Part shown: positions 1 through 64,000 of the stretch, in pieces
How the letters are laid out: each line of letters opens with the position of its first letter
Position numbering within the stretch: the stretch's first letter is position 1
DNA from: Bacteroidota bacterium
GTDB taxonomy: Bacteria; Bacteroidota; Bacteroidia; Bacteroidales; Dysgonomonadaceae
DNA length: 64,000 nucleotides
Direction of reading: 5' to 3'
Assembly (NCBI GenBank): GCA_023424395.1
Contig: JAFADY010000037.1
Span: 1,647 to 65,646 of the forward strand
The notes under the pieces: model-generated
Database searches by the model: none
Seen by the model: the letters and a program-made list of their open reading frames with translations, nothing else
What the model was told of the DNA's origin: nothing
Position numbers and translations under genes: made by a program

Positions 1-16
1 TCTCGCATATTTTAAT

Positions 17-24
17 TAAATTTG
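17..24 (+). promoter_or_regulatory. Bacteroidota -7 promoter box (TAAATTTG) upstream of glyA
   Basis: Matches the TAnnTTTG consensus and lies 37 nt upstream of the ATG at 61. Confidence 0.5.
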
Positions 25-60
25 CGCCACATTTTCTATAATCCCGTAATAAATACAAAA

Positions 61-1341
61 ATGAAAAGAGATTCCCAAATTTTCGACATTATCGAAAAAG
101 AAAAACAACGACAACTCAAAGGTATCGAGCTTATTGCATCAGAAAATTTCGTGAGCGGACAAGTAATGGAAGCCATGGGCTCCGTGCTTACGAACAAATA
201 CGCCGAAGGATACCCGGGAAGGCGTTACTACGGCGGATGCGAAATGGTAGATCTTAGCGAGCAATTGGCCATAGACCGCTTGAAAAAATTGTTCGGCGCC
301 GAATGGGCCAACGTTCAGCCCCACTCCGGCGCGCAAGCCAACGCGGCTGTTTTTCTTGCTTGTTTAAAAGCGGGGGATAAATTTCTGGGGTTGAATCTTT
401 CGCACGGCGGACATTTATCGCACGGCTCACCGGTAAATTTTTCGGGTTTGATGTTCGAAGCCTTGGAATACAACGTTCGCGAGGACACCGAGCAAGTGGA
501 TTACGACCAATTAGAAGCGGTAGCCCGCGCAGAAAATCCGAAACTGATCATCGCCGGCGCTTCCGCTTATTCGCGTGAATGGGATTATGCCCGCATCCGA
601 AAAGTAGCCGATGAGATCGGCGCCATTTTTATGGTGGATATGGCGCATCCGGCAGGGCTTATCGCCGTTGATTTGCTCGAAAACCCGCTTAAATACGCGC
701 ACATTGTTACCTCAACCACCCACAAAACGCTTCGTGGCCCTCGTGGCGGCGTAATTCTTATAGGAAAAGATTTTGAAAATCCTTGGGGATTGAAAACTCC
801 GAAAGGAGAAGTAAAAATGATGTCTGCCCTACTCGATTCGGCGGTTTTTCCCGGTATGCAAGGCGGCCCGCTGGAACACGTTATCGCGGCCAAAGCCGTT
901 TCTTTTGGTGAAGCGCTTGAACCGGAATACAAAACCTATCAAACCCAGGTAAAGAAAAACGCATCCGTAATGGCACAAGCCTTTATGGATAAAGGATATA
1001 AAGTTATTTCGGGCGGTACGGACAACCACATTGTCTTGGTGGATTTGCGCACTAAATTCCCTAACCTGTCCGGCAAACTTGCCGAAAAAGTGTTGGTGGA
1101 AGCCGATATTACCACCAACAAAAACATGGTTCCTTTCGACAGCCGGAGCCCTTTCCATACTTCGGGATTGAGATTCGGAACTCCCGCTATCACCACGCGC
1201 GGAGCGAAAGAAGATTTTATGGGCGAAATTGTGGAAATGATCGATTCCGTTCTCTCGGATGTGGAAAACGAGAAAAATATCAGCACGGTAAAAGAAAAAG
1301 TAAACGCTACAATGAAAAACTATCCGTTGTTTGCTTGGTAA
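61..1341 (+). CDS. glyA: serine hydroxymethyltransferase
   Basis: ORF 22..1341. The internal ATG at 61 gives [26 protein letters not shown] and the PLP-lysine motif [12 protein letters not shown] are present. Confidence 0.95.
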
Positions 1342-1394
1342 TAATATTTCAGAATAAACGAGGGTGTATCAAAAGTATCACACCTGTTGCATTT

Positions 1395-1475
1395 TGTCAT
1401 TCTGAACGAAGTGAAGAATCTGTTTGCTAAAAGTTTTAGATACTTCATTCCGCTAAAGCTCCATTCAGTATGACA
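1395..1475. repeat. imperfect inverted-repeat (MITE/REP-like) intergenic element
   Basis: The left arm TGTCATTCTGAACGAAGTGAAGAATCT (1395-1421) faces a degenerate reverse-complement arm ending ...CATTCAGTATGACA (1438-1475). The TGTCATTCTGAACGAAGTGAAGAATC motif is a dispersed repeat I recognise from Bacteroidota intergenic DNA. Confidence 0.45.
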
Positions 1476-1512
1476 ATTTGATTATAAATTTTCACTTATG
1501 ATACAGGCTCAT

Positions 1513-2412
1513 TTATTTCTTTCTCAAAATATACAAAAGCGAACTGCTTTTCTCTTTGTTCTGCCATGAAGCAAAAAGCGTTTTCATTCCCGACAAAAAT
1601 CCTTTGAAGAACGGGAGCGAAGTGCCTTTGTATTTTTCGCTCATCAGCGAAATATAAAACCCGTCGAAATGGAAAGGTTTGGTTTCAAACACTTCAAAAC
1701 CGTGTTTGTGTGCCAATAACTTTAAGTGTTCAGGTGCGAAGTGCCACAAGTGGCGAGGGACATCGTAGGCCGCCCAAAACTGCCGGTATTTGTCCGCATC
1801 GGAAGAATTACGGTTGGGAACGGCAACAAAAAGTGAGCCGTCATGGGCCAATAATTCGTGAAATTTCTGCATCGATCCGTTCAGGTCTTCCAAATGCTCC
1901 AAAACATGCCATAGGGTTATAGCATCAAATTTATCATTTTCGGTATAAGATTCCAATGACGGAAAAACATTCACCTCAAATTGATCTTTTGCAAAATCGC
2001 GGGCGGAATCGTTCTTCTCTATCCCCACTACATTCCATCCTCTTTTTTGCATCAGCGCCGCGAAATATCCTGTGCCACAGCCCACATCCATCAATTCGGT
2101 GCCGGAGGCTTTCGTGTTTTTCTCCACCCACAAGGCTTTTTCTTTCAGCATAAACTCTCTCACAAAGTGATAAAGTTTGTTCACGAATCCTTCGTTTGTA
2201 TCGCTGTGCGAAATATAATCGTCGGCTTCGTAATAAGCATCGATATTTTTCCCTATCGGAAAATCTTTCGTTAGCCTAAAACCACAATTGGTGCATTGTA
2301 TAATGTTGAATTTTTCCTTGCTAACAAAGTGATCCGTGCAAGAAAAAACATGTTCGAATTCGCTGTTCGAACAAATGAGGCACTGAAAACCGATTCCTTC
2401 CGCCATCATCAA
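1513..2412 (-). CDS. class I SAM-dependent methyltransferase with N-terminal Zn-ribbon
   Basis: N-terminal CLIC...CTNC cysteine pairs. SAM motif I is LMDVGCGTGYF. The start overlaps the stop of the upstream gene (ATGA). Confidence 0.8.
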   Translation of the reverse strand: MMMAEGIGFQCLICSNSEFEHVFSCTDHFVSKEKFNIIQCTNCGFRLTKDFPIGKNIDAYYEADDYISHSDTNEGFVNKLYHFVREFMLKEKALWVEKNTKASGTELMDVGCGTGYFAALMQKRGWNVVGIEKNDSARDFAKDQFEVNVFPSLESYTENDKFDAITLWHVLEHLEDLNGSMQKFHELLAHDGSLFVAVPNRNSSDADKYRQFWAAYDVPRHLWHFAPEHLKLLAHKHGFEVFETKPFHFDGFYISLMSEKYKGTSLPFFKGFLSGMKTLFASWQNKEKSSSLLYILRKK

Positions 2413-3617
2413 AAATCACGAACTTTTTTGCGTCCGCCCATTCCCCACGAAAGGGTAATACAATGCTGAAACCCATCCATATGCGTTATTTTCTGCTCGT
2501 ATTTGGGCATCCTGTATGAATAACGAAGGCTTAATCTTCCCGGAATATCCGTAGAAAAATTGTTTCCGGAAGTTCTATATTTGAAATCAATACCGATACC
2601 GGCTTGCGTAAATACGGAATTTAATTTCATATTCTTTAGCTGCGGATTTTCTTCGCTGTCATTTTCTGCAGCGCTAAATTCTTGATAGCCTATACCGAAA
2701 AATGGATAAACACTCCATTTGGGGGTGCTCAAAACTTCGTAGCCTCCATTCAAAAAAATGTTGCCGATGGTTGCGTGCTTACCGTTTTCCCAAACGGTAT
2801 TATTTATTTCGATATCTTTGGTGAGTGATTGCGCCGAAAAACCTGCTCCCAAAGCTCCGATAAACCGATTGTATCTTGCCTCGTACGAAATTTCCAGATA
2901 AAAACCATCGTTCAGATAATCGTTCAATTCGCCCCTGTGAAGAATGGCTCCGATACCTACATCAAAATATTGCGCCCATTTAGACTCTCTGAACTCAAAG
3001 CGGATGGTTTCGCGAACCAATTTAACGTAATCGCTATCGGGGTGTTTTGTCAGAAAATCGTTCGCCATTTGGTTTATTCGCTGCGTTTCCTCCGATTCTA
3101 CGTCAATTGTGCCTTGCTCTGTGTATGTTCTGAGTATATCGTTGAGTTGAAGTATCAAAAAATCTTTATCTACTTCGTTTAAGGAACTGTTTCTTATGGA
3201 GATTTCGGTTACATCTTTATTCATTGCATTCTTCTCCCGAAGGGTTTTAAAAAGATTATCCAACGGGGCCAGCACCCTGACTGAATAAGAAACCGGCGTT
3301 TCAAAATCAACTTGTTTCATAAAATCGGTTAACTCATTAAATTCTTCGGTGAGATAAAGCAAATGGATGTATTCAATGGGATAAAAAATTTCAAAAATAT
3401 TTTGTGCATTATCTTCCAACAGAAAATTCTTGACTTCTTTTGCTTTTATAAAGTCTCCTTCTTGAAGGGTTTCCGTCAATAATCGACGTCCTTTATCCAA
3501 AACATAATGCTTGGAATCTTCATAATTTAAAATTTCCCTTCTGATATCTTCCTGACCGAAACTAACCAGAGGAATGACAAAAAGCGAAATTAAACCGATA
3601 ATAAATTTCGTTTTCAT
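2409..3617 (-). CDS. hypothetical outer-membrane protein (signal peptide, helical N-domain, beta-barrel-like C-domain)
   Basis: Signal peptide MKTKFIIGLISLFVIPLVSFGQ. The C-terminal half has alternating aromatic/Gly-rich beta-strand patterns and ends in F. Confidence 0.5.
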   Translation of the reverse strand: MKTKFIIGLISLFVIPLVSFGQEDIRREILNYEDSKHYVLDKGRRLLTETLQEGDFIKAKEVKNFLLEDNAQNIFEIFYPIEYIHLLYLTEEFNELTDFMKQVDFETPVSYSVRVLAPLDNLFKTLREKNAMNKDVTEISIRNSSLNEVDKDFLILQLNDILRTYTEQGTIDVESEETQRINQMANDFLTKHPDSDYVKLVRETIRFEFRESKWAQYFDVGIGAILHRGELNDYLNDGFYLEISYEARYNRFIGALGAGFSAQSLTKDIEINNTVWENGKHATIGNIFLNGGYEVLSTPKWSVYPFFGIGYQEFSAAENDSEENPQLKNMKLNSVFTQAGIGIDFKYRTSGNNFSTDIPGRLSLRYSYRMPKYEQKITHMDGFQHCITLSWGMGGRKKVRDF

Positions 3618-3626
3618 AATAGTATT

Positions 3627-6146
3627 CTATGAATTGTGTTCAGTAACTGTTCGTTTGTTTTTGATTTTTTTATAGACAAGCCATCCTGCGGTGAGAAGCA
3701 TAATTAATAAGGAAATATAAGCAACGGTATCTGTTACTTTTATGCTTGTTGGCTCGAAACGGAACTCAACGGTGTGTTTTCCTGCCGGAATCGCCAACGC
3801 GCGAAGCGTGTAATTCGCCCGCAACATTTCCGCCGGTTGCCCGTCTATGGTAATTTGCCAGCCTTTTGGGTAATAGATTTCGGAAAAAACAGCGAGTTCA
3901 TCTTTTTTGGCATCTACAGCGTACTTCACGAAATCAGAGTCGTAATCCGAAAGATAAATGGTGGAAGCGGAATCTATGGGAGAAACCTTAAATCCGAATA
4001 AAACAGGTTCAAATTTCCTGTCGGCAACCGCTTGGGTGTGCAAATTGAGCGAGGCAAGCGCATCGATTTCCTCATCTGCATTATCCACAAAACGAATATC
4101 ATCTACAAACCAAGCATTTCCCATCGCGTGCGGATTTTCGATAGGAACAGCTCCATTTTGCGTGGGCATAATTAACCACTTGGTATTTAACAAATTCAGC
4201 ACTTTAAATCCATCAGCGCTCACAGAATCCATCACGCCTTGCGACTGAACGATATTTTCTTGCAAATTGACCATTTCTTTAGTCAAGTGTACATCGATAA
4301 GGTCTTGATAACGGCGCAACTTAGCCGCATGATATCCACCAATAACTTTGTGATAATATGGCGTGACGCCGTCGTTGAATGTGCTTGCAGCCATATTCAG
4401 AACGCGGTAATATTGGGTGGTATCTTGCAATATATACTCATCGGCGGGAGATTTTGCAAACATCTGCTGTTGACTGTATTTCGATACAAAATCGTCATCG
4501 TTCAGGTAACGTTTGTTCACGCTCCACATATCGGCCAGGCAAAGAAGCGCAATTCCGGCTACCATCCACATAGCTTTTATTTTTCCGTACATAAATGCCA
4601 ACAACAACAAAACGCCTCCCAAAATTATATAAAAACTTCTCCACGCATCAGCAGTAAAAATGGCAACGCGCATATCGCTCAAATTATCCATGACCGCCCT
4701 CACATGTTCTGCGGGAAGCGATTGCAAAGCTTGCATTTCGGAAGAAGAAATAAAGGAAGAGAAGAATAATTTGGGCATCAGCCAAAAAAGCAGCGCAATG
4801 CCGCCGGTCAAACCCCAACTGATAGCCAAATATTTTACATTATTTTTCAGCAAACCCGGCTTTTGAACTATTTCCTTAACCGTGAGCGCTGCCAATAAAG
4901 GAATACAAAATTCAGCAACCACTAAAATGGAAGAAACTGCGCGAAACTTGTTATACATGGGTACATGATCGATAAAAAAATCCGTGAGCGGCATAAAATT
5001 TTTGCCCCATGACAATAAAACCGAGAAAACAGCTCCTGCCAGAAGCGCCCATTTTACAGGTCCTTTCACAATAAAAAGGCCCAAAATAAAAAGCGTTAAA
5101 ACAAATGCGCCCACATACACCGGACCCGATGTTCCGGGCTGTTCACCCCAATATTGCCCTATTTGGGTATATAATTCACGATATTCGGGACGGGCTTTCC
5201 CCATGGCTTTCTTGTTCTCGGCAATAGGCGCGGAAGCGCCGCCTTTGGCGTTGGGAATAAGTAACGACCATGTTTCTCCTTTGCCGTAGCTCCAAGCGGT
5301 GATGTAATCGCGCTCCAATCCGTTGTCGCTTTTATTGGCATCGCCATGATGCGATAATTCCGATTTTCCGCGCATCGTTTCCTTCGAGTATTCCCAAGTA
5401 TGATAAAGATTGCTTGCGTTTGCCAAAACACCGATCAATCCGGCCACCAAGATCACAGCCGTTGACTTAAAAAAATCGGGAAGTTCTTTTTTCTTCAGCG
5501 CATCCACAAAAAAAGCGACAACCAAAAAGAACATCACAAACAAAAAGTAATAGCTCATTTGTATATGATTGGACGAAATTTGAAACGCTACGAAAATCAT
5601 GATCAGCAACCCACCCAACAAATACCTTTTCCTGTAAACGTAAACCAACCCGGCAATTGTGGGCGGAATATAAGCCAAAGTAACAAATTTCCAGATGTGC
5701 CCGGCGGCAATTATGATAAAGAAATAGGAAGAAAATGCCCACACAATTGCCCCAAAAGCGCTAACCAACGGCGATGCGTTAAAAGAACGCATCAGGATAT
5801 AAAAGCCCAGTAGCATAATGAAAACCAAAAACACATAATTCGGCAAAAAGAGCGAGTACGCTTTTTGCACGAAGGTCAGCGGTTTTGAGGAATCGTATGT
5901 AGGGCTCATCTGATACGATGGCATTCCGCTAAACATCGATAAATTCCATCGGGTGCGTTCACCATCGTGACGAGACATATAATCACGCTGTTCCTGTCCT
6001 TGGCCGATGGCGGCCAGCGAATCGTGCTGAGAAATAACGCGCCCATCGAGAACCGCAGGTACAAAATAGATAAACGAAATAAGAATAAACGCCGCTATGA
6101 CGAAAATATCGGGAAGAAATTTCTTGAAGTTTTCGGATTTTTGCAT
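3627..6146 (-). CDS. YfhO family membrane protein (putative glycosyltransferase)
   Basis: ORF 3627..6239. The internal ATG at 6146 (MQKSENFKKFLPDIFVIAAF) sits downstream of a -7 box. About 13 TM segments are followed by a large C-terminal extracytoplasmic domain and a terminal TM, which is typical YfhO architecture. Confidence 0.75.
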   Translation of the reverse strand: MQKSENFKKFLPDIFVIAAFILISFIYFVPAVLDGRVISQHDSLAAIGQGQEQRDYMSRHDGERTRWNLSMFSGMPSYQMSPTYDSSKPLTFVQKAYSLFLPNYVFLVFIMLLGFYILMRSFNASPLVSAFGAIVWAFSSYFFIIIAAGHIWKFVTLAYIPPTIAGLVYVYRKRYLLGGLLIMIFVAFQISSNHIQMSYYFLFVMFFLVVAFFVDALKKKELPDFFKSTAVILVAGLIGVLANASNLYHTWEYSKETMRGKSELSHHGDANKSDNGLERDYITAWSYGKGETWSLLIPNAKGGASAPIAENKKAMGKARPEYRELYTQIGQYWGEQPGTSGPVYVGAFVLTLFILGLFIVKGPVKWALLAGAVFSVLLSWGKNFMPLTDFFIDHVPMYNKFRAVSSILVVAEFCIPLLAALTVKEIVQKPGLLKNNVKYLAISWGLTGGIALLFWLMPKLFFSSFISSSEMQALQSLPAEHVRAVMDNLSDMRVAIFTADAWRSFYIILGGVLLLLAFMYGKIKAMWMVAGIALLCLADMWSVNKRYLNDDDFVSKYSQQQMFAKSPADEYILQDTTQYYRVLNMAASTFNDGVTPYYHKVIGGYHAAKLRRYQDLIDVHLTKEMVNLQENIVQSQGVMDSVSADGFKVLNLLNTKWLIMPTQNGAVPIENPHAMGNAWFVDDIRFVDNADEEIDALASLNLHTQAVADRKFEPVLFGFKVSPIDSASTIYLSDYDSDFVKYAVDAKKDELAVFSEIYYPKGWQITIDGQPAEMLRANYTLRALAIPAGKHTVEFRFEPTSIKVTDTVAYISLLIMLLTAGWLVYKKIKNKRTVTEHNS

Positions 6147-6178
6147 CGTGAAATTTGATTTTCGGATTTTATAAACCG

Positions 6179-6186
6179 CAAATTTA
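6179..6186 (-). promoter_or_regulatory. -7 promoter box (TAAATTTG on minus strand) for the YfhO operon
   Basis: Plus-strand CAAATTTA lies 33 nt upstream of the ATG at 6146. It falls inside the longer ORF-track extension, which argues for the shorter start. Confidence 0.5.
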
Positions 6187-6280
6187 CAGAATAAAGTCGA
6201 AAAGACTTTCAATTCACCGCAAATAAAACAGCGAAGCAATTTCGGCTTCGCTGTTCTTAACGTTTATTTATTATGAATTA

Positions 6281-6856
6281 TCAGAATCTTTTACCTATAG
6301 TTATTCCCATCCGCGGATAGGCGCCATCGTTCACAAAATCGCGTCCGCCACCAATTAAAAATTCGCCAACCCAATTATTTGCGCTTACATATTTCCAACC
6401 CACACCAAGTCCTAATCCCGCGCCGAACTCGCCATCGGAGCTCGATGTTACCTGCGTATAATCGTCGTAATAAACAATTTCCTTCTCATATCTGGTATTA
6501 AAAACTCCGCCATTTGCCTCAATAAAAAATCCGGCGCCGTATTTTTGAAGCGAATTTGAATTTCCTCCAAAAAACCAGCGAAAATACGGTATGATCCCGA
6601 AATTTAAAGGATATTCATCAGAAGTAAGGTTTATTCCCGCTGAAACTCCCACGCTAATATCTTCTTTCAAGATTCGTTCGTAAGAAACTTCAGGGTATGC
6701 CGTAAAAATAGCGGTTCCTAAATTCAGTTTCACCTCATTTAATTTAGAAGGCGCGTCTTTTGCGAGATGCCAACCCATAAAGCTTCGCGTACGTTGTTGA
6801 GAAAAAGCTGAAAAGCTGATGATTAGCGCCGCTAAAAGAATAATGGATTTTTTCAT
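6281..6856 (-). CDS. small outer-membrane beta-barrel protein
   Basis: Signal peptide MKKSIILLAALIISFSAFSQ. Gly/aromatic-rich alternating strands with a C-terminal F. Confidence 0.55.
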   Translation of the reverse strand: MKKSIILLAALIISFSAFSQQRTRSFMGWHLAKDAPSKLNEVKLNLGTAIFTAYPEVSYERILKEDISVGVSAGINLTSDEYPLNFGIIPYFRWFFGGNSNSLQKYGAGFFIEANGGVFNTRYEKEIVYYDDYTQVTSSSDGEFGAGLGLGVGWKYVSANNWVGEFLIGGGRDFVNDGAYPRMGITIGKRF

Positions 6857-6956
6857 AAAATTGCGTTTTTTGTTCGTAATTGATGTTTATATTGTATAGA
6901 TGCAGAAATGGAAAAAACGCTGCACGTAGTTATGTTAAAAAAATGAAAACTTCTAT

Positions 6957-9026
6957 TTAATTTACCATACTTCCCGGCAACACTTCTTTCGACGGCTCAA
7001 TCAACGACAATGAGCCATCGGCATTTTCAGCCGATAGAATCATTCCTTCCGACATAATGCCGCGCAATTTACGCGGTTCGAGATTGGCGATAAAACACAC
7101 CTGCTTGCCCACCAACTCTTGGGGATTGGGATAAAATTCGGCAATACCCGATAAAATGGTGCGTTTGTTAAGTCCATCGTCGAGCAGAAATCGGAGTAGT
7201 TTATCTGCCTTCGGCACTTTTTCACATTCCAGAACGGTTCCCACGCGGATGTCGAGTTTGCCGAAATCATCGTAAACAATACTGCCTTTTATCGGAGTTA
7301 CGTCCCCCCTCTCTTGCGGAGAGGGGTCGGGGGAGAGGCCGGCTTCATTGGCTTTTTTCGTATCCAGCAGTTTTTGTACCTGTTTTTCGATGGTTTCGTC
7401 TTCGATTTTTTCGAAAAGGAGTTCTGCTTGTCCCAATTTATGCCCTTCGGGCAATAGGTCGAAATTACCTATTTGTTCCCAATCGAATTTCGCGGTGTTA
7501 AGGAAGGAGTAAATTTTCTGCGTAGAGAAAGGCAAAAACGGTTCACACACGATAGCCAGATTCGCCACCATTTGCAACGACAAATTCAAGATGGTAGCCG
7601 TACGGCTCATATCGGTTTTAGCCGTTTTCCACGGTTCGGTGTCGGCTAAGTATTTGTTGCCGATGCGGGCAAGGTTCATCGCCTCTTTTTGCGCTTCGCG
7701 GAAGTGATACGTTTCGAGATTGTACTCCACGGCTTGTTTCACCTGTTTGGCTTCGGCAATGGTTTCTTTGTCGTAATCGGTTAGTTCGCCAAGCGCAGGG
7801 ACGTTGTTGTCGAAATATTTCTGCGTGAGCACTAACGCGCGGTTGATGAAGTTCCCGAGCACGGCAACCAATTCGTTGTTGTTGCGCGCCTGAAAGTCTT
7901 TCCACGTAAAGTCGTTGTCTTTGGTTTCGGGCGCGTTTGCCGTGAGCGCGTAGCGCAAAACGTCCTGTTTGCCCGGAAATTCTTCCAGATATTCGTGGAG
8001 CCACACCGCCCAGTTACGCGAAGTGGATATTTTGTCGTTTTCGAGGTTCAAAAATTCGTTTGCCGGAACGTTTTCGGGCAAAATATAGGAGCCTTCGGCT
8101 TTGAGCATCGCCGGAAAAACGATACAATGGAAAACAATGTTGTCTTTCCCGATGAAATGGACTAATTTGGTGTCTTCGTCTTTCCACCATTTTTCCCAAT
8201 CATTGGGCAACAATTCTTTTGTGTTGGAAATATACCCGATGGGCGCGTCGAACCACACATAAAGTACTTTTCCTTCGCCGCCTTCCACGGGAACGGGCAC
8301 GCCCCAGTCGAGGTCGCGGCTCACAGCGCGCGGTTGCAGTCCAAGGTCGAGCCACGATTTACATTGTCCGTACACGTTCGATTTCCACTCTTTGTGATCT
8401 TCCAGGATCCATTGGCGCAGCCACGCTTCGTGTTTGTCGAGCGGCAAGTACCAATGTTTGGTTTTGCGCATAACGGGCACGCTACCGCTAAGGGTTGATT
8501 TCGGGTTAATTAAATCCGTGGGGCTGAGCGATGTTCCGCAATGCTCGCATTGGTCGCCGTAGGCTTTATCGTTGTGGCAATGGGGACACTCGCCGGTAAT
8601 ATAGCGATCGGCAAGAAATTGACCGGCTTCTTCGTCGTAATATTGTTCGCTTTCAATTTCCTGAAAATCACCTTTTTCGTAAAGTTTCAAAAAGAAATCC
8701 GATGCCGTTTTCTTGTGAATATCCGATGTGGTACGCGAATAAATATCGAACGAAATTCCGAACTCCTCAAACGATTTTTTGATGATATTGTGGTATCTGT
8801 CCACGATATCCTGAGGCGTAACGCCTTCTTTACGAGCGCGGATGGTAATAGGAATTCCGTGTTCGTCCGAACCACCGATGAAAAGGGTTTCTTTGCCTTT
8901 CAGGCGGGAATATCTTGCGTAAATATCGGCGGGAATATAAGCTCCGGCCAAGTGTCCGAGGTGAAGGGGCCCGTTTGCATACGGTAATGCCGATGTGATG
9001 AGCGTGCGTTTGAATTGTTTTGACAT
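6957..9026 (-). CDS. metG: methionine--tRNA ligase
   Basis: Start at the internal ATG ([25 protein letters not shown]). Contains the HIGH-type motif HLGH, the zinc knuckle [18 protein letters not shown], and the C-terminal tRNA-binding domain [20 protein letters not shown]. Confidence 0.95.
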
Positions 9027-9082
9027 ATTTGAGTTGTGTGGTATGTGGTTTGCGTTATGTGGACACAAACCAAATTGAAGCG

Positions 9083-9090
9083 CAAAGTTA
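9083..9090 (-). promoter_or_regulatory. -7 promoter box (TAACTTTG on minus strand) for metG
   Basis: Plus-strand CAAAGTTA lies upstream of the metG start. Confidence 0.45.
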
Positions 9091-9157
9091 CTAAAAATTG
9101 CTGTTTGTTGAAGGAAACAACCTTGCTTTTTAGTTGTTATACAAGAAAAACAGTTTT

Positions 9158-9946
9158 ATGAATTTCAATATAAAAGGAAAAACCGCTATTATCGGCGGGA
9201 GCAGTAAGGGATTGGGAAAAGCGTGCGCCGTTGCGTTGGCGCGCGAAAGCGTGAACATTGTTTTGCTCGCCCGTGACGAAGAAGCGTTGCTGAAAACTAA
9301 AGCGGAAATTGGAGGATTAGGTGTTGAGGTGCTGGCGTTATCGGTAGATATGGCCTCGGCTGAAGATAACCGACGGATTGTGGACGAGACCATCCGTAAA
9401 TTCGGACGAATTGATATTCTCGTGAATAATTCCGGTGGCCCGAAACCGGGAACGTTTCGCGATATTTCGGAAAATGATTTGGACGATGCTTATAACTCCG
9501 TACTGAAATACAATATCAGAATGATACAGAGTTGTTTGCCGCACATGGAAAAGAACGGTTGGGGGAGAATTGTGAATATAACGTCGATTTCGGTGAAAGA
9601 GCCGATTCCGAACCTGATTTTGTCGAATATTTTCCGTTCGGCGGTGGTAAGTTTTGCCAAAAGCATCAGTAAAGAACTTATTTCCAAAGGGATTACAATC
9701 AATAACGTTGCTCCCGGATATTTCAAAACCGATCGGGTAACACAATTAATGAAAGCCCGCTCTGAAGCCGAAGGCATTTCGATGGATGAATACGAACAGA
9801 AAGCTATTCAGGATTTTCCGAACAAACGGTATATGGATCCGCAGGAATTAGGCGATTTGGTGTGTTTCTTGTGCTCCGAAAGCGCGAAATCGATAAACGG
9901 AGCAACAATTCCCATTGATGGGGGAATGTTGAGTGGGTTGTTGTAA
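9158..9946 (+). CDS. SDR family oxidoreductase (atypical, FabG-like)
   Basis: ATG at 9158 (the ORF-track start at 9134 is TTG). Rossmann motif GGSSKGLG, NNSGG, and VAPGYFKTD. By hand alignment, the canonical YxxxK position reads S-NIF-R. Confidence 0.8.
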   Translation: MNFNIKGKTAIIGGSSKGLGKACAVALARESVNIVLLARDEEALLKTKAEIGGLGVEVLALSVDMASAEDNRRIVDETIRKFGRIDILVNNSGGPKPGTFRDISENDLDDAYNSVLKYNIRMIQSCLPHMEKNGWGRIVNITSISVKEPIPNLILSNIFRSAVVSFAKSISKELISKGITINNVAPGYFKTDRVTQLMKARSEAEGISMDEYEQKAIQDFPNKRYMDPQELGDLVCFLCSESAKSINGATIPIDGGMLSGLL

Positions 9947-10029
9947 AATCCACTTGCGAAGCTAAACTTAAATTTTTACTATCTTAAATTATAAATTCCT
10001 ATCTTTACCAATTAAAACTTCAATTCCTG

Positions 10030-11097
10030 ATGAAACGAAGATTATTGCTTTTGTTTTCTGTTTTTTTAAGTTACTTTCCTGCTCACGCGCAAGAATACAA
10101 TTGGGGGGTGAATTTCGATTATTTTTTCGATAATACCGAATATGGCAAATCTTCTCATATGGATTCTGAAACCATGAACGGTATTTGGATAGCTCCTATC
10201 GGTAGCATAATTTGGGACAACCGCCATTCGGTGAATGCCGGGGTTAATCTCTTGAAAATTCCCGGAATGGAAATGGTTATTGACAAAGCACACGTAACCA
10301 TGTATTATCAGTATAAAACCGATAAAATTCTTTTCAGGGCAGGTTCTTTTTCACGCAGAGATGTGTTGGGTAATTACAACAATTTCTTCTTCAAAGATTC
10401 GGTTAATAATTTCATGCCGTTAATGCAAGGTATTTTCTGGCAAATGGGAAATAACGATAATTTTTTTAATGCTTGGTTCGACAGAACCGGTTATGCCACT
10501 CCAACCAAACGCGAGCATTTTTTTGTGGGATTGTCGGGTAAATTTTCGAGAGGTCTATTTTTTGCCGATTTTCAATCGTATATGTTTCATTATTCAAATA
10601 CAAGGCCTTCAACTCCGGGACTGGGAGTAAGCGAAAATTTACAAATGCAAGCATCTGTCGGATTGCAATATGCCCATCAAAACAGTCTCTTAGGATTAAT
10701 TTCTGTTGGAACATTACTTGGTTACGAAAGAGACCGTCGTTTTGAGAACGAATTTTATAAACCGGTTGGTTTCGTTATGAGAGGCGACTTGGAATACGCA
10801 GGCATCGGGACAAGAAATATTTTGTATGTGGGCGACAACAGACAACGATTGGCCGATACATCCGGCAGTGAATTATACTGGGGAACACAATTTCTCAGAG
10901 AAAAGTTTTACCTCGAAAATGAATGGTACATCCGTTTGATAGAATCAGAAAGAATAAAAGCGCGGTTCAATTGTAACCTGCATTTTTCAGAAGGCAATGT
11001 TATGTTTCAGCAAATGCTTACCGTATCGGCCTCCATTGGAAACTCCATCGGAAATTCAAAAATAGTTTATCCCTGGATGGAAATATTCGGCCTCTAA
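10030..11097 (+). CDS. hypothetical outer-membrane (porin-like) protein
   Basis: Signal peptide ...SYFPAHAQ. Aromatic-rich beta-strand pattern throughout. No family recognised. Confidence 0.45.
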   Translation: MKRRLLLLFSVFLSYFPAHAQEYNWGVNFDYFFDNTEYGKSSHMDSETMNGIWIAPIGSIIWDNRHSVNAGVNLLKIPGMEMVIDKAHVTMYYQYKTDKILFRAGSFSRRDVLGNYNNFFFKDSVNNFMPLMQGIFWQMGNNDNFFNAWFDRTGYATPTKREHFFVGLSGKFSRGLFFADFQSYMFHYSNTRPSTPGLGVSENLQMQASVGLQYAHQNSLLGLISVGTLLGYERDRRFENEFYKPVGFVMRGDLEYAGIGTRNILYVGDNRQRLADTSGSELYWGTQFLREKFYLENEWYIRLIESERIKARFNCNLHFSEGNVMFQQMLTVSASIGNSIGNSKIVYPWMEIFGL

Positions 11098-11112
11098 ATG
11101 TAAAAACAAAAA

Positions 11113-13146
11113 ATGAACGATTTATTTAACAATAATCCATCCCAATCTTCAGCTGATTTAAAGATAATAGAAGAACTCCGCCGTAAATTGCACGAGCATA
11201 ATTACAATTACTATGTATTATCTCAACCAACGATTTCTGATTTCGAATTCGATGCGCTGATGCGCCAACTCATAGAGTTGGAAGAAGCACATCCCGAATA
11301 TTACGATCCGAACTCGCCTTCTGTGCGCGTGGGAAGTGACATTAACAAAAACTTTGTTCAGGAGAAACATCGCTACCCGATGTTATCGTTACAAAATACC
11401 TACTCAGAAGCGGAAGTAACTGAATTTTACAACAGGGTAAAACGTACTTTGAATGAAGATTTCGAAGTTGTTTGCGAGCTTAAATACGATGGCACGTCCA
11501 TTTCTCTTATCTACGAAAACAAAAAGCTCTCAAAGGCCATTACACGCGGCGACGGTAAACAAGGCGATGATGTAACGGCTAACGTGAGAACGATCCGAAG
11601 CGTACCGCTTATCTTGAAAGGCGATGATGTGCCTGGATATGTTGAAGTGAGGGGAGAGATCATGATGCCTTGGAGCGTTTTTGAGGAGTTAAATAAAGAA
11701 CGTGAAGAACAAGAAGAACCGTTGTTCGCCAATCCGCGAAATGCTGCATCGGGAACGCTGAAGATGCAAGACTCAAAAATAGTCGCTTCCCGTAAATTGG
11801 ATTCCTACATGTATTATTTGTTGGGAGAAAATTTGCCTACCGATAGCCATTTCGAAAATATGAAAATAGCCCAAAAGTGGGGATTACGGGTTTCCGAAGC
11901 GATAAAAAAATGCAAAACACTTGATGAGGTTTTCGAGTTTCTTAAACATTGGAATATAGAACGAAAAAACCTTCCGGTAGCTACTGATGGCGTTGTACTG
12001 AAAGTGGATTCACTTTCACAGCAACGCAATCTCGGCTCCACTTCCAAGTTCCCCCGATGGTCGATAGCGTATAAATTCAACGCCGAACAAGCCATCACAA
12101 GGCTCCAATCCGTTTCTTATCAAGTTGGCCGTACCGGCGCGATAACGCCTGTTGCCAATCTCGATCCCGTACTGCTTTCCGGCACTACTGTTAAACGGGC
12201 TTCCTTATACAACGAAGACGCCATATTGGCGTTGGATTTACATATCGGAGATATGGTTTATGTGGAAAAAGGCGGCGAAATAATACCCAAAATTACCGGA
12301 GTTGATAAAGAAGCCCGTTTTATGGTGGGCGATAAATTTACTTTTGCGAAACGTTGTCCCGATTGTGGTGCTACATTGGTTCGCAACGAAGATGAAGCAG
12401 TGCATTACTGTCCGAATTCCGAAAGTTGCCCACCTCAAATAAAAGGCAGAATTGAGCATTTTGTTACCCGCAAAGCAATGAATATTGCCATTGGCCCGGA
12501 AACCATTAATTTATTGTACGATAAAAATCTTATTAGAGATGCGGCCGATCTTTACGATTTGCGTTTTGATGATCTGATTCATTTGGAAAGATGGGCGGAG
12601 ACAAGCGCCAATAATCTTTTAACGAGTATAGAAAAATCGAAATCCGTTTCTTACGAACGGGTATTATTTGCTCTCGGGATCCGTTATGTGGGCGAAACGG
12701 TAGCACAAAAATTAGCGCAGGCCTTCCCCAATATCGATTTACTGGCTCAGGCAAACATAGAACAACTTACATTGGTTGAGGAAATTGGCGACCGAATTGC
12801 CCAAAGTGTTAAGGATTACTTCTCGAACGAAGTATTTATCAAATTTATCGGACGATTAAAAGAAAAAAATCTTCAATTCTCGCTTTCAGAAGATATTTTA
12901 GCCAAAAAAACGGATAAATTAAAGGGCTTGACAATTGTTATCAGCGGGACTTTCGATTTGCATTCTCGAGATGAATACAAAGCCATGATTTTGCAAAACG
13001 GCGGAAAAAACAGCGGTTCGGTATCGAAAAATACAGATTTCATACTAGCCGGAGACAATATGGGACCCGGAAAATTAGAAAAAGCAGAAAAATTAGGCGT
13101 AAAAATTATAAATGAGCAAGATTTTTTAAAAATGGTAGAACAATAA
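11113..13146 (+). CDS. ligA: NAD-dependent DNA ligase
   Basis: Adenylation motif ELKYDGTS, Zn finger [21 protein letters not shown], HhH region and C-terminal BRCT (IVISGTF...). Confidence 0.95.
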
Positions 13147-13162
13147 ATTTTAAAAATTGTTA

Positions 13163-13170
13163 TATCTTTG
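13163..13170 (+). promoter_or_regulatory. -7 promoter box (TATCTTTG)
   Basis: Lies 58 nt upstream of the ATG at 13228. Confidence 0.5.
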
Positions 13171-13227
13171 TAGCGCAAAATAATTCGTTTTATTTTGTAA
13201 AATTACGTTTAATTAAAAAAGGAAATT

Positions 13228-13746
13228 ATGAAAATCAAAAATTTAACTAAATCGGTTATGATTGTTGCTCTATTAGGAGCAGTTACATTGTCTTCTTGCG
13301 ACAACACGAAACAAAATCGGAACACTACAGACGTTGACACTGCAGCGGTAGTTATTCAAAATGACGATGTTGTAACACGTAAAGATTTTTCTGTTTACAC
13401 CTACGAAGACAGAGAAAGAGTTGTAACAGAAGCCAATAGCGAATTAGACAGAATGGAGCAAAACATTGCTGAAAGAAAAGCCAGATTAGAAGCAGAATCG
13501 GCTCAAATGACTGCGGAAGCAAGAGCTGATTATGAAAGAAGAATTGCTGAACTCGAAAGAGAAAGAGACGAATTCAGAGCTGAAGTTGACAAAGTACAAA
13601 ATAGTACTGCAGAGAACTGGGAACAACTTAGAAGAGACATCGGTAATGCTTATGACAGAGCAGCTGCCGGCGTTGAAAGAGGTTGGGAAAACTTCAAAGA
13701 CGGAGTAGAAAAAGCCGCTAACGATGTAGAAGACGCAGTACAATAA
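13228..13746 (+). CDS. coiled-coil lipoprotein, function unknown
   Basis: Lipobox LSSC after the signal peptide. The remainder is E/R/A-rich and helical. Confidence 0.6.
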   Translation: MKIKNLTKSVMIVALLGAVTLSSCDNTKQNRNTTDVDTAAVVIQNDDVVTRKDFSVYTYEDRERVVTEANSELDRMEQNIAERKARLEAESAQMTAEARADYERRIAELERERDEFRAEVDKVQNSTAENWEQLRRDIGNAYDRAAAGVERGWENFKDGVEKAANDVEDAVQ

Positions 13747-13767
13747 TAGTCTTAAGCAAAAATTACG

Positions 13768-13796
13768 AAAAAGGGAGTTAAAAACTCCCTTTTTTA
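13768..13796. terminator. bidirectional intrinsic terminator
   Basis: Stem AAGGGAGTT / AACTCCCTT with a 3-nt loop, an A-tract on the 5' side and a T-tract on the 3' side. It lies between convergent genes. Confidence 0.8.
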
Positions 13797-15065
13797 TTAT
13801 CTCTCATGAGCAGTTCCGCGTCGTTCTGCTTTTACCATTTTGTAAAGTTGGTCGTTGGGACGGATTTTTTCGGGAGTTTTTATAGAAAAAAATTGTCCTT
13901 TACTGGCTTGCGATACCGGCTTTAAATCTACCCGTATATCTTTGGCTTTCAGGAAAACTGCTCCTGTAGTGGGCCCGGTAATTAGTAGTTCGTCGCCCTC
14001 ATTTACAGGTTGCGCCTCCACTAAAAATTCGCCTACGCTCAGATTTCCAAAAAATTTAATGGCTTTGCCCACATATACTTTTCGTTTTGTTGCTCCAGAG
14101 CCGTAACGATGTGTCCACTCGCCGAGGCGTTGTCCCAGATAATATCCGTCCCAAAACCCCCGATTGAAAACCGCTGCCAGTTTTTCGTTCCAAATATCTA
14201 TTTTTTTCTTTGTGAAATTATCGTTGCAATAAGCTTCGATAGCTTCTTTATAACATGAAGTTACAACACGCACATATTCGGGGCCGCGTGCACGCCCCTC
14301 GATTTTGAAAACCCGAACGCCCGCATCCATCATTTTATTCATAAAATGAATGGTTTTTAGGTCTTTCGGCGACATGATGTATTCATTGTCGATTTCAAGT
14401 TCAATTTCGCTGTCTTTGTCTTTAACTATATATCCGCGTCGGCAAATTTGGTTGCACGCCCCGCGGTTTGCCGATAAATCCTTTTCGTGAAGGCTTAGAT
14501 AGCATTTTCCCGAAACTGCCATGCACAGCGCTCCGTGCGCAAACATTTCGATTCTGATGAGTTCACCCGAAGGGCCTTTTATTCGTTGTTCGGTAATATC
14601 CTTATGAATAGCCGCAACTTGATCCAGATTAAGTTCACGAGCCAAAACCACCACATCGGCAAATTGGGCGTAAAACTTCAGAGAATCGGTATTGGTAATA
14701 TTTAGCTGCGTGGATAAATGAACTTCCACGCCAATGCTTCGCGCATACATCATCACAGCTACATCTGCCGCAATTATTGCCGAGAGTCGGGCTTCCTTGG
14801 CAGCATCCACAACACGGCGCATTAATTCCATATCGTTGTTATAGATAATGGTATTAACCGTGAGGTAGCTCTTAATACCGTTTTCTTTGCATATTTCGGC
14901 AATTTTGTGCAAGTCTTCGATGGTGAAATTATTAGAAGATTTGGCGCGCATATTTAATCCTTCTATGCCGAAATAAATGGAATCTGCCCCGCCCTGAATG
15001 GCCGCCATTAACGATTCGTAAGAACCAGCAGGCGACATAATTTCATAATCCTGAATATTTTTCAT
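13797..15065 (-). CDS. peptidase U32 family protein
   Basis: MKNIQDYEIMSPAGSYESLMAAIQGGADSIYFG is a typical U32 N-terminus. The -7 box at 15096-15103 supports the ATG at 15065 rather than 15098. Confidence 0.85.
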   Translation of the reverse strand: MKNIQDYEIMSPAGSYESLMAAIQGGADSIYFGIEGLNMRAKSSNNFTIEDLHKIAEICKENGIKSYLTVNTIIYNNDMELMRRVVDAAKEARLSAIIAADVAVMMYARSIGVEVHLSTQLNITNTDSLKFYAQFADVVVLARELNLDQVAAIHKDITEQRIKGPSGELIRIEMFAHGALCMAVSGKCYLSLHEKDLSANRGACNQICRRGYIVKDKDSEIELEIDNEYIMSPKDLKTIHFMNKMMDAGVRVFKIEGRARGPEYVRVVTSCYKEAIEAYCNDNFTKKKIDIWNEKLAAVFNRGFWDGYYLGQRLGEWTHRYGSGATKRKVYVGKAIKFFGNLSVGEFLVEAQPVNEGDELLITGPTTGAVFLKAKDIRVDLKPVSQASKGQFFSIKTPEKIRPNDQLYKMVKAERRGTAHER

Positions 15066-15095
15066 TCTAAAACTGTCAAGCTGTAATTTGAGTTG

Positions 15096-15103
15096 CAAAA
15101 TTA
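15096..15103 (-). promoter_or_regulatory. -7 promoter box (TAATTTTG on minus strand) for the U32 peptidase gene
   Basis: Plus-strand CAAAATTA lies 31 nt upstream of the ATG at 15065. Confidence 0.45.
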
Positions 15104-15197
15104 CAAAAAAATAAACAGGTTAAAAAATGGACTTTTCGCAAACTATTTAAATCGATAATACGTTAATTGTAAGGATATAAAAATCAATGTAAAAATT

Positions 15198-16118
15198 ATG
15201 AATAACAAACATCTTTTACTCTTCGCTATAACTTTGTTGTTTGTATCGTGCGGAAGCCGGAAAAATGCACTTCCTCCGGATAGTGTTTACACAAAAAATG
15301 AGCAGGCTATGTTGTACGAGTATCCTAAATTAAACGGATATCATGCACAAGTAATAAAAGTGGATCCGCGTGAATCGGAAGATAGGCTGAAAATACAAAT
15401 TGTGCCCGGCAAACAAATGGAGATCGATTGCAACAAACACGGTTTACAGGGAAAATACGAACGCAAAATGCTTGGAAATGGCGATACCTATTTCGTGTTT
15501 CTCTCAAAAGGAGAAGTGTTTTCTACAAAGATGGGATGCCCTGATAATACCAAAAGAATGTCTTTCGTTCCCGGCCCCACAATTTTTACTCCTTACAACA
15601 GCGCTCGTCCGTTTGTTGTTTACACGCCAACCGGTGTTGGTTTGAAATATCGTATTTGGGAAGCGGATGAAACACTATATAATGTCAGTAACAAAATAGA
15701 CTCATCCGTTAAAACCGATGCTGCTGATCTATTAAAAGCGTTTCCCGAATCGCTGCCGGGATATGACAGATATGTACTGTTATTAACTCCCTTATCTGAA
15801 AATCAGCAAACTACTGAAATGAAAGTAGAAATAATTCCCGGGAAGAACGAAAGGGTGGATTGCAACAAACATACATTGAACGGCAAATTGAGAACCGAAA
15901 CTGTAGAAGGTTGGGGATTGGAATATTTGGTTTTCGATTCCGATGGAAAATACGCTTCAACCCGCATGGGATGCCCCGATCAAAAACTTTCGGAAGAATT
16001 TATATTTGGACAAACACAAACCATTTCATACAATAGCGATGTTCCCACCGTTATCTTTGTGCCTAAAGGTTTTCAAGCAAAGTATCGGGTTTGGAAAAGC
16101 CCTGCGATTGTTTTGTAA
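15198..16118 (+). CDS. eco: tandem (two-domain) ecotin-family serine protease inhibitor, lipoprotein
   Basis: Lipobox FVSC. Two repeats (about aa 40-160 and 180-306) each align to E. coli ecotin: (I/V)DCNKH, STKMGCPD / STRMGCPD versus STMMACPD, VEGWGLEYLVFD versus LEGWGYDYYVFD, and KYR(I/V)W at the C-terminus. Confidence 0.8.
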   Translation: MNNKHLLLFAITLLFVSCGSRKNALPPDSVYTKNEQAMLYEYPKLNGYHAQVIKVDPRESEDRLKIQIVPGKQMEIDCNKHGLQGKYERKMLGNGDTYFVFLSKGEVFSTKMGCPDNTKRMSFVPGPTIFTPYNSARPFVVYTPTGVGLKYRIWEADETLYNVSNKIDSSVKTDAADLLKAFPESLPGYDRYVLLLTPLSENQQTTEMKVEIIPGKNERVDCNKHTLNGKLRTETVEGWGLEYLVFDSDGKYASTRMGCPDQKLSEEFIFGQTQTISYNSDVPTVIFVPKGFQAKYRVWKSPAIVL

Positions 16119-16190
16119 AAATTTATCCTTTTAGAAATTGTTTTTCGTATTTAATTCCGGCTATCGTTTTGGAATTAAAGTATTTTATCG

Positions 16191-16198
16191 TATCTTTG
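16191..16198 (+). promoter_or_regulatory. -7 promoter box (TATCTTTG) for the rpsF-rpsR-rplI operon
   Basis: Lies 56 nt upstream of the rpsF ATG. Confidence 0.55.
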
Positions 16199-16253
16199 CC
16201 GTCCGAAAAATTAAGTTTTTTCGATTAACCAATTAATAATTAATAATTTTAGT

Positions 16254-16670
16254 ATGAACAATTACGAAACCGTTTTCATTTTGACTCCCGTTTTGTCTGA
16301 TGCACAGATGAAGGAAGCGGTTGAAAAATTCAAAACCCTCCTCACAGATCAAGGAGCCGAAATTGTAAACGAAGAAAATTGGGGATTGCGTAAATTGGCA
16401 TATCCCATCGACAAAAAAACGACCGGATTCTACAACTTTATAGAATATAACGCAGATCCGACCGTTGTTGACAAGTTGGAAATTAACTTCCGCCGCGACG
16501 AACGTGTTATTCGCTTTTTAACAATTAAGCAAGATAAATTTGCACTGGAATATGCCGAAAAGAGAAGAAATAACAAAAACGGCAAAAAACAGGAAGCTCG
16601 CGCACAGGAGCCCGTAAAAGAAACCGTGGAAGCTGAAAAAGAAGTTGAATCAGAAGAAAAGGAGGATTAA
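16254..16670 (+). CDS. rpsF: 30S ribosomal protein S6
   Basis: [16 protein letters not shown]... with an acidic C-terminal tail. Sits in the S6-S18-L9 gene order. Confidence 0.95.
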
Positions 16671-16673
16671 AAA

Positions 16674-16940
16674 ATGGCTAAACAATCAGAAATCAGATAT
16701 TTAACGCCTGTATCGGTAGATGTTAAAAAGAAAAAATATTGCCGTTTCAAAAAGAACGGAATCAAATACATCGATTACAAAGACCCTGAATTTTTGAAAA
16801 AATTCCTGAACGAACAAGGCAAAATTTTACCGCGTAGAATTACCGGCACATCATTGAAGTTTCAACGCCGCGTTGCGCAAGCAGTTAAACGTGCACGCCA
16901 CATAGCTTTGCTTCCGTACGTAACCGATTTAATGAAATAA
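16674..16940 (+). CDS. rpsR: 30S ribosomal protein S18
   Basis: [18 protein letters not shown]...ILPRRITG...[11 protein letters not shown]. Confidence 0.95.
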
Positions 16941-16953
16941 GGAGGAAAGAAAA

Positions 16954-17397
16954 ATGGAAGTAATTTTAAAAGAAGATATCCTTAGCTTAGGCTACAAAGA
17001 CGATGTAGTGAACGTGAAACGCGGTTATGCCCGCAACTACCTTATTCCGCAAGGAAAAGCGATTATCGCGAGTGAATCGGCTAAAAAAGTAATGAGCGAG
17101 AATTTGAAACAACGTGCCCACAAACTCGAAAAAGTAAAAGCCGACGCGCAAGCATTGGCAGATAAAATGGAAGGCGTAACCTTAACAATTGGCGCTAAAA
17201 CAAGTTCCACCGGAACAATTTTCGGTTCGGTTACCAACATCCAGATCGCTGACGCACTTAAAGAAAAAGGTTTCGATGTTGATAGAAAATTAATCGTTAT
17301 CAAAGACCAAGTAAAAGAAGTAGGAAATTACAACGCCATCGCTAAACTTCACAAAGAAGTTTCGGTGGATATTCCTTTCGAAGTGGTTGCCGAATAA
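16954..17397 (+). CDS. rplI: 50S ribosomal protein L9
   Basis: [36 protein letters not shown]. Confidence 0.95.
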
Positions 17398-17420
17398 GGA
17401 TTACGGAAAGCCATCTAATT

Positions 17421-17464
17421 TTAGTGCATAAACCACATTTTGAATCCTGAGGGTTGTGCACTAA
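17421..17464 (+). terminator. possible hairpin terminator after rplI
   Basis: TTAGTGCATAAACC ... GGTTGTGCACTAA forms a stem of about 12 bp with one mismatch or bulge. There is no clean T-tract. Confidence 0.3.
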
Positions 17465-17543
17465 TTTAAACGCTCGCAGCAAGCAGGAATAAGCATTAAC
17501 GCCTTCACACAGGGTACGCTTTCAAAAGCAGTCATGTAAAAAT

Positions 17544-18557
17544 ATGACACAAAAGAAAATCCTTATTACCGGAGCAAGCGGTTTCATCGGCAGCACAGCG
17601 GTTGACAAAGCGTTGAAGTTAGGTTATGAAGTATGGGCGGGTATTCGCGCGAGCAGCAGCCGGAAATATTTGCTGGATGAACGTATTCATTTTATCGATC
17701 TGAATTATTCAGATAAACAGAAGTTGACTGCGCAACTACGGGAATTTACCGCGCAAAACGGTCGACTCAATGCTATCGTTCACATCGCCGGCATCACAAA
17801 AGCAGTAAAAAAATCGGATTTTGACGGTGTCAATTATTTGCACGTGAAAAATTTGGCAGATGCGCTTATCGAAACCGATTCCATACCGACCACTTTTGTT
17901 TTCATGAGCACCTTGGGCGCAGTAGGATCGGGTGATGAAAAAAACTACACGCCTCTTCCCTGCGATGCCGAACCCAACCCCAATACCGCATACGGCAAAA
18001 GCAAACTGAAAGCCGAAAATTATATTAAAAGTATTGACGGATTTCCTTACGTCATTCTTCGCCCTACGGGCGTTTACGGCCCGCGCGACAAAGATTACCT
18101 GATACTGATGCGCGCCGTAAAAAGCGGTTTAAACGTTGGAGCTGGTTTTCGCAAACAAATACTCACCTTTATTTTTGTAGAGGATTTGGTAAATATTATT
18201 TTCGATTGTATCGACAAAGCTATTTACCGAAAAGAATACAACGTAACCGACGGCGATATTTACACCGATGCCGAATTTAATTCCATTGTACAGCAAATAT
18301 TGCAGAAAAAACGTGTAATGCGGTTGAAAGTGCCGTTGTGGTTGGTAAAACCGGCAGCATTTTTGAGCGAGAAAATTTTCGGAATAATGAGCAAGCCCAC
18401 AACTTTCAATTCCGATAAATACAAAATAATGAAACAACGCAATTGGTCGTGCGACATAACTCCGCTACGCACGGATTTGGACTTTTCGCCGCGCTTCCCT
18501 TTAAAAAAAGGAGTGGAAAAAACCGTGAAATGGTATAAGGAAAATGGATGGTTGTAG
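17544..18557 (+). CDS. NAD-dependent epimerase/dehydratase family protein
   Basis: ILITGASGFIGS Rossmann motif and a YGKSK (YxxxK) catalytic motif. Confidence 0.8.
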   Translation: MTQKKILITGASGFIGSTAVDKALKLGYEVWAGIRASSSRKYLLDERIHFIDLNYSDKQKLTAQLREFTAQNGRLNAIVHIAGITKAVKKSDFDGVNYLHVKNLADALIETDSIPTTFVFMSTLGAVGSGDEKNYTPLPCDAEPNPNTAYGKSKLKAENYIKSIDGFPYVILRPTGVYGPRDKDYLILMRAVKSGLNVGAGFRKQILTFIFVEDLVNIIFDCIDKAIYRKEYNVTDGDIYTDAEFNSIVQQILQKKRVMRLKVPLWLVKPAAFLSEKIFGIMSKPTTFNSDKYKIMKQRNWSCDITPLRTDLDFSPRFPLKKGVEKTVKWYKENGWL

Positions 18558-18619
18558 CACAGTTTTAACATTTTAAGAACTAATAACGCGCACAAAATCA
18601 CTTAACATTCATTTTTTTA

Positions 18620-18627
18620 TATCTTTG
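18620..18627 (+). promoter_or_regulatory. -7 promoter box (TATCTTTG) for dapB
   Basis: Lies 22 nt upstream of the ATG at 18649. Confidence 0.5.
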
Positions 18628-18648
18628 TCGCTCAAAAACAGGTAAGTT

Positions 18649-19371
18649 ATGAAAATTGCACTCATCGGTTACGGAAAAATGGGAAAAGAGATTGAGAAAG
18701 TCGCCCTCGAGCGCGGACACGAAATTGTTTGCACTATTGATATGAATCAAGAGGATAAGTTCTCGTCGCCACAGTTTCAAAGCGCCGATGTAGCTATTGA
18801 ATTTACATCGCCCGACAGCGCTCTATCCAATTACCGGAAAGCGTTTGCGGCGAATGTTCCCGTAGTCTCGGGCACGACCGGATGGTTGGAGCATTTACCC
18901 GAAGTGAAATTGGCGTGCGAAAACGATGGTAAAACTTTTTTCTATGCGTCCAACTTCAGTTTGGGAGTAAATATCTTCTTTGCGCTGAACAATTATTTGG
19001 CAAAGATCATGAACCAATTCCCCGATTACGATGTGCGCATGGAAGAAACCCACCACATTCATAAACTCGACGCCCCAAGCGGAACGGCGATAACTCTTGC
19101 CGAAGGCATTTTGGAAAGCATCGATCGCAAAGAAAAATGGGTGTTAGATAATCCTGCTTCACAGAACGAATTGCAAATTACCGCTTTTCGCGAAGGCGAA
19201 GTTCCCGGCATTCATACCGTAGTTTACGAATCGGAGGCCGACAGCATTCGTATTACACACGACACCAAAAGTCGTCGAGGCTTTGCCTTAGGAGCCGTTT
19301 TAGCGGCGGAATTCACAAAAGATAAAAAAGGTTTTTTAGGAATGAAAGATATGCTGAATCTAAGCTTTTAA
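18649..19371 (+). CDS. dapB: 4-hydroxy-tetrahydrodipicolinate reductase
   Basis: MKIALIGYGKMG and the ETHHIHKLDAPSGTA signature. Confidence 0.9.
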   Translation: MKIALIGYGKMGKEIEKVALERGHEIVCTIDMNQEDKFSSPQFQSADVAIEFTSPDSALSNYRKAFAANVPVVSGTTGWLEHLPEVKLACENDGKTFFYASNFSLGVNIFFALNNYLAKIMNQFPDYDVRMEETHHIHKLDAPSGTAITLAEGILESIDRKEKWVLDNPASQNELQITAFREGEVPGIHTVVYESEADSIRITHDTKSRRGFALGAVLAAEFTKDKKGFLGMKDMLNLSF

Positions 19372-19398
19372 CAATTACAACAATCTCATTCAAACTAT

Positions 19399-20898
19399 AT
19401 GACTCAACAAAAAAACAATTCTGCCCGCCAATCCCGTTCTTTTCAGGACAGATTGAAAGCAACTACCCGCCGCCAATGGATTTGGTTCGCCGTTTGGACG
19501 TTGGCAACCCTCCTTTTTGCGTTTTGGTTCGGCAGCCCGTGGATATTGCTTTTTATCCTCCTGTTTTTCGATATTTACATCACTAAATTTATTCCTTTGA
19601 CGTGGTGGAAAAAATCGGAGAACAAAGCCGTGCGAAAAACCATGGAATGGGTAGATGCGATTCTCTTTGCGCTAATCGCGGTGTATTTTATCAACACGTT
19701 TTTCTTTCAGAATTATCAGATTCCGACTTCGTCGCTCGAAAAATCGTTGCTCGTAGGCGATTTTCTTGCCGTGAGCAAACTCAGTTACGGCCCACGCGCG
19801 CCCATAACGCCTCTTTCGTTTCCGTTGGCACAACACACCATGCCCGTTATCGGCGGAAAATCGTATATCGATAAACCGCAATGGAAATACCGTCGCCTGA
19901 AAGGTTTCGGCGAAGTAAAACGAAATGATATCGTTGTGTTCAACTTCCCTCCCGGGGACACAGTCGCGCTAAACATGCAGGGAGTAGATTTCTATCTACT
20001 TTCAAAATATAACAGCAACGGCAGCGCAGGAGTGAGATCAGATAAAAGACAGTATGGAGATATCGTCTATCGTCCGGTTGATCGACGCGAGAATTACGTA
20101 AAACGATGCATCGGGCTTCCCGGAGAAACCATCGAATTAAAAAACGACAGCGTTTATATTGATGGCATTTTCTTGCCGAATCCTCGATTGTCGCAACAAA
20201 ATTACATGATTCAAACCGATGGGACGGTAATCTCACCCGAAGTTTTTAACGAATTGGGTATCAACAAAGATGACTATTTCACGCAAGACAACTACGGCCA
20301 AGTGGTTACACGCACACAAGACCTAACCGGCGTTGACAGCACTAACATGGCTCTTTTCGGTTTGCAGCAACGCAACGGCACCAACGGACGAATTTATTAC
20401 AACATTCCCATGACCGATGAAATGGTGCAACAAATGAAAGCCAAACCGTTTGTTTGGAGTGTAATAAAGGAAAAAGAACAATCCGGTTCAAGCTATTATT
20501 ATCCGTTGGATTACGAAACCGGATGGACGCGCGATACCTTTGGGCCGTTATGGATTCCAAAAAAAGGCTCAACCATTACATTTGATACCGATGTGGACTA
20601 TAAAGTAGCCGCTTATGAACGCTGTATCAAAAATTACGAAGGCAACGATTTCGCATATCGCGACGGAAAAGTTTTCGTTGACGGACAGCAAGTAGATTCC
20701 TACACCTTTAAATATGATTATTACTTTATGATGGGCGATAACCGACACAATTCTGCCGACTCGCGCGTATGGGGCTTTGTGCCCGAAGATCATATTGTGG
20801 GACAACCCATGCTTATTTGGCTTTCGTTGGAAAAAGACAAAGGATGGTTCAACGGAAAAATCCGTTGGAGGCGGTTGTTTAGTAGTGCGAAGAAGTAA
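19399..20898 (+). CDS. lepB: signal peptidase I (large Bacteroidota type)
   Basis: IPTSSLEKSLLVGDFL (catalytic Ser box), YVKRCIGLPGE (Lys box) and GDNRHNSADSRVWGFVP. Confidence 0.9.
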   Translation: MTQQKNNSARQSRSFQDRLKATTRRQWIWFAVWTLATLLFAFWFGSPWILLFILLFFDIYITKFIPLTWWKKSENKAVRKTMEWVDAILFALIAVYFINTFFFQNYQIPTSSLEKSLLVGDFLAVSKLSYGPRAPITPLSFPLAQHTMPVIGGKSYIDKPQWKYRRLKGFGEVKRNDIVVFNFPPGDTVALNMQGVDFYLLSKYNSNGSAGVRSDKRQYGDIVYRPVDRRENYVKRCIGLPGETIELKNDSVYIDGIFLPNPRLSQQNYMIQTDGTVISPEVFNELGINKDDYFTQDNYGQVVTRTQDLTGVDSTNMALFGLQQRNGTNGRIYYNIPMTDEMVQQMKAKPFVWSVIKEKEQSGSSYYYPLDYETGWTRDTFGPLWIPKKGSTITFDTDVDYKVAAYERCIKNYEGNDFAYRDGKVFVDGQQVDSYTFKYDYYFMMGDNRHNSADSRVWGFVPEDHIVGQPMLIWLSLEKDKGWFNGKIRWRRLFSSAKK

Positions 20899-20943
20899 GA
20901 AGCTTTTGGCTATATCAAGGGCTTTAACTGATATTTATGCCGA

Positions 20944-21609
20944 ATGACGAAAAATACAGATAAATTTAACAACACACAGCCCTCCAATTGCCCCCTTCGG
21001 GGGGACAAAGGGGGGCTTTTTTCCTCGCTTTATCTCGCTCCCATCGAATATTATTCCGCTTTTTTCCGTACAGAGAAAGCCGTTATTGAAATTCACGATA
21101 ATTACCAAAAACAGTCGTACCGCAACCGTTGTATTATTGCCGGAGCAAATGGAGTGCTGTCGTTGAGTATCCCTATCGAAAAGCCCGAAACGCCAAAATG
21201 CGCGATGAAAGACATCCGCATTGCCGAACACGGAAATTGGCGGCATTTGCATTGGAATGCGATTGTTTCGGCATACAATTCTACCCCGTTTTTTGAGTAT
21301 TACGAAGACGATTTCCGTCCGTTTTACGAAAAGCAATACACTTTTCTCCACGATTTTAACGAAGACTTCCGCCATCTCATTTGCCGCCTTCTCGGGATTG
21401 AAACACCTGTTATCTACACGCAATCATTCTTTCAGAATGTGCCTGAAGGCAAGGTTGATTTTCGAGAAAGCATTCATCCCAAACGTGCATCAAATTTTGT
21501 TATAAAACCATATTATCAGGTTTTCTCCGAAAAACACGGTTTTTTACCCAATTTAAGTACCATCGATTTGTTGTTTAACATGGGCAATGAATCTCGGCTC
21601 TATTTGTAG
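20944..21609 (+). CDS. WbqC family protein
   Basis: LYLAPIEYYSAFF...IEIHDNYQKQSYRNRC is a WbqC-like core. The only in-frame start is the ATG at 20944, so a GC-rich hairpin at 20985-21022 is translated. Confidence 0.7.
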   Translation: MTKNTDKFNNTQPSNCPLRGDKGGLFSSLYLAPIEYYSAFFRTEKAVIEIHDNYQKQSYRNRCIIAGANGVLSLSIPIEKPETPKCAMKDIRIAEHGNWRHLHWNAIVSAYNSTPFFEYYEDDFRPFYEKQYTFLHDFNEDFRHLICRLLGIETPVIYTQSFFQNVPEGKVDFRESIHPKRASNFVIKPYYQVFSEKHGFLPNLSTIDLLFNMGNESRLYL

Positions 21610-21631
21610 TCAAGATTTTAACTAAATTTCC

Positions 21632-21639
21632 TATCTTTG
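21632..21639 (+). promoter_or_regulatory. -7 promoter box (TATCTTTG) for gltX
   Basis: Lies 21 nt upstream of the ATG at 21660. Confidence 0.5.
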
Positions 21640-21659
21640 CAGCTTAAAATTTATTCGTT

Positions 21660-23189
21660 ATGCAACAAAAAGTTCGCGTTCGTTTCGCACCCTCGCCCAC
21701 CGGACCGCTCCACATCGGCGGCGTGCGCACAGCGCTATATAACTACTTGTACGCCAAACAGCACGGCGGCGATTTCATTCTTCGAATTGAAGATACCGAC
21801 TCCACCCGATTTGTTCCCGGAGCCGAAGAATATATTCAGCAAACATTCGATTGGTTAGGATTACCATTCGATGAAAGTCCTGCCAAAGGAGGAAAGTTCG
21901 GGCCATACAAACAATCGCAGCGGCGCGAAATTTATAAGGAATACGTTCACTCATTGCTCAACAAGAGCGCGGCTTACATCGCTTTTGATACGCCCGAAGA
22001 ACTAGAAGCAAAACGCTTGGAAATCACTAATTTTCAATACGATGCCTCTACCCGAATGCAAATGCGCAATTCGCTCACACTGTCCAAAGACGACGTTCAA
22101 ACGCTTATCGAAAGAAATACCCAATACGTTGTTCGCATAAAAGTGGAACCGAATATCGACATTACCGTAAACGATTTAATCCGAGGCGAAGTCATTATCA
22201 ATTCATCGGTTTTAGATGACAAAGTGATCTACAAATCTGCAGACGAACTGCCCACTTATCACCTCGCCAACGTGGTGGACGACCACCTGATGAAAATCAC
22301 ACACGTGATCCGCGGCGAAGAATGGTTGCCTTCGGCACCGTTGCACGTGTGGCTTTATCGCAGTTTGGGATGGGAAAAAACCATGCCCCAATTTGCGCAC
22401 CTTCCGCTGCTGCTCAAACCCGAAGGCAACGGTAAGTTGAGCAAACGCGATGGCGAACGCCTTGGATTCCCCGTTTTCCCATTGGAATGGAAAGACCCGA
22501 AATCGGGTGAAATATCCACCGGATACCGCGAAAGTGGTTATTTGCACGAAGCGGTTATCAACTTTTTGGCGTTTTTGGGTTGGAACCCGGGAACGGAACA
22601 GGAGATTTTTTCGCTCGATGAATTGGTAAAAGCATTTTCTTTTGACCGATGCAGTAAAAGCGGAGCAAAATTTGACATTGAAAAAGCCAAATGGTATAAC
22701 CATCAATACATACAGCTCAGTTCTGATATGGAATTGGTGAAAGCTTTTATACCGCTGTTGTCGGAAAAAGGCGTCACAACATCGTATGAAAAAACAACTA
22801 AAATTATCGGATTGGTAAAAGGGCGCGTAAATTTTGTGAAAGAATTGTGGGAACAAGCATCGTTTTTCTTCGTCGCGCCAACATCGTACGACGAAAAAAC
22901 GGCAAAGAAACGTTGGAAAGCCAACACACCCAACGAAATGAAAGCATTAGCCGCGGTATTGCAAAATATCTCCGATTTTTCTTCGCAAAATCAAGAAACG
23001 ATTGTGAAACAATGGATTGAAGAAAATCAACTGCACTTGGGCAACATTATGAACGCTTTTCGTTTAGCCGTTGTTGGCGAAGGAAAAGGGCCGCACATGT
23101 TTGATATTACCGAAATAATCGGGAAAGAAGAAACCCTCCGCCGACTGGAACGGGCGGTAAAAACCATACCTGCACCGGAAAACAATTAA
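21660..23189 (+). CDS. gltX: glutamate--tRNA ligase
   Basis: [14 protein letters not shown] (HIGH) and GKLSKRDG (KMSKS). Confidence 0.95.
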
Positions 23190-23250
23190 ACACTGTATTA
23201 CAGAACAATAGTCAGCTTCAATTGTTTTAGGGTTAAAGAGAAAATTTCGC

Positions 23251-25404
23251 ATGAGTAAAAAACTGAAAAAAAAATATAGGATACGTACCCGTTTTTTTAT
23301 TCCGGGCATTTTCATTATAGCCATTCTTCTGATTACCTATTTATTTCCCCGACAAGGCAAATTCAAATATTCATTTAGTGAAGGAAGGCCTTGGCAATAC
23401 GGGTTGCTTACAGCCCCTCTTGATTTTCCTATTTACAAATCGGCAGATGAGTTAAAAGCCGAACAAGATAGTATTTTGAGATTCTACGAACCTTATTACA
23501 CCATTGATGAAAAGGTGCAGAAAAACGCGATGGCAGAATTCGATGCCGATGTGAACCTGAGCGCCAAACTACAAGAATTGCCTTCTGCGGAGATACTTTA
23601 CATCAGAAACAAATTACAAGAGATTTATACCAACGGAATTATGCGGTCGGAAGATTATGATAAGATTGAATCATCCGAAACCCAATCTTTTCGTTTGAGA
23701 GAAGGAAATTCTGCCCAATCAAAAAATATAGAATCCATCAACACGAATCGGTCTGCTTACGAACAAATACTGAATGATGTGCTGCCAAATACGGATCCCG
23801 TTCAGTTAAGGGCAGCAGATTTGAACAAATACATCCGGGAAAATATCGTCTTTGATGAATCCACATCGGAAAAAGCAAGAAAAGAATTTATACAGCAGGT
23901 TTCTCCATCTACCGGAATGGTTCAAACCGGACAAAGGATAATAGACCAAGGAGAAATAGTTGATCCTCAAACATATAAAGTTCTATCTTCGCTGAAGCGG
24001 GTAACTGAAGAACGAACCGGAGGCGCTTCGCGCAATAGTTGGACTGTTTTAGGACAATTTCTTCTGGTAACCATTATGCTGGCAGCTTTCTATTTCTATC
24101 TGCTTTTTTTCCGCCCGTATGAATACCGGAACAGAAAACATGTTTTATTCATGTTGTTGCTCATTACATCTTTCGTGATACTTACCGCTTTTACGGTACG
24201 CTTCGAATTATTTAGTGTTTATTTTATTCCGTATGCTATTGTTACCATACTTATCAGAACATTTATAGATTCGCGAACGGCGCTTTTTGCGAGTATTATT
24301 ACCATTATTTTAAGTTCTCTCATGGTTCCATTTCCGTTTGAATTTATAGTTATTCAAATGGCTGTTGCTATGATATCGGTATTTATGTTGAAAGAGCTCT
24401 CGGAGCGGTCTCAACTTATCCGTAGCTCGTTTTTTATCTTACTTACCTACATTCTTGTTTATTTGGGATTGATAATGTATCAGGAAGGAGATATTAATAA
24501 AGTAGATTGGAGGATTCTTGTTTATTTCCTTATCAACTTTATTTTTATTATGTTCTCTTATTCACTGGTTTATTTGATAGAAAAATCGTTCGGATTTATA
24601 TCGGGAGTAAGTTTGGTGGAACTATCCAATATCAACAAACCGCTACTGAAAGAACTTTCGGAAAAAGCGCCCGGAACTTTTCAGCATTCATTACAGGTTT
24701 CTAATTTGGGAATGGCTGCTGCTGCCAAATTGGGAGCCAACGCCTCTTTGATCAGAACCGGAGCGTTGTATCACGATATTGGGAAAATGGTAAATCCGGC
24801 ATTTTTTACCGAAAATCAAACGCCGGGAATGGACCCGCACGCCGGACTTCCTTTCGAGGAAAGCGCCAGAATTATTATTAATCACGTGAAAGATGGAGTA
24901 AGGATCGCGAAGAAAAATAACCTGCCCAAGCAAATTATCGATTTCATCGAAACACATCACGGCACGAGCATGCCTAAATATTTTTATGTTTCTTGGAAGA
25001 ATGCCAATCCCGGAAAAGAAGTTAACGAGGCAGATTTTCGTTATCCCGGGCCGAATCCGTTTACAAAGGAAACTGCGATAATGATGATGGCCGATGCTGT
25101 GGAAGCTTCATCGCGAAGTTTACCCGTTTACACGGAAGAGGCGATCAGCAATCAGGTGATTAAAATTATCGACTCGCAATTAGAAGAAGGTTATTTTAAA
25201 AATGCACCCATTACTTTCCGAGACATTCAAATTGTTAAAGAAGTATTCATCGATAAGCTGAAGACCGTTTACCACTCACGCATTGCTTATCCCGAACTTA
25301 AAAAGCAGCCGCAGGCTATTGCCCAAAAAATTCAACCGACTGCTGCGGAGCAACTTGCAACTCCACAACAATCGGTTGATCAAAAGCCGTTGAACGAAGT
25401 TTAA
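23251..25404 (+). CDS. HDIG domain-containing phosphohydrolase with 7TM module (7TMR-HD)
   Basis: N-terminal extracytoplasmic domain, seven TM helices, and a C-terminal HD domain (HSLQVS...LYHDIGK...THHG). Confidence 0.85.
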   Translation: MSKKLKKKYRIRTRFFIPGIFIIAILLITYLFPRQGKFKYSFSEGRPWQYGLLTAPLDFPIYKSADELKAEQDSILRFYEPYYTIDEKVQKNAMAEFDADVNLSAKLQELPSAEILYIRNKLQEIYTNGIMRSEDYDKIESSETQSFRLREGNSAQSKNIESINTNRSAYEQILNDVLPNTDPVQLRAADLNKYIRENIVFDESTSEKARKEFIQQVSPSTGMVQTGQRIIDQGEIVDPQTYKVLSSLKRVTEERTGGASRNSWTVLGQFLLVTIMLAAFYFYLLFFRPYEYRNRKHVLFMLLLITSFVILTAFTVRFELFSVYFIPYAIVTILIRTFIDSRTALFASIITIILSSLMVPFPFEFIVIQMAVAMISVFMLKELSERSQLIRSSFFILLTYILVYLGLIMYQEGDINKVDWRILVYFLINFIFIMFSYSLVYLIEKSFGFISGVSLVELSNINKPLLKELSEKAPGTFQHSLQVSNLGMAAAAKLGANASLIRTGALYHDIGKMVNPAFFTENQTPGMDPHAGLPFEESARIIINHVKDGVRIAKKNNLPKQIIDFIETHHGTSMPKYFYVSWKNANPGKEVNEADFRYPGPNPFTKETAIMMMADAVEASSRSLPVYTEEAISNQVIKIIDSQLEEGYFKNAPITFRDIQIVKEVFIDKLKTVYHSRIAYPELKKQPQAIAQKIQPTAAEQLATPQQSVDQKPLNEV

Positions 25405-25407
25405 AAC

Positions 25408-26394
25408 TTATTTCAGTAATTCTTCAACTTTATTGATCGTTTCCTGCGTGTAAATACTTTTGAAAACGATTTTTCCTTCCGGATCGATTAAAAAACTTGT
25501 CGGAACCCAACGAACGGCGTAGGTTTTTGGCGCTTCGCTGTCCCAACCATTTTCCGTTATAACATTGTTCCAATTTAAACCGTCTTTTGCAATGGCGTCC
25601 GTCCAACGGGCACTGTCCTCATCGATGGAAACGCCCAAAATGGTGAAATTCTTGTCTTTGTATCGATCATAAACATCCACCAACAGCGGACTTGCCTTAC
25701 GGCAATCGGGACACCAAGAAGCCCAAAAATCCACCAAAACATATTTCCCGCGAAGCGAACTTAAACTGAGCGTTTCTCCGCTTGGCGTTTTCAACGTAAA
25801 ATCGGGAGCAGGTTGTCCGGGCTGCACTTTTTCGAGGTTTTTCAGGTTTTCATCAATTTCCTGAGTGTAAGGATGACCGGCCAACGATTCTGACAACTGA
25901 TCGCGAATGGATTTTAATTCTGGATAATCGTATTGATAAATTCCCCTGTTCAGAAAATAAAGCGCCACCGGCGACGAGAGGTTGTTCAATATCAACGTAT
26001 CCGTTTTCATAGTTCCCTCAACGCTTTGCGGCAAAAGCCAAGCGAAAAACAACGCATTGTCCGAACCATCAACAGATGCAATATCCCAATCACTGTTCAT
26101 GGAAACAGTCATCGGATTATTGTCTAAAAACAATTGGGCGCGTTGCGCTTTCTGCGCCGTACGCAAAGCGTAGAGCATGGGTTGCGTAACCGAACCCGCG
26201 AACATGAATTTTCCGTCTTTTATTTCCGCAGAATCTACAGTCGTATATTCCCTATTCTTGTATTCCTGCAAATAAACCGTTCCGGTAATATCCGCTGGAA
26301 CCGTTCCGTTTATGGTAAATTCGTTGTTTTTTTTAGTTGACTGACAAGCCGAAACTAAAACGATAATTAATAATAGAACAGATGTTTTTTTCAT
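25408..26394 (-). CDS. TlpA family thiol-disulfide oxidoreductase lipoprotein
   Basis: Lipobox VSAC. Thioredoxin-fold motif DFWASWCPDC. Confidence 0.85.
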   Translation of the reverse strand: MKKTSVLLLIIVLVSACQSTKKNNEFTINGTVPADITGTVYLQEYKNREYTTVDSAEIKDGKFMFAGSVTQPMLYALRTAQKAQRAQLFLDNNPMTVSMNSDWDIASVDGSDNALFFAWLLPQSVEGTMKTDTLILNNLSSPVALYFLNRGIYQYDYPELKSIRDQLSESLAGHPYTQEIDENLKNLEKVQPGQPAPDFTLKTPSGETLSLSSLRGKYVLVDFWASWCPDCRKASPLLVDVYDRYKDKNFTILGVSIDEDSARWTDAIAKDGLNWNNVITENGWDSEAPKTYAVRWVPTSFLIDPEGKIVFKSIYTQETINKVEELLK

Positions 26395-26427
26395 TGTTGT
26401 ATAATTTTAATGAATGAAAAGATTAAA

Positions 26428-26478
26428 CTCCCAAATCCCAAATCGTAAATCATAAATCGTAAATCATAAATCGTAAAT
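26428..26478. repeat. short-period intergenic tandem repeat (CCCAAAT / AAATCGTAAATCAT units)
   Basis: Sequence read directly: CTCCCAAATCCCAAATCGTAAATCATAAATCGTAAATCATAAATCGTAAAT. Confidence 0.9.
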
Positions 26479-26482
26479 TTAA

Positions 26483-28003
26483 CTACTCCCACTCAATGGT
26501 TGCCGGCGGTTTCGATGAAATATCGTACACCACTCGGTTCACACCTTTTACTTTATTGATAATTTCGTTGGATACTTTTGCCAGAAACTCGTAGGGCAAA
26601 TGCGCCCAATCAGCAGTCATGGCATCGGTAGAAGTTACGGCGCGCAAAGCGATGGTGTTTTCGTAGGTACGCTCGTCGCCCATTACACCTACCGATTGCA
26701 CGGGCAGCAAAATAGCTCCAGCTTGCCACACTTTGTTGTATAAATCAGCGGCACGAAGGTTGGAGATGAAAATATCGTCGGCTTCTTGCGCGATACGCAC
26801 TTTTTCGGGCGTAATATCACCCAAAATTCTTATACCCAATCCCGGACCGGGGAACGGATGGCGATGAATGAGATGCGGTTTCATGCCGAGTTCCAAACCG
26901 ATTTTCCGCACTTCGTCTTTGAACAGAAGCTTCAGCGGTTCGCAGAGTTTCAGGTTCATTTTTTCGGGAAGCCCGCCCACGTTGTGGTGGCTTTTGATAA
27001 CGGTTCCCGTAATGGATAGCGACTCGATAATGTCGGGATAAATGGTGCCTTGTGCCAGCCATTTTATGTCTTTCAGTTTGTGAGCCTCTTCGTCGAACAC
27101 ATCGATAAAACCTTTGCCGATGATTTTGCGTTTCTGCTCAGGATCGGTTACTCCGGCGAGCTCTTTGTAGAACCGTTCGCGTGCATCGATGCCAATAACG
27201 TTCAACCCCAAGTGTTCGTAATTATCGAGGACGGTTTCGAATTCATTTTTGCGAAGCAAGCCGTGATTTACAAAAATGCACGTCAGGTTTTTACCGATGG
27301 CTTTGTTCAGCAAAACAGCCACTACAGACGAATCCACACCACCCGAAAGCGCAAGAATAACCTTGTCGTTTTCTAATGTTGTTTTCAGATCGGCAACGGT
27401 GGCTTCTATAAACGATGCCGGCGTCCAATCTTTTTTCACGCCGCAAATGGAAAGGAAATTGTCGAGAATTTTTGTCCCCTGCTCCGTATGAAAAACTTCG
27501 GGATGGAATTGCACCGCCCACGTTAGTTCGTTTTGCACTTTGTAAGCAGCGATTTTTACATCTTCGGTGGATGCAATAACCGAAAAATTTTTGGGAATTT
27601 GTAAAATGGTATCGCCGTGCGACATCCACACTTGCGATTGTTGTGCGATGTTTCCCAAAAGCAAATCATCCGATTTTTTCACATCAAGGTGTGCACGGCC
27701 ATATTCGCGCGAGGCGCTTTTACCGACTTCCCCACCCGATGATTGGGCTATGAGTTGGGCGCCGTAACAAATTCCCAAAACGGGATAGTTGCCGCGAATT
27801 TGGGTTAAATCGGTTTTAAAAGCATTGCTATCGTTCACCGAAAAAGGGCTTCCGGAAAGGATTACACCTTTTACCAACTCATCGCCGAAGGGAAATTTAT
27901 TGTAAGGGACAATTTCGCAATACGTGCTGAGTTCACGCACACGGCGACCGATAAGTTGTGTGGTTTGCGAACCAAAATCGAGGATAATTATTTTTTCGTG
28001 CAT
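26483..28003 (-). CDS. guaA: GMP synthase (glutamine-hydrolysing)
   Basis: GATase domain [11 protein letters not shown]-PPase motif SGGVDSSV, and C-terminal ...PPATIEWE. Confidence 0.95.
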
Positions 28004-28018
28004 ATATTTCTAAAGAAA

Positions 28019-28053
28019 TCAGAAGTTAGAAGTCAGAAATTAGAAGAATTTAG
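28019..28053. repeat. short-period (about 8 bp) intergenic repeat AGAAGTTA/GAAGTCAG/AAATTAGA
   Basis: Sequence read directly: AGAAGTTAGAAGTCAGAAATTAGAAGAATTTAG. Confidence 0.7.
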
Positions 28054-28056
28054 CTA

Positions 28057-28064
28057 CAAAGATA
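28057..28064 (-). promoter_or_regulatory. -7 promoter box (TATCTTTG on minus strand) for guaA
   Basis: Plus-strand CAAAGATA lies 54 nt upstream of the guaA ATG. Confidence 0.5.
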
Positions 28065-28151
28065 CGAAAAGTATAGAAATTCTGTAACGCTTTTTGGTAA
28101 AGGATTTCAAAAAACACCGAAATAAAAACCAACAACTAATTACCGAAAATA

Positions 28152-28186
28152 AATAAATATTTATCGTTTTTCGATAAATATTTATT
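28152..28186. promoter_or_regulatory. perfect 15-bp inverted repeat, candidate operator
   Basis: AATAAATATTTATCG-TTTTT-CGATAAATATTTATT. It lies about 20 nt upstream of the -7 box of the DUF2975/XRE operon. Confidence 0.5.
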
Positions 28187-28205
28187 GTTTGTAAAAATAT
28201 TGTAT

Positions 28206-28213
28206 TACATTTG
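28206..28213 (+). promoter_or_regulatory. -7 promoter box (TACATTTG)
   Basis: Lies 31 nt upstream of the ATG at 28244. Confidence 0.45.
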
Positions 28214-28243
28214 TGGCGTGAAACATTCAAAAATTTATTGATT

Positions 28244-28936
28244 ATGAAAACTCATCTCAGCAAAAACTCATTAGCTGTTCTTTCCATTTTGGCGGGTTTA
28301 GTTTATCTAATGATACTCATTTCTGCAATTGATGAAGCATGGGAAGGAGGCGTTCGGGGATTCAAAGAAGGAATGGCTGCATCCGAAAAAGAATTTGACG
28401 ATGACCCATTTAATGATTTAGACGTAGAATCATTCATACTACATCTAAAAGTGAGAGACAAAACCCTCTATTATCCCGATTCAACCTTTAATAAATTATC
28501 TCACAATTTCTTACCGGCAAGATTAGAAAAAATGGAAGTTTCTTATGCCTTTAAAAAAGGCCAACCTTTGTGGAGTATATTTGTTATGATATTTTTGATG
28601 TTTCTCGCATTACCTATTTTGGTTTTATTAATTTTTATTCCAATCCTATTTTATAAACTTATCTTTTCGCTTTACAAAGGCGATGTCTTCACGCACGAAA
28701 ATGTAAACCGAATACAAAAAATTGGCGTTTCCTACATCATTATTTATTTTTATTTACTCACATTTTACTTGTATCAGTACTTTTTGTCAAAGAGTTTAAT
28801 CGATTTAGAAAAATACGAAATTGTACGCCCTGATCTCGTAAGCGAATCATTACTCATAGGACTTGTTGCACTAATTTTTGCAATAGTGCTGAAACGTGCT
28901 ATTGCAATAAAAGAAGAACAAGAATTAATTATTTAA
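28244..28936 (+). CDS. DUF2975-like multi-pass membrane protein
   Basis: Start at the internal ATG (MKTHLSKNSLAVLSIL). Four or five TM helices. A small YozG-type XRE regulator follows, and this pairing is characteristic of DUF2975 genes. Confidence 0.5.
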   Translation: MKTHLSKNSLAVLSILAGLVYLMILISAIDEAWEGGVRGFKEGMAASEKEFDDDPFNDLDVESFILHLKVRDKTLYYPDSTFNKLSHNFLPARLEKMEVSYAFKKGQPLWSIFVMIFLMFLALPILVLLIFIPILFYKLIFSLYKGDVFTHENVNRIQKIGVSYIIIYFYLLTFYLYQYFLSKSLIDLEKYEIVRPDLVSESLLIGLVALIFAIVLKRAIAIKEEQELII

Positions 28937-28948
28937 TAATCAATCAAT

Positions 28949-29155
28949 ATGCCTATATCAGAACTAATAAATAAATTGGATACAAATAAAAGTTTTCGAA
29001 AAGTGATTTCTGAAAACTCCATACTAAACAGTATGTGGGAATATTTGAAAACAAATACAAAAACCTTTGCGGCTATTGTGCTTATTATGAGTATTTTTTC
29101 TATTTACAAGTTTGGAAACAGCATAGGAGAATTTTTGTATTATATAACACATTAA
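28949..29155 (+). CDS. small single-pass membrane protein, unknown function
   Basis: 68 aa with one TM (FAAIVLIMSIFSIY). Coding status is plausible but unproven. Confidence 0.4.
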   Translation: MPISELINKLDTNKSFRKVISENSILNSMWEYLKTNTKTFAAIVLIMSIFSIYKFGNSIGEFLYYITH

Positions 29156-29164
29156 CCATCTAAC

Positions 29165-29193
29165 CTTTGTCAAAGTTTAAAACTTTGACAAAG
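29165..29193. repeat. palindromic hairpin element CTTTGTCAAAGTT-TAA-AACTTTGACAAAG (copy 1 of 2)
   Basis: Perfect 13-bp stem located 10 nt after the stop at 29155. A near-identical copy lies at 37647-37677. Confidence 0.85.
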
Positions 29194-29200
29194 TTCTATT

Positions 29201-29232
29201 AAATCGTAAATCAAAAATCGTAACTCGTAAAT
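29201..29232. repeat. short-period repeat AAATCGTAAATC-type
   Basis: AAATCGTAAATCAAAAATCGTAACTCGTAAAT. Same unit as at 26441-26478 and, in reverse complement, at 47174-47215. Confidence 0.8.
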
Positions 29233-29238
29233 TAAAAT

Positions 29239-29445
29239 ATGCCTATAATAGTAAATTTAGACGTAGAAATGGCAAAGAAAAAAATTTCTTTGAACGAGCT
29301 TTCCGAGCGAGTCGGTATTACGCCCGCGAACCTTTCGATACTGAAAACCGGAAAAGCCAAGGCTATCCGTTTCAGTACATTGGAAGCGATATGCAAGGAA
29401 CTGGATTGCCAGCCGGGCGATATTATGGAGTGGAAGGAAGAGTGA
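29239..29445 (+). CDS. XRE-family HTH transcriptional regulator (YozG-like)
   Basis: 68 aa. ISLNELSERVGITPANLSILKTGKAKAIRFSTLEAICKELDCQPGDIMEW is the classic small Cro/C1-type regulator. Confidence 0.85.
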   Translation: MPIIVNLDVEMAKKKISLNELSERVGITPANLSILKTGKAKAIRFSTLEAICKELDCQPGDIMEWKEE

Positions 29446-29498
29446 TTGGGATTTGGGAATTGGGATTTGGGAAAAAAATTGAACTTTGAACTTTAAAC
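29444..29498. repeat. short-period repeats TTGGGA(T/A)T x3 followed by TTGAACT x3
   Basis: TTGGGATTTGGGAATTGGGATTTGGGA is the reverse complement of the CCCAAAT family. TTGAACTTTGAACTTTAAACTT follows. Confidence 0.8.
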
Positions 29499-29507
29499 TT
29501 AGAAAAT

Positions 29508-30743
29508 ATGAAAGATAAAAACTTGTGGGTAGTTTTCCTATCTCTTGGAACTATGTTTTTTATGATTAGTACTACAATTGAGGTAACATGGCTAAAACTA
29601 TTGATCATCTCCATATCTGTATTACAATATATTTTAGCGTTAATCTTTGCAGCCAAAGATTATAGCAACAAAAAACAAAACAACACAACCGGTGTACAAT
29701 CATTTCCTCCACCTCCACCTCCAACATTCAACTATGAACATCAAACTATAAATTTTATAAAAATGAAACACTTAGAACGCGCCTTACAAGGCCGGAACGG
29801 TATCGGAAGATACCTATTAATGTTCGTATCGATTTTTTTCATTGCGCAGCTCGCCGCAATACCCGTTCTTTTCATGCTTATTCCCATCATTAAAAACGGC
29901 GGAAGTTTCTCAGACATCACAAGCGCAATAGAAAACCCCACAGCATTTGGCGTATCCGCCAATTTTTACCTGGCAGTTATGATGTCAACTTTTGTCCTTC
30001 TTTATTTTGCATTTTCTCTTCTTATAAAGCCTATACACCAAAGAACAGTTCGAGAAACCATCAACGGACGTAAACACATCCGTTGGAACAGGATTTGGAC
30101 CGGGATGATTGTATGGGGAATATTCGTAATCATAGATACGGTTATCAGTTTATTGATTTCTGGGCCCTATAATTTTGAGTTTCGTTTCAACGCAAGCGCT
30201 TTTTTGCCTATGCTCCTTATTATTCTTGTTTTAATGCCTTTTCAAACAAGCATAGAAGAAATTCTGATGCGTGGTTATTTGGCGCAAGGCGTAGGAAAAT
30301 GGACACGTAGCCGTTGGTGGGCTTTGATCATTCCGTCGGTGATATTTGCTCTTTTACATGCCGCGAATCCCGAAGTAAAAGAATTCGGTTTTTGGCTTGC
30401 CATGCCACAGTATTTGATCATGGGATTGATGTTGGGGCTTGTTTCCATTCTTGACGACGGTATTGAGCTTGCACTCGGCATACATTTCATCAACAACGCG
30501 CTTGCCGCCATGCTCGTTACACACGACGCATCTGCATTTCAAACGGATGCCTTATTCAAATTAAAAGAACTGAATCCGGTGGCAAGCCTTATTTCCATTT
30601 CCATTGCGTGTGTTTTGGTTGTTCTAGTACTGCAACGCATTTACAAATGGAATTTTAATGTCTTAAACAAAAAACTAGAGCTCTTACCGCCACCCGTTCC
30701 GCCCATGCAAACCGAAGTAACAGAGCCTGTTCAACATGTTTAA
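29508..30743 (+). CDS. CPBP family intramembrane glutamic endopeptidase (Abi/CAAX-protease type) with an N-terminal 2-TM extension
   Basis: Motifs EEILMRGY (EExxxR), FALLHA and HFINNA. Poly-Pro linkers (PPPPPP, PPPVPP) lie at both ends. The true start could be the internal M at about aa 86. Confidence 0.8.
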   Translation: MKDKNLWVVFLSLGTMFFMISTTIEVTWLKLLIISISVLQYILALIFAAKDYSNKKQNNTTGVQSFPPPPPPTFNYEHQTINFIKMKHLERALQGRNGIGRYLLMFVSIFFIAQLAAIPVLFMLIPIIKNGGSFSDITSAIENPTAFGVSANFYLAVMMSTFVLLYFAFSLLIKPIHQRTVRETINGRKHIRWNRIWTGMIVWGIFVIIDTVISLLISGPYNFEFRFNASAFLPMLLIILVLMPFQTSIEEILMRGYLAQGVGKWTRSRWWALIIPSVIFALLHAANPEVKEFGFWLAMPQYLIMGLMLGLVSILDDGIELALGIHFINNALAAMLVTHDASAFQTDALFKLKELNPVASLISISIACVLVVLVLQRIYKWNFNVLNKKLELLPPPVPPMQTEVTEPVQHV

Positions 30744-30799
30744 CAACATATTAAACGAATATTATACATATAAAATATAAACATTATTCAACAATTTAC

Positions 30800-30807
30800 T
30801 ATCTTTG
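30800..30807 (+). promoter_or_regulatory. -7 promoter box (TATCTTTG)
   Basis: Lies 22 nt upstream of the ATG at 30829. The ORF-track start at 30805 is a TTG inside the box. Confidence 0.5.
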
Positions 30808-30828
30808 AAGATTAGATTTTCGCGTGAT

Positions 30829-32250
30829 ATGAAATTACACCACATCTTTTGCATGTTTATTTTCTTGTCTTTTTCTCTGATGTCGAAAGGACAATCACTG
30901 GATGATGCGAAGAATTGGTTTTTAGAAGGCAAGTACGCCGAAGCTTTACCTGTTTTCCAAACCGAATACATAAATTCCCCCGATGACGCGGCGCTTAACC
31001 AATGGTTGGGCGTAAGCCTTTTGGAAACAGGCAGTTTAACGGAATCCGAAAAATACCTTTCTTTTGCTTCGCAAAAAAATATTCCGGAGGCGTATATTTA
31101 TTTGGGCGAATTATACAGTAAAATGTATCGGTTTGAGGATGCAGAAAAAGAGTTTGCCAAATACCAGCGCGCAAAACGCCGCGACAATGCGGCTTTGGCA
31201 AAACTGGCGGAAAAACGCGAATACGCCGATAGGCTGAAACGCTCCATCAGCCGAACAGAAGACATTCAAATAATTGACAGCTTAGTAGTTAGCAAATCCG
31301 ATTTTTTATCAGCTTATAAACTGAGTCGATCTGCCGGTTCTCTGCATCGTGCAAACGAATTCCTCACCAATCGGGCTCTTTCCGATCAAGTTCTGTTCCA
31401 AAACGAGAGGAAAGACAAAATATATTTCTCGCAAGGAGACTCTCTTTTCGGGTTTAACCTGTATTCGATGGAGAAACTGCTGGATACTTTCGGAAATGAA
31501 AAAAAACTTTCCGAGTCAATTAACCAAAACGGCGATCAAGCTTTTCCATTCGTAATGCCCGACGGAGTCACTATTTATTTTGCCTCTACCGGACACGGCT
31601 CTTTGGGCGGATACGACCTTTTGGTTACCCGATACAACATTGCCAATGATTCTTACCTTAATCCTAACCATTTAAATATGCCTTTCAACTCGCCTTTCAA
31701 CGATTATATGTTGGCCATTGACGAAGAAAAAGGTATCGGATGGTTTGCGAGCGATCGGTTTCAAGCAACTGATTCGGTTTGTGTGTACACATTCATTCCT
31801 TCCGGTGAAGTGGTTGTTTTAGAAACCGATGACGAAGGATATCTTGCTCAACGAGCAAAAATCTCTTCCATATCCGATACTTGGCGAGAAGGCTCCGATT
31901 ATAGCGGTTTATTGAATAAAGCGGCAAGAGTAACTTCATGGGATAATACGCCTGAAAGAGATTTCACTTTTGTTATAAACGACAAACACACGTACTATCG
32001 CTTATCGGACTTTAGAAATGGAACCGCGAAAGAACTTTTTTCTGAAGCGATTAACTTACAAAACCGCTTAAACGGAGTAGAGAAAGAATTATCGGAAAAT
32101 CGCAACAGAATTGCCCAAGCCGGAGCACAAAACAGCACGTTAAATGATTCGGTTTTATCGTTGGAGAAACAAGCCGAATCGCTTTTCAGGAAAATAGAGA
32201 ACTTAAAAGTTAGGGCAAGAAACGAAGAAATCAGAAACAATTATCAATAA
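30829..32250 (+). CDS. TPR plus PD40 (TolB-like beta-propeller repeat) protein with C-terminal coiled coil
   Basis: Signal peptide, TPR-like N-terminus (EGKYAEALPVFQ...), and PD40-like segments (VTIYFASTGHGSLGGYDL, GIGWFASDR). Confidence 0.6.
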   Translation: MKLHHIFCMFIFLSFSLMSKGQSLDDAKNWFLEGKYAEALPVFQTEYINSPDDAALNQWLGVSLLETGSLTESEKYLSFASQKNIPEAYIYLGELYSKMYRFEDAEKEFAKYQRAKRRDNAALAKLAEKREYADRLKRSISRTEDIQIIDSLVVSKSDFLSAYKLSRSAGSLHRANEFLTNRALSDQVLFQNERKDKIYFSQGDSLFGFNLYSMEKLLDTFGNEKKLSESINQNGDQAFPFVMPDGVTIYFASTGHGSLGGYDLLVTRYNIANDSYLNPNHLNMPFNSPFNDYMLAIDEEKGIGWFASDRFQATDSVCVYTFIPSGEVVVLETDDEGYLAQRAKISSISDTWREGSDYSGLLNKAARVTSWDNTPERDFTFVINDKHTYYRLSDFRNGTAKELFSEAINLQNRLNGVEKELSENRNRIAQAGAQNSTLNDSVLSLEKQAESLFRKIENLKVRARNEEIRNNYQ

Positions 32251-32255
32251 AAGTT

Positions 32256-32756
32256 ATGACGCTGAATGTTGTTATAGTTATTGCCGTAATTCTGTTGGGA
32301 ATTATTTTTCTGCTGATAGAATTCTTTTTGCTCCCGGGCATTAGTATTGCCGGTATCGCAGGAGCCATTTTCCTGATCGGCGGCATCATTTTTGCTTACA
32401 TGTACTTGGGTTCCACTGCAGGAACCGCAACTTTAGTGGGTTCGGCAATATTACTTGGAGGGGCTTTCGTCTGGCTCTTAAAATCGAAGTCGTTGGAGAG
32501 GATCGCGCTCACGACTGATATTACTGAAACGGTTGATAACAGCGATCTGAAAAAAATACAAAAAGGCGACAAAGGCCTGGCTATTTCCCGGTTGAATCCT
32601 ATCGGCAAAGTAATGGTAAACGACGTAGTGGTTGAAGGGAAATCTTTCGATGGGGAATTTATTGATGAAGAAGCCGAAGTTGAAGTAATCAGAATAGACA
32701 CTTATAACATTGTTGTTAAAAAAATAAACGAGATAGATATAAACTCAAAATATTAA
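32256..32756 (+). CDS. NfeD family protein
   Basis: Three or four TM helices plus a C-terminal OB-like domain (GLAISRLNPIGKVMVNDVVVEGKS). Sits immediately upstream of floA. Confidence 0.8.
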   Translation: MTLNVVIVIAVILLGIIFLLIEFFLLPGISIAGIAGAIFLIGGIIFAYMYLGSTAGTATLVGSAILLGGAFVWLLKSKSLERIALTTDITETVDNSDLKKIQKGDKGLAISRLNPIGKVMVNDVVVEGKSFDGEFIDEEAEVEVIRIDTYNIVVKKINEIDINSKY

Positions 32757-32759
32757 ATT

Positions 32760-33752
32760 ATGGAATTTAGCTTAATCATTATTATTGCTGTAATAGTAAT
32801 TTTCGTATTGATCTTCTTTCACTACGTACCTTTTTTCTTGTGGATAAACGCTTTATCGGCAGGCGTAAGAATTTCTCTGATACAATTGTTCTTAATGCGT
32901 TTGCGCCGGGTTCCGCCGCACACCATCGTTTACGCGATGATTGAAGCGCACAAAGCCGGGTTGAAAAATGTTACCCGAGACAATCTCGAGGCGCATTATC
33001 TGGCCGGAGGCCATGTGGAAAAAGTAGTTCACGCACTGGTTTCGGCATCGAAAGCCAATATCGATCTGCCGTTTCAAATGGCAACAGCCATCGACTTGGC
33101 AGGACGTGATGTATTGGAAGCCGTACAAATGTCGGTAAACCCGAAAGTGATTGACACGCCTCCCGTTACCGCCGTCGCTATCGACGGTATTCAGTTAATA
33201 GCCAAAGCGCGCGTAACGGTTCGCGCGAATATCAAACAACTTGTTGGAGGCGCCGGAGAAGAAACCATACTTGCCCGCGTGGGCGAAGGCATTGTTTCGT
33301 CTATCGGTTCGGCATCTTCACACAAATCCGTATTAGAAAACCCCGATTCGATATCGAAGCTTGTGCTGAGAAAAGGATTGGATGCCGGAACCGCTTTCGA
33401 GATACTTTCCATTGATATTGCCGATATCGATATAGGTAAAAACATCGGCGCCGTTCTGCAAATAGACCAAGCGCAAGCCGATAAAAACATCGCGCAGGCG
33501 CGCGCCGAAGAGCGTAGAGCAATGGCCATCGCCCTTGAACAAGAAATGAAAGCCAAAGCGCAGGAAGCACGCGCGCACGTAATTGAAGCGGAAGCGCAAA
33601 TACCCATCGCTATGGCAGAGGCTTTCCGCAGCGGAAACTTGGGCATCATGGATTATTATCGTTTTCAAAACATAAAAGCCGATACAGACATGCGCGAATC
33701 CATTGCCAAACCGCAAACGGGCGGAAGTGATAATAAAACACAATCGAAATAA
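32760..33752 (+). CDS. floA: flotillin-like protein FloA (SPFH/UPF0365)
   Basis: [32 protein letters not shown] is the characteristic FloA N-terminus. An SPFH core and an Ala/Glu-rich helix follow. Confidence 0.9.
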
Positions 33753-33850
33753 AATTGAAGTGAAGGAATAAAGAAGTAAAGCAAGTAAAATATTCCCATT
33801 CTTTACTTCTTATTTCCAACTTCGTACTTTTAACTTCTAAATTATCTATT

Positions 33851-34717
33851 ATGAGAATTATACCTGAATCGGAACTGATCATTAATTCAGACGGGAGCGC
33901 CTTCCATCTTCATATTAAGCCGGAACAACTTTCGGATAAGATTATTATGATGGGCGACCCCGAGAGAGTAACAATGACTGCCGACTTCTTCGACTCGATA
34001 GAGTGCGATGTACGAAGCCGCGAATTTCATACCGTAACCGGTACGTATAAAGGGAAAAGAATCACCGCCATATCGCATGGAATCGGCACGGATAATATCG
34101 ATATCGTGCTGACTGAATTAGATGCGCTGGCGAATATCGATTTTGAAACCCGCACGGTAAAAAAAGATTTCAAGCAACTCACCATGATTCGTGTGGGAAC
34201 ATCGGGAGGAATGCAGCCGCACTGTCCTGTAGGTTCTTATGTAGTTTCGGAAAAATCCATTGGTTTCGATGGGCTCATCCACTATTATGAAGGCGCGCGG
34301 GAAATTTGCGAAGAAGATTTCGAAGAAGCTTTTCAAAAACATGTGCACTGGTCGCCTTATCATTGTTCGCCTTATGTTGTAAGCGCCGATGAAGATTTGG
34401 TTGAAAGAATCGCTCACGACATGATTCGCGGGGTAACAATTTCCGCTATCGGCTTTTACGGCCCGCAAGGGCGCTATGTCCGCCTTCCGCTTGCCGATCC
34501 CGATCTGAATGCAAAAATCGAATCGTTCCGCTTCGGCGATTATTCCATCACCAATTACGAGATGGAAAGTTCAGCCATTGCCGGATTGGGCAAACTTATG
34601 GGTCATAAAGCCATGACGGTTTGCGCCATTATTGCCAATCGGGTGGCTTTGGAATCGAATGCCGATTATAAAGGCTCCACAGAAGACCTTATTAAAATTG
34701 TATTGGATAGAATATAA
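33851..34717 (+). CDS. nucleoside phosphorylase (PNP/UDP family 1)
   Basis: IIMMGDPERV, GIGTDNIDIV, RVGTSGG and YEMESSAI motifs. Confidence 0.75.
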   Translation: MRIIPESELIINSDGSAFHLHIKPEQLSDKIIMMGDPERVTMTADFFDSIECDVRSREFHTVTGTYKGKRITAISHGIGTDNIDIVLTELDALANIDFETRTVKKDFKQLTMIRVGTSGGMQPHCPVGSYVVSEKSIGFDGLIHYYEGAREICEEDFEEAFQKHVHWSPYHCSPYVVSADEDLVERIAHDMIRGVTISAIGFYGPQGRYVRLPLADPDLNAKIESFRFGDYSITNYEMESSAIAGLGKLMGHKAMTVCAIIANRVALESNADYKGSTEDLIKIVLDRI

Positions 34718-34722
34718 CATTT

Positions 34723-34740
34723 ACGATTGACGATTGACGA
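34723..34740. repeat. 7-bp tandem repeat (ACGATTG)
   Basis: ACGATTGACGATTGACGA directly after the stop codon. Confidence 0.7.
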
Positions 34741-34776
34741 CAAAAAACAACTTTTTAATTATAAAAATAATCATTT

Positions 34777-37584
34777 ATGAAGAAAATTTTCATCTTTTTG
34801 TTTTTAGCAGCAACTTTTGCTGTTATGGCACAACAAAACCCGGAATTGCCGGTTGACCCGAACATCAGAAAGGGAAAATTGGACAACGGATTGACGTATT
34901 ACATTCGTAACAACAAAACTCCCGAAAAAAGAGCCGATTTTTACATCGCTCAAAAAGTAGGATCTATGCAGGAAGAAGACAACCAAGCAGGCTTGGCGCA
35001 CTTCCTTGAACACATGGCTTTTAACGGAACAAAAAACTATCCGGGTAAAACCATGTTGGAGTATTTACAGAATAACGGCATTAAATTCGGAGCAAACATC
35101 AACGCCTATACATCGTTCGATGAAACGGTTTATTACATGACCGATGTACCTACCGATAACAAAAACCTGGTAGATTCGGCGCTGCTCGTCCTTCACGATT
35201 GGTCAAGCGCAATAGCTCTTGAAGATGAAGAACTCGAAAAAGAACGCGGCGTTATCCGCGAAGAATGGAGAACGCGCGGCGGCGCAGAACAACGTTTGTG
35301 GGATCAGCTGCTGCCGGTAATGTACCCGAACAGCAAATATGCAAAACGGATGCCGATAGGCAGTATTGATGTGATCAATAACTTTAAACCCGAAGAGATC
35401 AGGGCATATTACCAAAAATGGTACCGTCCCGATCTACAAGGTATTATTGTTGTGGGCGATTTCGATACGGATGAAATGGAACAAAAAGTTAAAAAACTGT
35501 TTTCGGGTATAAAATTGGCTTCCAATGTAGCCGAGAGAGAATATTTTCCGGTTCCCGATAATGAAGAACCCATCGTAGCTGTTGCTACCGACCCCGAAGC
35601 ACGCAACACGCAAATTATGTTGTTTCACAAACACGACGCGCTTCCCAACGAAGTATTGAACACGCAAGCCGGATATATGATGAAGTACATCTCCAACGTA
35701 GCCGGAATGATGATGAACGAACGTTTGAACGAAATAAGCCAAAAGCCCAACGCTCCTTTTACCTTCGGTTACGCCTACGACGATGATTTCTTCGTATCGA
35801 AAACAAAAGACGCGTGGACGGTTATAGCCGGATCGGCAGAAGACAAAGTGGACGAAGCGCTGGCAGCCATTGCCCGTGAAACGGAAAGAGTGAGACTACA
35901 CGGATTCACCGCCTCGGAATACGACAGAGCGCGTTCAAACATGCTCAAAAGCCTGGAAAACTCTTATAATAATCGCGACAAGCAAAAAAACTCGTCTTAC
36001 TCAAGAGAGTACGTAAGAAATTTCTCCGATGGAGAACCTATTCCCGGAGTAGAATTCGAGTACCAAATGTTGAACTCCGTTGCGCCTCAAATACCGGTTG
36101 AAGTTATCAACCAAACGATAAAACAGTTAATCGGAGAAAAAAATATTGTAGTTGCCGTTACAGGCCCTCAAAAAGAAGGACTTGTTTACCCAACTAGCGA
36201 TGAATTAGAAGGTGTTTTGGCCTCGGTAAGAAAAGAAACCATCGAACCTTATGTAGAACAAGTTTCCAATGAGCCTTTGGTTGCAATGCCTCCAACTCCC
36301 GGAACCATTGTTAAAACCGAAAAAGACGCCAACCTCGATGTCACGGTATGGAACCTGTCGAACGGAATGAAAGTTATCCTGAAAAAAACAGATTTCAAAG
36401 ACGATGAAATCCGCATGACCGCGTCCAGTTACGGAGGAACCGCACAGTACGCTGAAAGCGAACCAACCAACAGTAAGGTTATGGGACAAGTGATGACCCT
36501 GGGCGGCGTAGGAAATTTCAGCGCTACCGAACTACCCAAAGTATTGGCGGGCAAAACGGTGTCCGTTCGCCCTACTATCGGTATGACTACGCAAGGATTT
36601 TCGGGTTCATCCTCTATTAAAGACTTCGAAACCATGCTGCAACTTGTTTACTTATACTTTACAGCGCCTCGCGCCGATAAAGATGCATTCGATTCTTATA
36701 TGCAGCGCACCGATATACAACTAAAAAATCAAGAAGCCGAGCCTATGGTCGCGTTCAGCGACTCCATTACCTCTGCCCTTTACGGAGACATTCCTTACGT
36801 TGGCCGTTTACGCCACAACGAACTCACAGGAATCAACTACAACCGCATTATGGAAATGTACAGACAAAGTTTCTTGAATCCGGGCAGTTTTGTATTTACT
36901 TTTGTAGGGAATATCGATGAAGAAGCCGTAAAACCAGCCATTCTTCAGTACTTAGCTCCAATTAAAGGACAGTTTGCCGAAAACACCTTATTGAAAGTTC
37001 CGATGGATTACAAAAGCGGCGTAATGGATAATATCTTCCAACGCGAAATGAAGAATCCCAAAGCATCGGTATTTGCAAGCGTAAACGGAAACGTTGACCG
37101 CACTCAAAAGAACAACCTCTTAATGAGTATGCTCGATCAAATATTAGATATTGTTTATACCGAAAAAGTGCGGGAAGATGAAGGCGGAACCTATGGCGTT
37201 TACACGCAAGGCAACATTTCCAGATACCCCGAAGGGCAAACCATTCTGCAAATTATCTATGATACCGACCCGGCCAAGATGGAGCATTTGAATAAAATAA
37301 TTTTTGCCGAACTCGAAGGGCTTGCCAAAAACGGCCCGCGTACCGAAGATTTCAATAAAGTAAAAGAGTATATGACCAAAAAGTACAGCGAAGATATTAA
37401 GGAAAACAGCTATTGGGTGTCGCAACTCAATAACAAATACTTCTATAAAGAAGATACTCATTCCGATTATATGCAACTACTAAACTCCATTACTCAAAAA
37501 GATATTCAAAACTTCGCGCAAAACTTATTGTCGCAAGGCAACAAAGCCACCATTGTTATGATGCCGAAAGAAGTGAAAGAATAA
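34777..37584 (+). CDS. M16 family (pitrilysin/insulinase-like) zinc metallopeptidase, fused active and inactive halves
   Basis: Signal peptide, inverted zinc motif HFLEH, and downstream EEW/RE motifs. The 935-aa length indicates four M16 domains. Confidence 0.9.
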   Translation: MKKIFIFLFLAATFAVMAQQNPELPVDPNIRKGKLDNGLTYYIRNNKTPEKRADFYIAQKVGSMQEEDNQAGLAHFLEHMAFNGTKNYPGKTMLEYLQNNGIKFGANINAYTSFDETVYYMTDVPTDNKNLVDSALLVLHDWSSAIALEDEELEKERGVIREEWRTRGGAEQRLWDQLLPVMYPNSKYAKRMPIGSIDVINNFKPEEIRAYYQKWYRPDLQGIIVVGDFDTDEMEQKVKKLFSGIKLASNVAEREYFPVPDNEEPIVAVATDPEARNTQIMLFHKHDALPNEVLNTQAGYMMKYISNVAGMMMNERLNEISQKPNAPFTFGYAYDDDFFVSKTKDAWTVIAGSAEDKVDEALAAIARETERVRLHGFTASEYDRARSNMLKSLENSYNNRDKQKNSSYSREYVRNFSDGEPIPGVEFEYQMLNSVAPQIPVEVINQTIKQLIGEKNIVVAVTGPQKEGLVYPTSDELEGVLASVRKETIEPYVEQVSNEPLVAMPPTPGTIVKTEKDANLDVTVWNLSNGMKVILKKTDFKDDEIRMTASSYGGTAQYAESEPTNSKVMGQVMTLGGVGNFSATELPKVLAGKTVSVRPTIGMTTQGFSGSSSIKDFETMLQLVYLYFTAPRADKDAFDSYMQRTDIQLKNQEAEPMVAFSDSITSALYGDIPYVGRLRHNELTGINYNRIMEMYRQSFLNPGSFVFTFVGNIDEEAVKPAILQYLAPIKGQFAENTLLKVPMDYKSGVMDNIFQREMKNPKASVFASVNGNVDRTQKNNLLMSMLDQILDIVYTEKVREDEGGTYGVYTQGNISRYPEGQTILQIIYDTDPAKMEHLNKIIFAELEGLAKNGPRTEDFNKVKEYMTKKYSEDIKENSYWVSQLNNKYFYKEDTHSDYMQLLNSITQKDIQNFAQNLLSQGNKATIVMMPKEVKE

Positions 37585-37603
37585 AAATTCAGCACATAAT
37601 TAT

Positions 37604-37640
37604 AAAAGGAGCATCGGTGTAATTCCCGATGCTCCTTTTA
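37604..37640 (+). terminator. intrinsic terminator of the M16 peptidase gene
   Basis: AAAAGGAGCATCGG-loop-CCGATGCTCCTTTT forms a 13-14-bp stem followed by a T-run. Confidence 0.85.
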
Positions 37641-37646
37641 TATCCC

Positions 37647-37677
37647 CCTTTGTCAAAGTTCAGAACTTTGACAAAGG
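37647..37677. repeat. palindromic hairpin element CCTTTGTCAAAGTT-CAG-AACTTTGACAAAGG (copy 2 of 2)
   Basis: 14-bp perfect stem. Same core as 29165-29193. Confidence 0.85.
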
Positions 37678-37900
37678 TTTCCGACGCTCGTTCGTCATTT
37701 CAAAGAACCATCGGCATTTGCCAGGTTATCCAATTCCTCAGCCCACTTCCGCCAGTGGTCGGACAAGTAGAGCGGTCTTACGGGTGGAAAAAATACCCCG
37801 CCGCTGCGGGATAATTGTTATTTTATCCCAGTTGAAGACTGCTGTTTTTTTGGACACAAGCTGAAGTTCGCCTCAATGATTATCTCAACTACGGGAAACT

Positions 37901-38445
37901 TCACTTTAAAAAGTTATGCATGAAAGTATTAGTACTACCTGGCTTAGGACTAAATTTTCGGAAATGATATTCATGATTACCATCTTGAGGAATATCAGTT
38001 TCAACTCCATTTACAAACTTAAATATTCTTGTAATTATAAAAGTAGTGTCATTAATAATTTTTCCCTCTGAAGTAATAGTTATATATGGCGGTTCGGAAG
38101 CATTCCATTTTTCGAATTTAATTATATTTTCTTTTACATTGAAAACGCCCCACCATACATAACATTTTTATATCCCTGTTTTTTTACATAAGAGTCATTT
38201 ATATAATCATCCAATTCCACAAGACTTAAATGATTCCCTCCAGGAAATAATGCAGTTCCGTCTCTGTAAAAAAATATTGGCCTAAAATATGTATTATCAA
38301 TGAATTGGTAATAATAACCATCCAATCGTAAATTATTTCCAATATAATCATGTTTTGACAAATGCAATTTTTCTGAATTTGATATAAGTGCTTTCCTACA
38401 ACTATTAAATAAACCCATAATTAAAAATAAAATAAAGTATTTCAT
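37901..38445 (-). pseudogene. lipoprotein gene interrupted by a frameshift at an A5 run (two ORF pieces)
   Basis: ORF 38134..38445 (lipobox LFNSC) stops after ...GGAFSM. The adjacent frame continues VWWGVFNVKENIIKFEKWNASEPPYITITSEGK...MHNFLK* down to 37901. Adding one A to the run at 38165-38169 fuses both parts into one ORF of about 180 aa. Confidence 0.6.
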
Positions 38446-38455
38446 ATTTTTTAAT

Positions 38456-38647
38456 TTAATAAACTACTATAATATTGTTTGTTAACCGATTAGAGATTTC
38501 GATATAATAATCACTATCTTCATACAAATATAAGTAACACTCAATATCCTCACTTATATTTAAATTGTATTGTTTACAATTATTCTTACCTAAACATACT
38601 GTCGGTAATATGTACAGAATAAATAACACTAAAACATATCTCTTCAT
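38456..38647 (-). CDS. small secreted protein, unknown function
   Basis: 63 aa with signal peptide MKRYVLVLFILYILPTVCLG. Very AT-rich. Confidence 0.4.
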   Translation of the reverse strand: MKRYVLVLFILYILPTVCLGKNNCKQYNLNISEDIECYLYLYEDSDYYIEISNRLTNNIIVVY

Positions 38648-38792
38648 TTCTTTTAAAATTTAAAAATAGATGGAATTTCAAACGACTTCGGATACGGTCC
38701 CCACATAGGAATTCCTATCGTGTGGCTCTTAAACATCACTCATTTCTTACAACACGCGAAAAGATTGGCAGGAGCAGGAATCCCTTAAGAAA

Positions 38793-38853
38793 TCCAACTC
38801 CCAACTCCCAACTCCCAACTCCCAACTCCCAATTCCCAAATCCTAAATCCTAA
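38793..38853. repeat. 7-bp tandem repeat (CCCAACT x5, decaying to CCCAAAT/CCTAAAT)
   Basis: TCCAACTCCCAACTCCCAACTCCCAACTCCCAATTCCCAAATCCTAAATCCTAA. It abuts and overlaps the stop codon of the nucleoside permease gene. Confidence 0.9.
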
Positions 38854-40097
38854 TGCACCACCTTTAATTTTTCTTCCGGCACATGTTTGTATTTAAAGAA
38901 AACCGCGAAGAATATGGCCACTACCAACGCGTAAGCGGCAAAAACGTACCACGAATTAGGCCAACCTATCATATCCACTACCTTGCCTGCGGCATACGAT
39001 CCGACAAACGCGCCGAAACCGTTGGTCATGATCATAAACACGCCTTGCGCGCTGGATCGGATGGCTTTATCGGTTTCTTTTTCCACGAAAAGCGCGCCCG
39101 ATATATTGAAAAAATCGAACGCCACGCCATACACCAGCATGGAGAGGATAAGCATCCACACGCCGTCGCCCGGGTCGCCCGCGCCCAACAGGGCGAAACG
39201 TATCACCCACGCCACCATACTGATGAGCATCACGGTTTTGATGCCGTATCGTTTTAAGAAAAACGGAATGAGCAGAATACAAAGTGTTTCGGACATTTGA
39301 GAAAGAGAGATAAGGATATTGGCATTTTCTACGCCAAAGGTGCCTGCGTATTGCGGCATATTGCCGAAGTGATTGGTTAAATAATCGTTGGCAAAAGCGT
39401 TGGTTATTTGCAACGCAACGCCCAATAACATGGAAAAAATAAAAAAGACAGCCATTTTACGCTCTTTAAAAAGGGCAAAAGCGCGTAATCCCATTTTATC
39501 GATAAACGAAGTTTTATCGGCAGCACGGTTTACCGGACAATGGGGTAAGGTGAAAGCATATATCCCCAAAATTAAAGAGAGAAACGCGGAAAAATAAAGT
39601 TGATAGGAGGTTTTGGAAAATTGCAGCCCTTCAATGCGCAGCAAATCCACCGCGATCATGGATGCGATGAAACCTACGGTTCCCCACACCCGGATGGGCG
39701 GGAAAGATTTTACCGTATCGTATCCCTTCATGGATAATGAGGTAAATGCAACGGAATTAGACAAAGCAATGGTGGGCATGTAAAACATAACAGCCAATAG
39801 CACATAAGTGTACAATGTTGCATACTCTGTTTGCGGCGCGGCGAGAAACAAAAATAATCCGCCCAGCAAATGGCAGATACCTAACAGCCTTTGCGCCGGT
39901 ATCCACTTATCGGCAATGACGCCCATGATGCCGGGCATAAAAAGCGATGCTATGCCCATGGTTGCGAAGAAACTTCCGATTTGCACTCCCGAAAACCGGA
40001 GTCCGCCGCCTAAATAAGCGCCCAACGAAATAAGCCATGCTCCCCAAATGGCATATTGGAGAAAATTCATGACGATTAACCTGATCTTGATGTTCAT
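38850..40097 (-). CDS. nucleoside permease (NupG/XapB-type MFS transporter)
   Basis: MNIKIRLIVMNFLQYAIWGAWLISLGAYLG is the typical nucleoside:H+ symporter N-terminus. Twelve TM segments. Confidence 0.8.
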   Translation of the reverse strand: MNIKIRLIVMNFLQYAIWGAWLISLGAYLGGGLRFSGVQIGSFFATMGIASLFMPGIMGVIADKWIPAQRLLGICHLLGGLFLFLAAPQTEYATLYTYVLLAVMFYMPTIALSNSVAFTSLSMKGYDTVKSFPPIRVWGTVGFIASMIAVDLLRIEGLQFSKTSYQLYFSAFLSLILGIYAFTLPHCPVNRAADKTSFIDKMGLRAFALFKERKMAVFFIFSMLLGVALQITNAFANDYLTNHFGNMPQYAGTFGVENANILISLSQMSETLCILLIPFFLKRYGIKTVMLISMVAWVIRFALLGAGDPGDGVWMLILSMLVYGVAFDFFNISGALFVEKETDKAIRSSAQGVFMIMTNGFGAFVGSYAAGKVVDMIGWPNSWYVFAAYALVVAIFFAVFFKYKHVPEEKLKVVH

Positions 40098-40115
40098 TTT
40101 TTTAGATTTATATGT

Positions 40116-40175
40116 GTTATGAGTTATGGGGTATGAGTTATGAGTTATGAGTTATGGGGTATGGGTTATGAGTTA
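40116..40175. repeat. 8-bp tandem repeat (GTTATGAG / GTTATGGG, about 7 units)
   Basis: GTTATGAGTTATGGGGTATGAGTTATGAGTTATGAGTTATGGGGTATGGGTTATGAGTTA. It lies between the permease start and the M23 gene stop. Confidence 0.9.
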
Positions 40176-40186
40176 AAGTCTTAAAA

Positions 40187-41596
40187 TTACCGTCTAAGCC
40201 ACGGCGTAGGGTTTAATTTCGCGGTTTTTTGCCACAATTGAAAGTGCATTTTTGCAATGCCTGTATCGGGGTCGGTGTAAATTCTTCCGATAGACTGCCC
40301 GGTTTTTACTTTGTCGCCTTGTTTTACGTAAAGGTCGTATATATTCGCGTAAAAAGTATAATAATCGCCGTGTCGCACAATTACGCAGGTATTCGATCCG
40401 GGAAAAGAGAAAACCTTGGAAACTTCGCCATCGAAAACCGACCTGATGTCGGCATTCCTTTGCGCTTGAATATCGATGCCGTTGCTGTTGGTAGAGATAT
40501 TCCAATCGCTGTGTTTATTGATTCCGAAATTGGTAACAATGGAAGACGCTCCGGTAACGGGCATGGGCAATTTGCCTTTGTTGGCCGAGAAATTCTTAGA
40601 GAGGTTGAATGATTCACTCGATGCGGTTGATGCAGCGGTTTCGATTTTCGGTTCCGCGGTTTTTGGCGCTGTCCTTGGCTCTACCCGCGCAATTTCTTCT
40701 TCTCTTTTCTCGGGAGCGGTTTCTTTTTTCGCGGTTTCTCTTTTAGCAGTTTCGGTACGTTTCCGACGCGCTTCTTCTTCGCGGCGTGCAATCGCGGCTG
40801 CCTCTTCGGCTTTTCTGCGCCTTTCCGCTTCCGCCGCAAGGCGGCGAGCTTCGGCCTCTCGCTCCTGACGGGCGACTTCTTCGGCAATGAGTTTCTCTAT
40901 CTGGGCATCGAGACGTCGGGCTTGCTGTTGTTTATCCTGAAGCGTTTTCTGTAACTCCTGTTGCTTTCCGCGGGCTTCGGCCATTTCGGTTTGTCGGGTG
41001 CTTTCTTCTTGTTGCAACTTTTTTTGTTCCGCTTCTACAGCTAAAAGGGTTTTTTGTTTTTCGCTTTTCGACTTTTGTAGCGCTTCTTTTTTAACCGATA
41101 ATTCCGCGTTTTTTATCTTTATCTCTTCGGCTTGGTTTTTTCGCCATTTGGAATAATCTTTCAGGTATTGCATCCGTCTTAACGATTCGCCCAAAGATTT
41201 TCCGGAAAGAATAAAGAACAGATTGTTTTGTCCCTGCCGGTTCAATTGCATGGTTTTTATGGCGTTGGCGTATCTTTCTTGCTTTTGTTTCAGGTCTTTA
41301 TTGAGGCGTTGTATTTCTTCTTCCAATTGCGATTGCTGTCTTTCCAACGCGGTAATTTCCTGACGTTGCAGAGAGATCATCTCTTTACGCGACGCTATTT
41401 GTTTGTTGATGAGATTGATACGCTCAAGTATAGTTGTGGTGTGCTTTTTGACATCCAGAAAGAGCTTATTGGTATTTCTGATCTCTTCTTGAAGCGCTTG
41501 CTGTTGTCTCTGCAAATTATCTATCTGTTTGGTTTGCGAGCGAACGGACAAGAAAACCGACAAAAAAAGAAATATGTACAGAATCTTTTGCATCAA
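40187..41596 (-). CDS. EnvC-like murein hydrolase activator (long coiled coil plus LytM/M23 domain, apparently degenerate)
   Basis: Signal peptide, about 300 aa of Q/E/K/R-rich coiled coil, and a C-terminal LytM-like domain (IVRHGDYYTFYANI...GQSIG...MHFQLW). By eye, the canonical HxxxD and HxH metal ligands are not both present. Confidence 0.75.
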   Translation of the reverse strand: MMQKILYIFLFLSVFLSVRSQTKQIDNLQRQQQALQEEIRNTNKLFLDVKKHTTTILERINLINKQIASRKEMISLQRQEITALERQQSQLEEEIQRLNKDLKQKQERYANAIKTMQLNRQGQNNLFFILSGKSLGESLRRMQYLKDYSKWRKNQAEEIKIKNAELSVKKEALQKSKSEKQKTLLAVEAEQKKLQQEESTRQTEMAEARGKQQELQKTLQDKQQQARRLDAQIEKLIAEEVARQEREAEARRLAAEAERRRKAEEAAAIARREEEARRKRTETAKRETAKKETAPEKREEEIARVEPRTAPKTAEPKIETAASTASSESFNLSKNFSANKGKLPMPVTGASSIVTNFGINKHSDWNISTNSNGIDIQAQRNADIRSVFDGEVSKVFSFPGSNTCVIVRHGDYYTFYANIYDLYVKQGDKVKTGQSIGRIYTDPDTGIAKMHFQLWQKTAKLNPTPWLRR

Positions 41597-42441
41597 TTGG
41601 CGGTTAAGATTTTTAATATATCCGCAACAGATGCTTTTGTATAGCCGCTCGGAACAGCTATACCGAGCTGGAAGTTCTCATCCGCCTGAATATCCGAAAA
41701 ATTAAAACCGATATTTAATTTCCTGCGGGGAGATTCTACGTTCACGTCCATTCGCGAGGGATAAGTTTGATGGCCAACCACCGCAAAATCGGCATATTGC
41801 CATTGCAATGAATATTTTTTTTTCGGCTCCAGCAAATGTGTAAAAGCTACCCTATCGCTGCCGTCTATGGTAAAAGTATATTCTATGGCGGATTCTCTAT
41901 CGGTTGCTTTCAGCAAATAATGCATATCCGATGCCTTTTCTATCTGGAAATTTCTGTAATCGGTATCTTCTACTTGATTTTTACCGGCAACAAAAACGTG
42001 ATTGGAAAAAAGCGCTTGCAGCGTTTCAAAATCGAAACCAACGGGATAACTTTTCTTCACATCGTCGATGGCTTCCTGCACATATCGTTTATTCATGCGG
42101 TCTAACAAGACCAATGTATCGGGTGTTACGTGCAGCCTGAACATTTCTACGCCAAATAAGGGCTGTATAGAAATCTGGATGGCTTTATCTTTCTCTATTT
42201 TCAGGTTGGCTTTGGAGCTGAGCGATCTGGTGCCGGTAGCCAAACTCATATTAAATCGGGACGACAATGTATTGTATCTGAATTCATTGTTGAGTATATC
42301 GGTAAAGACTTCCCTGTTTTCCTTTTCCTCAACCGGACTCACCGAATACACAATCTGTTTTTTGGATTTGCAAGCATGAAAGCCGAAAACTATCGTTCCC
42401 GCAAAGAATATAAAGATTATTTTTTTATAAAGTGATTTCAT
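41593..42441 (-). CDS. DUF4292-like (LolB-fold) lipoprotein
   Basis: Lipobox FHAC. Its position between the TPR protein and the M23 protein, with 4-nt overlaps on both sides, matches the conserved Bacteroidota cluster. Confidence 0.6.
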   Translation of the reverse strand: MKSLYKKIIFIFFAGTIVFGFHACKSKKQIVYSVSPVEEKENREVFTDILNNEFRYNTLSSRFNMSLATGTRSLSSKANLKIEKDKAIQISIQPLFGVEMFRLHVTPDTLVLLDRMNKRYVQEAIDDVKKSYPVGFDFETLQALFSNHVFVAGKNQVEDTDYRNFQIEKASDMHYLLKATDRESAIEYTFTIDGSDRVAFTHLLEPKKKYSLQWQYADFAVVGHQTYPSRMDVNVESPRRKLNIGFNFSDIQADENFQLGIAVPSGYTKASVADILKILTAN

Positions 42442-44183
42442 TCTTCAATGTATTGTTGTTTTGCAATTTTTTCATCCAATGTTTTAGAATCGCTGCCCAA
42501 TTCTTTGGCTTTTTGCCATTGTTCTACGGCTTTTTCCGTTTCGCCGGTAACGGCAAGCACATCGCCGTAGTGTTCGTGAATCTCTGCCGAAGGCTGTTTT
42601 TCGCTGTGTTGTACGGCATTCTGGATATAGATCTTTGCCATTACATACGCGCCTTGTTTAAAAAGCACCCAGCCGTAAGTATCCAAATAAGTGGGGTTGG
42701 TAGGCTCTGCTTTAATGGTGATGCCGCTCATTTGTTCGGCTTTGGCCAGGTTTTCGTTTTCCAACGACAGGTAATAACTGTAATTGTTGAGTACGGGCAA
42801 ATTTTGCGGATTGATCGCCAAAGATTTGTCGTAATTCTCAAAGGCCAATTTCCGGTTACCCAGTTGATAATAAAGATCGCCTATTTGTCCGTAAAAATCC
42901 GCTTCAACCAACGGGCTGAGCATGGTGGATTTCTCCAAACCTTCCCGGAAGATTTTCAATGCTTCTTCATATTTTCCTTGCTGGTATTTAGCGCCTCCGT
43001 AATAAAAATAAAACTGCGGCGCTTCGGGAATATTTTTCAGGGCATCGCCGGTAATTTCTATAACTTTATTTAGACTGTCGGGTAACGCAATGCGAAGCAT
43101 TTGCTCATACCCGATTGGGTTTGTAGGGTTGGCTTTGGTGTAAATATCGAACTGTTCCAAGGCTGCATCTTTATCGTTTTGCAGAAGCAGGATATTGCCG
43201 AAAAGCAAGTTAAGTTCGGTGTTATTCGGGTACTGCTCGAAGAGCGTTTGGAACAGCGGATTTGCTACTTTTGTATCTTGTTGGTTTTGCTGAAGTATGC
43301 CGATATATCGGGAAAGAAGTTGCATTTTCATTTCAACTTCCATTTTCGAGTTCAGGATGGCTTTGGTCAGTTCCGCTTCGGCGGCTTGTTTATTTCCGGT
43401 TTTTTCGTAATAATTCACCATCGACAAAATCAGCGGCGGATATTCGGAATCCAAGGCGCGAGCCTTATTATAGAAATTAAGGGCCTTTTTAGGCTGATCG
43501 TCTTGCAGATACAGGTCGCCCATTAAAATTAAGTATCTCGGATCGGTGGGATTCTTGTCGATAATTTGCTGCACTTCTTCAAAAGCACGATTTTTTTTGC
43601 CCATCATGCTGTAAATCTGAAACTTGTTTAGAGTAACGGCATCGTTTAATCCCACAATTTCTTCGAGCCTATCCAGGGTATTAACCGCTTTTTCTAACTC
43701 TCCGTTACCCGAGTATGCATTTGCCAACTCAAAATAGAGTTCCGATCTATCCGGATAAACATCCAGCATATTCTCATAAATATCCACCACATCTTGCTTT
43801 CTGTCTAATTCCTTACTCAATCCGGCAAGTATCATGTTGTAATAATAATTCTCGGGATCGTACTTTACCGATTTTTGAAAAAGGTCCAAAGCAACGGTTT
43901 TTTCATCGAGAGAACTGTAATATGCGCCAAGCTCAACCAAAACATTGGCATTGGTTGAGTCTATTGCGTAGCAATGCTGAAGAAAATCGAAAGCTTCATC
44001 GAATTTATTTTGTGTTTTGGCATTCATGGCTTCGTAGAAATAATAATCGAATTTTCTACGGTCGGCGTCATCCAATACCAATCCTTTTTCCGTATTTATT
44101 TGGGAACAAACGTCTAAGGAAAACACAGAAAATAAAAGGATCAATATGCCGTGAAAAGCAACGTTTTTTATATTGTAATTCAT
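42438..44183 (-). CDS. tetratricopeptide repeat protein
   Basis: Signal peptide plus many 34-aa TPR-like units (A..Y/F...G....A...). Lies downstream of dut. Confidence 0.85.
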   Translation of the reverse strand: MNYNIKNVAFHGILILLFSVFSLDVCSQINTEKGLVLDDADRRKFDYYFYEAMNAKTQNKFDEAFDFLQHCYAIDSTNANVLVELGAYYSSLDEKTVALDLFQKSVKYDPENYYYNMILAGLSKELDRKQDVVDIYENMLDVYPDRSELYFELANAYSGNGELEKAVNTLDRLEEIVGLNDAVTLNKFQIYSMMGKKNRAFEEVQQIIDKNPTDPRYLILMGDLYLQDDQPKKALNFYNKARALDSEYPPLILSMVNYYEKTGNKQAAEAELTKAILNSKMEVEMKMQLLSRYIGILQQNQQDTKVANPLFQTLFEQYPNNTELNLLFGNILLLQNDKDAALEQFDIYTKANPTNPIGYEQMLRIALPDSLNKVIEITGDALKNIPEAPQFYFYYGGAKYQQGKYEEALKIFREGLEKSTMLSPLVEADFYGQIGDLYYQLGNRKLAFENYDKSLAINPQNLPVLNNYSYYLSLENENLAKAEQMSGITIKAEPTNPTYLDTYGWVLFKQGAYVMAKIYIQNAVQHSEKQPSAEIHEHYGDVLAVTGETEKAVEQWQKAKELGSDSKTLDEKIAKQQYIEE

Positions 44184-44199
44184 TCTTTATTTGTGAGAT

Positions 44200-44634
44200 T
44201 TATAATTTTCCGGTATGGCCGAAACCGCCCGCGCCTCTTTCCGAATCATCCAATTCATCTACTTCATTCCATTGAATATGTGCGTGTTGGGCAATTACCA
44301 TTTGGCAAATCCTTTCTCCGTCGTTAATGATAAAATCTTCGTTAGAGAGATTGACCAATATAACCCTAATCTCACCTCTATAATCGGCATCGATTGTTCC
44401 CGGAGAATTTACGATAGAAATTCCGTGTTTAACAGCCAATCCGCTTCGCGGGCGTATTTGCGCTTCGTAACCTTCGGGTAGCTGAATATAAATTCCTGTA
44501 GGCACAAGCGCTCTTTGCAACGGCATAAGCGTAACGGGCTCATCCAGATCGGCACGCAAATCCATTCCGGCGGAATAGGGCGTAGCGTATTGCGGCAACT
44601 GATGTTTCGATTTGTTTACTATCTTAACTTGCAT
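44200..44634 (-). CDS. dut: dUTP diphosphatase
   Basis: [27 protein letters not shown] and GERICQ motifs. Confidence 0.95.
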
Positions 44635-44789
44635 GTGAGAATTTCAAGATTATAAGACGGAAAAATGACTTGTTTGTTTAAATGTGCGAATTTAAACAAT
44701 TCCAAGCAATTATTGACGAAATTGATATAATTTAAGGAAATTATCGTTGGGATTTTTTTTGAGAGATTAGATAAAACGCAAAAATTGCA

Positions 44790-44797
44790 TATCTTTG
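44790..44797 (+). promoter_or_regulatory. -7 promoter box (TATCTTTG) only 7 nt upstream of the ATG at 44805
   Basis: GCATATCTTTGCGTAACTATGAGC. The spacing implies a leaderless or near-leaderless mRNA if this start is used. Confidence 0.45.
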
Positions 44798-44804
44798 CGT
44801 AACT

Positions 44805-45533
44805 ATGAGCGAACAAGACGACCTTTTAAAAAAATTACGCGAAACTATTACCGAACAAGGAATTGACTCGTTTCACATCCTCGAAGACCTGGTGCCGATA
44901 GAAGAACAAATGGAATATTTTAAGTTTTTCGAAAAGCTAAGGAGAGAAAATGAGCCTTTTCGGCGGGACGAAGAGGTCGCTGTGCTTTTTTCGCCCGATG
45001 AACCGATCGATCGTAAAAAACGAAGTTTATCGTTACTGGCTTCCATCCCCGATGTGAGCGCCTATCGTTCTATCGAAACTTATCACAGCAGTCCGTTGGA
45101 GCCGGAATTATCCAACTGGTCGTCAATGGCTTTGGTAAGCAGCCGCATTATTTTAAGCTCCGATCTATCGGGACAACAACAAATTTATGTTTCCTCGGGA
45201 TTGGGCGGACACGATAAAAGGCTGCGTTTTTTTGCTCTTTTCACCACGAATAATCGGGGATCGTTAACTGATTTGCAGCGCGAAATAGTGGAACGTGAAT
45301 TTCAATTTCAGTTACAGCAAGCCGAAGTAGAGATCGAGAAATTTGAAATAAAAGACAATTATTTTACTATTCTGATGTTGTTTCCCATTGAAAAAGATGT
45401 GAGAACGAACCTAAACGCCGCCGTGAACGAGTGTAATCAATACGGCAATTTTTTAGACCCACGATTCCTTTTCACCAATGTGAAGATATTAAGTGAAAGC
45501 GAAATAGAAAACTTACTGACGAAGAAAAATTAG
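44805..45533 (+). CDS. hypothetical cytoplasmic protein
   Basis: 242-aa ORF with no TM segment or signal peptide and no motif I recognise. Confidence 0.6.
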   Translation: MSEQDDLLKKLRETITEQGIDSFHILEDLVPIEEQMEYFKFFEKLRRENEPFRRDEEVAVLFSPDEPIDRKKRSLSLLASIPDVSAYRSIETYHSSPLEPELSNWSSMALVSSRIILSSDLSGQQQIYVSSGLGGHDKRLRFFALFTTNNRGSLTDLQREIVEREFQFQLQQAEVEIEKFEIKDNYFTILMLFPIEKDVRTNLNAAVNECNQYGNFLDPRFLFTNVKILSESEIENLLTKKN

Positions 45534-47128
45534 CGTGCGCGTTTCTTGAATACTTTTTTATTTTCTGATTTTCCACCTTCAAATTTTCCTCCGCGTTTCC
45601 CAAACTCTTTCTTTTTAAACTCGCTACGAGGCTTGCGGTCACTATCAAACTTTCGCTCAAAAGGTTTTCGGTCAGAATCTTGTCTTCCGTAAGGAGAATT
45701 TTCTCTTTTCTTAAATTCACGCGGTTTACGATCACCGTCGAAAGGACGCTCTCTACGCGGCTTACGGTCACTGTCAGAAGATCGTTCGCGGGGTTTGAAC
45801 GGACGTTCGTCGCTTCGTTCCCGTTTCGGTAATTCGCGGCGGGGTTTTTCGTCGCGATTAAATTCACGCTTTGGCCTTTCTTCATCTCCTTCCTCGGCAC
45901 GTCTGGAACGACGATAACCTTCTTTGGAATTGCGTTCCAACTGTTCTTTATCCGGGCGGCGACGTTCGGTTTTAGGATGGTCATCGCGTTTTCCTGAAAA
46001 AATTTCGTATTCGCGCATTTCACACTCCAATGCACCGTTGTACAAGAAGAATCGGTTCGATGATTTTAACCCTATTTTATCGAAGCTCTCTTTCTTAAAT
46101 CCCAACACAAAAGCGCGGTATCCGGTAAAAACGTGTTTCAGGCGCTCGCCGATCATTGCGTATAACTCCTCTAAATCTTCCACTTTTATGCGCTCACCGT
46201 AAGGCGGATTGGTCATTAAAACGCCGTTTTCAGCCGGATCTTTAGCGTATTGCTGCATGGGTTTGACGCTTAAATCGATGTATTTTTGAAGTCCGGCATT
46301 TTTGATGTTTTTTTCGGCAATAGCGATCATTTTCGGAGAAATATCGGAACCGATGATGCGATGCGAGAATTCGCGCGATGTGCTGTCGTCGTTATAAATC
46401 TCGCTGAACAAATCGGCATCGAAATCGTTCCATTTTTCAAAAGCAAAATTTTCACGATGAATTCCGGGAGGAATACCCAAGGCAATCATTGCCGCTTCAA
46501 TCAGCAACGTTCCCGAACCGCACATGGGATCGATAAAAACGCTTTCTCCACGCCACCCCGATTTCAAAATCATTCCTGCGGCAAGCACTTCGCTCAACGG
46601 AGCATCGCCTTGCGCCACCCGATAACCGCGCTTGTGCAGTGATTCGCCCGAACTGTCCAAAGCCAGCGTGCATTTATTGTGCGAAATGTGAATATTAAAA
46701 ACCACATCGGGGTTTGTAAGGCTTACCGACGGGCGTTTTTCGTATTTCTCGTTGAACCAGTCGGCAATGGCGTCTTTCACTTTATATGCCACAAACTTGG
46801 AGTGCGTGAAAATATGCGAATATACCACCGCATCGATGGAAAAGGTTTTATCGAGCGACAAATATTCTTCCCAATTCAACTGTTTCAACGCTTCATACAC
46901 CTCATCGGCGGTTTCGGCTTTAAAATTATATATCGGCTTTAAAATTCGCAATGCTGTACGGCAGTGGGTATTAGCTTTATACATCAGCGCTTTATCACCG
47001 GTAAACGATACCATGCGTGTGCCAATTTCCACATCGTCGGCACCCAAATTGGTAAGTTCTTCGGCAAGCACATCTTCGAGTTCCGCCATTGTTTTGGCGA
47101 TAAGCGGGAATTTTTCGGATTGAATCAT
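45530..47128 (-). CDS. THUMP-domain class I SAM-dependent RNA methyltransferase with a long basic repeat tail
   Basis: N-terminal THUMP region, DPMCGSGT SAM motif and the catalytic NPPYGER motif. The last roughly 145 aa are a K/R/E/D-rich tail with reiterated (D)SDRKP units. Confidence 0.85.
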   Translation of the reverse strand: MIQSEKFPLIAKTMAELEDVLAEELTNLGADDVEIGTRMVSFTGDKALMYKANTHCRTALRILKPIYNFKAETADEVYEALKQLNWEEYLSLDKTFSIDAVVYSHIFTHSKFVAYKVKDAIADWFNEKYEKRPSVSLTNPDVVFNIHISHNKCTLALDSSGESLHKRGYRVAQGDAPLSEVLAAGMILKSGWRGESVFIDPMCGSGTLLIEAAMIALGIPPGIHRENFAFEKWNDFDADLFSEIYNDDSTSREFSHRIIGSDISPKMIAIAEKNIKNAGLQKYIDLSVKPMQQYAKDPAENGVLMTNPPYGERIKVEDLEELYAMIGERLKHVFTGYRAFVLGFKKESFDKIGLKSSNRFFLYNGALECEMREYEIFSGKRDDHPKTERRRPDKEQLERNSKEGYRRSRRAEEGDEERPKREFNRDEKPRRELPKRERSDERPFKPRERSSDSDRKPRRERPFDGDRKPREFKKRENSPYGRQDSDRKPFERKFDSDRKPRSEFKKKEFGKRGGKFEGGKSENKKVFKKRAR

Positions 47129-47153
47129 TGTTTGATTTTCAGTAATTAAGGTG

Positions 47154-47161
47154 CAAAGATA
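47154..47161 (-). promoter_or_regulatory. -7 promoter box (TATCTTTG on minus strand) for the THUMP methyltransferase gene
   Basis: Plus-strand CAAAGATA lies 26 nt upstream of the ATG at 47128. Confidence 0.5.
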
Positions 47162-47173
47162 GGGACAATTTGC

Positions 47174-47215
47174 AATTTTGAATTTACGATTTTGGATTTA
47201 CGATTTTGGATTTTT
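47174..47215. repeat. short-period repeat (reverse complement of the AATCGTAAAT/CCAAAAT family)
   Basis: ATTTTGAATTTACGATTTTGGATTTACGATTTTGGATTTTT. Confidence 0.85.
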
Positions 47216-47221
47216 GTCGAT

Positions 47222-47560
47222 TTAACGTATTGAATTCCTCAAACGTTTTGGATTCATTCGGCAATTCCAGATGTGCGTAATATAGATATGTTTGTTTTCC
47301 GCGAAATATACAACCTTAAGCAATCCTTTGGCAACCACCAGCGAGCGATAAACTTTCGACATTCCTTCCAACATAGGTTCAACGGGTGCCATATTCGGAA
47401 AATCAGCCAATCAAACCACTTCATCTAAAATTCCATCGTGCATATCGGCTGCAACCTTTTCGCTTTTCTCGTGATAATAATTGTACAGTTCTTCCAAATC
47501 CTGTCGGGCTTCGGATGACCAGATTATTTTAAAGGGCTTTTTTTCGCTGTATGTTTTCAT
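47222..47560 (-). pseudogene. ParE/RelE-family toxin gene interrupted by an in-frame TGA
   Basis: MKTYSEKKPFKIIWSSEARQDLEELYNYYHEKSEKVAADMHDGILDEVV-TGA(47411-47413)-LADFPNMAPVEPMLEG...VVYFAENKHIYITHIWNCRMNPKRL. Both pieces are in the same frame (339 nt in total). The 5' end overlaps the antitoxin gene's 3' end by 32 nt. Confidence 0.7.
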
Positions 47561-47756
47561 GAGCAATTCCCCCACCTGATGCAAATTCTTTTTCTGCCCT
47601 TAATGCACGGTCACGCAATTCTTCGGGCGTGAAAAGACAAGGTTCGCGGTTGGCTAACTGAACAAAAAAAGTCTCCAAACGAGACAGCATTTGTTCATCA
47701 GTCTCGTCATTTAATATCGCTTTTACAAAGCGGGCTTTTCGTTCAAGTACTGTCAT
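47529..47756 (-). CDS. putative antitoxin of the ParE-like module
   Basis: 75 aa from the internal ATG (MTVLERKARFVKAILNDETDEQML...). It lies immediately upstream of the toxin ORF and overlaps it. Family not recognised. Confidence 0.55.
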   Translation of the reverse strand: MTVLERKARFVKAILNDETDEQMLSRLETFFVQLANREPCLFTPEELRDRALRAEKEFASGGGIAHENIQRKKAL

Positions 47757-47774
47757 AAAATAATTTTTATGGAG

Positions 47775-47782
47775 CAAAAATA
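47775..47782 (-). promoter_or_regulatory. -7 promoter box (TATTTTTG on minus strand) for the TA module
   Basis: Plus-strand CAAAAATA lies 19 nt upstream of the ATG at 47756. Confidence 0.4.
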
Positions 47783-47863
47783 CGTTTTTTAATTGAAAAT
47801 CAAAAATATTAAAGCAAATCGGAAATAGAATATTCTGTTTTAGCTAATTTACTTCTCCTAAAA

Positions 47864-49390
47864 TCACAACCTTACTTTTATCGATTTGTGCTTCCCCTCA
47901 TTCCAAAACGCATCTAACGACGTTACCACGTATGTGTAACGGCTATTACCTCCTTCATAAGGCAGCACAAAAAAGTTATCGGAAGTGATTTTCACTATAT
48001 TTTCCGCCCGATTCACATCCACTTTTTCTCCCTGTTTAAAACGGTAAATTACAAACCGCTGCGCGGTTTCGGGATGGCGCGGTTGCTTATTGTGCTCCCA
48101 CGTGAGAAAGTGCATATCTTCGGTGAAAACTTCGGCAAGTTTTTTTACGGCATCGGGACGGCCTTTGTGCATATGCGTGTAAGCGGGAATGAGTGATTTT
48201 GCCCGATGTGTATTGGTTTGAAAAGTATTCACCACATCGGAATAATTATCTAAAATCAAATAACCGTACCAATAACAATTGCCGTGAACGAACGACATTT
48301 CACGCGATTGGCGGATTTTGGTATCCAGCTCGTTTTTATCTACTGCACGTTTTAAATCCTGTCCTATATAAAGCGGCTGCTCAAAGTTATTGGCGTTCCA
48401 CCAATGCAAAAGCGTGGTATAATCGGCGCGTTCGTGGCCGATTTCCCAATAAAGCTGCGGCAAATTATAATCGATCCATCCTTTTTCCACCCATAGTTTA
48501 ATATCGGCATACAGGTCGCCGTAATTTTCTAATCCGTTGGTGTCGCTGCCGTTAGGGTCGTTACGTTTGTTGCGGTAAATGCCAAACGGACTGATTCCGA
48601 AACGCACCCACGGCTTTGTTCCGGCAATGGTGTATTTGAGCTGCTGAATCAGCAAATTCACGTTATTTCGCCGCCAATCGGCACGTTGGTTGGGTGAAAA
48701 CCCTTGCGAAGCAGCGTACATATTAAAACTGTTGTCATCAGGGAAAGGCGTTCCGGCAACGGGATAGGGATAAAAATAATCATCCATATGAATGGCATCC
48801 ACATCGTAGCGAGAAACGATATCGCGCACCACATCGCAAATAAAACTGCGATTTTCGGGCAATCCCGGTTCGAAATACAATTGATTGGCATATTGCACAA
48901 AACGTTCGGGATATTTCCAATAAATATGGTCGGGAGCGAGCGTGCTGTTAATATTCGATTTTACCCGATACGGATTCAACCACGCGTGCAGCTCCATTCC
49001 GCGTTTGTGGCATTCGTCTATGAGAAATGCCAGTGGATCAAACGACGGATCGTCAGGCGCTTTTCCTTGAGTTCCGGCCAAAAAACGGCTCCACGGCTCC
49101 AAATTCGATTTATAAAAAGCATCCGCCTCCGGACGAACCTGAAAGATAACGGCGTTAATCCCTGCTTCATCCAGTTTCCGCACCATATCCGACAGATAAA
49201 ATTTCATAGCCGAGCTATTCATTTTCTGATATCGGTTTTGTCCTACAGTATGAATCCATGCTCCGCGAAATTCATATTTAGGCGTTGAGTCGGCTTTTTG
49301 GGTTAACGCAGGTTGCGTAGTCCCGCATGAAAACAATGTAGTGCCAATGAAAATCACTAATAAAAGTTTGAAGAGAAATTTTACGTTCAT
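47864..49390 (-). CDS. glycoside hydrolase-like family 10 (GHL10/DUF187, YngK-type) lipoprotein
   Basis: Lipobox LFSC. EFRGAWIHTV...NAVIFQVRPEADAFY...HAWLNPYR is typical of the GHL10 TIM-barrel family. Confidence 0.7.
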   Translation of the reverse strand: MNVKFLFKLLLVIFIGTTLFSCGTTQPALTQKADSTPKYEFRGAWIHTVGQNRYQKMNSSAMKFYLSDMVRKLDEAGINAVIFQVRPEADAFYKSNLEPWSRFLAGTQGKAPDDPSFDPLAFLIDECHKRGMELHAWLNPYRVKSNINSTLAPDHIYWKYPERFVQYANQLYFEPGLPENRSFICDVVRDIVSRYDVDAIHMDDYFYPYPVAGTPFPDDNSFNMYAASQGFSPNQRADWRRNNVNLLIQQLKYTIAGTKPWVRFGISPFGIYRNKRNDPNGSDTNGLENYGDLYADIKLWVEKGWIDYNLPQLYWEIGHERADYTTLLHWWNANNFEQPLYIGQDLKRAVDKNELDTKIRQSREMSFVHGNCYWYGYLILDNYSDVVNTFQTNTHRAKSLIPAYTHMHKGRPDAVKKLAEVFTEDMHFLTWEHNKQPRHPETAQRFVIYRFKQGEKVDVNRAENIVKITSDNFFVLPYEGGNSRYTYVVTSLDAFWNEGKHKSIKVRL

Positions 49391-49396
49391 AATATG

Positions 49397-51475
49397 TTAA
49401 AAATTAGAAGGAACAAACAAAGAATCGTCGCTTTCAAGCAACAAATCGGGAAGCGGTTGACGCGGGTAAATCACAATACGGCTGTGGTCGGGGAATCTTT
49501 TCTCTATTCGCGTGGGCAGATTATCCAAAACCGGAATATGCGAAACATAACCGGAATGCGCTGAAATAAGGATAATCAAATCGTCTTTTTTAATTTGATC
49601 GCCGCACGACAGCGGATTGTCCCAATCAATAAACGGCATGAAAGTAAATTTACCGTTTGCAAGCCTGTCATCAATTACTTTTTGCGTGTCGGGATGTCCC
49701 AAATGGAAAATCGGAATAGACAGCTCCGACGATAATGCCACAACTTTTTTTACCCATAAACCAAACCCGTCTTCTTTTTCAGCCGACGGCGGGGAAAGGA
49801 CAACTATACGTTTATGCGTGATAAGTTTTTGTTCAACATGGCAGACAAATAAATTCTTATCCATATTCTTAATGATCAAATCCACTTTTTCACCTAACAA
49901 CTTCTCCAAAACACCCGCCTTTCCCGGCCAACCGAGGATAACGATATCGGTCATTGTTTCGCGGGCTGTTCTCACAATTCCACTCGCCACATTATGGTCT
50001 ATGGTGGTAATTATATCCACTTTAACCTCTGCGGCTGTAGCCGTACTCACAAACTCCTGCAACTTTTTTCGAAAATTGACGATATTTTTCTCGGCTTCTC
50101 TATCGTTAGCAAAAACGCCCAATAAAGAGATGGGATTTACCGATTTTTTATCTTTCAGCAACAATGCCAGTTGCACGTGATAACCAATGTTAGACGGATT
50201 GGCGATGGGAACAAGAATTTTTTCCTGTGCAAACTCGCCCATAGATTCTTTGGTCAACGGCGCATTTTCTTCTCTCAAAGCTATTTTCTTTGCAGAACGT
50301 TGCGTAACAAACGATGCCACGATACACGTTAGCAGGATCAGAATAATGGTTCCGTTAAGGATATATTCATCCAGAATTCCTGCACGGTAACCCACTATAA
50401 TCACCGCTAATGTTGCCGCAGCGTGCGAACTGCTTAATCCGAAGATCAGGTCGCGCTGCACGATTGAGTAACGAAACGTTTTTTGGGTAAGATAGGCAGC
50501 AACCCATTTCCCGATAATAGCCGCCACTGTAAGCACAATCGCTACTATTATGGTTCTCGGCCCGTTCAACACAACTGAAATATCCACTAACATTCCTACG
50601 GAAATGAGGAAAATCGGTATAAAGAGTGCATTCCCGATAAATTCGATGCGGTTCATCAACGCCGATGTATGCGGTATCAATCGGTTTAATGCCAAACCGG
50701 CAGCAAAAGCGCCGATAATCGGTTCAATGCCACCTAACTCAGCCAAAAATCCGGCGGCAAAAACAATGAAAAGTACAAAAATGTAATTGGTATATTTTTC
50801 CGTTTCGGCTTTCTGAAAAAACCATTTAGCGATTCGGGGAACAACGTAAAACAGAATAACGGAAAACACAGCCAACGAAATAAGCAGTTTCACGAGAAAT
50901 CCCATATTCAATCCGCCGCTGCTGTTGCTCATCACGAGCGCAAGAATGATCAGCACAGCCGTATCGGTAAGGATAGTTCCACCAACGGTTACTGCCACCG
51001 CTTGATTTTTAGATACTCCTAAACGACTGACAATGGGATAAGTAACCAACGTATGAGTGGAGAACATACTTGCCGTAAGGAAACTCGCGTTCGCATCGTA
51101 ACCCAAAAGATAATAACAGACGGGAAATCCAATAATGAGCGGAATGGCAAAAGTATAAAACCCGAAAACGAGACTTTTATTCTTGTTCAGCGTGAATTCG
51201 TTCAAATCCAATTCCAAACCCACAATGAACATGATGTACAGCAATCCGATGGATGAAAACATTGAAACGCCGGCGTTGTTGCCATCGATTAACCCCAAGC
51301 CGTAAGGCCCTATGATCACTCCCGCCAAAATCAACCCGATAATGCTCGGCACATTGATGCGGCGCAAAATAATAGGCGCTAATAAAACAATTAGCAGCAA
51401 TACTGTGAAAATCAATACGGGATTTGTAAACGGAAGGGCAAACTCGTGCGCTAAATCTGATAAGAAATCGTTCAT
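49397..51475 (-). CDS. cation:proton antiporter (CPA2-type) with a C-terminal cytoplasmic (USP-like) domain
   Basis: About 12 TM helices starting ...PVLIFTVLLLIVLLAPIILRRINVPSIIGLILAGVIIGPYGLG, followed by a soluble domain of about 290 aa. Confidence 0.8.
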   Translation of the reverse strand: MNDFLSDLAHEFALPFTNPVLIFTVLLLIVLLAPIILRRINVPSIIGLILAGVIIGPYGLGLIDGNNAGVSMFSSIGLLYIMFIVGLELDLNEFTLNKNKSLVFGFYTFAIPLIIGFPVCYYLLGYDANASFLTASMFSTHTLVTYPIVSRLGVSKNQAVAVTVGGTILTDTAVLIILALVMSNSSGGLNMGFLVKLLISLAVFSVILFYVVPRIAKWFFQKAETEKYTNYIFVLFIVFAAGFLAELGGIEPIIGAFAAGLALNRLIPHTSALMNRIEFIGNALFIPIFLISVGMLVDISVVLNGPRTIIVAIVLTVAAIIGKWVAAYLTQKTFRYSIVQRDLIFGLSSSHAAATLAVIIVGYRAGILDEYILNGTIILILLTCIVASFVTQRSAKKIALREENAPLTKESMGEFAQEKILVPIANPSNIGYHVQLALLLKDKKSVNPISLLGVFANDREAEKNIVNFRKKLQEFVSTATAAEVKVDIITTIDHNVASGIVRTARETMTDIVILGWPGKAGVLEKLLGEKVDLIIKNMDKNLFVCHVEQKLITHKRIVVLSPPSAEKEDGFGLWVKKVVALSSELSIPIFHLGHPDTQKVIDDRLANGKFTFMPFIDWDNPLSCGDQIKKDDLIILISAHSGYVSHIPVLDNLPTRIEKRFPDHSRIVIYPRQPLPDLLLESDDSLFVPSNF

Positions 51476-51600
51476 TTGTCCTGATTTTGTGGTCTTGAAA
51501 ACTCTACTTACTATGACTTCTGTGTTCTATAATTAGCAAAAATAGTCAAAAATTTTTATTTATTGGCGTTCGCTCATTTTTTTGTCCTATCTAAAGTGAT

Positions 51601-51608
51601 TATCTTTG
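51601..51608 (+). promoter_or_regulatory. -7 promoter box (TATCTTTG) for uvrA
   Basis: Lies 18 nt upstream of the ATG at 51626. Confidence 0.5.
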
Positions 51609-51625
51609 CGGGTTGAACAAAAATT

Positions 51626-54421
51626 ATGAGTAATTCCAAAGAGATAGAAATTAAGGGAGCGCGCGTTAATAATCTGAAAAACATCGACGTACGAATCCCT
51701 CGAAATACATTTACGGTTATTACAGGCTTATCGGGTTCGGGAAAGTCATCGCTTGCTTTCGATACGCTGTACGCCGAAGGGCAACGGCGTTATGTGGAAA
51801 GCCTTTCGTCTTATGCGCGGCAATTTCTTGGGCGAATGAACAAGCCCGAATGCGATTACATTAAAGGCATTCCGCCTGCCATTGCCATCGAGCAGAAAGT
51901 TACCACGCGCAACCCACGCTCTACTGTTGGTACTTCCACCGAAATCTATGAATATCTGCGTCTGCTTTTCGCGCGCATTGGCAAAACCATTTCACCCGTT
52001 TCTGGCAATGAAGTGAAACGTCACTATGTGCACGATATCATCCACAAAATGCAGGAATACCGCGAAGGAACGCGATTGGCAGTATTATCATCCATTCAAC
52101 TTCGTAACAGACGCAGTCTTTCGGAACAACTCGAAATTTTGCTGAAAGAAGGTTTTACTCGTGTGGATGTGGGCGAGCAGTTTTATCGGATTGATAAGTT
52201 GTTGCAACAGAAAAAACTACCCGCGCACGAAGAGGTGTTGCTCGTTATCGACCGCCTTTCCTGCTCATCCGATAAAGCGAACATCAATCGCCTGTCCGAT
52301 TCGGTGGAAACGGCGTTTTTGGAAGGAAATGGCGAGTGTATCGTTCGTTTTTGGGGAGAAAAAGGAATGGAATCGTTCACTTTTTCTAATCGTTTTGAGG
52401 CTGACGGCATCGTGTTCGAAGAACCATCGGATATGATGTTCAACTTCAACAGTCCGGTTGGAGCTTGCCCTAAATGCGAAGGTTTCGGTAAAGTTATCGG
52501 GATTGACGAAAATTTGGTAATACCCGATAAGAGCCTTTCGGTTCAGGAAGAATGTGTACAATGTTGGAAAGGCGAAAAAATGAGCGAGTGGCGCAAAGAA
52601 TTCGTGTATAACGCCTACAAAGCTGATTTTCCGATCCACCGGGCTTATTACGATTTGAACGAACACGAAAAGGATATTTTGTGGAACGGGCGGCACAATT
52701 TGGGTATTTACGGCATTAACGATTTTTTTCAGATGCTCGAAAAAAATCTGTATAAAATACAATACCGGGTTATGTTGGCGCGCTATCGCGGCAAAACGGA
52801 TTGTCCTGCTTGCAAAGGCGCACGATTGAAGCCCGAAGCCGCTTACGTGAAAGTGGGCGAAAAATCCATCAGCGAATTGGTTTTACTTCCGATCACGGAA
52901 TTGAAAGTTTTTTTCGACAACCTGCAACTTGACGAAACCGATTCCGCCATCGCCTTGCGCTTACTCACTGAAGTCCATAACCGCCTGCAATTTATGATCA
53001 ATGTGGGATTGGGATATTTAACGCTCAACAGGTTATCGAACACGCTTTCGGGCGGTGAAAGTCAGCGCATTAATTTGGCGTCATCGCTCGGCAGCAGCTT
53101 GGTGGGCTCGTTGTACATTTTGGACGAACCGAGTATCGGACTGCACTCACGCGACACGTATCTTTTGATTCAGGTGTTGAACGATTTGCAGAAACTCGGC
53201 AACACGGTTATCGTGGTTGAACACGATGAAGAAATTATACGCGCTGCCCACCATATTATCGACATCGGCCCCAAAGCCGGACGATTGGGCGGCGAGGTGA
53301 TGTACCAAGGAAATGTTCAGGAATTGGAGAAAAATACCGACAGCTACACGGTGAAATACCTGACGGGAGAAGAACAGATCGAAGTACCGAAAACCCGCCG
53401 TAAATGGAACAACTACATTGAAGTGAAAGGCGCCCGGCAAAACAATTTGAAGAATATCGACGTGAAATTCCCGCTAAACGTAATGACGGTGGTTACAGGC
53501 GTGAGCGGATCGGGCAAATCGTCGCTCGTGAACGATGTGTTTTACAATGCTCTGCAACACCACTACAAAGGCGGAGCCTTGGAACAAAGCGAGTTTAACG
53601 GCATTTCGGGCGATTTAAAACTGATAAAATCGGTGGAATACGTAGATCAAAATCCTATTGGGAAATCGTCGCGTTCCAACGCTGTTACCTATTTGAAAGC
53701 CTACGACGAAATCCGAAAACTGTTTGCGGCGCAGCCGCTTGCGAAGCAAATGAATTACAGTCCGGCCTATTTTTCGTTCAACGTGGAAGGTGGGCGCTGT
53801 GAAGAATGCAAGGGTGATGGCACAATAACGGTTGAAATGCAGTTTATGGCCGATATTCAGTTGGAATGCGAATCGTGCCACGGCAAACGGTTTTCACCCG
53901 AAGTACTTGAAGTGGAATACAAAGGCAACACAATTTACGATATTTTGGAAATGACGGTTGACCAGGCCGTAGATTTTTTCGGCGCGCAAAAAGGCGCCAC
54001 CGAAAAGAAAATTACCAAAAAAATGCAGCCCCTCAAAGACGTTGGGTTAGGTTATATAAAACTCGGACAATCGTCGTCCACATTATCGGGTGGAGAAAAT
54101 CAACGCGTGAAATTAGCCTATTATTTGGGCGAAGAAAAGTCGCTCCCAACCATTTTTATTTTCGACGAACCCACCACCGGACTGCACTTTCACGATATAA
54201 AAACGCTTCTTAAAGCGTTTGACGCACTTATCGAACGCGGACACACGGTTATAATTATCGAACATAATATGGAAGTGATCAAATGTGCCGATCACATCAT
54301 CGATATCGGCCCCGAAGGCGGAAAAGCCGGTGGTTATATCGTGTGCGAAGGCACTCCGGAAACTGTGGTAAAGTGCAAGGAGTCGCACACGGGTCAGTTT
54401 TTGAAGGAAAAGCTTGACTGA
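51626..54421 (+). CDS. uvrA: excinuclease ABC subunit UvrA
   Basis: Two ABC modules ([23 protein letters not shown] and [10 protein letters not shown]), LSGGE signatures and zinc-finger cysteines ([20 protein letters not shown]...CESCHG). Confidence 0.95.
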
Positions 54422-54460
54422 TTGAGTAAAAAAACATACTTTTGAAAAAAAATAGACTCT

Positions 54461-55261
<801 letters not shown>

Positions 55262-55352
55262 TCCATCATGTTCTCATTATTAATAAACATCCAATTCACC
55301 CGTCTTCTTTTAAGCAAACTTGCCCTTGCCTGCTAAACATTGGTCTGTTAAG

Positions 55353-55454
55353 GGCAAAGCTGACGGTTATGTCGTGTGCGAAGGCACTCCGGAAACTGTG
55401 GTAAAGTGCAAAGAGTCGCACACGGGTAGGTTTTTGAAGGAGAAATTGAAATAA
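55353..55454 (+). pseudogene. orphan duplicate of the uvrA 3' end (displaced original C-terminal coding segment)
   Basis: Translates in frame as [33 protein letters not shown], against the uvrA end [34 protein letters not shown] 40-nt run is identical (54339-54378 = 55372-55411). Weaker similarity extends back to about 55339. Confidence 0.85.
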
Positions 55455-55482
55455 AAAAAGGCGCCGAAAGCGCCTTTTTTTA
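55453..55482. terminator. bidirectional intrinsic terminator
   Basis: AAAAAAAGGCGC-CGAAA-GCGCCTTTTTTT. It follows the orphan uvrA 3' copy and faces the convergent T9SS-cargo gene. Confidence 0.85.
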
Positions 55483-55499
55483 AAATAATTCTCAATAAT

Positions 55500-57854
55500 T
55501 TATTTAAGGATGAACTTAGTTTTTACAGAAACTCCATTGGAAATTACATCTGCAATATAGACTCCCACAGGTAGTTCTGAAAGATTAACTATTTGTGAAT
55601 TAACTTTTTTCACAAGATTTCCGGTAATACTATAAATACTAACTTCTGTTACACCACTTCCTAAAACCACTACTTCTTTGTTCTTCACAACCAAACTTAC
55701 TTTTACTTCACGTTCGCTGTCAATTGAAAGGGGAGGATTATCCGTGATATCGTACATTTCCCAGTTATCGATATATCCATAACCCGTATTCAAATCGTGG
55801 TGATTAAAGAAAGTAAATGGAGGCTCAGGAAAAGATGCTCCGGCTGTAAAAGTAAAATCTAAAGGTATCCACTCGCCGTTGGTATCTATTTTACGTTCAA
55901 CATCTAAACCTTCGGCGGTTCCTGCATGTCTGATGGTTATTCTGTTTTCTCCACCTACAGTCTTGATCATTGCTCTCACTCGATAAGTTCTGTTTGGTTG
56001 AAGTTTACCATCCAACGAGACATCAAGAGAACCTGCTGTCATACTTACACCGTTACCTACTTCAATAGCATTAGGACCGCAAAATACATTTTCGGGTTCT
56101 GCTACGTTATTCACTACTCTTCTTGCACCCCATCCAATAAAGTTAGAGAGGCTGTTACATTCGGGGTCTGGAATTAAATTCGGAACAACTGTGTACAATG
56201 GGTTAAAGCAAGTTGTATTTGTTGATCTTACAAGAACATCTTTTGTTGCAGTACCACTAGTTAATGTAATAACTCCGTCAACGGCAGTAGTTCCATCATA
56301 AGTAACTGTTACTACCGTTCCTTGAGCATCGGCGGGAATAGTAACAGGATCTACAGAGATTCCAGCGGGTGCGGTAACCGTGATAGGATCAGTTAATGCA
56401 ATTCCGGTAACAGTGAAGGAAGTAGTTGTGAAATTCGGGCTTACACCCACGCCACTTATAGATGTTACAAGAAGCGGAGAATCTTCTGCGCCTTCGTTGT
56501 TCAAATATTTTATATTTTCTAAGGTGAGCGGTGTATCATAAATACTGAGTTTATGAATCAATCCTGTCCATCGAGGTTGGTCAGTCCAGCCGCCTCTTCC
56601 TAACCATGCAAGTTGATTGGATATAGTAGAAGTAGTGAAAATGGCATCGGTTTTAGTACCCACCAAAATACCATCCATATAAAAACTTAATGTGGTTGCA
56701 GCATTATTTACAACGGCAACAACATGGCGGAGTTTCCTATCCACAATAGGATAAGTTGGTACTGCAATTTCCACACCTCCGTTTTTCATAAAAACAGACC
56801 CTCTATCTTCGCCTCCGCGCACAGCCGTGTATGCCAAACACATATCACCTCCGCCCCCGGAAACGGGGTTACTGGTTGCACCGAAATAGAAAGGCATATA
56901 ATATTCCCAACCTGCAGTAGAGGTAAACCACATTTCAATAGAAACCCCGTCTGGATAAGTGTTTATATTTAAATTATCGGTTGAAATTTCAGCATAACCA
57001 CCACCTGTCAAATCGAGTGCTTGATTCTGCAATTCAGCGCCTTCCAATAAAGTTGTAGTAAGACCGCCAACTAAATCGGTAGCGGTGCCATCATCATAAG
57101 TCCATTGATGTTTCAAATTTCCCGAGGATGGAGCAACCGGCGTTATGGATATTTGCTCATTGTAAAGGAATTGAATATTATCACCAGTTAGTGCCAAGTC
57201 GTAGATACGGAAATCGTCCAAACTTCCTTGCCAGTTAGCATCCCAGGCCCACCAACCGCCTCTACCAAACCATGCGGAAGCATTGGAAAGGTTTTGGATA
57301 GCATTTACAGGAATTTTAACGGTTCCTTGAAGAGCGCCATCAAGGTATAATTTTAATTCCGTACCTTTAATTGTATAGGCAACGTGATGTAACTGGCCAT
57401 CATGATATTCGTGCCCGTTTACACCAAGTTCTCCGGTTCCCGCTTCAATGATTGCTCTGGAGTAATCACGATTTTGCCCTCTTAAAGGAGTATAACCGGT
57501 GAAAGCGAATCCACCCTCACCCATTCCATTAACCGTATCGCCAAAGTAAAATAAGAAATGAAAAGCAGGATTTGCGCCTACCGTAGAAGTAAACCAAGCG
57601 GAGAAAGTTAACTCCGTATTGGTGTTGATTGCCAAAGCGGCTGCATCGAGATCGGCATAACCTCCCTCTAGTACAAGCGAGCCACTCCTCACTTCAGCTA
57701 CACCATTCGTCCATCCGGTTACTCCCCCCACCACATCGGTAAGGTCAGTGTCGAAGGTCCAGTGATGTTTTAGATTCGCTGTGCCGGGATCAACCTGAGC
57801 CATAGTAAAACCTGCTATCATAAGCAGGGATAAAAAAAAGTAAACTTTTTTCAT
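55500..57854 (-). CDS. secreted LamG (concanavalin-A-like lectin) repeat protein with a T9SS C-terminal sorting domain
   Basis: Signal peptide. Two paralogous modules of about 230 aa start (A/G)NLKH(H/Q)WT(F/Y)D and end ...FRIYD / LSIYD (LamG-like). An Ig-like segment and a CBM-like domain follow. The C-terminus VSIYSITGNLVKKV...LPVGVYIADVISNGVSVKTKFILK is a typical T9SS CTD. Confidence 0.7.
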   Translation of the reverse strand: MKKVYFFLSLLMIAGFTMAQVDPGTANLKHHWTFDTDLTDVVGGVTGWTNGVAEVRSGSLVLEGGYADLDAAALAINTNTELTFSAWFTSTVGANPAFHFLFYFGDTVNGMGEGGFAFTGYTPLRGQNRDYSRAIIEAGTGELGVNGHEYHDGQLHHVAYTIKGTELKLYLDGALQGTVKIPVNAIQNLSNASAWFGRGGWWAWDANWQGSLDDFRIYDLALTGDNIQFLYNEQISITPVAPSSGNLKHQWTYDDGTATDLVGGLTTTLLEGAELQNQALDLTGGGYAEISTDNLNINTYPDGVSIEMWFTSTAGWEYYMPFYFGATSNPVSGGGGDMCLAYTAVRGGEDRGSVFMKNGGVEIAVPTYPIVDRKLRHVVAVVNNAATTLSFYMDGILVGTKTDAIFTTSTISNQLAWLGRGGWTDQPRWTGLIHKLSIYDTPLTLENIKYLNNEGAEDSPLLVTSISGVGVSPNFTTTSFTVTGIALTDPITVTAPAGISVDPVTIPADAQGTVVTVTYDGTTAVDGVITLTSGTATKDVLVRSTNTTCFNPLYTVVPNLIPDPECNSLSNFIGWGARRVVNNVAEPENVFCGPNAIEVGNGVSMTAGSLDVSLDGKLQPNRTYRVRAMIKTVGGENRITIRHAGTAEGLDVERKIDTNGEWIPLDFTFTAGASFPEPPFTFFNHHDLNTGYGYIDNWEMYDITDNPPLSIDSEREVKVSLVVKNKEVVVLGSGVTEVSIYSITGNLVKKVNSQIVNLSELPVGVYIADVISNGVSVKTKFILK

Positions 57855-57976
57855 TGCGATAAATTTTAAAGTTGAATAATGATATTAATTAACCATAATA
57901 AATCCAGTTAAACGATTAACTTAATTAAAAATAATCATCATAAGCTTTACGTCAAACTATTTTATTTGTTGTTATG

Positions 57977-57984
57977 CAAATATA
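57977..57984 (-). promoter_or_regulatory. -7 promoter box (TATATTTG on minus strand)
   Basis: Plus-strand CAAATATA lies about 125 nt upstream of the ATG at 57854. Confidence 0.35.
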
Positions 57985-58056
57985 ATATCTGTTTTGACAA
58001 ATTTGCAATTTATATTACTGCTTTTTTTATTTTTAACAATAATTATATTAGAAGCG

Positions 58057-58440
58057 TTAACTAATATTTCTAATAATACAATAACAAATAATTATTGTTA
58101 GTACAATCAGGGCCGCCCATCTACCGAAAAGAATTCTCTCCGCTTTCGGATATCTCTCTTTTCCTCCGAAATACTGAAAATAAATCCCGAGAATAATGTA
58201 GGGAATTACTATCGGAACCAGTAAATTATGAGCGAAAGCGTTCCCTATTCTAAAATGCAGCAAATCGTGAATGGCGCGCTGCGACCCACACCCGGGACAT
58301 TCGTAGCCGGTAATCAAGAGCGACGGGCATTTAGGAGCCAGCACTTCCTCCTCAGGATCGAAAAAATAGAATAAAAAAGCACCTGCCACAAGCACAAGGC
58401 TTATGGCAGATACGATAATTATCTTTCTCCTTTTGTTCAA
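58057..58440 (-). CDS. DUF2752 domain-containing membrane protein
   Basis: CPSLLITGYECPGCGSQRAIHDLL is the characteristic CxxxxxxxxCPGCG motif. Three or four TM segments. Confidence 0.7.
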   Translation of the reverse strand: MNKRRKIIIVSAISLVLVAGAFLFYFFDPEEEVLAPKCPSLLITGYECPGCGSQRAIHDLLHFRIGNAFAHNLLVPIVIPYIILGIYFQYFGGKERYPKAERILFGRWAALIVLTIIICYCIIRNIS

Positions 58441-58451
58441 ACAAAAATTAC

Positions 58452-58835
58452 TTAATAGTTATAACTACTCGAATTTTCAAGAATGGATTCCATATAATCG
58501 GGCAAATTACCGGTTGCGAACATGGCAATTAAAATAGTGTAATAAATTAGCGCTGCAACTACGGCGACCAACGTCCATGTTTTGGCATTTTTCGACGCTT
58601 TAACCGATTCTGCATATCTTCCGTTGTTGTACAGCGAATCTACTTTCGCTGCAAAAATAATTCCCACGATCCCAAATGGCAAGCAGCACAGTAATGTTGC
58701 CACAATAGATTGCCACAACCAGCTTGTCGGTTTCATTGGCGGAATTTCGTTACTTGTATTTGTCGGCGGCAAAACCGGCGGCTCATTTTCAGATATCGGC
58801 GTAGGCCTTACATCTTGATATTCTTGATTTTCCAT
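58452..58835 (-). CDS. CD225/dispanin (IFITM-like) family membrane protein
   Basis: Pro-rich N-terminus, then WLWQSIVATLLCCLPFGIVGIIFAAKVDSLYNNGRYAESVKASKNAKTWT, a CD225 two-helix signature with a CC motif. Confidence 0.75.
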   Translation of the reverse strand: MENQEYQDVRPTPISENEPPVLPPTNTSNEIPPMKPTSWLWQSIVATLLCCLPFGIVGIIFAAKVDSLYNNGRYAESVKASKNAKTWTLVAVVAALIYYTILIAMFATGNLPDYMESILENSSSYNY

Positions 58836-58841
58836 ATCTAA

Positions 58842-59411
58842 TTACATTTCATAAACCGATCCGTTAAAAATATCAGTAACGCCCGCAACCGAACCGGCAA
58901 ACACAATAATCAAAATAATTCCAATTATCCACAAAGCGGCCCATGCAATGGAAATCCACAAAGCGATTTTTGTCCAACGTCCGGCTTGGCGCGACGATTC
59001 CAAAGCCGATTGATATTGCCCTCTTGCAAATTGCGATTCCACTTGCGAGGCATTTACAATACCGATAATTCCGAGCAAACTCAAAAAACTGCCACAGAGA
59101 ATAAACGGCAAAATGGTAGCCAAAATAGATTCCAACAACCAAGTCTTTGGCATTGGTTGCGGCGTTTGCCCCGGAGCGTGAGTAGCAGGTTCTACCACCG
59201 GCGGCTGCTGACTAGGATATAAAGGCTCCGCGACAGGAGCAACCCCTTCAAAAAGGTAATTCAATTCCGCAACCTCCTCGGCACGTTTCCATTCATTCAT
59301 TCCTTGTGTCCAAACCAAGGTGTCTTTTCTAACATTTTCTTTCTTAAGTTCATCGGGCAAAAAGGTTCCTTTTTGTTTTCCTTCGGCGTCAATGTAAAAA
59401 TAATGGTTCAT
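58842..59411 (-). CDS. GYF_2 (DUF4339) domain fused to a CD225/dispanin domain
   Basis: N-terminal YYIDAEGKQKGTFLPDELKKENVRKDTLVWTQGMNEWKRAEEV (GYF_2), a Pro/Gln-rich linker, and the CD225-like TWLLESILATILPFILCGSFLSLLGIIGIVNASQVESQFARGQYQSALESSRQAGRWT. Confidence 0.7.
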   Translation of the reverse strand: MNHYFYIDAEGKQKGTFLPDELKKENVRKDTLVWTQGMNEWKRAEEVAELNYLFEGVAPVAEPLYPSQQPPVVEPATHAPGQTPQPMPKTWLLESILATILPFILCGSFLSLLGIIGIVNASQVESQFARGQYQSALESSRQAGRWTKIALWISIAWAALWIIGIILIIVFAGSVAGVTDIFNGSVYEM

Positions 59412-59423
59412 AATCGTAATTTT

Positions 59424-59822
59424 TTATTTGTAATCGTTTGGCGTTATATGAATTGTTTTGATAATAGTTCCTACGCTATCTGCGTAAATGTAGTCGATGT
59501 TCAATTTATTTTGGGTGAAGATTTTTAAATCGGGATTGAGATTGAACTCGTTTTTCATATTATTTTTGACATTTGCTTCACTCTCCTTTAATAAAAAAGA
59601 AGGGTCATTTGTATTGACGATTCTGTACAGATATTGAAAAGTGTTATCTTCAGTAACTTTCGCGCCCATAAAAATTGTAAAAGTATCCAATTGTTGAGGT
59701 GCGGATTGATTTAGATTCTTTGCCATTTCCGTTAGCTGGGTATGAAGTCTTTTTTCGTTTGAACAGTTAAAAAAGATGAGCAAACTTACAATAACGAAGA
59801 AAAGATGTAGTGTTTTGCGCAT
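59424..59822 (-). CDS. lipoprotein, unknown function
   Basis: Lipobox FFNC. 132 aa. Confidence 0.55.
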   Translation of the reverse strand: MRKTLHLFFVIVSLLIFFNCSNEKRLHTQLTEMAKNLNQSAPQQLDTFTIFMGAKVTEDNTFQYLYRIVNTNDPSFLLKESEANVKNNMKNEFNLNPDLKIFTQNKLNIDYIYADSVGTIIKTIHITPNDYK

Positions 59823-59841
59823 AGCATAATGTTATTTAGCG

Positions 59842-59849
59842 CAAATGTA
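59842..59849 (-). promoter_or_regulatory. -7 promoter box (TACATTTG on minus strand) for the lipoprotein/CD225 cluster
   Basis: Plus-strand CAAATGTA lies 20 nt upstream of the ATG at 59822. Confidence 0.5.
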
Positions 59850-59912
59850 AGAAAGTTTACTTACGACGGAAAATTTTCTTTGATTATTTTTGCAGATAGC
59901 CGTAAAAAATTT

Positions 59913-59942
59913 TTGGCAGAATGTCTCACGACATCCTGCCAA
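59913..59942 (-). terminator. hairpin, probable terminator of dgt
   Basis: TTGGCAGAATGTC-TCAC-GACATCCTGCCAA forms a 13-bp stem with one mismatch. On the minus strand it is followed by AAAAATTTTTT. Confidence 0.5.
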
Positions 59943-60072
59943 ATTTGTTAACCTTAAATCTAATACTATTATGAAAAAACCACGTGGCAAATATAAAAAA
60001 GAAATATTTATTAAACAAATAATTTCAATAAAAAATTAAAAAATAATTATTTTTATCAAAATGTAAGTGAAT

Positions 60073-61404
60073 TCAGATAATTGGTAAACCCATACCTGTT
60101 ATTTTGCGATACAAATCGAGGGCATACACGTCGGTCATTCCCGAGACATAATCGATGACTGATTGGATTTTTCCGTATAAAGTCGGAGAATTTGTTTCGT
60201 ACTGCTCAGGAATGCGTTGCAACAACAATTTAGAATATTCGTGTTCGGGATTTTGAATGGCATCGGTAAAAGTTTCCAATAAAAACCCGATAATCCGGTA
60301 TCCGGCCAACTCGATATCCAACACGTCTTTCGACCGATAAATATTTTCCACCGCAAAATTGGAACACGTTTTATATGCCTCTTTCGCCTTCGGCGAAATA
60401 TTTTTTATGAGTGTACCCTCAAATTTACCTGCAAGAATTTGTTCTTTGTTTTCCAAAAAAACGCGCGAACATTCGTTTACCAACAACCCGATCACACTTG
60501 CGCGTAAATAAGCAATCTGCTCATTTACATCGCTTACCAATTCCAAATTTTTAAGTCTTTGCTGTAATTGATCTCCCTCAAAAAAACCGAGTAACAGTTC
60601 TTTGGCTTTTTCAGTAGAAAGTAAATGCAGCTTGTGCGCGTCTTCAATATCCATTACCTGATAGCAAATATCGTCGGCAGCTTCCACCAAATACACGAGC
60701 GGATAGCGCGAAAATTTCAGCGAATTTTCGTTCAATTGCTTAATTCCCAAACTCGATACAATTTGCGCGTACGCCTGCTCTTCCGACGCGAAGAAACCAA
60801 ACTTGTTTTTTCCGCCGCTCAATTCCGACGAGTACGGGTATTTCACGATAGAAGCCAACGTGCTGTACGTTAATGCAAAACCGCCTTCCCGACGGCCTCG
60901 GAATCGGTGCATCAATAAACGAATGGCGTTAGCGTTTCCTTCAAAACAGGTAAAATCCGTCCAACGGCCACCTTCACTTTCCACTTTAGGTTGTAGAACC
61001 TTGCCTTTTCCTTCGGAGAAAAAAGTGGAAATGGCTTTTTCACCCGAATGGCCGAACGGCGGATTTCCTAAATCGTGCGCCAAACACGCGGCCGAAACTA
61101 TCGACCCGATCTCTTCGAAATGCGCATCCAACGCCGGATATTTCTTTCGCAATTCCCGCCCGACGTTTTCGCCCAACGAACGCCCCACGCTCGAAACCTC
61201 CAAGCTGTGTGTCAACCGGTTATGCACAAAAACGCTTCCTGGAAGCGGAAAAACCTGCGTTTTATTTTGCAATCGGCGAAAAGGCGACGAAAATATCAAC
61301 CGGTCATAATCGCGCTGATACTCTGTGCGTTCGTGCTTGTTTTTATCGTGATAGCCTTCCAATCCAAGCCGTTTGGTGGAAAGCAGCTGCTGCCAATTCA
61401 TCAT
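60073..61404 (-). CDS. dgt: dGTP triphosphohydrolase-like HD-domain protein
   Basis: Start at MMNWQQLLSTKRLG. The -7 box at 61426-61433 lies inside the longer ORF-track extension. Motifs RLTHSLEV and HDLGNPPFGH. Confidence 0.9.
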   Translation of the reverse strand: MMNWQQLLSTKRLGLEGYHDKNKHERTEYQRDYDRLIFSSPFRRLQNKTQVFPLPGSVFVHNRLTHSLEVSSVGRSLGENVGRELRKKYPALDAHFEEIGSIVSAACLAHDLGNPPFGHSGEKAISTFFSEGKGKVLQPKVESEGGRWTDFTCFEGNANAIRLLMHRFRGRREGGFALTYSTLASIVKYPYSSELSGGKNKFGFFASEEQAYAQIVSSLGIKQLNENSLKFSRYPLVYLVEAADDICYQVMDIEDAHKLHLLSTEKAKELLLGFFEGDQLQQRLKNLELVSDVNEQIAYLRASVIGLLVNECSRVFLENKEQILAGKFEGTLIKNISPKAKEAYKTCSNFAVENIYRSKDVLDIELAGYRIIGFLLETFTDAIQNPEHEYSKLLLQRIPEQYETNSPTLYGKIQSVIDYVSGMTDVYALDLYRKITGMGLPII

Positions 61405-61425
61405 AAAAATTAGTATTTTGAAACA

Positions 61426-61433
61426 CAAAGATA
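61426..61433 (-). promoter_or_regulatory. -7 promoter box (TATCTTTG on minus strand) for dgt
   Basis: Plus-strand CAAAGATA lies 22 nt upstream of the ATG at 61404. Confidence 0.5.
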
Positions 61434-61514
61434 GAATAAAGTTTTGGGCGTTAAAAAAGAAGATATTTTCATTTTTTAAATCCAATTTATGTAGGCAAAT
61501 TATCCAAATAGCGT

Positions 61515-61522
61515 TAAATTTG
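61515..61522 (+). promoter_or_regulatory. -7 promoter box (TAAATTTG) for purF
   Basis: Lies 27 nt upstream of the ATG at 61549. Confidence 0.5.
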
Positions 61523-61548
61523 TACCTTAATTTCAGAAAGGCTTATCA

Positions 61549-63477
61549 ATGACTGATCAAATCAAGCACGAATGCGGTATCGCGATGATCCGCCTCCTCA
61601 AACCTCTCGATTATTATTACAAAAAATACGGTTCCTGGCAATATGGTTTAGACAAATTGTATTTGCTGATGGAAAAACAACACAACCGCGGACAGGAAGG
61701 CGCCGGGTTGGGCGCGGTGAAATTGGAATCGGCTCCGGGAAACGAGTTTATTTTCCGTGAAAGAGCCCTTGGCTCAAGCGCCATTTCCGAGATTTTTGGT
61801 AATGTGCACAAGACTTTCAAAGAATTTAAAGAAAAGCAGCTTCAGGACATCGATTTCGTAAAAAAATCGGTTCCGTTTGCTGCCGAATTATTTATTGGAC
61901 ATTTGCGTTACAGTACCACAGGCAAAAGCGGCTTAACGTATGTGCATCCGTTGCTGCGGCGTAATAACTGGGCATCGAGAAGCCTCGCGCTCGCGGGAAA
62001 CTTCAATATGACCAACGTAGATGAAATGTTTGAGCAACTGATTCTGGAAGGACAACATCCGCGCGATTATGCCGATACGTTTGTAATGCTGGAATCGCTC
62101 GGGCATTACCTCGACCGCGAGGTACAATATCAATACGATCGTACCGAAAAAGCCAATTTGAACGGGCAGGAAGTGAGCCACCTTATTGAAGAAAAACTCG
62201 ATATTCCATTCCTTTTGAAACGTGCAAGCAAAATCTGGGACGGCGGCTACGCGCTTTGCGGGCTGATTGGTTGCGGCGATACATTTACATTGCGCGATCC
62301 GTGGGGAATTCGCTCCGCATTTTATTATCACGATGATGAAGTAGCAGTTGTGGCTTCAGAACGTCCCGTAATACAAACCGCTTTCAACCTGAAAAAAGAA
62401 GATGTTCACGAATTGAAACCCGGTGAGGCTTTTATTGTAAAACGAAACGGAAAAATAAACCTGACACAGATTTTGGACCCCAAAGAAAAAATAACGCCTT
62501 GCTCTTTTGAACGCATTTATTTCTCACGTGGGTCGGATTACGATATTTATCGCGAAAGAAAAAAACTGGGAGAATTGCTCGTTCCAAAAATTATGGACGC
62601 GATTGATAATGATTTTGATAACAGCGTTTTCTCTTTTATTCCCAACACGGCAGAAGTGGCGTATTTCGGGATGCTTGAGGGACTCGAAAATCATTTCAAT
62701 CACACCAAAGCGGTGGAATTGCTGGAAAAACGCGACCAATTAACTCCCGATGAAGTAGAATCCATTCTGTCCAAACGTGTGCGCTCGGAGAAAGTGGCCA
62801 TAAAGGACATCAAATTGCGTACATTTATTGCGCAGGGAAATACCCGAAACGATTTGGCTGCACACGTTTACGATGTTACGTACGGCTCGTTGCGCCGTGA
62901 AAAAGATTCGCTGGTGATCATAGACGACAGCATCGTTCGCGGAACTACGCTGAAACAGAGTATCATAAAAATCCTCGACCGCTTAGACCCGAAAAAAATA
63001 GTAATTGTATCATCTTCACCGCAAATTCGCTATCCTGATTGTTACGGCATCGATATGTCGCGAATGAGCGAATTTATCGCATTCAAAGCGGCAATTGCGT
63101 TGCTCAAAGAACGTGGAATGCAGAACGTAATAGACGAAGTGTACGAAAAATGTGTGGAGCAGAGCCGGAAACAGAAAGAAGAAATCGTGAATCACGTAAA
63201 AGGGATTTATGCTCCATTTACCGAAGAGGAAGTTTCGGACAAAATTGCTCAAATGCTTACCGACGAAGATATTAAAGCAAATGTAAAAATTGTCTTCCAA
63301 AGCATTGAAGATCTGCACAAAGCCTGCCCCGCCAATAACGGCGACTGGTATTTTTCGGGCAATTATCCCACTCCCGGCGGGAACAGATTGGTTAATAATG
63401 CGTTTATTAATTATATAGAAGGCCAAGAAAACAAAGCCTACCAATATTCATTTAATTTTTCAAGAAACGGCGGATGA
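61549..63477 (+). CDS. purF: amidophosphoribosyltransferase (long Bacteroidota form)
   Basis: N-terminal nucleophile context HECGIA, a class II GATase fold, and the PRTase motif LVIIDDSIVRGTT. Confidence 0.9.
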   Translation: MTDQIKHECGIAMIRLLKPLDYYYKKYGSWQYGLDKLYLLMEKQHNRGQEGAGLGAVKLESAPGNEFIFRERALGSSAISEIFGNVHKTFKEFKEKQLQDIDFVKKSVPFAAELFIGHLRYSTTGKSGLTYVHPLLRRNNWASRSLALAGNFNMTNVDEMFEQLILEGQHPRDYADTFVMLESLGHYLDREVQYQYDRTEKANLNGQEVSHLIEEKLDIPFLLKRASKIWDGGYALCGLIGCGDTFTLRDPWGIRSAFYYHDDEVAVVASERPVIQTAFNLKKEDVHELKPGEAFIVKRNGKINLTQILDPKEKITPCSFERIYFSRGSDYDIYRERKKLGELLVPKIMDAIDNDFDNSVFSFIPNTAEVAYFGMLEGLENHFNHTKAVELLEKRDQLTPDEVESILSKRVRSEKVAIKDIKLRTFIAQGNTRNDLAAHVYDVTYGSLRREKDSLVIIDDSIVRGTTLKQSIIKILDRLDPKKIVIVSSSPQIRYPDCYGIDMSRMSEFIAFKAAIALLKERGMQNVIDEVYEKCVEQSRKQKEEIVNHVKGIYAPFTEEEVSDKIAQMLTDEDIKANVKIVFQSIEDLHKACPANNGDWYFSGNYPTPGGNRLVNNAFINYIEGQENKAYQYSFNFSRNGG

Positions 63478-64000
63478 TAGAACGCATTATAATTTTAGAA
63501 AGTATTGATCCTGTGGTGTTTTTTGGTATCAACAACAACAATATTCAGTTGCTGAAAACGTTGTTCCCGAAACTGCGCATTGTGGCGCGCGGGAATGTGA
63601 TAAAAGTGATTGGCGAAGAGGAAGAACTCGCTATTTTTGAAGAAAAAATACACGAATTGGAGAAATTCAGCATCGAAATGAACGTGCTGAAGGAAGAAGA
63701 CATTCTTGACATCGTGAAAGGAAAAGCGCCTACAATTGTCAATCAAGACAATTTGATCATTCACGGCATGAACGGGAAACCCATTGTGGCGCGCACCGCC
63801 AATCAGAAAAAACTGGTGGAAGCGTTCGACGAGAACGATATGGTTTTCGCTATTGGCCCTGCCGGTTCGGGAAAAACATACACAGCAATTGCGCTGGCTG
63901 TTCGTGCGTTAAAAACAAAACAGGTTCGCAAGATCATTCTCAGTCGTCCGGCTGTGGAGGCGGGCGAAAAACTCGGTTTCTTACCCGGTGATATGAAAGA
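63474..64000 (+). CDS. phoH: PhoH family ATPase (5' partial, runs off the window)
   Basis: My own translation from the ATG at 63474, which overlaps the purF stop (ATGA), is open to the end of the window. It contains QKKLVEAF...FAIGPAGSGKTYTAIALAV (Walker A) and ILSRPAVEAGEKLGFLPGD. Confidence 0.85.
   Translation, partial: MIERIIILESIDPVVFFGINNNNIQLLKTLFPKLRIVARGNVIKVIGEEEELAIFEEKIHELEKFSIEMNVLKEEDILDIVKGKAPTIVNQDNLIIHGMNGKPIVARTANQKKLVEAFDENDMVFAIGPAGSGKTYTAIALAVRALKTKQVRKIILSRPAVEAGEKLGFLPGDMK

What the first reader, a model, noticed from the sequence alone, without database searches (positions are those of the whole stretch)
15198..16118. Tandem-fused double ecotin lipoprotein with basic (Lys, Arg) predicted P1 residues
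The 306-aa lipoprotein contains two complete ecotin-like domains in one chain. Both keep the disulfide cysteines ((I/V)DCNKH ... GCPD) and the C-terminal KYR(I/V)W strand. Aligned to the E. coli ecotin reactive loop S-T-M84-M-A-C-P-D, domain 1 reads S-T-K111-M-G-C-P-D (codon 15528-15530) and domain 2 reads S-T-R256-M-G-C-P-D (codon 15963-15965). Canonical ecotin is a single-domain periplasmic protein that works as a C-terminal-arm-swapped homodimer chelating two proteases. A covalent fusion would make an obligate pseudo-dimer with two non-identical reactive loops, both predicted to favour trypsin-like proteases. The first domain has also lost the EGWG motif (LGNGDTY), so the two halves are diverging.
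Basis: partly seen in the sequence, partly recalled or inferred. Interest (0 to 1): 0.65.

Follow-up and report, generated by a model that had tools for sequence, protein, structure and literature searches.

The report
Natural two-domain (tandem) ecotin lipoprotein
This gene encodes a membrane-tethered protein made of two fused copies of the bacterial serine-protease inhibitor ecotin, a conserved but unstudied Bacteroidales variant that probably builds ecotin's usual two-subunit protease trap from a single chain with two unequal halves.

Summary
ORF 15198-16118 (+) encodes a 306-aa protein with a lipoprotein signal (FVSC18) and two complete ecotin domains: Pfam PF03974 gives two stretches, and each half alone scores E 3e-31 and 6e-37. 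All four disulfide cysteines are present. The reactive loops are STK111MGCPD and STR256MGCPD.

It is not a one-off. At least 38 protein clusters and 21 GTDB species, all Bacteroidia where named, carry the same ~300-aa fusion. RefSeq calls it only "ecotin family protein", and I found no paper describing it.

The duplication is old: D1 and D2 are 38% identical, and the D2 domains form one clade. The halves are asymmetric.
- D2 resembles canonical ecotin. It keeps the GWGY secondary-site loop, has P1 Arg in 29 of 38 sequences, and has a shortened dimerisation arm (7 versus 12 residues).
- D1 has lost the GWGY loop and has a fast-changing P1 (L, Q, M, K, R, N).

AlphaFold models of two members are confident (pTM 0.76 and 0.73), and their top matches are all ecotin. 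This fits a fixed intramolecular pseudo-dimer, but I could not inspect the geometry.

Basic P1 residues are common in ordinary ecotins (33 of 75), so that part is unremarkable. Verdict: a real, uncharacterised variant of a known inhibitor, of moderate interest.

The parts
15198..16118 (+). Gene for the 306-aa tandem ecotin lipoprotein (stop codon included)
   Evidence: ORF. Pfam Ecotin matched twice. Identical protein P0001 is on public contigs.
15198..15251 (+). Lipoprotein signal peptide MNNKHLLLFAITLLFVSC. The lipobox FVSC is at 15240-15251 and the lipidated Cys18 is the last residue.
   Evidence: Sequence. Cys18 is invariant in 38 family members. Residues 4-16 are modelled as a helix.
15252..15317 (+). 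Tether between the lipid anchor and domain 1 (GSRKNALPPDS...). It is basic and has no acidic surface-export signal.
   Evidence: pLDDT is below 50 for residues 17-28. Net charge of positions +2 to +7 is positive in 37 of 38 members. The export signal is defined as C-X-K-(D/E)2 in PMC5080379.
15318..15665 (+). Ecotin domain 1 (residues 41-156), the derived copy
   Evidence: Pfam E 3.3e-31 on this half alone. PDB ecotin 1ezs_A matches residues 41-162. Single-domain ecotins mostly score higher against the D2 profile than the D1 profile.
15429..15431 (+). Cys78, domain 1 disulfide partner (E. coli Cys50 equivalent)
   Evidence: Invariant in the family.
15471..15491 (+). Domain 1 60s loop LGNGDTY, the degenerate form of the secondary binding site (E. 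coli L64-Y71, EGWGYDY)
   Evidence: One-residue deletion and loss of Trp. Column entropies are 2.4-2.6 bits. By contrast, 73 of 76 single-domain ecotins keep G-[WYFM]-G-[YF].
15522..15545 (+). Domain 1 reactive loop STKMGCPD. P1 Lys111 is at 15528-15530 and Cys114 at 15537-15539.
   Evidence: Aligned to E. coli S82-D89. P1 in the family is L17, Q7, M7, K4, R2, N1.
15660..15740 (+). Domain 1 C-terminal arm plus linker plus the N-terminal helix of domain 2 (residues 155-181, EADETLYNVSNKIDSSVKTDAADLLKA)
   Evidence: 27 residues, against 24 for the E. coli arm (131-142) plus its N-terminal segment (1-12). pLDDT is 81-84. Residues 161-164 form beta bridges and 174-181 form a helix.
15732..16097 (+). 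Ecotin domain 2 (residues 179-300), the canonical-like copy
   Evidence: Pfam E 6.1e-37 on this half alone. PDB ecotin hits at E 7e-28. The D2 domains form one clade.
15861..15863 (+). Cys222, domain 2 disulfide partner
   Evidence: Invariant.
15906..15926 (+). Domain 2 60s loop EGWGLEY, a conserved part of the secondary binding site
   Evidence: G238 and G240 are present in 36 of 38 members, W239 in 25 of 38 (aromatic in 36 of 38) and Tyr at position 241 in 31 of 38.
15957..15980 (+). Domain 2 reactive loop STRMGCPD. P1 Arg256 is at 15963-15965 and Cys259 at 15972-15974.
   Evidence: Aligns residue for residue with ecotin M84R in PDB 1id5 (STRMACPD). P1 is Arg in 29 of 38 family members.
16095..16115 (+). 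Shortened C-terminal arm of domain 2 (KSPAIVL)
   Evidence: The tail after the conserved Trp has a median of 7 residues in D2 (n=37) and 12 in single-domain ecotins (n=71), Mann-Whitney p = 8.6e-15.

Best explanation
The gene encodes a lipid-anchored serine-protease inhibitor that most likely faces the periplasm. It is built from two ecotin domains that arose by an old tandem duplication and fusion in Bacteroidia.

Shown: both domains keep the ecotin fold signature, the disulfide cysteines and a canonical reactive loop.

Inferred: the two domains pack against each other like the two protomers of an ecotin homodimer. One chain would then offer two different 'chelating' sites, each made of the reactive loop (site 1) of one domain and the secondary site (site 2) of the other.
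- Trap A is the D2 loop, with the family-conserved P1 Arg256, paired with the degenerate site 2 of D1. It would rely on a strong Arg-S1 pocket interaction and is specialised for trypsin-like S1 proteases.
- Trap B is the D1 loop, with a fast-evolving P1 (Lys111 here; Leu, Met or Gln in most relatives), paired with the conserved GWG(Y/L) site 2 of D2. It would be the adaptable site, helped by the secondary contact.

The covalent link would replace arm-mediated dimerisation, which would explain why the terminal arm of D2 has been shortened. The likely role is to protect the cell envelope from foreign trypsin-like proteases, as ecotin does. The actual targets are unknown.
For: Two domains:
- Pfam, NCBIfam and PDB sequence hits all cover both halves.

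Fold:
- The AF2 model has pLDDT 87.6.
- The 29 best PDB matches are all ecotin, at TM 0.74-0.84.
- Both halves have the same ten-strand layout.

Fixed two-domain body:
- pTM is 0.76 for the window protein and 0.73 for P0029, which is 44% identical.
- About 30 N-terminal residues are disordered. A floppy pair of ~130-residue domains could not reach those pTM values.
- Linker pLDDT is 81-84.

Conserved architecture:
- 38 aligned full-length sequences share an invariant lipobox Cys and four invariant disulfide Cys.
- 21 of the 80 GTDB species loci returned carry the fusion, all of them Bacteroidia.

Old duplication:
- Mean identity is 46% among D1 domains, 53% among D2 domains and 38% between D1 and D2.
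- The D2 domains form one clade.

Asymmetry:
- D2 keeps G-W-G-Y and Y-N-S, with entropies of about 0.3-1.3 bits, while D1 does not.
- P1 of D2 is Arg in 29 of 38, whereas P1 of D1 is variable.
- The D2 arm is 7 residues against 12 in single-domain ecotins, p = 8.6e-15.

Published ecotin mechanism (PMC9136129; PMC6944378):
- Site 1 of one protomer and site 2 of the other chelate each protease.
- Removing the 10-residue C-terminal arm gives monomers.
- P1 Arg compensates for a weakened site 2 or for monomerisation.
- This is the same trade-off seen here between Arg-D2 and the degenerate site 2 of D1.

The same coupling appears elsewhere:
- In the unfused adjacent gene pair in L029, the first gene lacks WGY and has P1 Leu. 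The second has GMGYDY and P1 Lys.
- In P0053 the order is reversed. D1 has EGYGY and P1 Arg, while D2 has a degenerate 60s loop and P1 Leu.

Localisation:
- Lipobox Cys18 is present.
- Positions +2 to +7 carry net positive charge in 37 of 38 members, with no K-(D/E)2 surface-export signal.

Native gene:
- GC is 0.40 against 0.42 for the window.
Against: - The inter-domain geometry was never seen. Only pTM, pLDDT and secondary structure were available, so an ecotin-dimer-like packing is inferred rather than shown.
- The Arg108 equivalent of site 2 is not conserved in either domain, so site 2 of D2 is only partly canonical.
- The coupling between 'Arg site 1' and 'degenerate partner site 2' rests on few independent events and is confounded by phylogeny. 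Some tandem ecotins (P0050, P0051, P0052, P0071) keep the motif in both domains.
- No activity, target protease, lipidation or localisation has been measured.
- There is no conserved neighbouring gene that could point to a target.
- No S1 protease was found among the ten window ORFs scanned.
- No Bacteroidetes-type TAnnTTTG promoter box lies in the 99 nt upstream.
Confidence: 0.6

Rival explanations
1. Beads on a string, or a dimer of tandems. The two ecotin domains do not pair with each other. Each acts as an independent inhibitor, or pairs with a domain of a second chain to give a four-site assembly.
For: The geometry was not inspected. D1 keeps a full-length arm region that could still mediate swapping. 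C-terminally truncated ecotin monomers still form heterotetramers through the protease (PMC9136129), so pre-formed pairing is not strictly needed.
Against: - pTM of 0.76 and 0.73 with a confident linker argues for one compact body.
- The terminal arm of D2 is systematically shortened. That would weaken intermolecular arm exchange.
- The connector is only about 3 residues longer than an ecotin arm plus N-terminal segment, which leaves little slack for independent tumbling.
Confidence: 0.22
2. Only domain 2 is a working inhibitor. Domain 1 is a decaying copy kept as a scaffold that supplies dimer-like support, or as a spacer from the membrane.
For: - D1 is the more divergent copy (46% versus 53% within-set identity) and has lost the GWGY motif.
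- Single-domain ecotins mostly score better against the D2 profile.
- A single-domain protein (P0041) nested in the D2 clade shows that D1 can be lost.
Against: - D1 keeps both cysteines invariant.
- D1 keeps Thr110 (38 of 38), Met112 (36 of 38) and Pro115 (34 of 38) of the reactive loop.
- Its P1 changes among near-identical proteins while the flanking residues stay fixed (K, K, Q, R). That is the pattern of a reactive site under selection, not of decay.
- In the rare members with a degenerate loop (P0008, P0037), it is the D2 loop that has decayed.
Confidence: 0.1
3. Artefact. Two adjacent ecotin genes were joined by an assembly or frameshift error.
For: Adjacent unfused ecotin genes do exist in one genome (L029).
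Against: - The ORF is uninterrupted.
- The identical protein occurs on four contigs, among them an ENA assembly and a Logan assembly of a different run.
- The same fused length occurs in 21 species genomes, including the cultured Proteiniphilum acetatigenes DSM 18083.
Confidence: 0.01

Closest known systems
E. coli ecotin (MEROPS I11, Pfam PF03974), a periplasmic homodimer
   Same: - Each half is about 39-41% identical to it.
- Same fold.
- Same Cys50-Cys87 pair.
- Same S-T-P1-M-x-C-P-D reactive loop.
- Probably the same compartment (the periplasm) and the same chelating logic of site 1 plus site 2 (PMC9136129).
   Different: - One chain carries both 'protomers'.
- The two halves are unequal: P1 is Lys versus Arg, against Met in E. 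coli ecotin. Only D2 keeps the GWG(Y) secondary-site loop.
- The terminal arm is shortened.
- It has a lipoprotein anchor instead of a soluble periplasmic form.
Engineered ecotin variants: M84R or M84K 'site1R', the R108A/N110A site 2 mutant, and arm-deleted monomeric ecotin
   Same: The D2 loop STRMGCPD matches the M84R ecotin crystallised with thrombin, factor Xa and factor XIa (1id5, 1p0s, 1xx9). The natural pairing of 'Arg site 1 with a weak partner site 2' mirrors the finding that P1 Arg compensates for a weakened site 2 or for monomerisation.
   Different: Those variants are laboratory-made, symmetric homodimers or monomers. This protein is a natural, covalently linked and asymmetric version.
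Adjacent single-domain ecotin lipoprotein genes in a Bacteroidetes MAG (L029 4998-5474 and 5576-6061)
   Same: Same order and same asymmetry. The first copy lacks WGY and has P1 Leu, and is weakly D1-like. The second copy has GMGYDY and P1 Lys, and is D2-like. Both have lipoprotein signals.
   Different: They are two separate genes about 100 nt apart, each with its own signal peptide. This may be an unfused counterpart or precursor state of the fusion. The relationship is weakly supported (HMM scores 94 versus 86 for the first gene).
Classic multi-headed canonical inhibitors (Bowman-Birk double-headed inhibitors, multi-domain Kazal ovomucoids). Comparison from general knowledge, not tested here.
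   Same: One chain carries two reactive loops with different P1 residues, and so different specificities.
   Different: The folds are unrelated. Ecotin domains also use a secondary site on the partner domain, so the two heads are expected to cooperate rather than act independently.
Potempins of Tannerella forsythia (PMC9890683, abstract seen)
   Same: They are outer-membrane-anchored lipoprotein protease inhibitors in Bacteroidota.
   Different: They have unrelated sequences, are encoded next to their cognate secreted peptidases and are specific for them. This gene has no protease neighbour and no conserved context.

Membership tests
Ecotin (Pfam PF03974 / NCBIfam NF002987 / MEROPS I11) | Profile match above the curated threshold | tested here: met
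   Pfam gives 230.9 bits for the whole protein, and 108.2 and 126.7 bits for the separate halves, against a cut-off of 22.2. NCBIfam gives 238 bits against 162.
Ecotin (Pfam PF03974 / NCBIfam NF002987 / MEROPS I11) | Ecotin beta fold | tested here: met
   AF2 pLDDT is 87.6. The 29 top Foldseek PDB hits are all ecotin, at TM (target-normalised) 0.74-0.84. The reported alignment covers one domain. The other half shows the same ten-strand layout and its own sequence match to 1ezs_A.
Ecotin (Pfam PF03974 / NCBIfam NF002987 / MEROPS I11) | Disulfide Cys50-Cys87 holding the reactive loop | tested here: met
   C78/C114 and C222/C259 align to Cys50/Cys87 and are invariant in 38 sequences. Actual bond formation cannot be tested here.
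Ecotin (Pfam PF03974 / NCBIfam NF002987 / MEROPS I11) | Canonical reactive loop S-T-P1-M-x-C-P-D (site 1) | tested here: met
   STKMGCPD and STRMGCPD.
Ecotin (Pfam PF03974 / NCBIfam NF002987 / MEROPS I11) | Secondary binding site (60s loop W67-D70; 100s loop R108-N110) | tested here: inconclusive
   - D2 has a conserved 60s motif (EGWGLEY) and Y-N-S, but lacks the Arg108 equivalent.
- D1 has lost the 60s motif (LGNGDTY) and keeps Y-N-S only in this subclade.
- So the feature is partly met in D2 and not met in D1.
Ecotin (Pfam PF03974 / NCBIfam NF002987 / MEROPS I11) | Homodimer held by exchanged C-terminal arms | not testable with these tools
   - The homodimer is replaced by a covalent D1-D2 link.
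- The D2 arm is shortened to 7 residues.
- pTM of 0.76 and 0.73 suggests fixed packing.
- Coordinates and PAE were not available.
Ecotin (Pfam PF03974 / NCBIfam NF002987 / MEROPS I11) | Tight-binding inhibition of S1A serine proteases | not testable with these tools
   This needs enzyme assays. For now it is only inferred from the intact loops.
Bacteroidia tandem-ecotin lipoproteins (the ~300-aa family defined here) | Lipobox Cys, two ecotin domains, four conserved Cys, length about 296-317 aa | tested here: met
   The window protein is 41-85% identical to most aligned members and 34-36% to the three most divergent (P0037, P0038, P0040). It shares all invariant columns. Its closest genome relative is a Bacteroidia MAG at 77% identity, with the same U32-ecotin-rpsF neighbourhood.
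Surface-exposed Bacteroidetes lipoproteins (LES-dependent) | Acidic export signal C-X-K-(D/E)2 or S-D-D-D-D directly after the lipidated Cys | tested here: not met
   The mature N-terminus is C-GSRKNA, net charge +2 with no acidic pair. The same holds in 37 of 38 members. The signal is defined in PMC5080379.

The most novel reading that the evidence does not exclude
Bacteroidia have evolved a natural single-chain ecotin heterodimer with a division of labour between its two traps.
- One is a conserved trap driven by site 1: P1 Arg paired with a partner domain whose secondary site has decayed.
- The other is a fast-evolving trap assisted by site 2: a variable P1 paired with a conserved GWGY secondary site.

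The fusion would descend from adjacent gene pairs that already encoded obligate ecotin heterodimers. This would be a natural counterpart of the site 1 / site 2 energy trade-off measured in engineered ecotins. It would also offer a ready-made asymmetric scaffold for bispecific protease inhibitors.
Probability: 0.4. Interest if true: 0.6.

Novelty: new variant of a known kind. Interest (0 to 1): 0.45.

Why it matters
Ecotin is the textbook case of an inhibitor whose breadth comes from a symmetric homodimer. Each protease is clamped between the reactive loop of one subunit and a secondary site of the other.

A natural fusion in which the two 'subunits' have been free to diverge shows what evolution does once that symmetry is broken. 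It would give ecotin researchers three things:
- a stable, asymmetric, single-chain scaffold with two independently tunable sites;
- a natural test of the site 1 / site 2 / pre-organisation trade-off;
- a hint that many environmental Bacteroidales defend their envelope against trypsin-like proteases from neighbours or grazers, not only against mammalian hosts.

It also corrects database practice, because these proteins are labelled simply 'ecotin family protein'.

The limits are clear. Multi-headed inhibitors are common in other families, the architecture is already visible in public databases, and no activity data exist.

Tried and rejected
- Assembly or frameshift artefact: rejected. The ORF is continuous, the identical protein is on independent assemblies, and 21 species carry the fusion.
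- Recent horizontal acquisition: no support. GC is 0.40 against 0.42 for the window. Synteny with U32 and rpsF is shared with the closest MAGs.
- Operon partner or cognate protease: none found. The neighbours are housekeeping genes (ligA, peptidase U32 on the opposite strand, rpsF-rpsR-rplI). The context differs in Proteiniphilum and other genera. None of ten further window ORFs is an S1 protease.
- Surface exposure: rejected as the default, because there is no acidic export signal.
- 'Basic P1 is unusual': rejected. Arg or Lys occurs at P1 in 33 of 75 single-domain ecotins.
- Direct test of pseudo-dimer geometry: not possible. The structure tools return only confidence values and secondary structure. 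Foldseek compares single chains, so the best query-normalised TM was 0.39, which corresponds to one domain. No solved tandem ecotin exists in the PDB copy.
- First genome scan with the 38-sequence alignment: failed because no block was conserved enough. It was repeated with 13 sequences.
- Literature: searches for ecotin with tandem, Bacteroid*, single-chain and C-terminal arm, plus all ecotin papers from 2023 on, found no description of a two-domain ecotin. The library excludes most subscription journals, so absence is not proof.
- Promoter: there is no sigma-70-like signal above background and no TAnnTTTG box upstream. Expression signals remain unresolved.
- Rfam and tRNA scans of the window found nothing.
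Full report
**1. What is in the sequence**

The + strand ORF 15198-16118 starts with ATG and encodes 306 residues.
- Lys111 is AAG at 15528-15530.
- Arg256 is CGC at 15963-15965.
- The cysteine motifs are EIDCNKH (C78) with MGCPD (C114), and RVDCNKH (C222) with MGCPD (C259).
- The C-terminal strands read LKYRIW and AKYRVW.
- Domain 1 has LGNGDTY where domain 2 has EGWGLEY.

The N-terminus MNNKHLLLFAITLLFVSC has the form of a lipoprotein signal, with the lipobox Cys at position 18.

**2. Is it really two ecotin domains?**

Yes.
- Pfam PF03974 matches with two stretches (E 3.4e-69). The two halves submitted separately score E 3.3e-31 and 6.1e-37.
- NCBIfam's ecotin equivalog model also matches twice.
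- Solved ecotin structures match both residues 178-302 and residues 41-162 by sequence. The domain 2 loop aligns residue for residue with the M84R ecotin crystallised with thrombin.
- An AlphaFold2 model built on 38 family sequences is confident (pLDDT 87.6, pTM 0.76) and shows the same ten-strand layout in both halves.
- The 29 best PDB fold matches are all ecotin chains, at target-normalised TM 0.74-0.84.

**3. How widespread is it?**
- A search of 5.8 billion proteins found the identical protein and about 39 further clusters of 296-331 residues with the same architecture. The few that carry names are 'ecotin family protein' or 'ecotin', from Bacteroidia, Proteiniphilum and Porphyromonadaceae.
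- A scan of one genome per GTDB species returned 80 ecotin loci. Of these, 21 encode the fused two-domain form, and all 21 are Bacteroidia: Proteiniphilum (including the cultured P. acetatigenes DSM 18083), Dysgonomonadaceae, Paludibacter and Paludibacteraceae, and unclassified MAGs. A further 58 encode single-domain ecotins, and one has two adjacent single-domain genes.
- The window's own genome is not a GTDB representative. Its closest relative is a Bacteroidia MAG at 77% identity, with the same peptidase-U32 / ecotin / rpsF-rpsR-rplI neighbourhood.
- A profile search of 1.84 billion 50%-identity representatives found 949 ecotin-family proteins. About 22 of the best 150 have two domains.
- Some of these look like separate duplications, judged by reading the sequences rather than from a tree. 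P0051 has two visibly very similar repeats. P0053 has the derived domain second. P0064 has lost all four cysteines.
- RefSeq lists the P. acetatigenes protein as WP_019538081.1, 'ecotin family protein'.
- I found no paper describing a two-domain ecotin. No solved structure has two ecotin domains in one chain.

**4. History of the two halves**
- Mean identity is 46% among D1 domains, 53% among D2 domains, and 38% between D1 and D2.
- In a neighbour-joining tree the D2 domains form one clade. This indicates a single duplication that predates the spread of the family.
- One single-domain lipoprotein (P0041) nests inside the D2 clade, which suggests later loss of D1.
- E. coli ecotin and most single-domain ecotins score higher against the D2 profile than the D1 profile. 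D2 is therefore the conservative copy and D1 the derived one.
- At the nucleotide level the two halves of the window gene share only a 54-nt stretch at 74% identity.
- The gene's GC content (0.40) matches the window's (0.42), so it looks native.

**5. The asymmetry**

I mapped E. coli ecotin's functional loops onto both domains and measured column variability across the 38 sequences.
- **Reactive loop.** It is conserved in both domains (S-T-x-M-[GA]-C-P-D).
- **P1 residue.** In D2 it is Arg in 29 of 38, Leu in 4, Lys in 3 and other in 2. In D1 it is Leu 17, Gln 7, Met 7, Lys 4, Arg 2 and Asn 1.
- **P1 among close relatives.** Among the window's closest relatives (75-85% identical), D1 P1 reads K, K, Q, R while the flanking residues stay identical. 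That is typical of a reactive site under changing selection.
- **60s loop of the secondary site.** It is conserved in D2. Gly238 and Gly240 are present in 36 of 38, the position of Trp239 is aromatic in 36 of 38, and Tyr is present at position 241 in 31 of 38. D1 has a one-residue deletion and high variability there. By contrast, 73 of 76 single-domain ecotins keep G-[WYFM]-G-[YF].
- **100s loop.** The Y-N-S motif is invariant or nearly so in D2 and looser in D1. The Arg108 equivalent is not conserved in either.
- **Terminal arm.** The tail after the conserved Trp of the last strand has a median of 7 residues in D2, against 12 in 71 single-domain ecotins (p = 8.6e-15).
- **Connector.** The segment from Trp154 of D1 to the F-P-E motif of D2 is 27 residues. 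That is almost exactly an E. coli arm (12) plus an N-terminal segment (12).

**6. Mechanism**

Published work establishes three points (PMC9136129; PMC6944378):
- The ecotin homodimer is held mainly by its C-terminal arms.
- Each protease is clamped between site 1 of one protomer and site 2 of the other.
- Deleting the 10-residue arm gives monomers, and a P1 Arg compensates for a weakened site 2 or for loss of pre-organisation.

Putting this together with section 5, I propose that the fusion is an intramolecular pseudo-dimer with two unlike traps.
- In one trap, Arg256 of D2 works with the decayed site 2 of D1. This is a site-1-driven trap for trypsin-like enzymes.
- In the other, the variable P1 of D1 (Lys111 here) works with the conserved site 2 of D2.
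- The covalent link makes the terminal arm dispensable, which would explain why it has shortened.

The status of each step is as follows.
- **Shown:** two intact ecotin domains, the asymmetry, and family conservation.
- **Supported indirectly:** a fixed D1-D2 body. pTM is 0.76 here and 0.73 for P0029 at 44% identity, despite about 30 disordered residues, and linker pLDDT is 81-84.
- **Inferred:** ecotin-like geometry, cross-domain chelation and actual inhibition.

Two further cases show the same coupling, where the domain with intact site 2 carries the basic P1 and the domain without it carries Leu.
- The reversed-order protein P0053.
- The unfused adjacent gene pair in L029.

These are few events. 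Several other tandem ecotins keep the motif in both domains.

**7. Location and role**
- Lipobox Cys18 is invariant in the family.
- The residues after it are basic (C-GSRKNA), with net positive charge in 37 of 38 members.
- They lack the acidic K-(D/E)2 or SDDDD signal that sends Bacteroidetes lipoproteins to the cell surface (PMC5080379).
- I therefore predict a lipoprotein that faces the periplasm, on a flexible tether of roughly 20 residues (pLDDT below 50 for residues 17-28). This is the same compartment as soluble ecotin.
- There is no conserved neighbour and no protease gene nearby.
- Judging only by their isolate names, several related MAGs appear to come from bioreactors or digesters. 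If so, likely targets are foreign trypsin-like proteases from co-resident organisms rather than mammalian defence proteases. This is speculation.

**8. Comparison, novelty and score**

By every sequence and fold criterion the protein belongs to the ecotin family. It departs from the family description in four ways:
- quaternary organisation (fused rather than homodimeric);
- loss of the secondary-site loop in one domain;
- a shortened terminal arm;
- a lipid anchor.

Arg or Lys is at P1 in 33 of 75 single-domain ecotins sampled.

I classify it as a new variant of a known kind. It is visible in databases but undescribed and uncharacterised. Interest is moderate (0.45). The asymmetric single-chain trap is a neat, testable idea and a useful scaffold. 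However, multi-headed inhibitors are common in other families, and the central structural inference is still unverified.

Noticed in passing
L029 4998-5474 and 5576-6061 (Bacteroidetes MAG OH_PBlB_53): Two adjacent, separately signalled single-domain ecotin lipoprotein genes about 100 nt apart. The first lacks the WGY loop and has P1 Leu. The second has GMGYDY and P1 Lys. This may be an unfused counterpart of the tandem protein.
   Followed up: partly
Protein P0041 (176 aa, tree): A single-domain ecotin lipoprotein that nests inside the domain 2 clade of the tandem family. This suggests secondary loss of domain 1, or a truncated gene call.
   Followed up: no
Proteins P0051 (432 aa) and P0057 (504 aa): Two-domain ecotins with C-terminal extensions of roughly 130 and 200 residues of unknown nature. 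The two ecotin repeats of P0051 look very similar to each other, which suggests a recent, separate duplication.
   Followed up: no
Protein P0064 (312 aa): A tandem ecotin in which all four disulfide cysteines are replaced (DGVNH and GVPAG). It has an ordinary, non-lipoprotein signal peptide and is probably from another phylum.
   Followed up: no
Proteins P0008 and P0037: In these family members the domain 2 reactive loop is degenerate (SDKTDCPD and LKDEKCKK), although the cysteine is retained. In them, domain 1 may be the only active head.
   Followed up: no
L004 and L022 (MAG OH_PBlB_29): One genome carries two paralogous tandem ecotin genes on different contigs, 54% and 35% identical to the window protein.
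   Followed up: no
window 13163, 16191, 18620, 21632, 30800, 44790, 51601 (+ strand): The box TATCTTTG, which fits the Bacteroidetes-type TAnnTTTG promoter motif, lies upstream of many genes in the window, between 5 and 65 nt from the start codon and 25-65 nt at most of the listed sites. One example is at 16191, before rpsF. No such box lies in the 99 nt upstream of the ecotin gene, so its promoter is unidentified.
   Followed up: partly
window 13228-13746 (+) and 10030-11097 (+): A 172-aa ORF with a lipoprotein-like signal (LSSC) and a charged, possibly coiled-coil body, and a 355-aa ORF. Neither has any Pfam match at E <= 1e-5. Both are also called as genes on the public contig.
   Followed up: no
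window 13797-15098 (-): The peptidase U32 ORF runs to a TTG at 15098 (433 aa), but the public gene call is 422 aa. The true start is probably a downstream ATG, which would widen the intergenic region shared with the ecotin gene.
   Followed up: no
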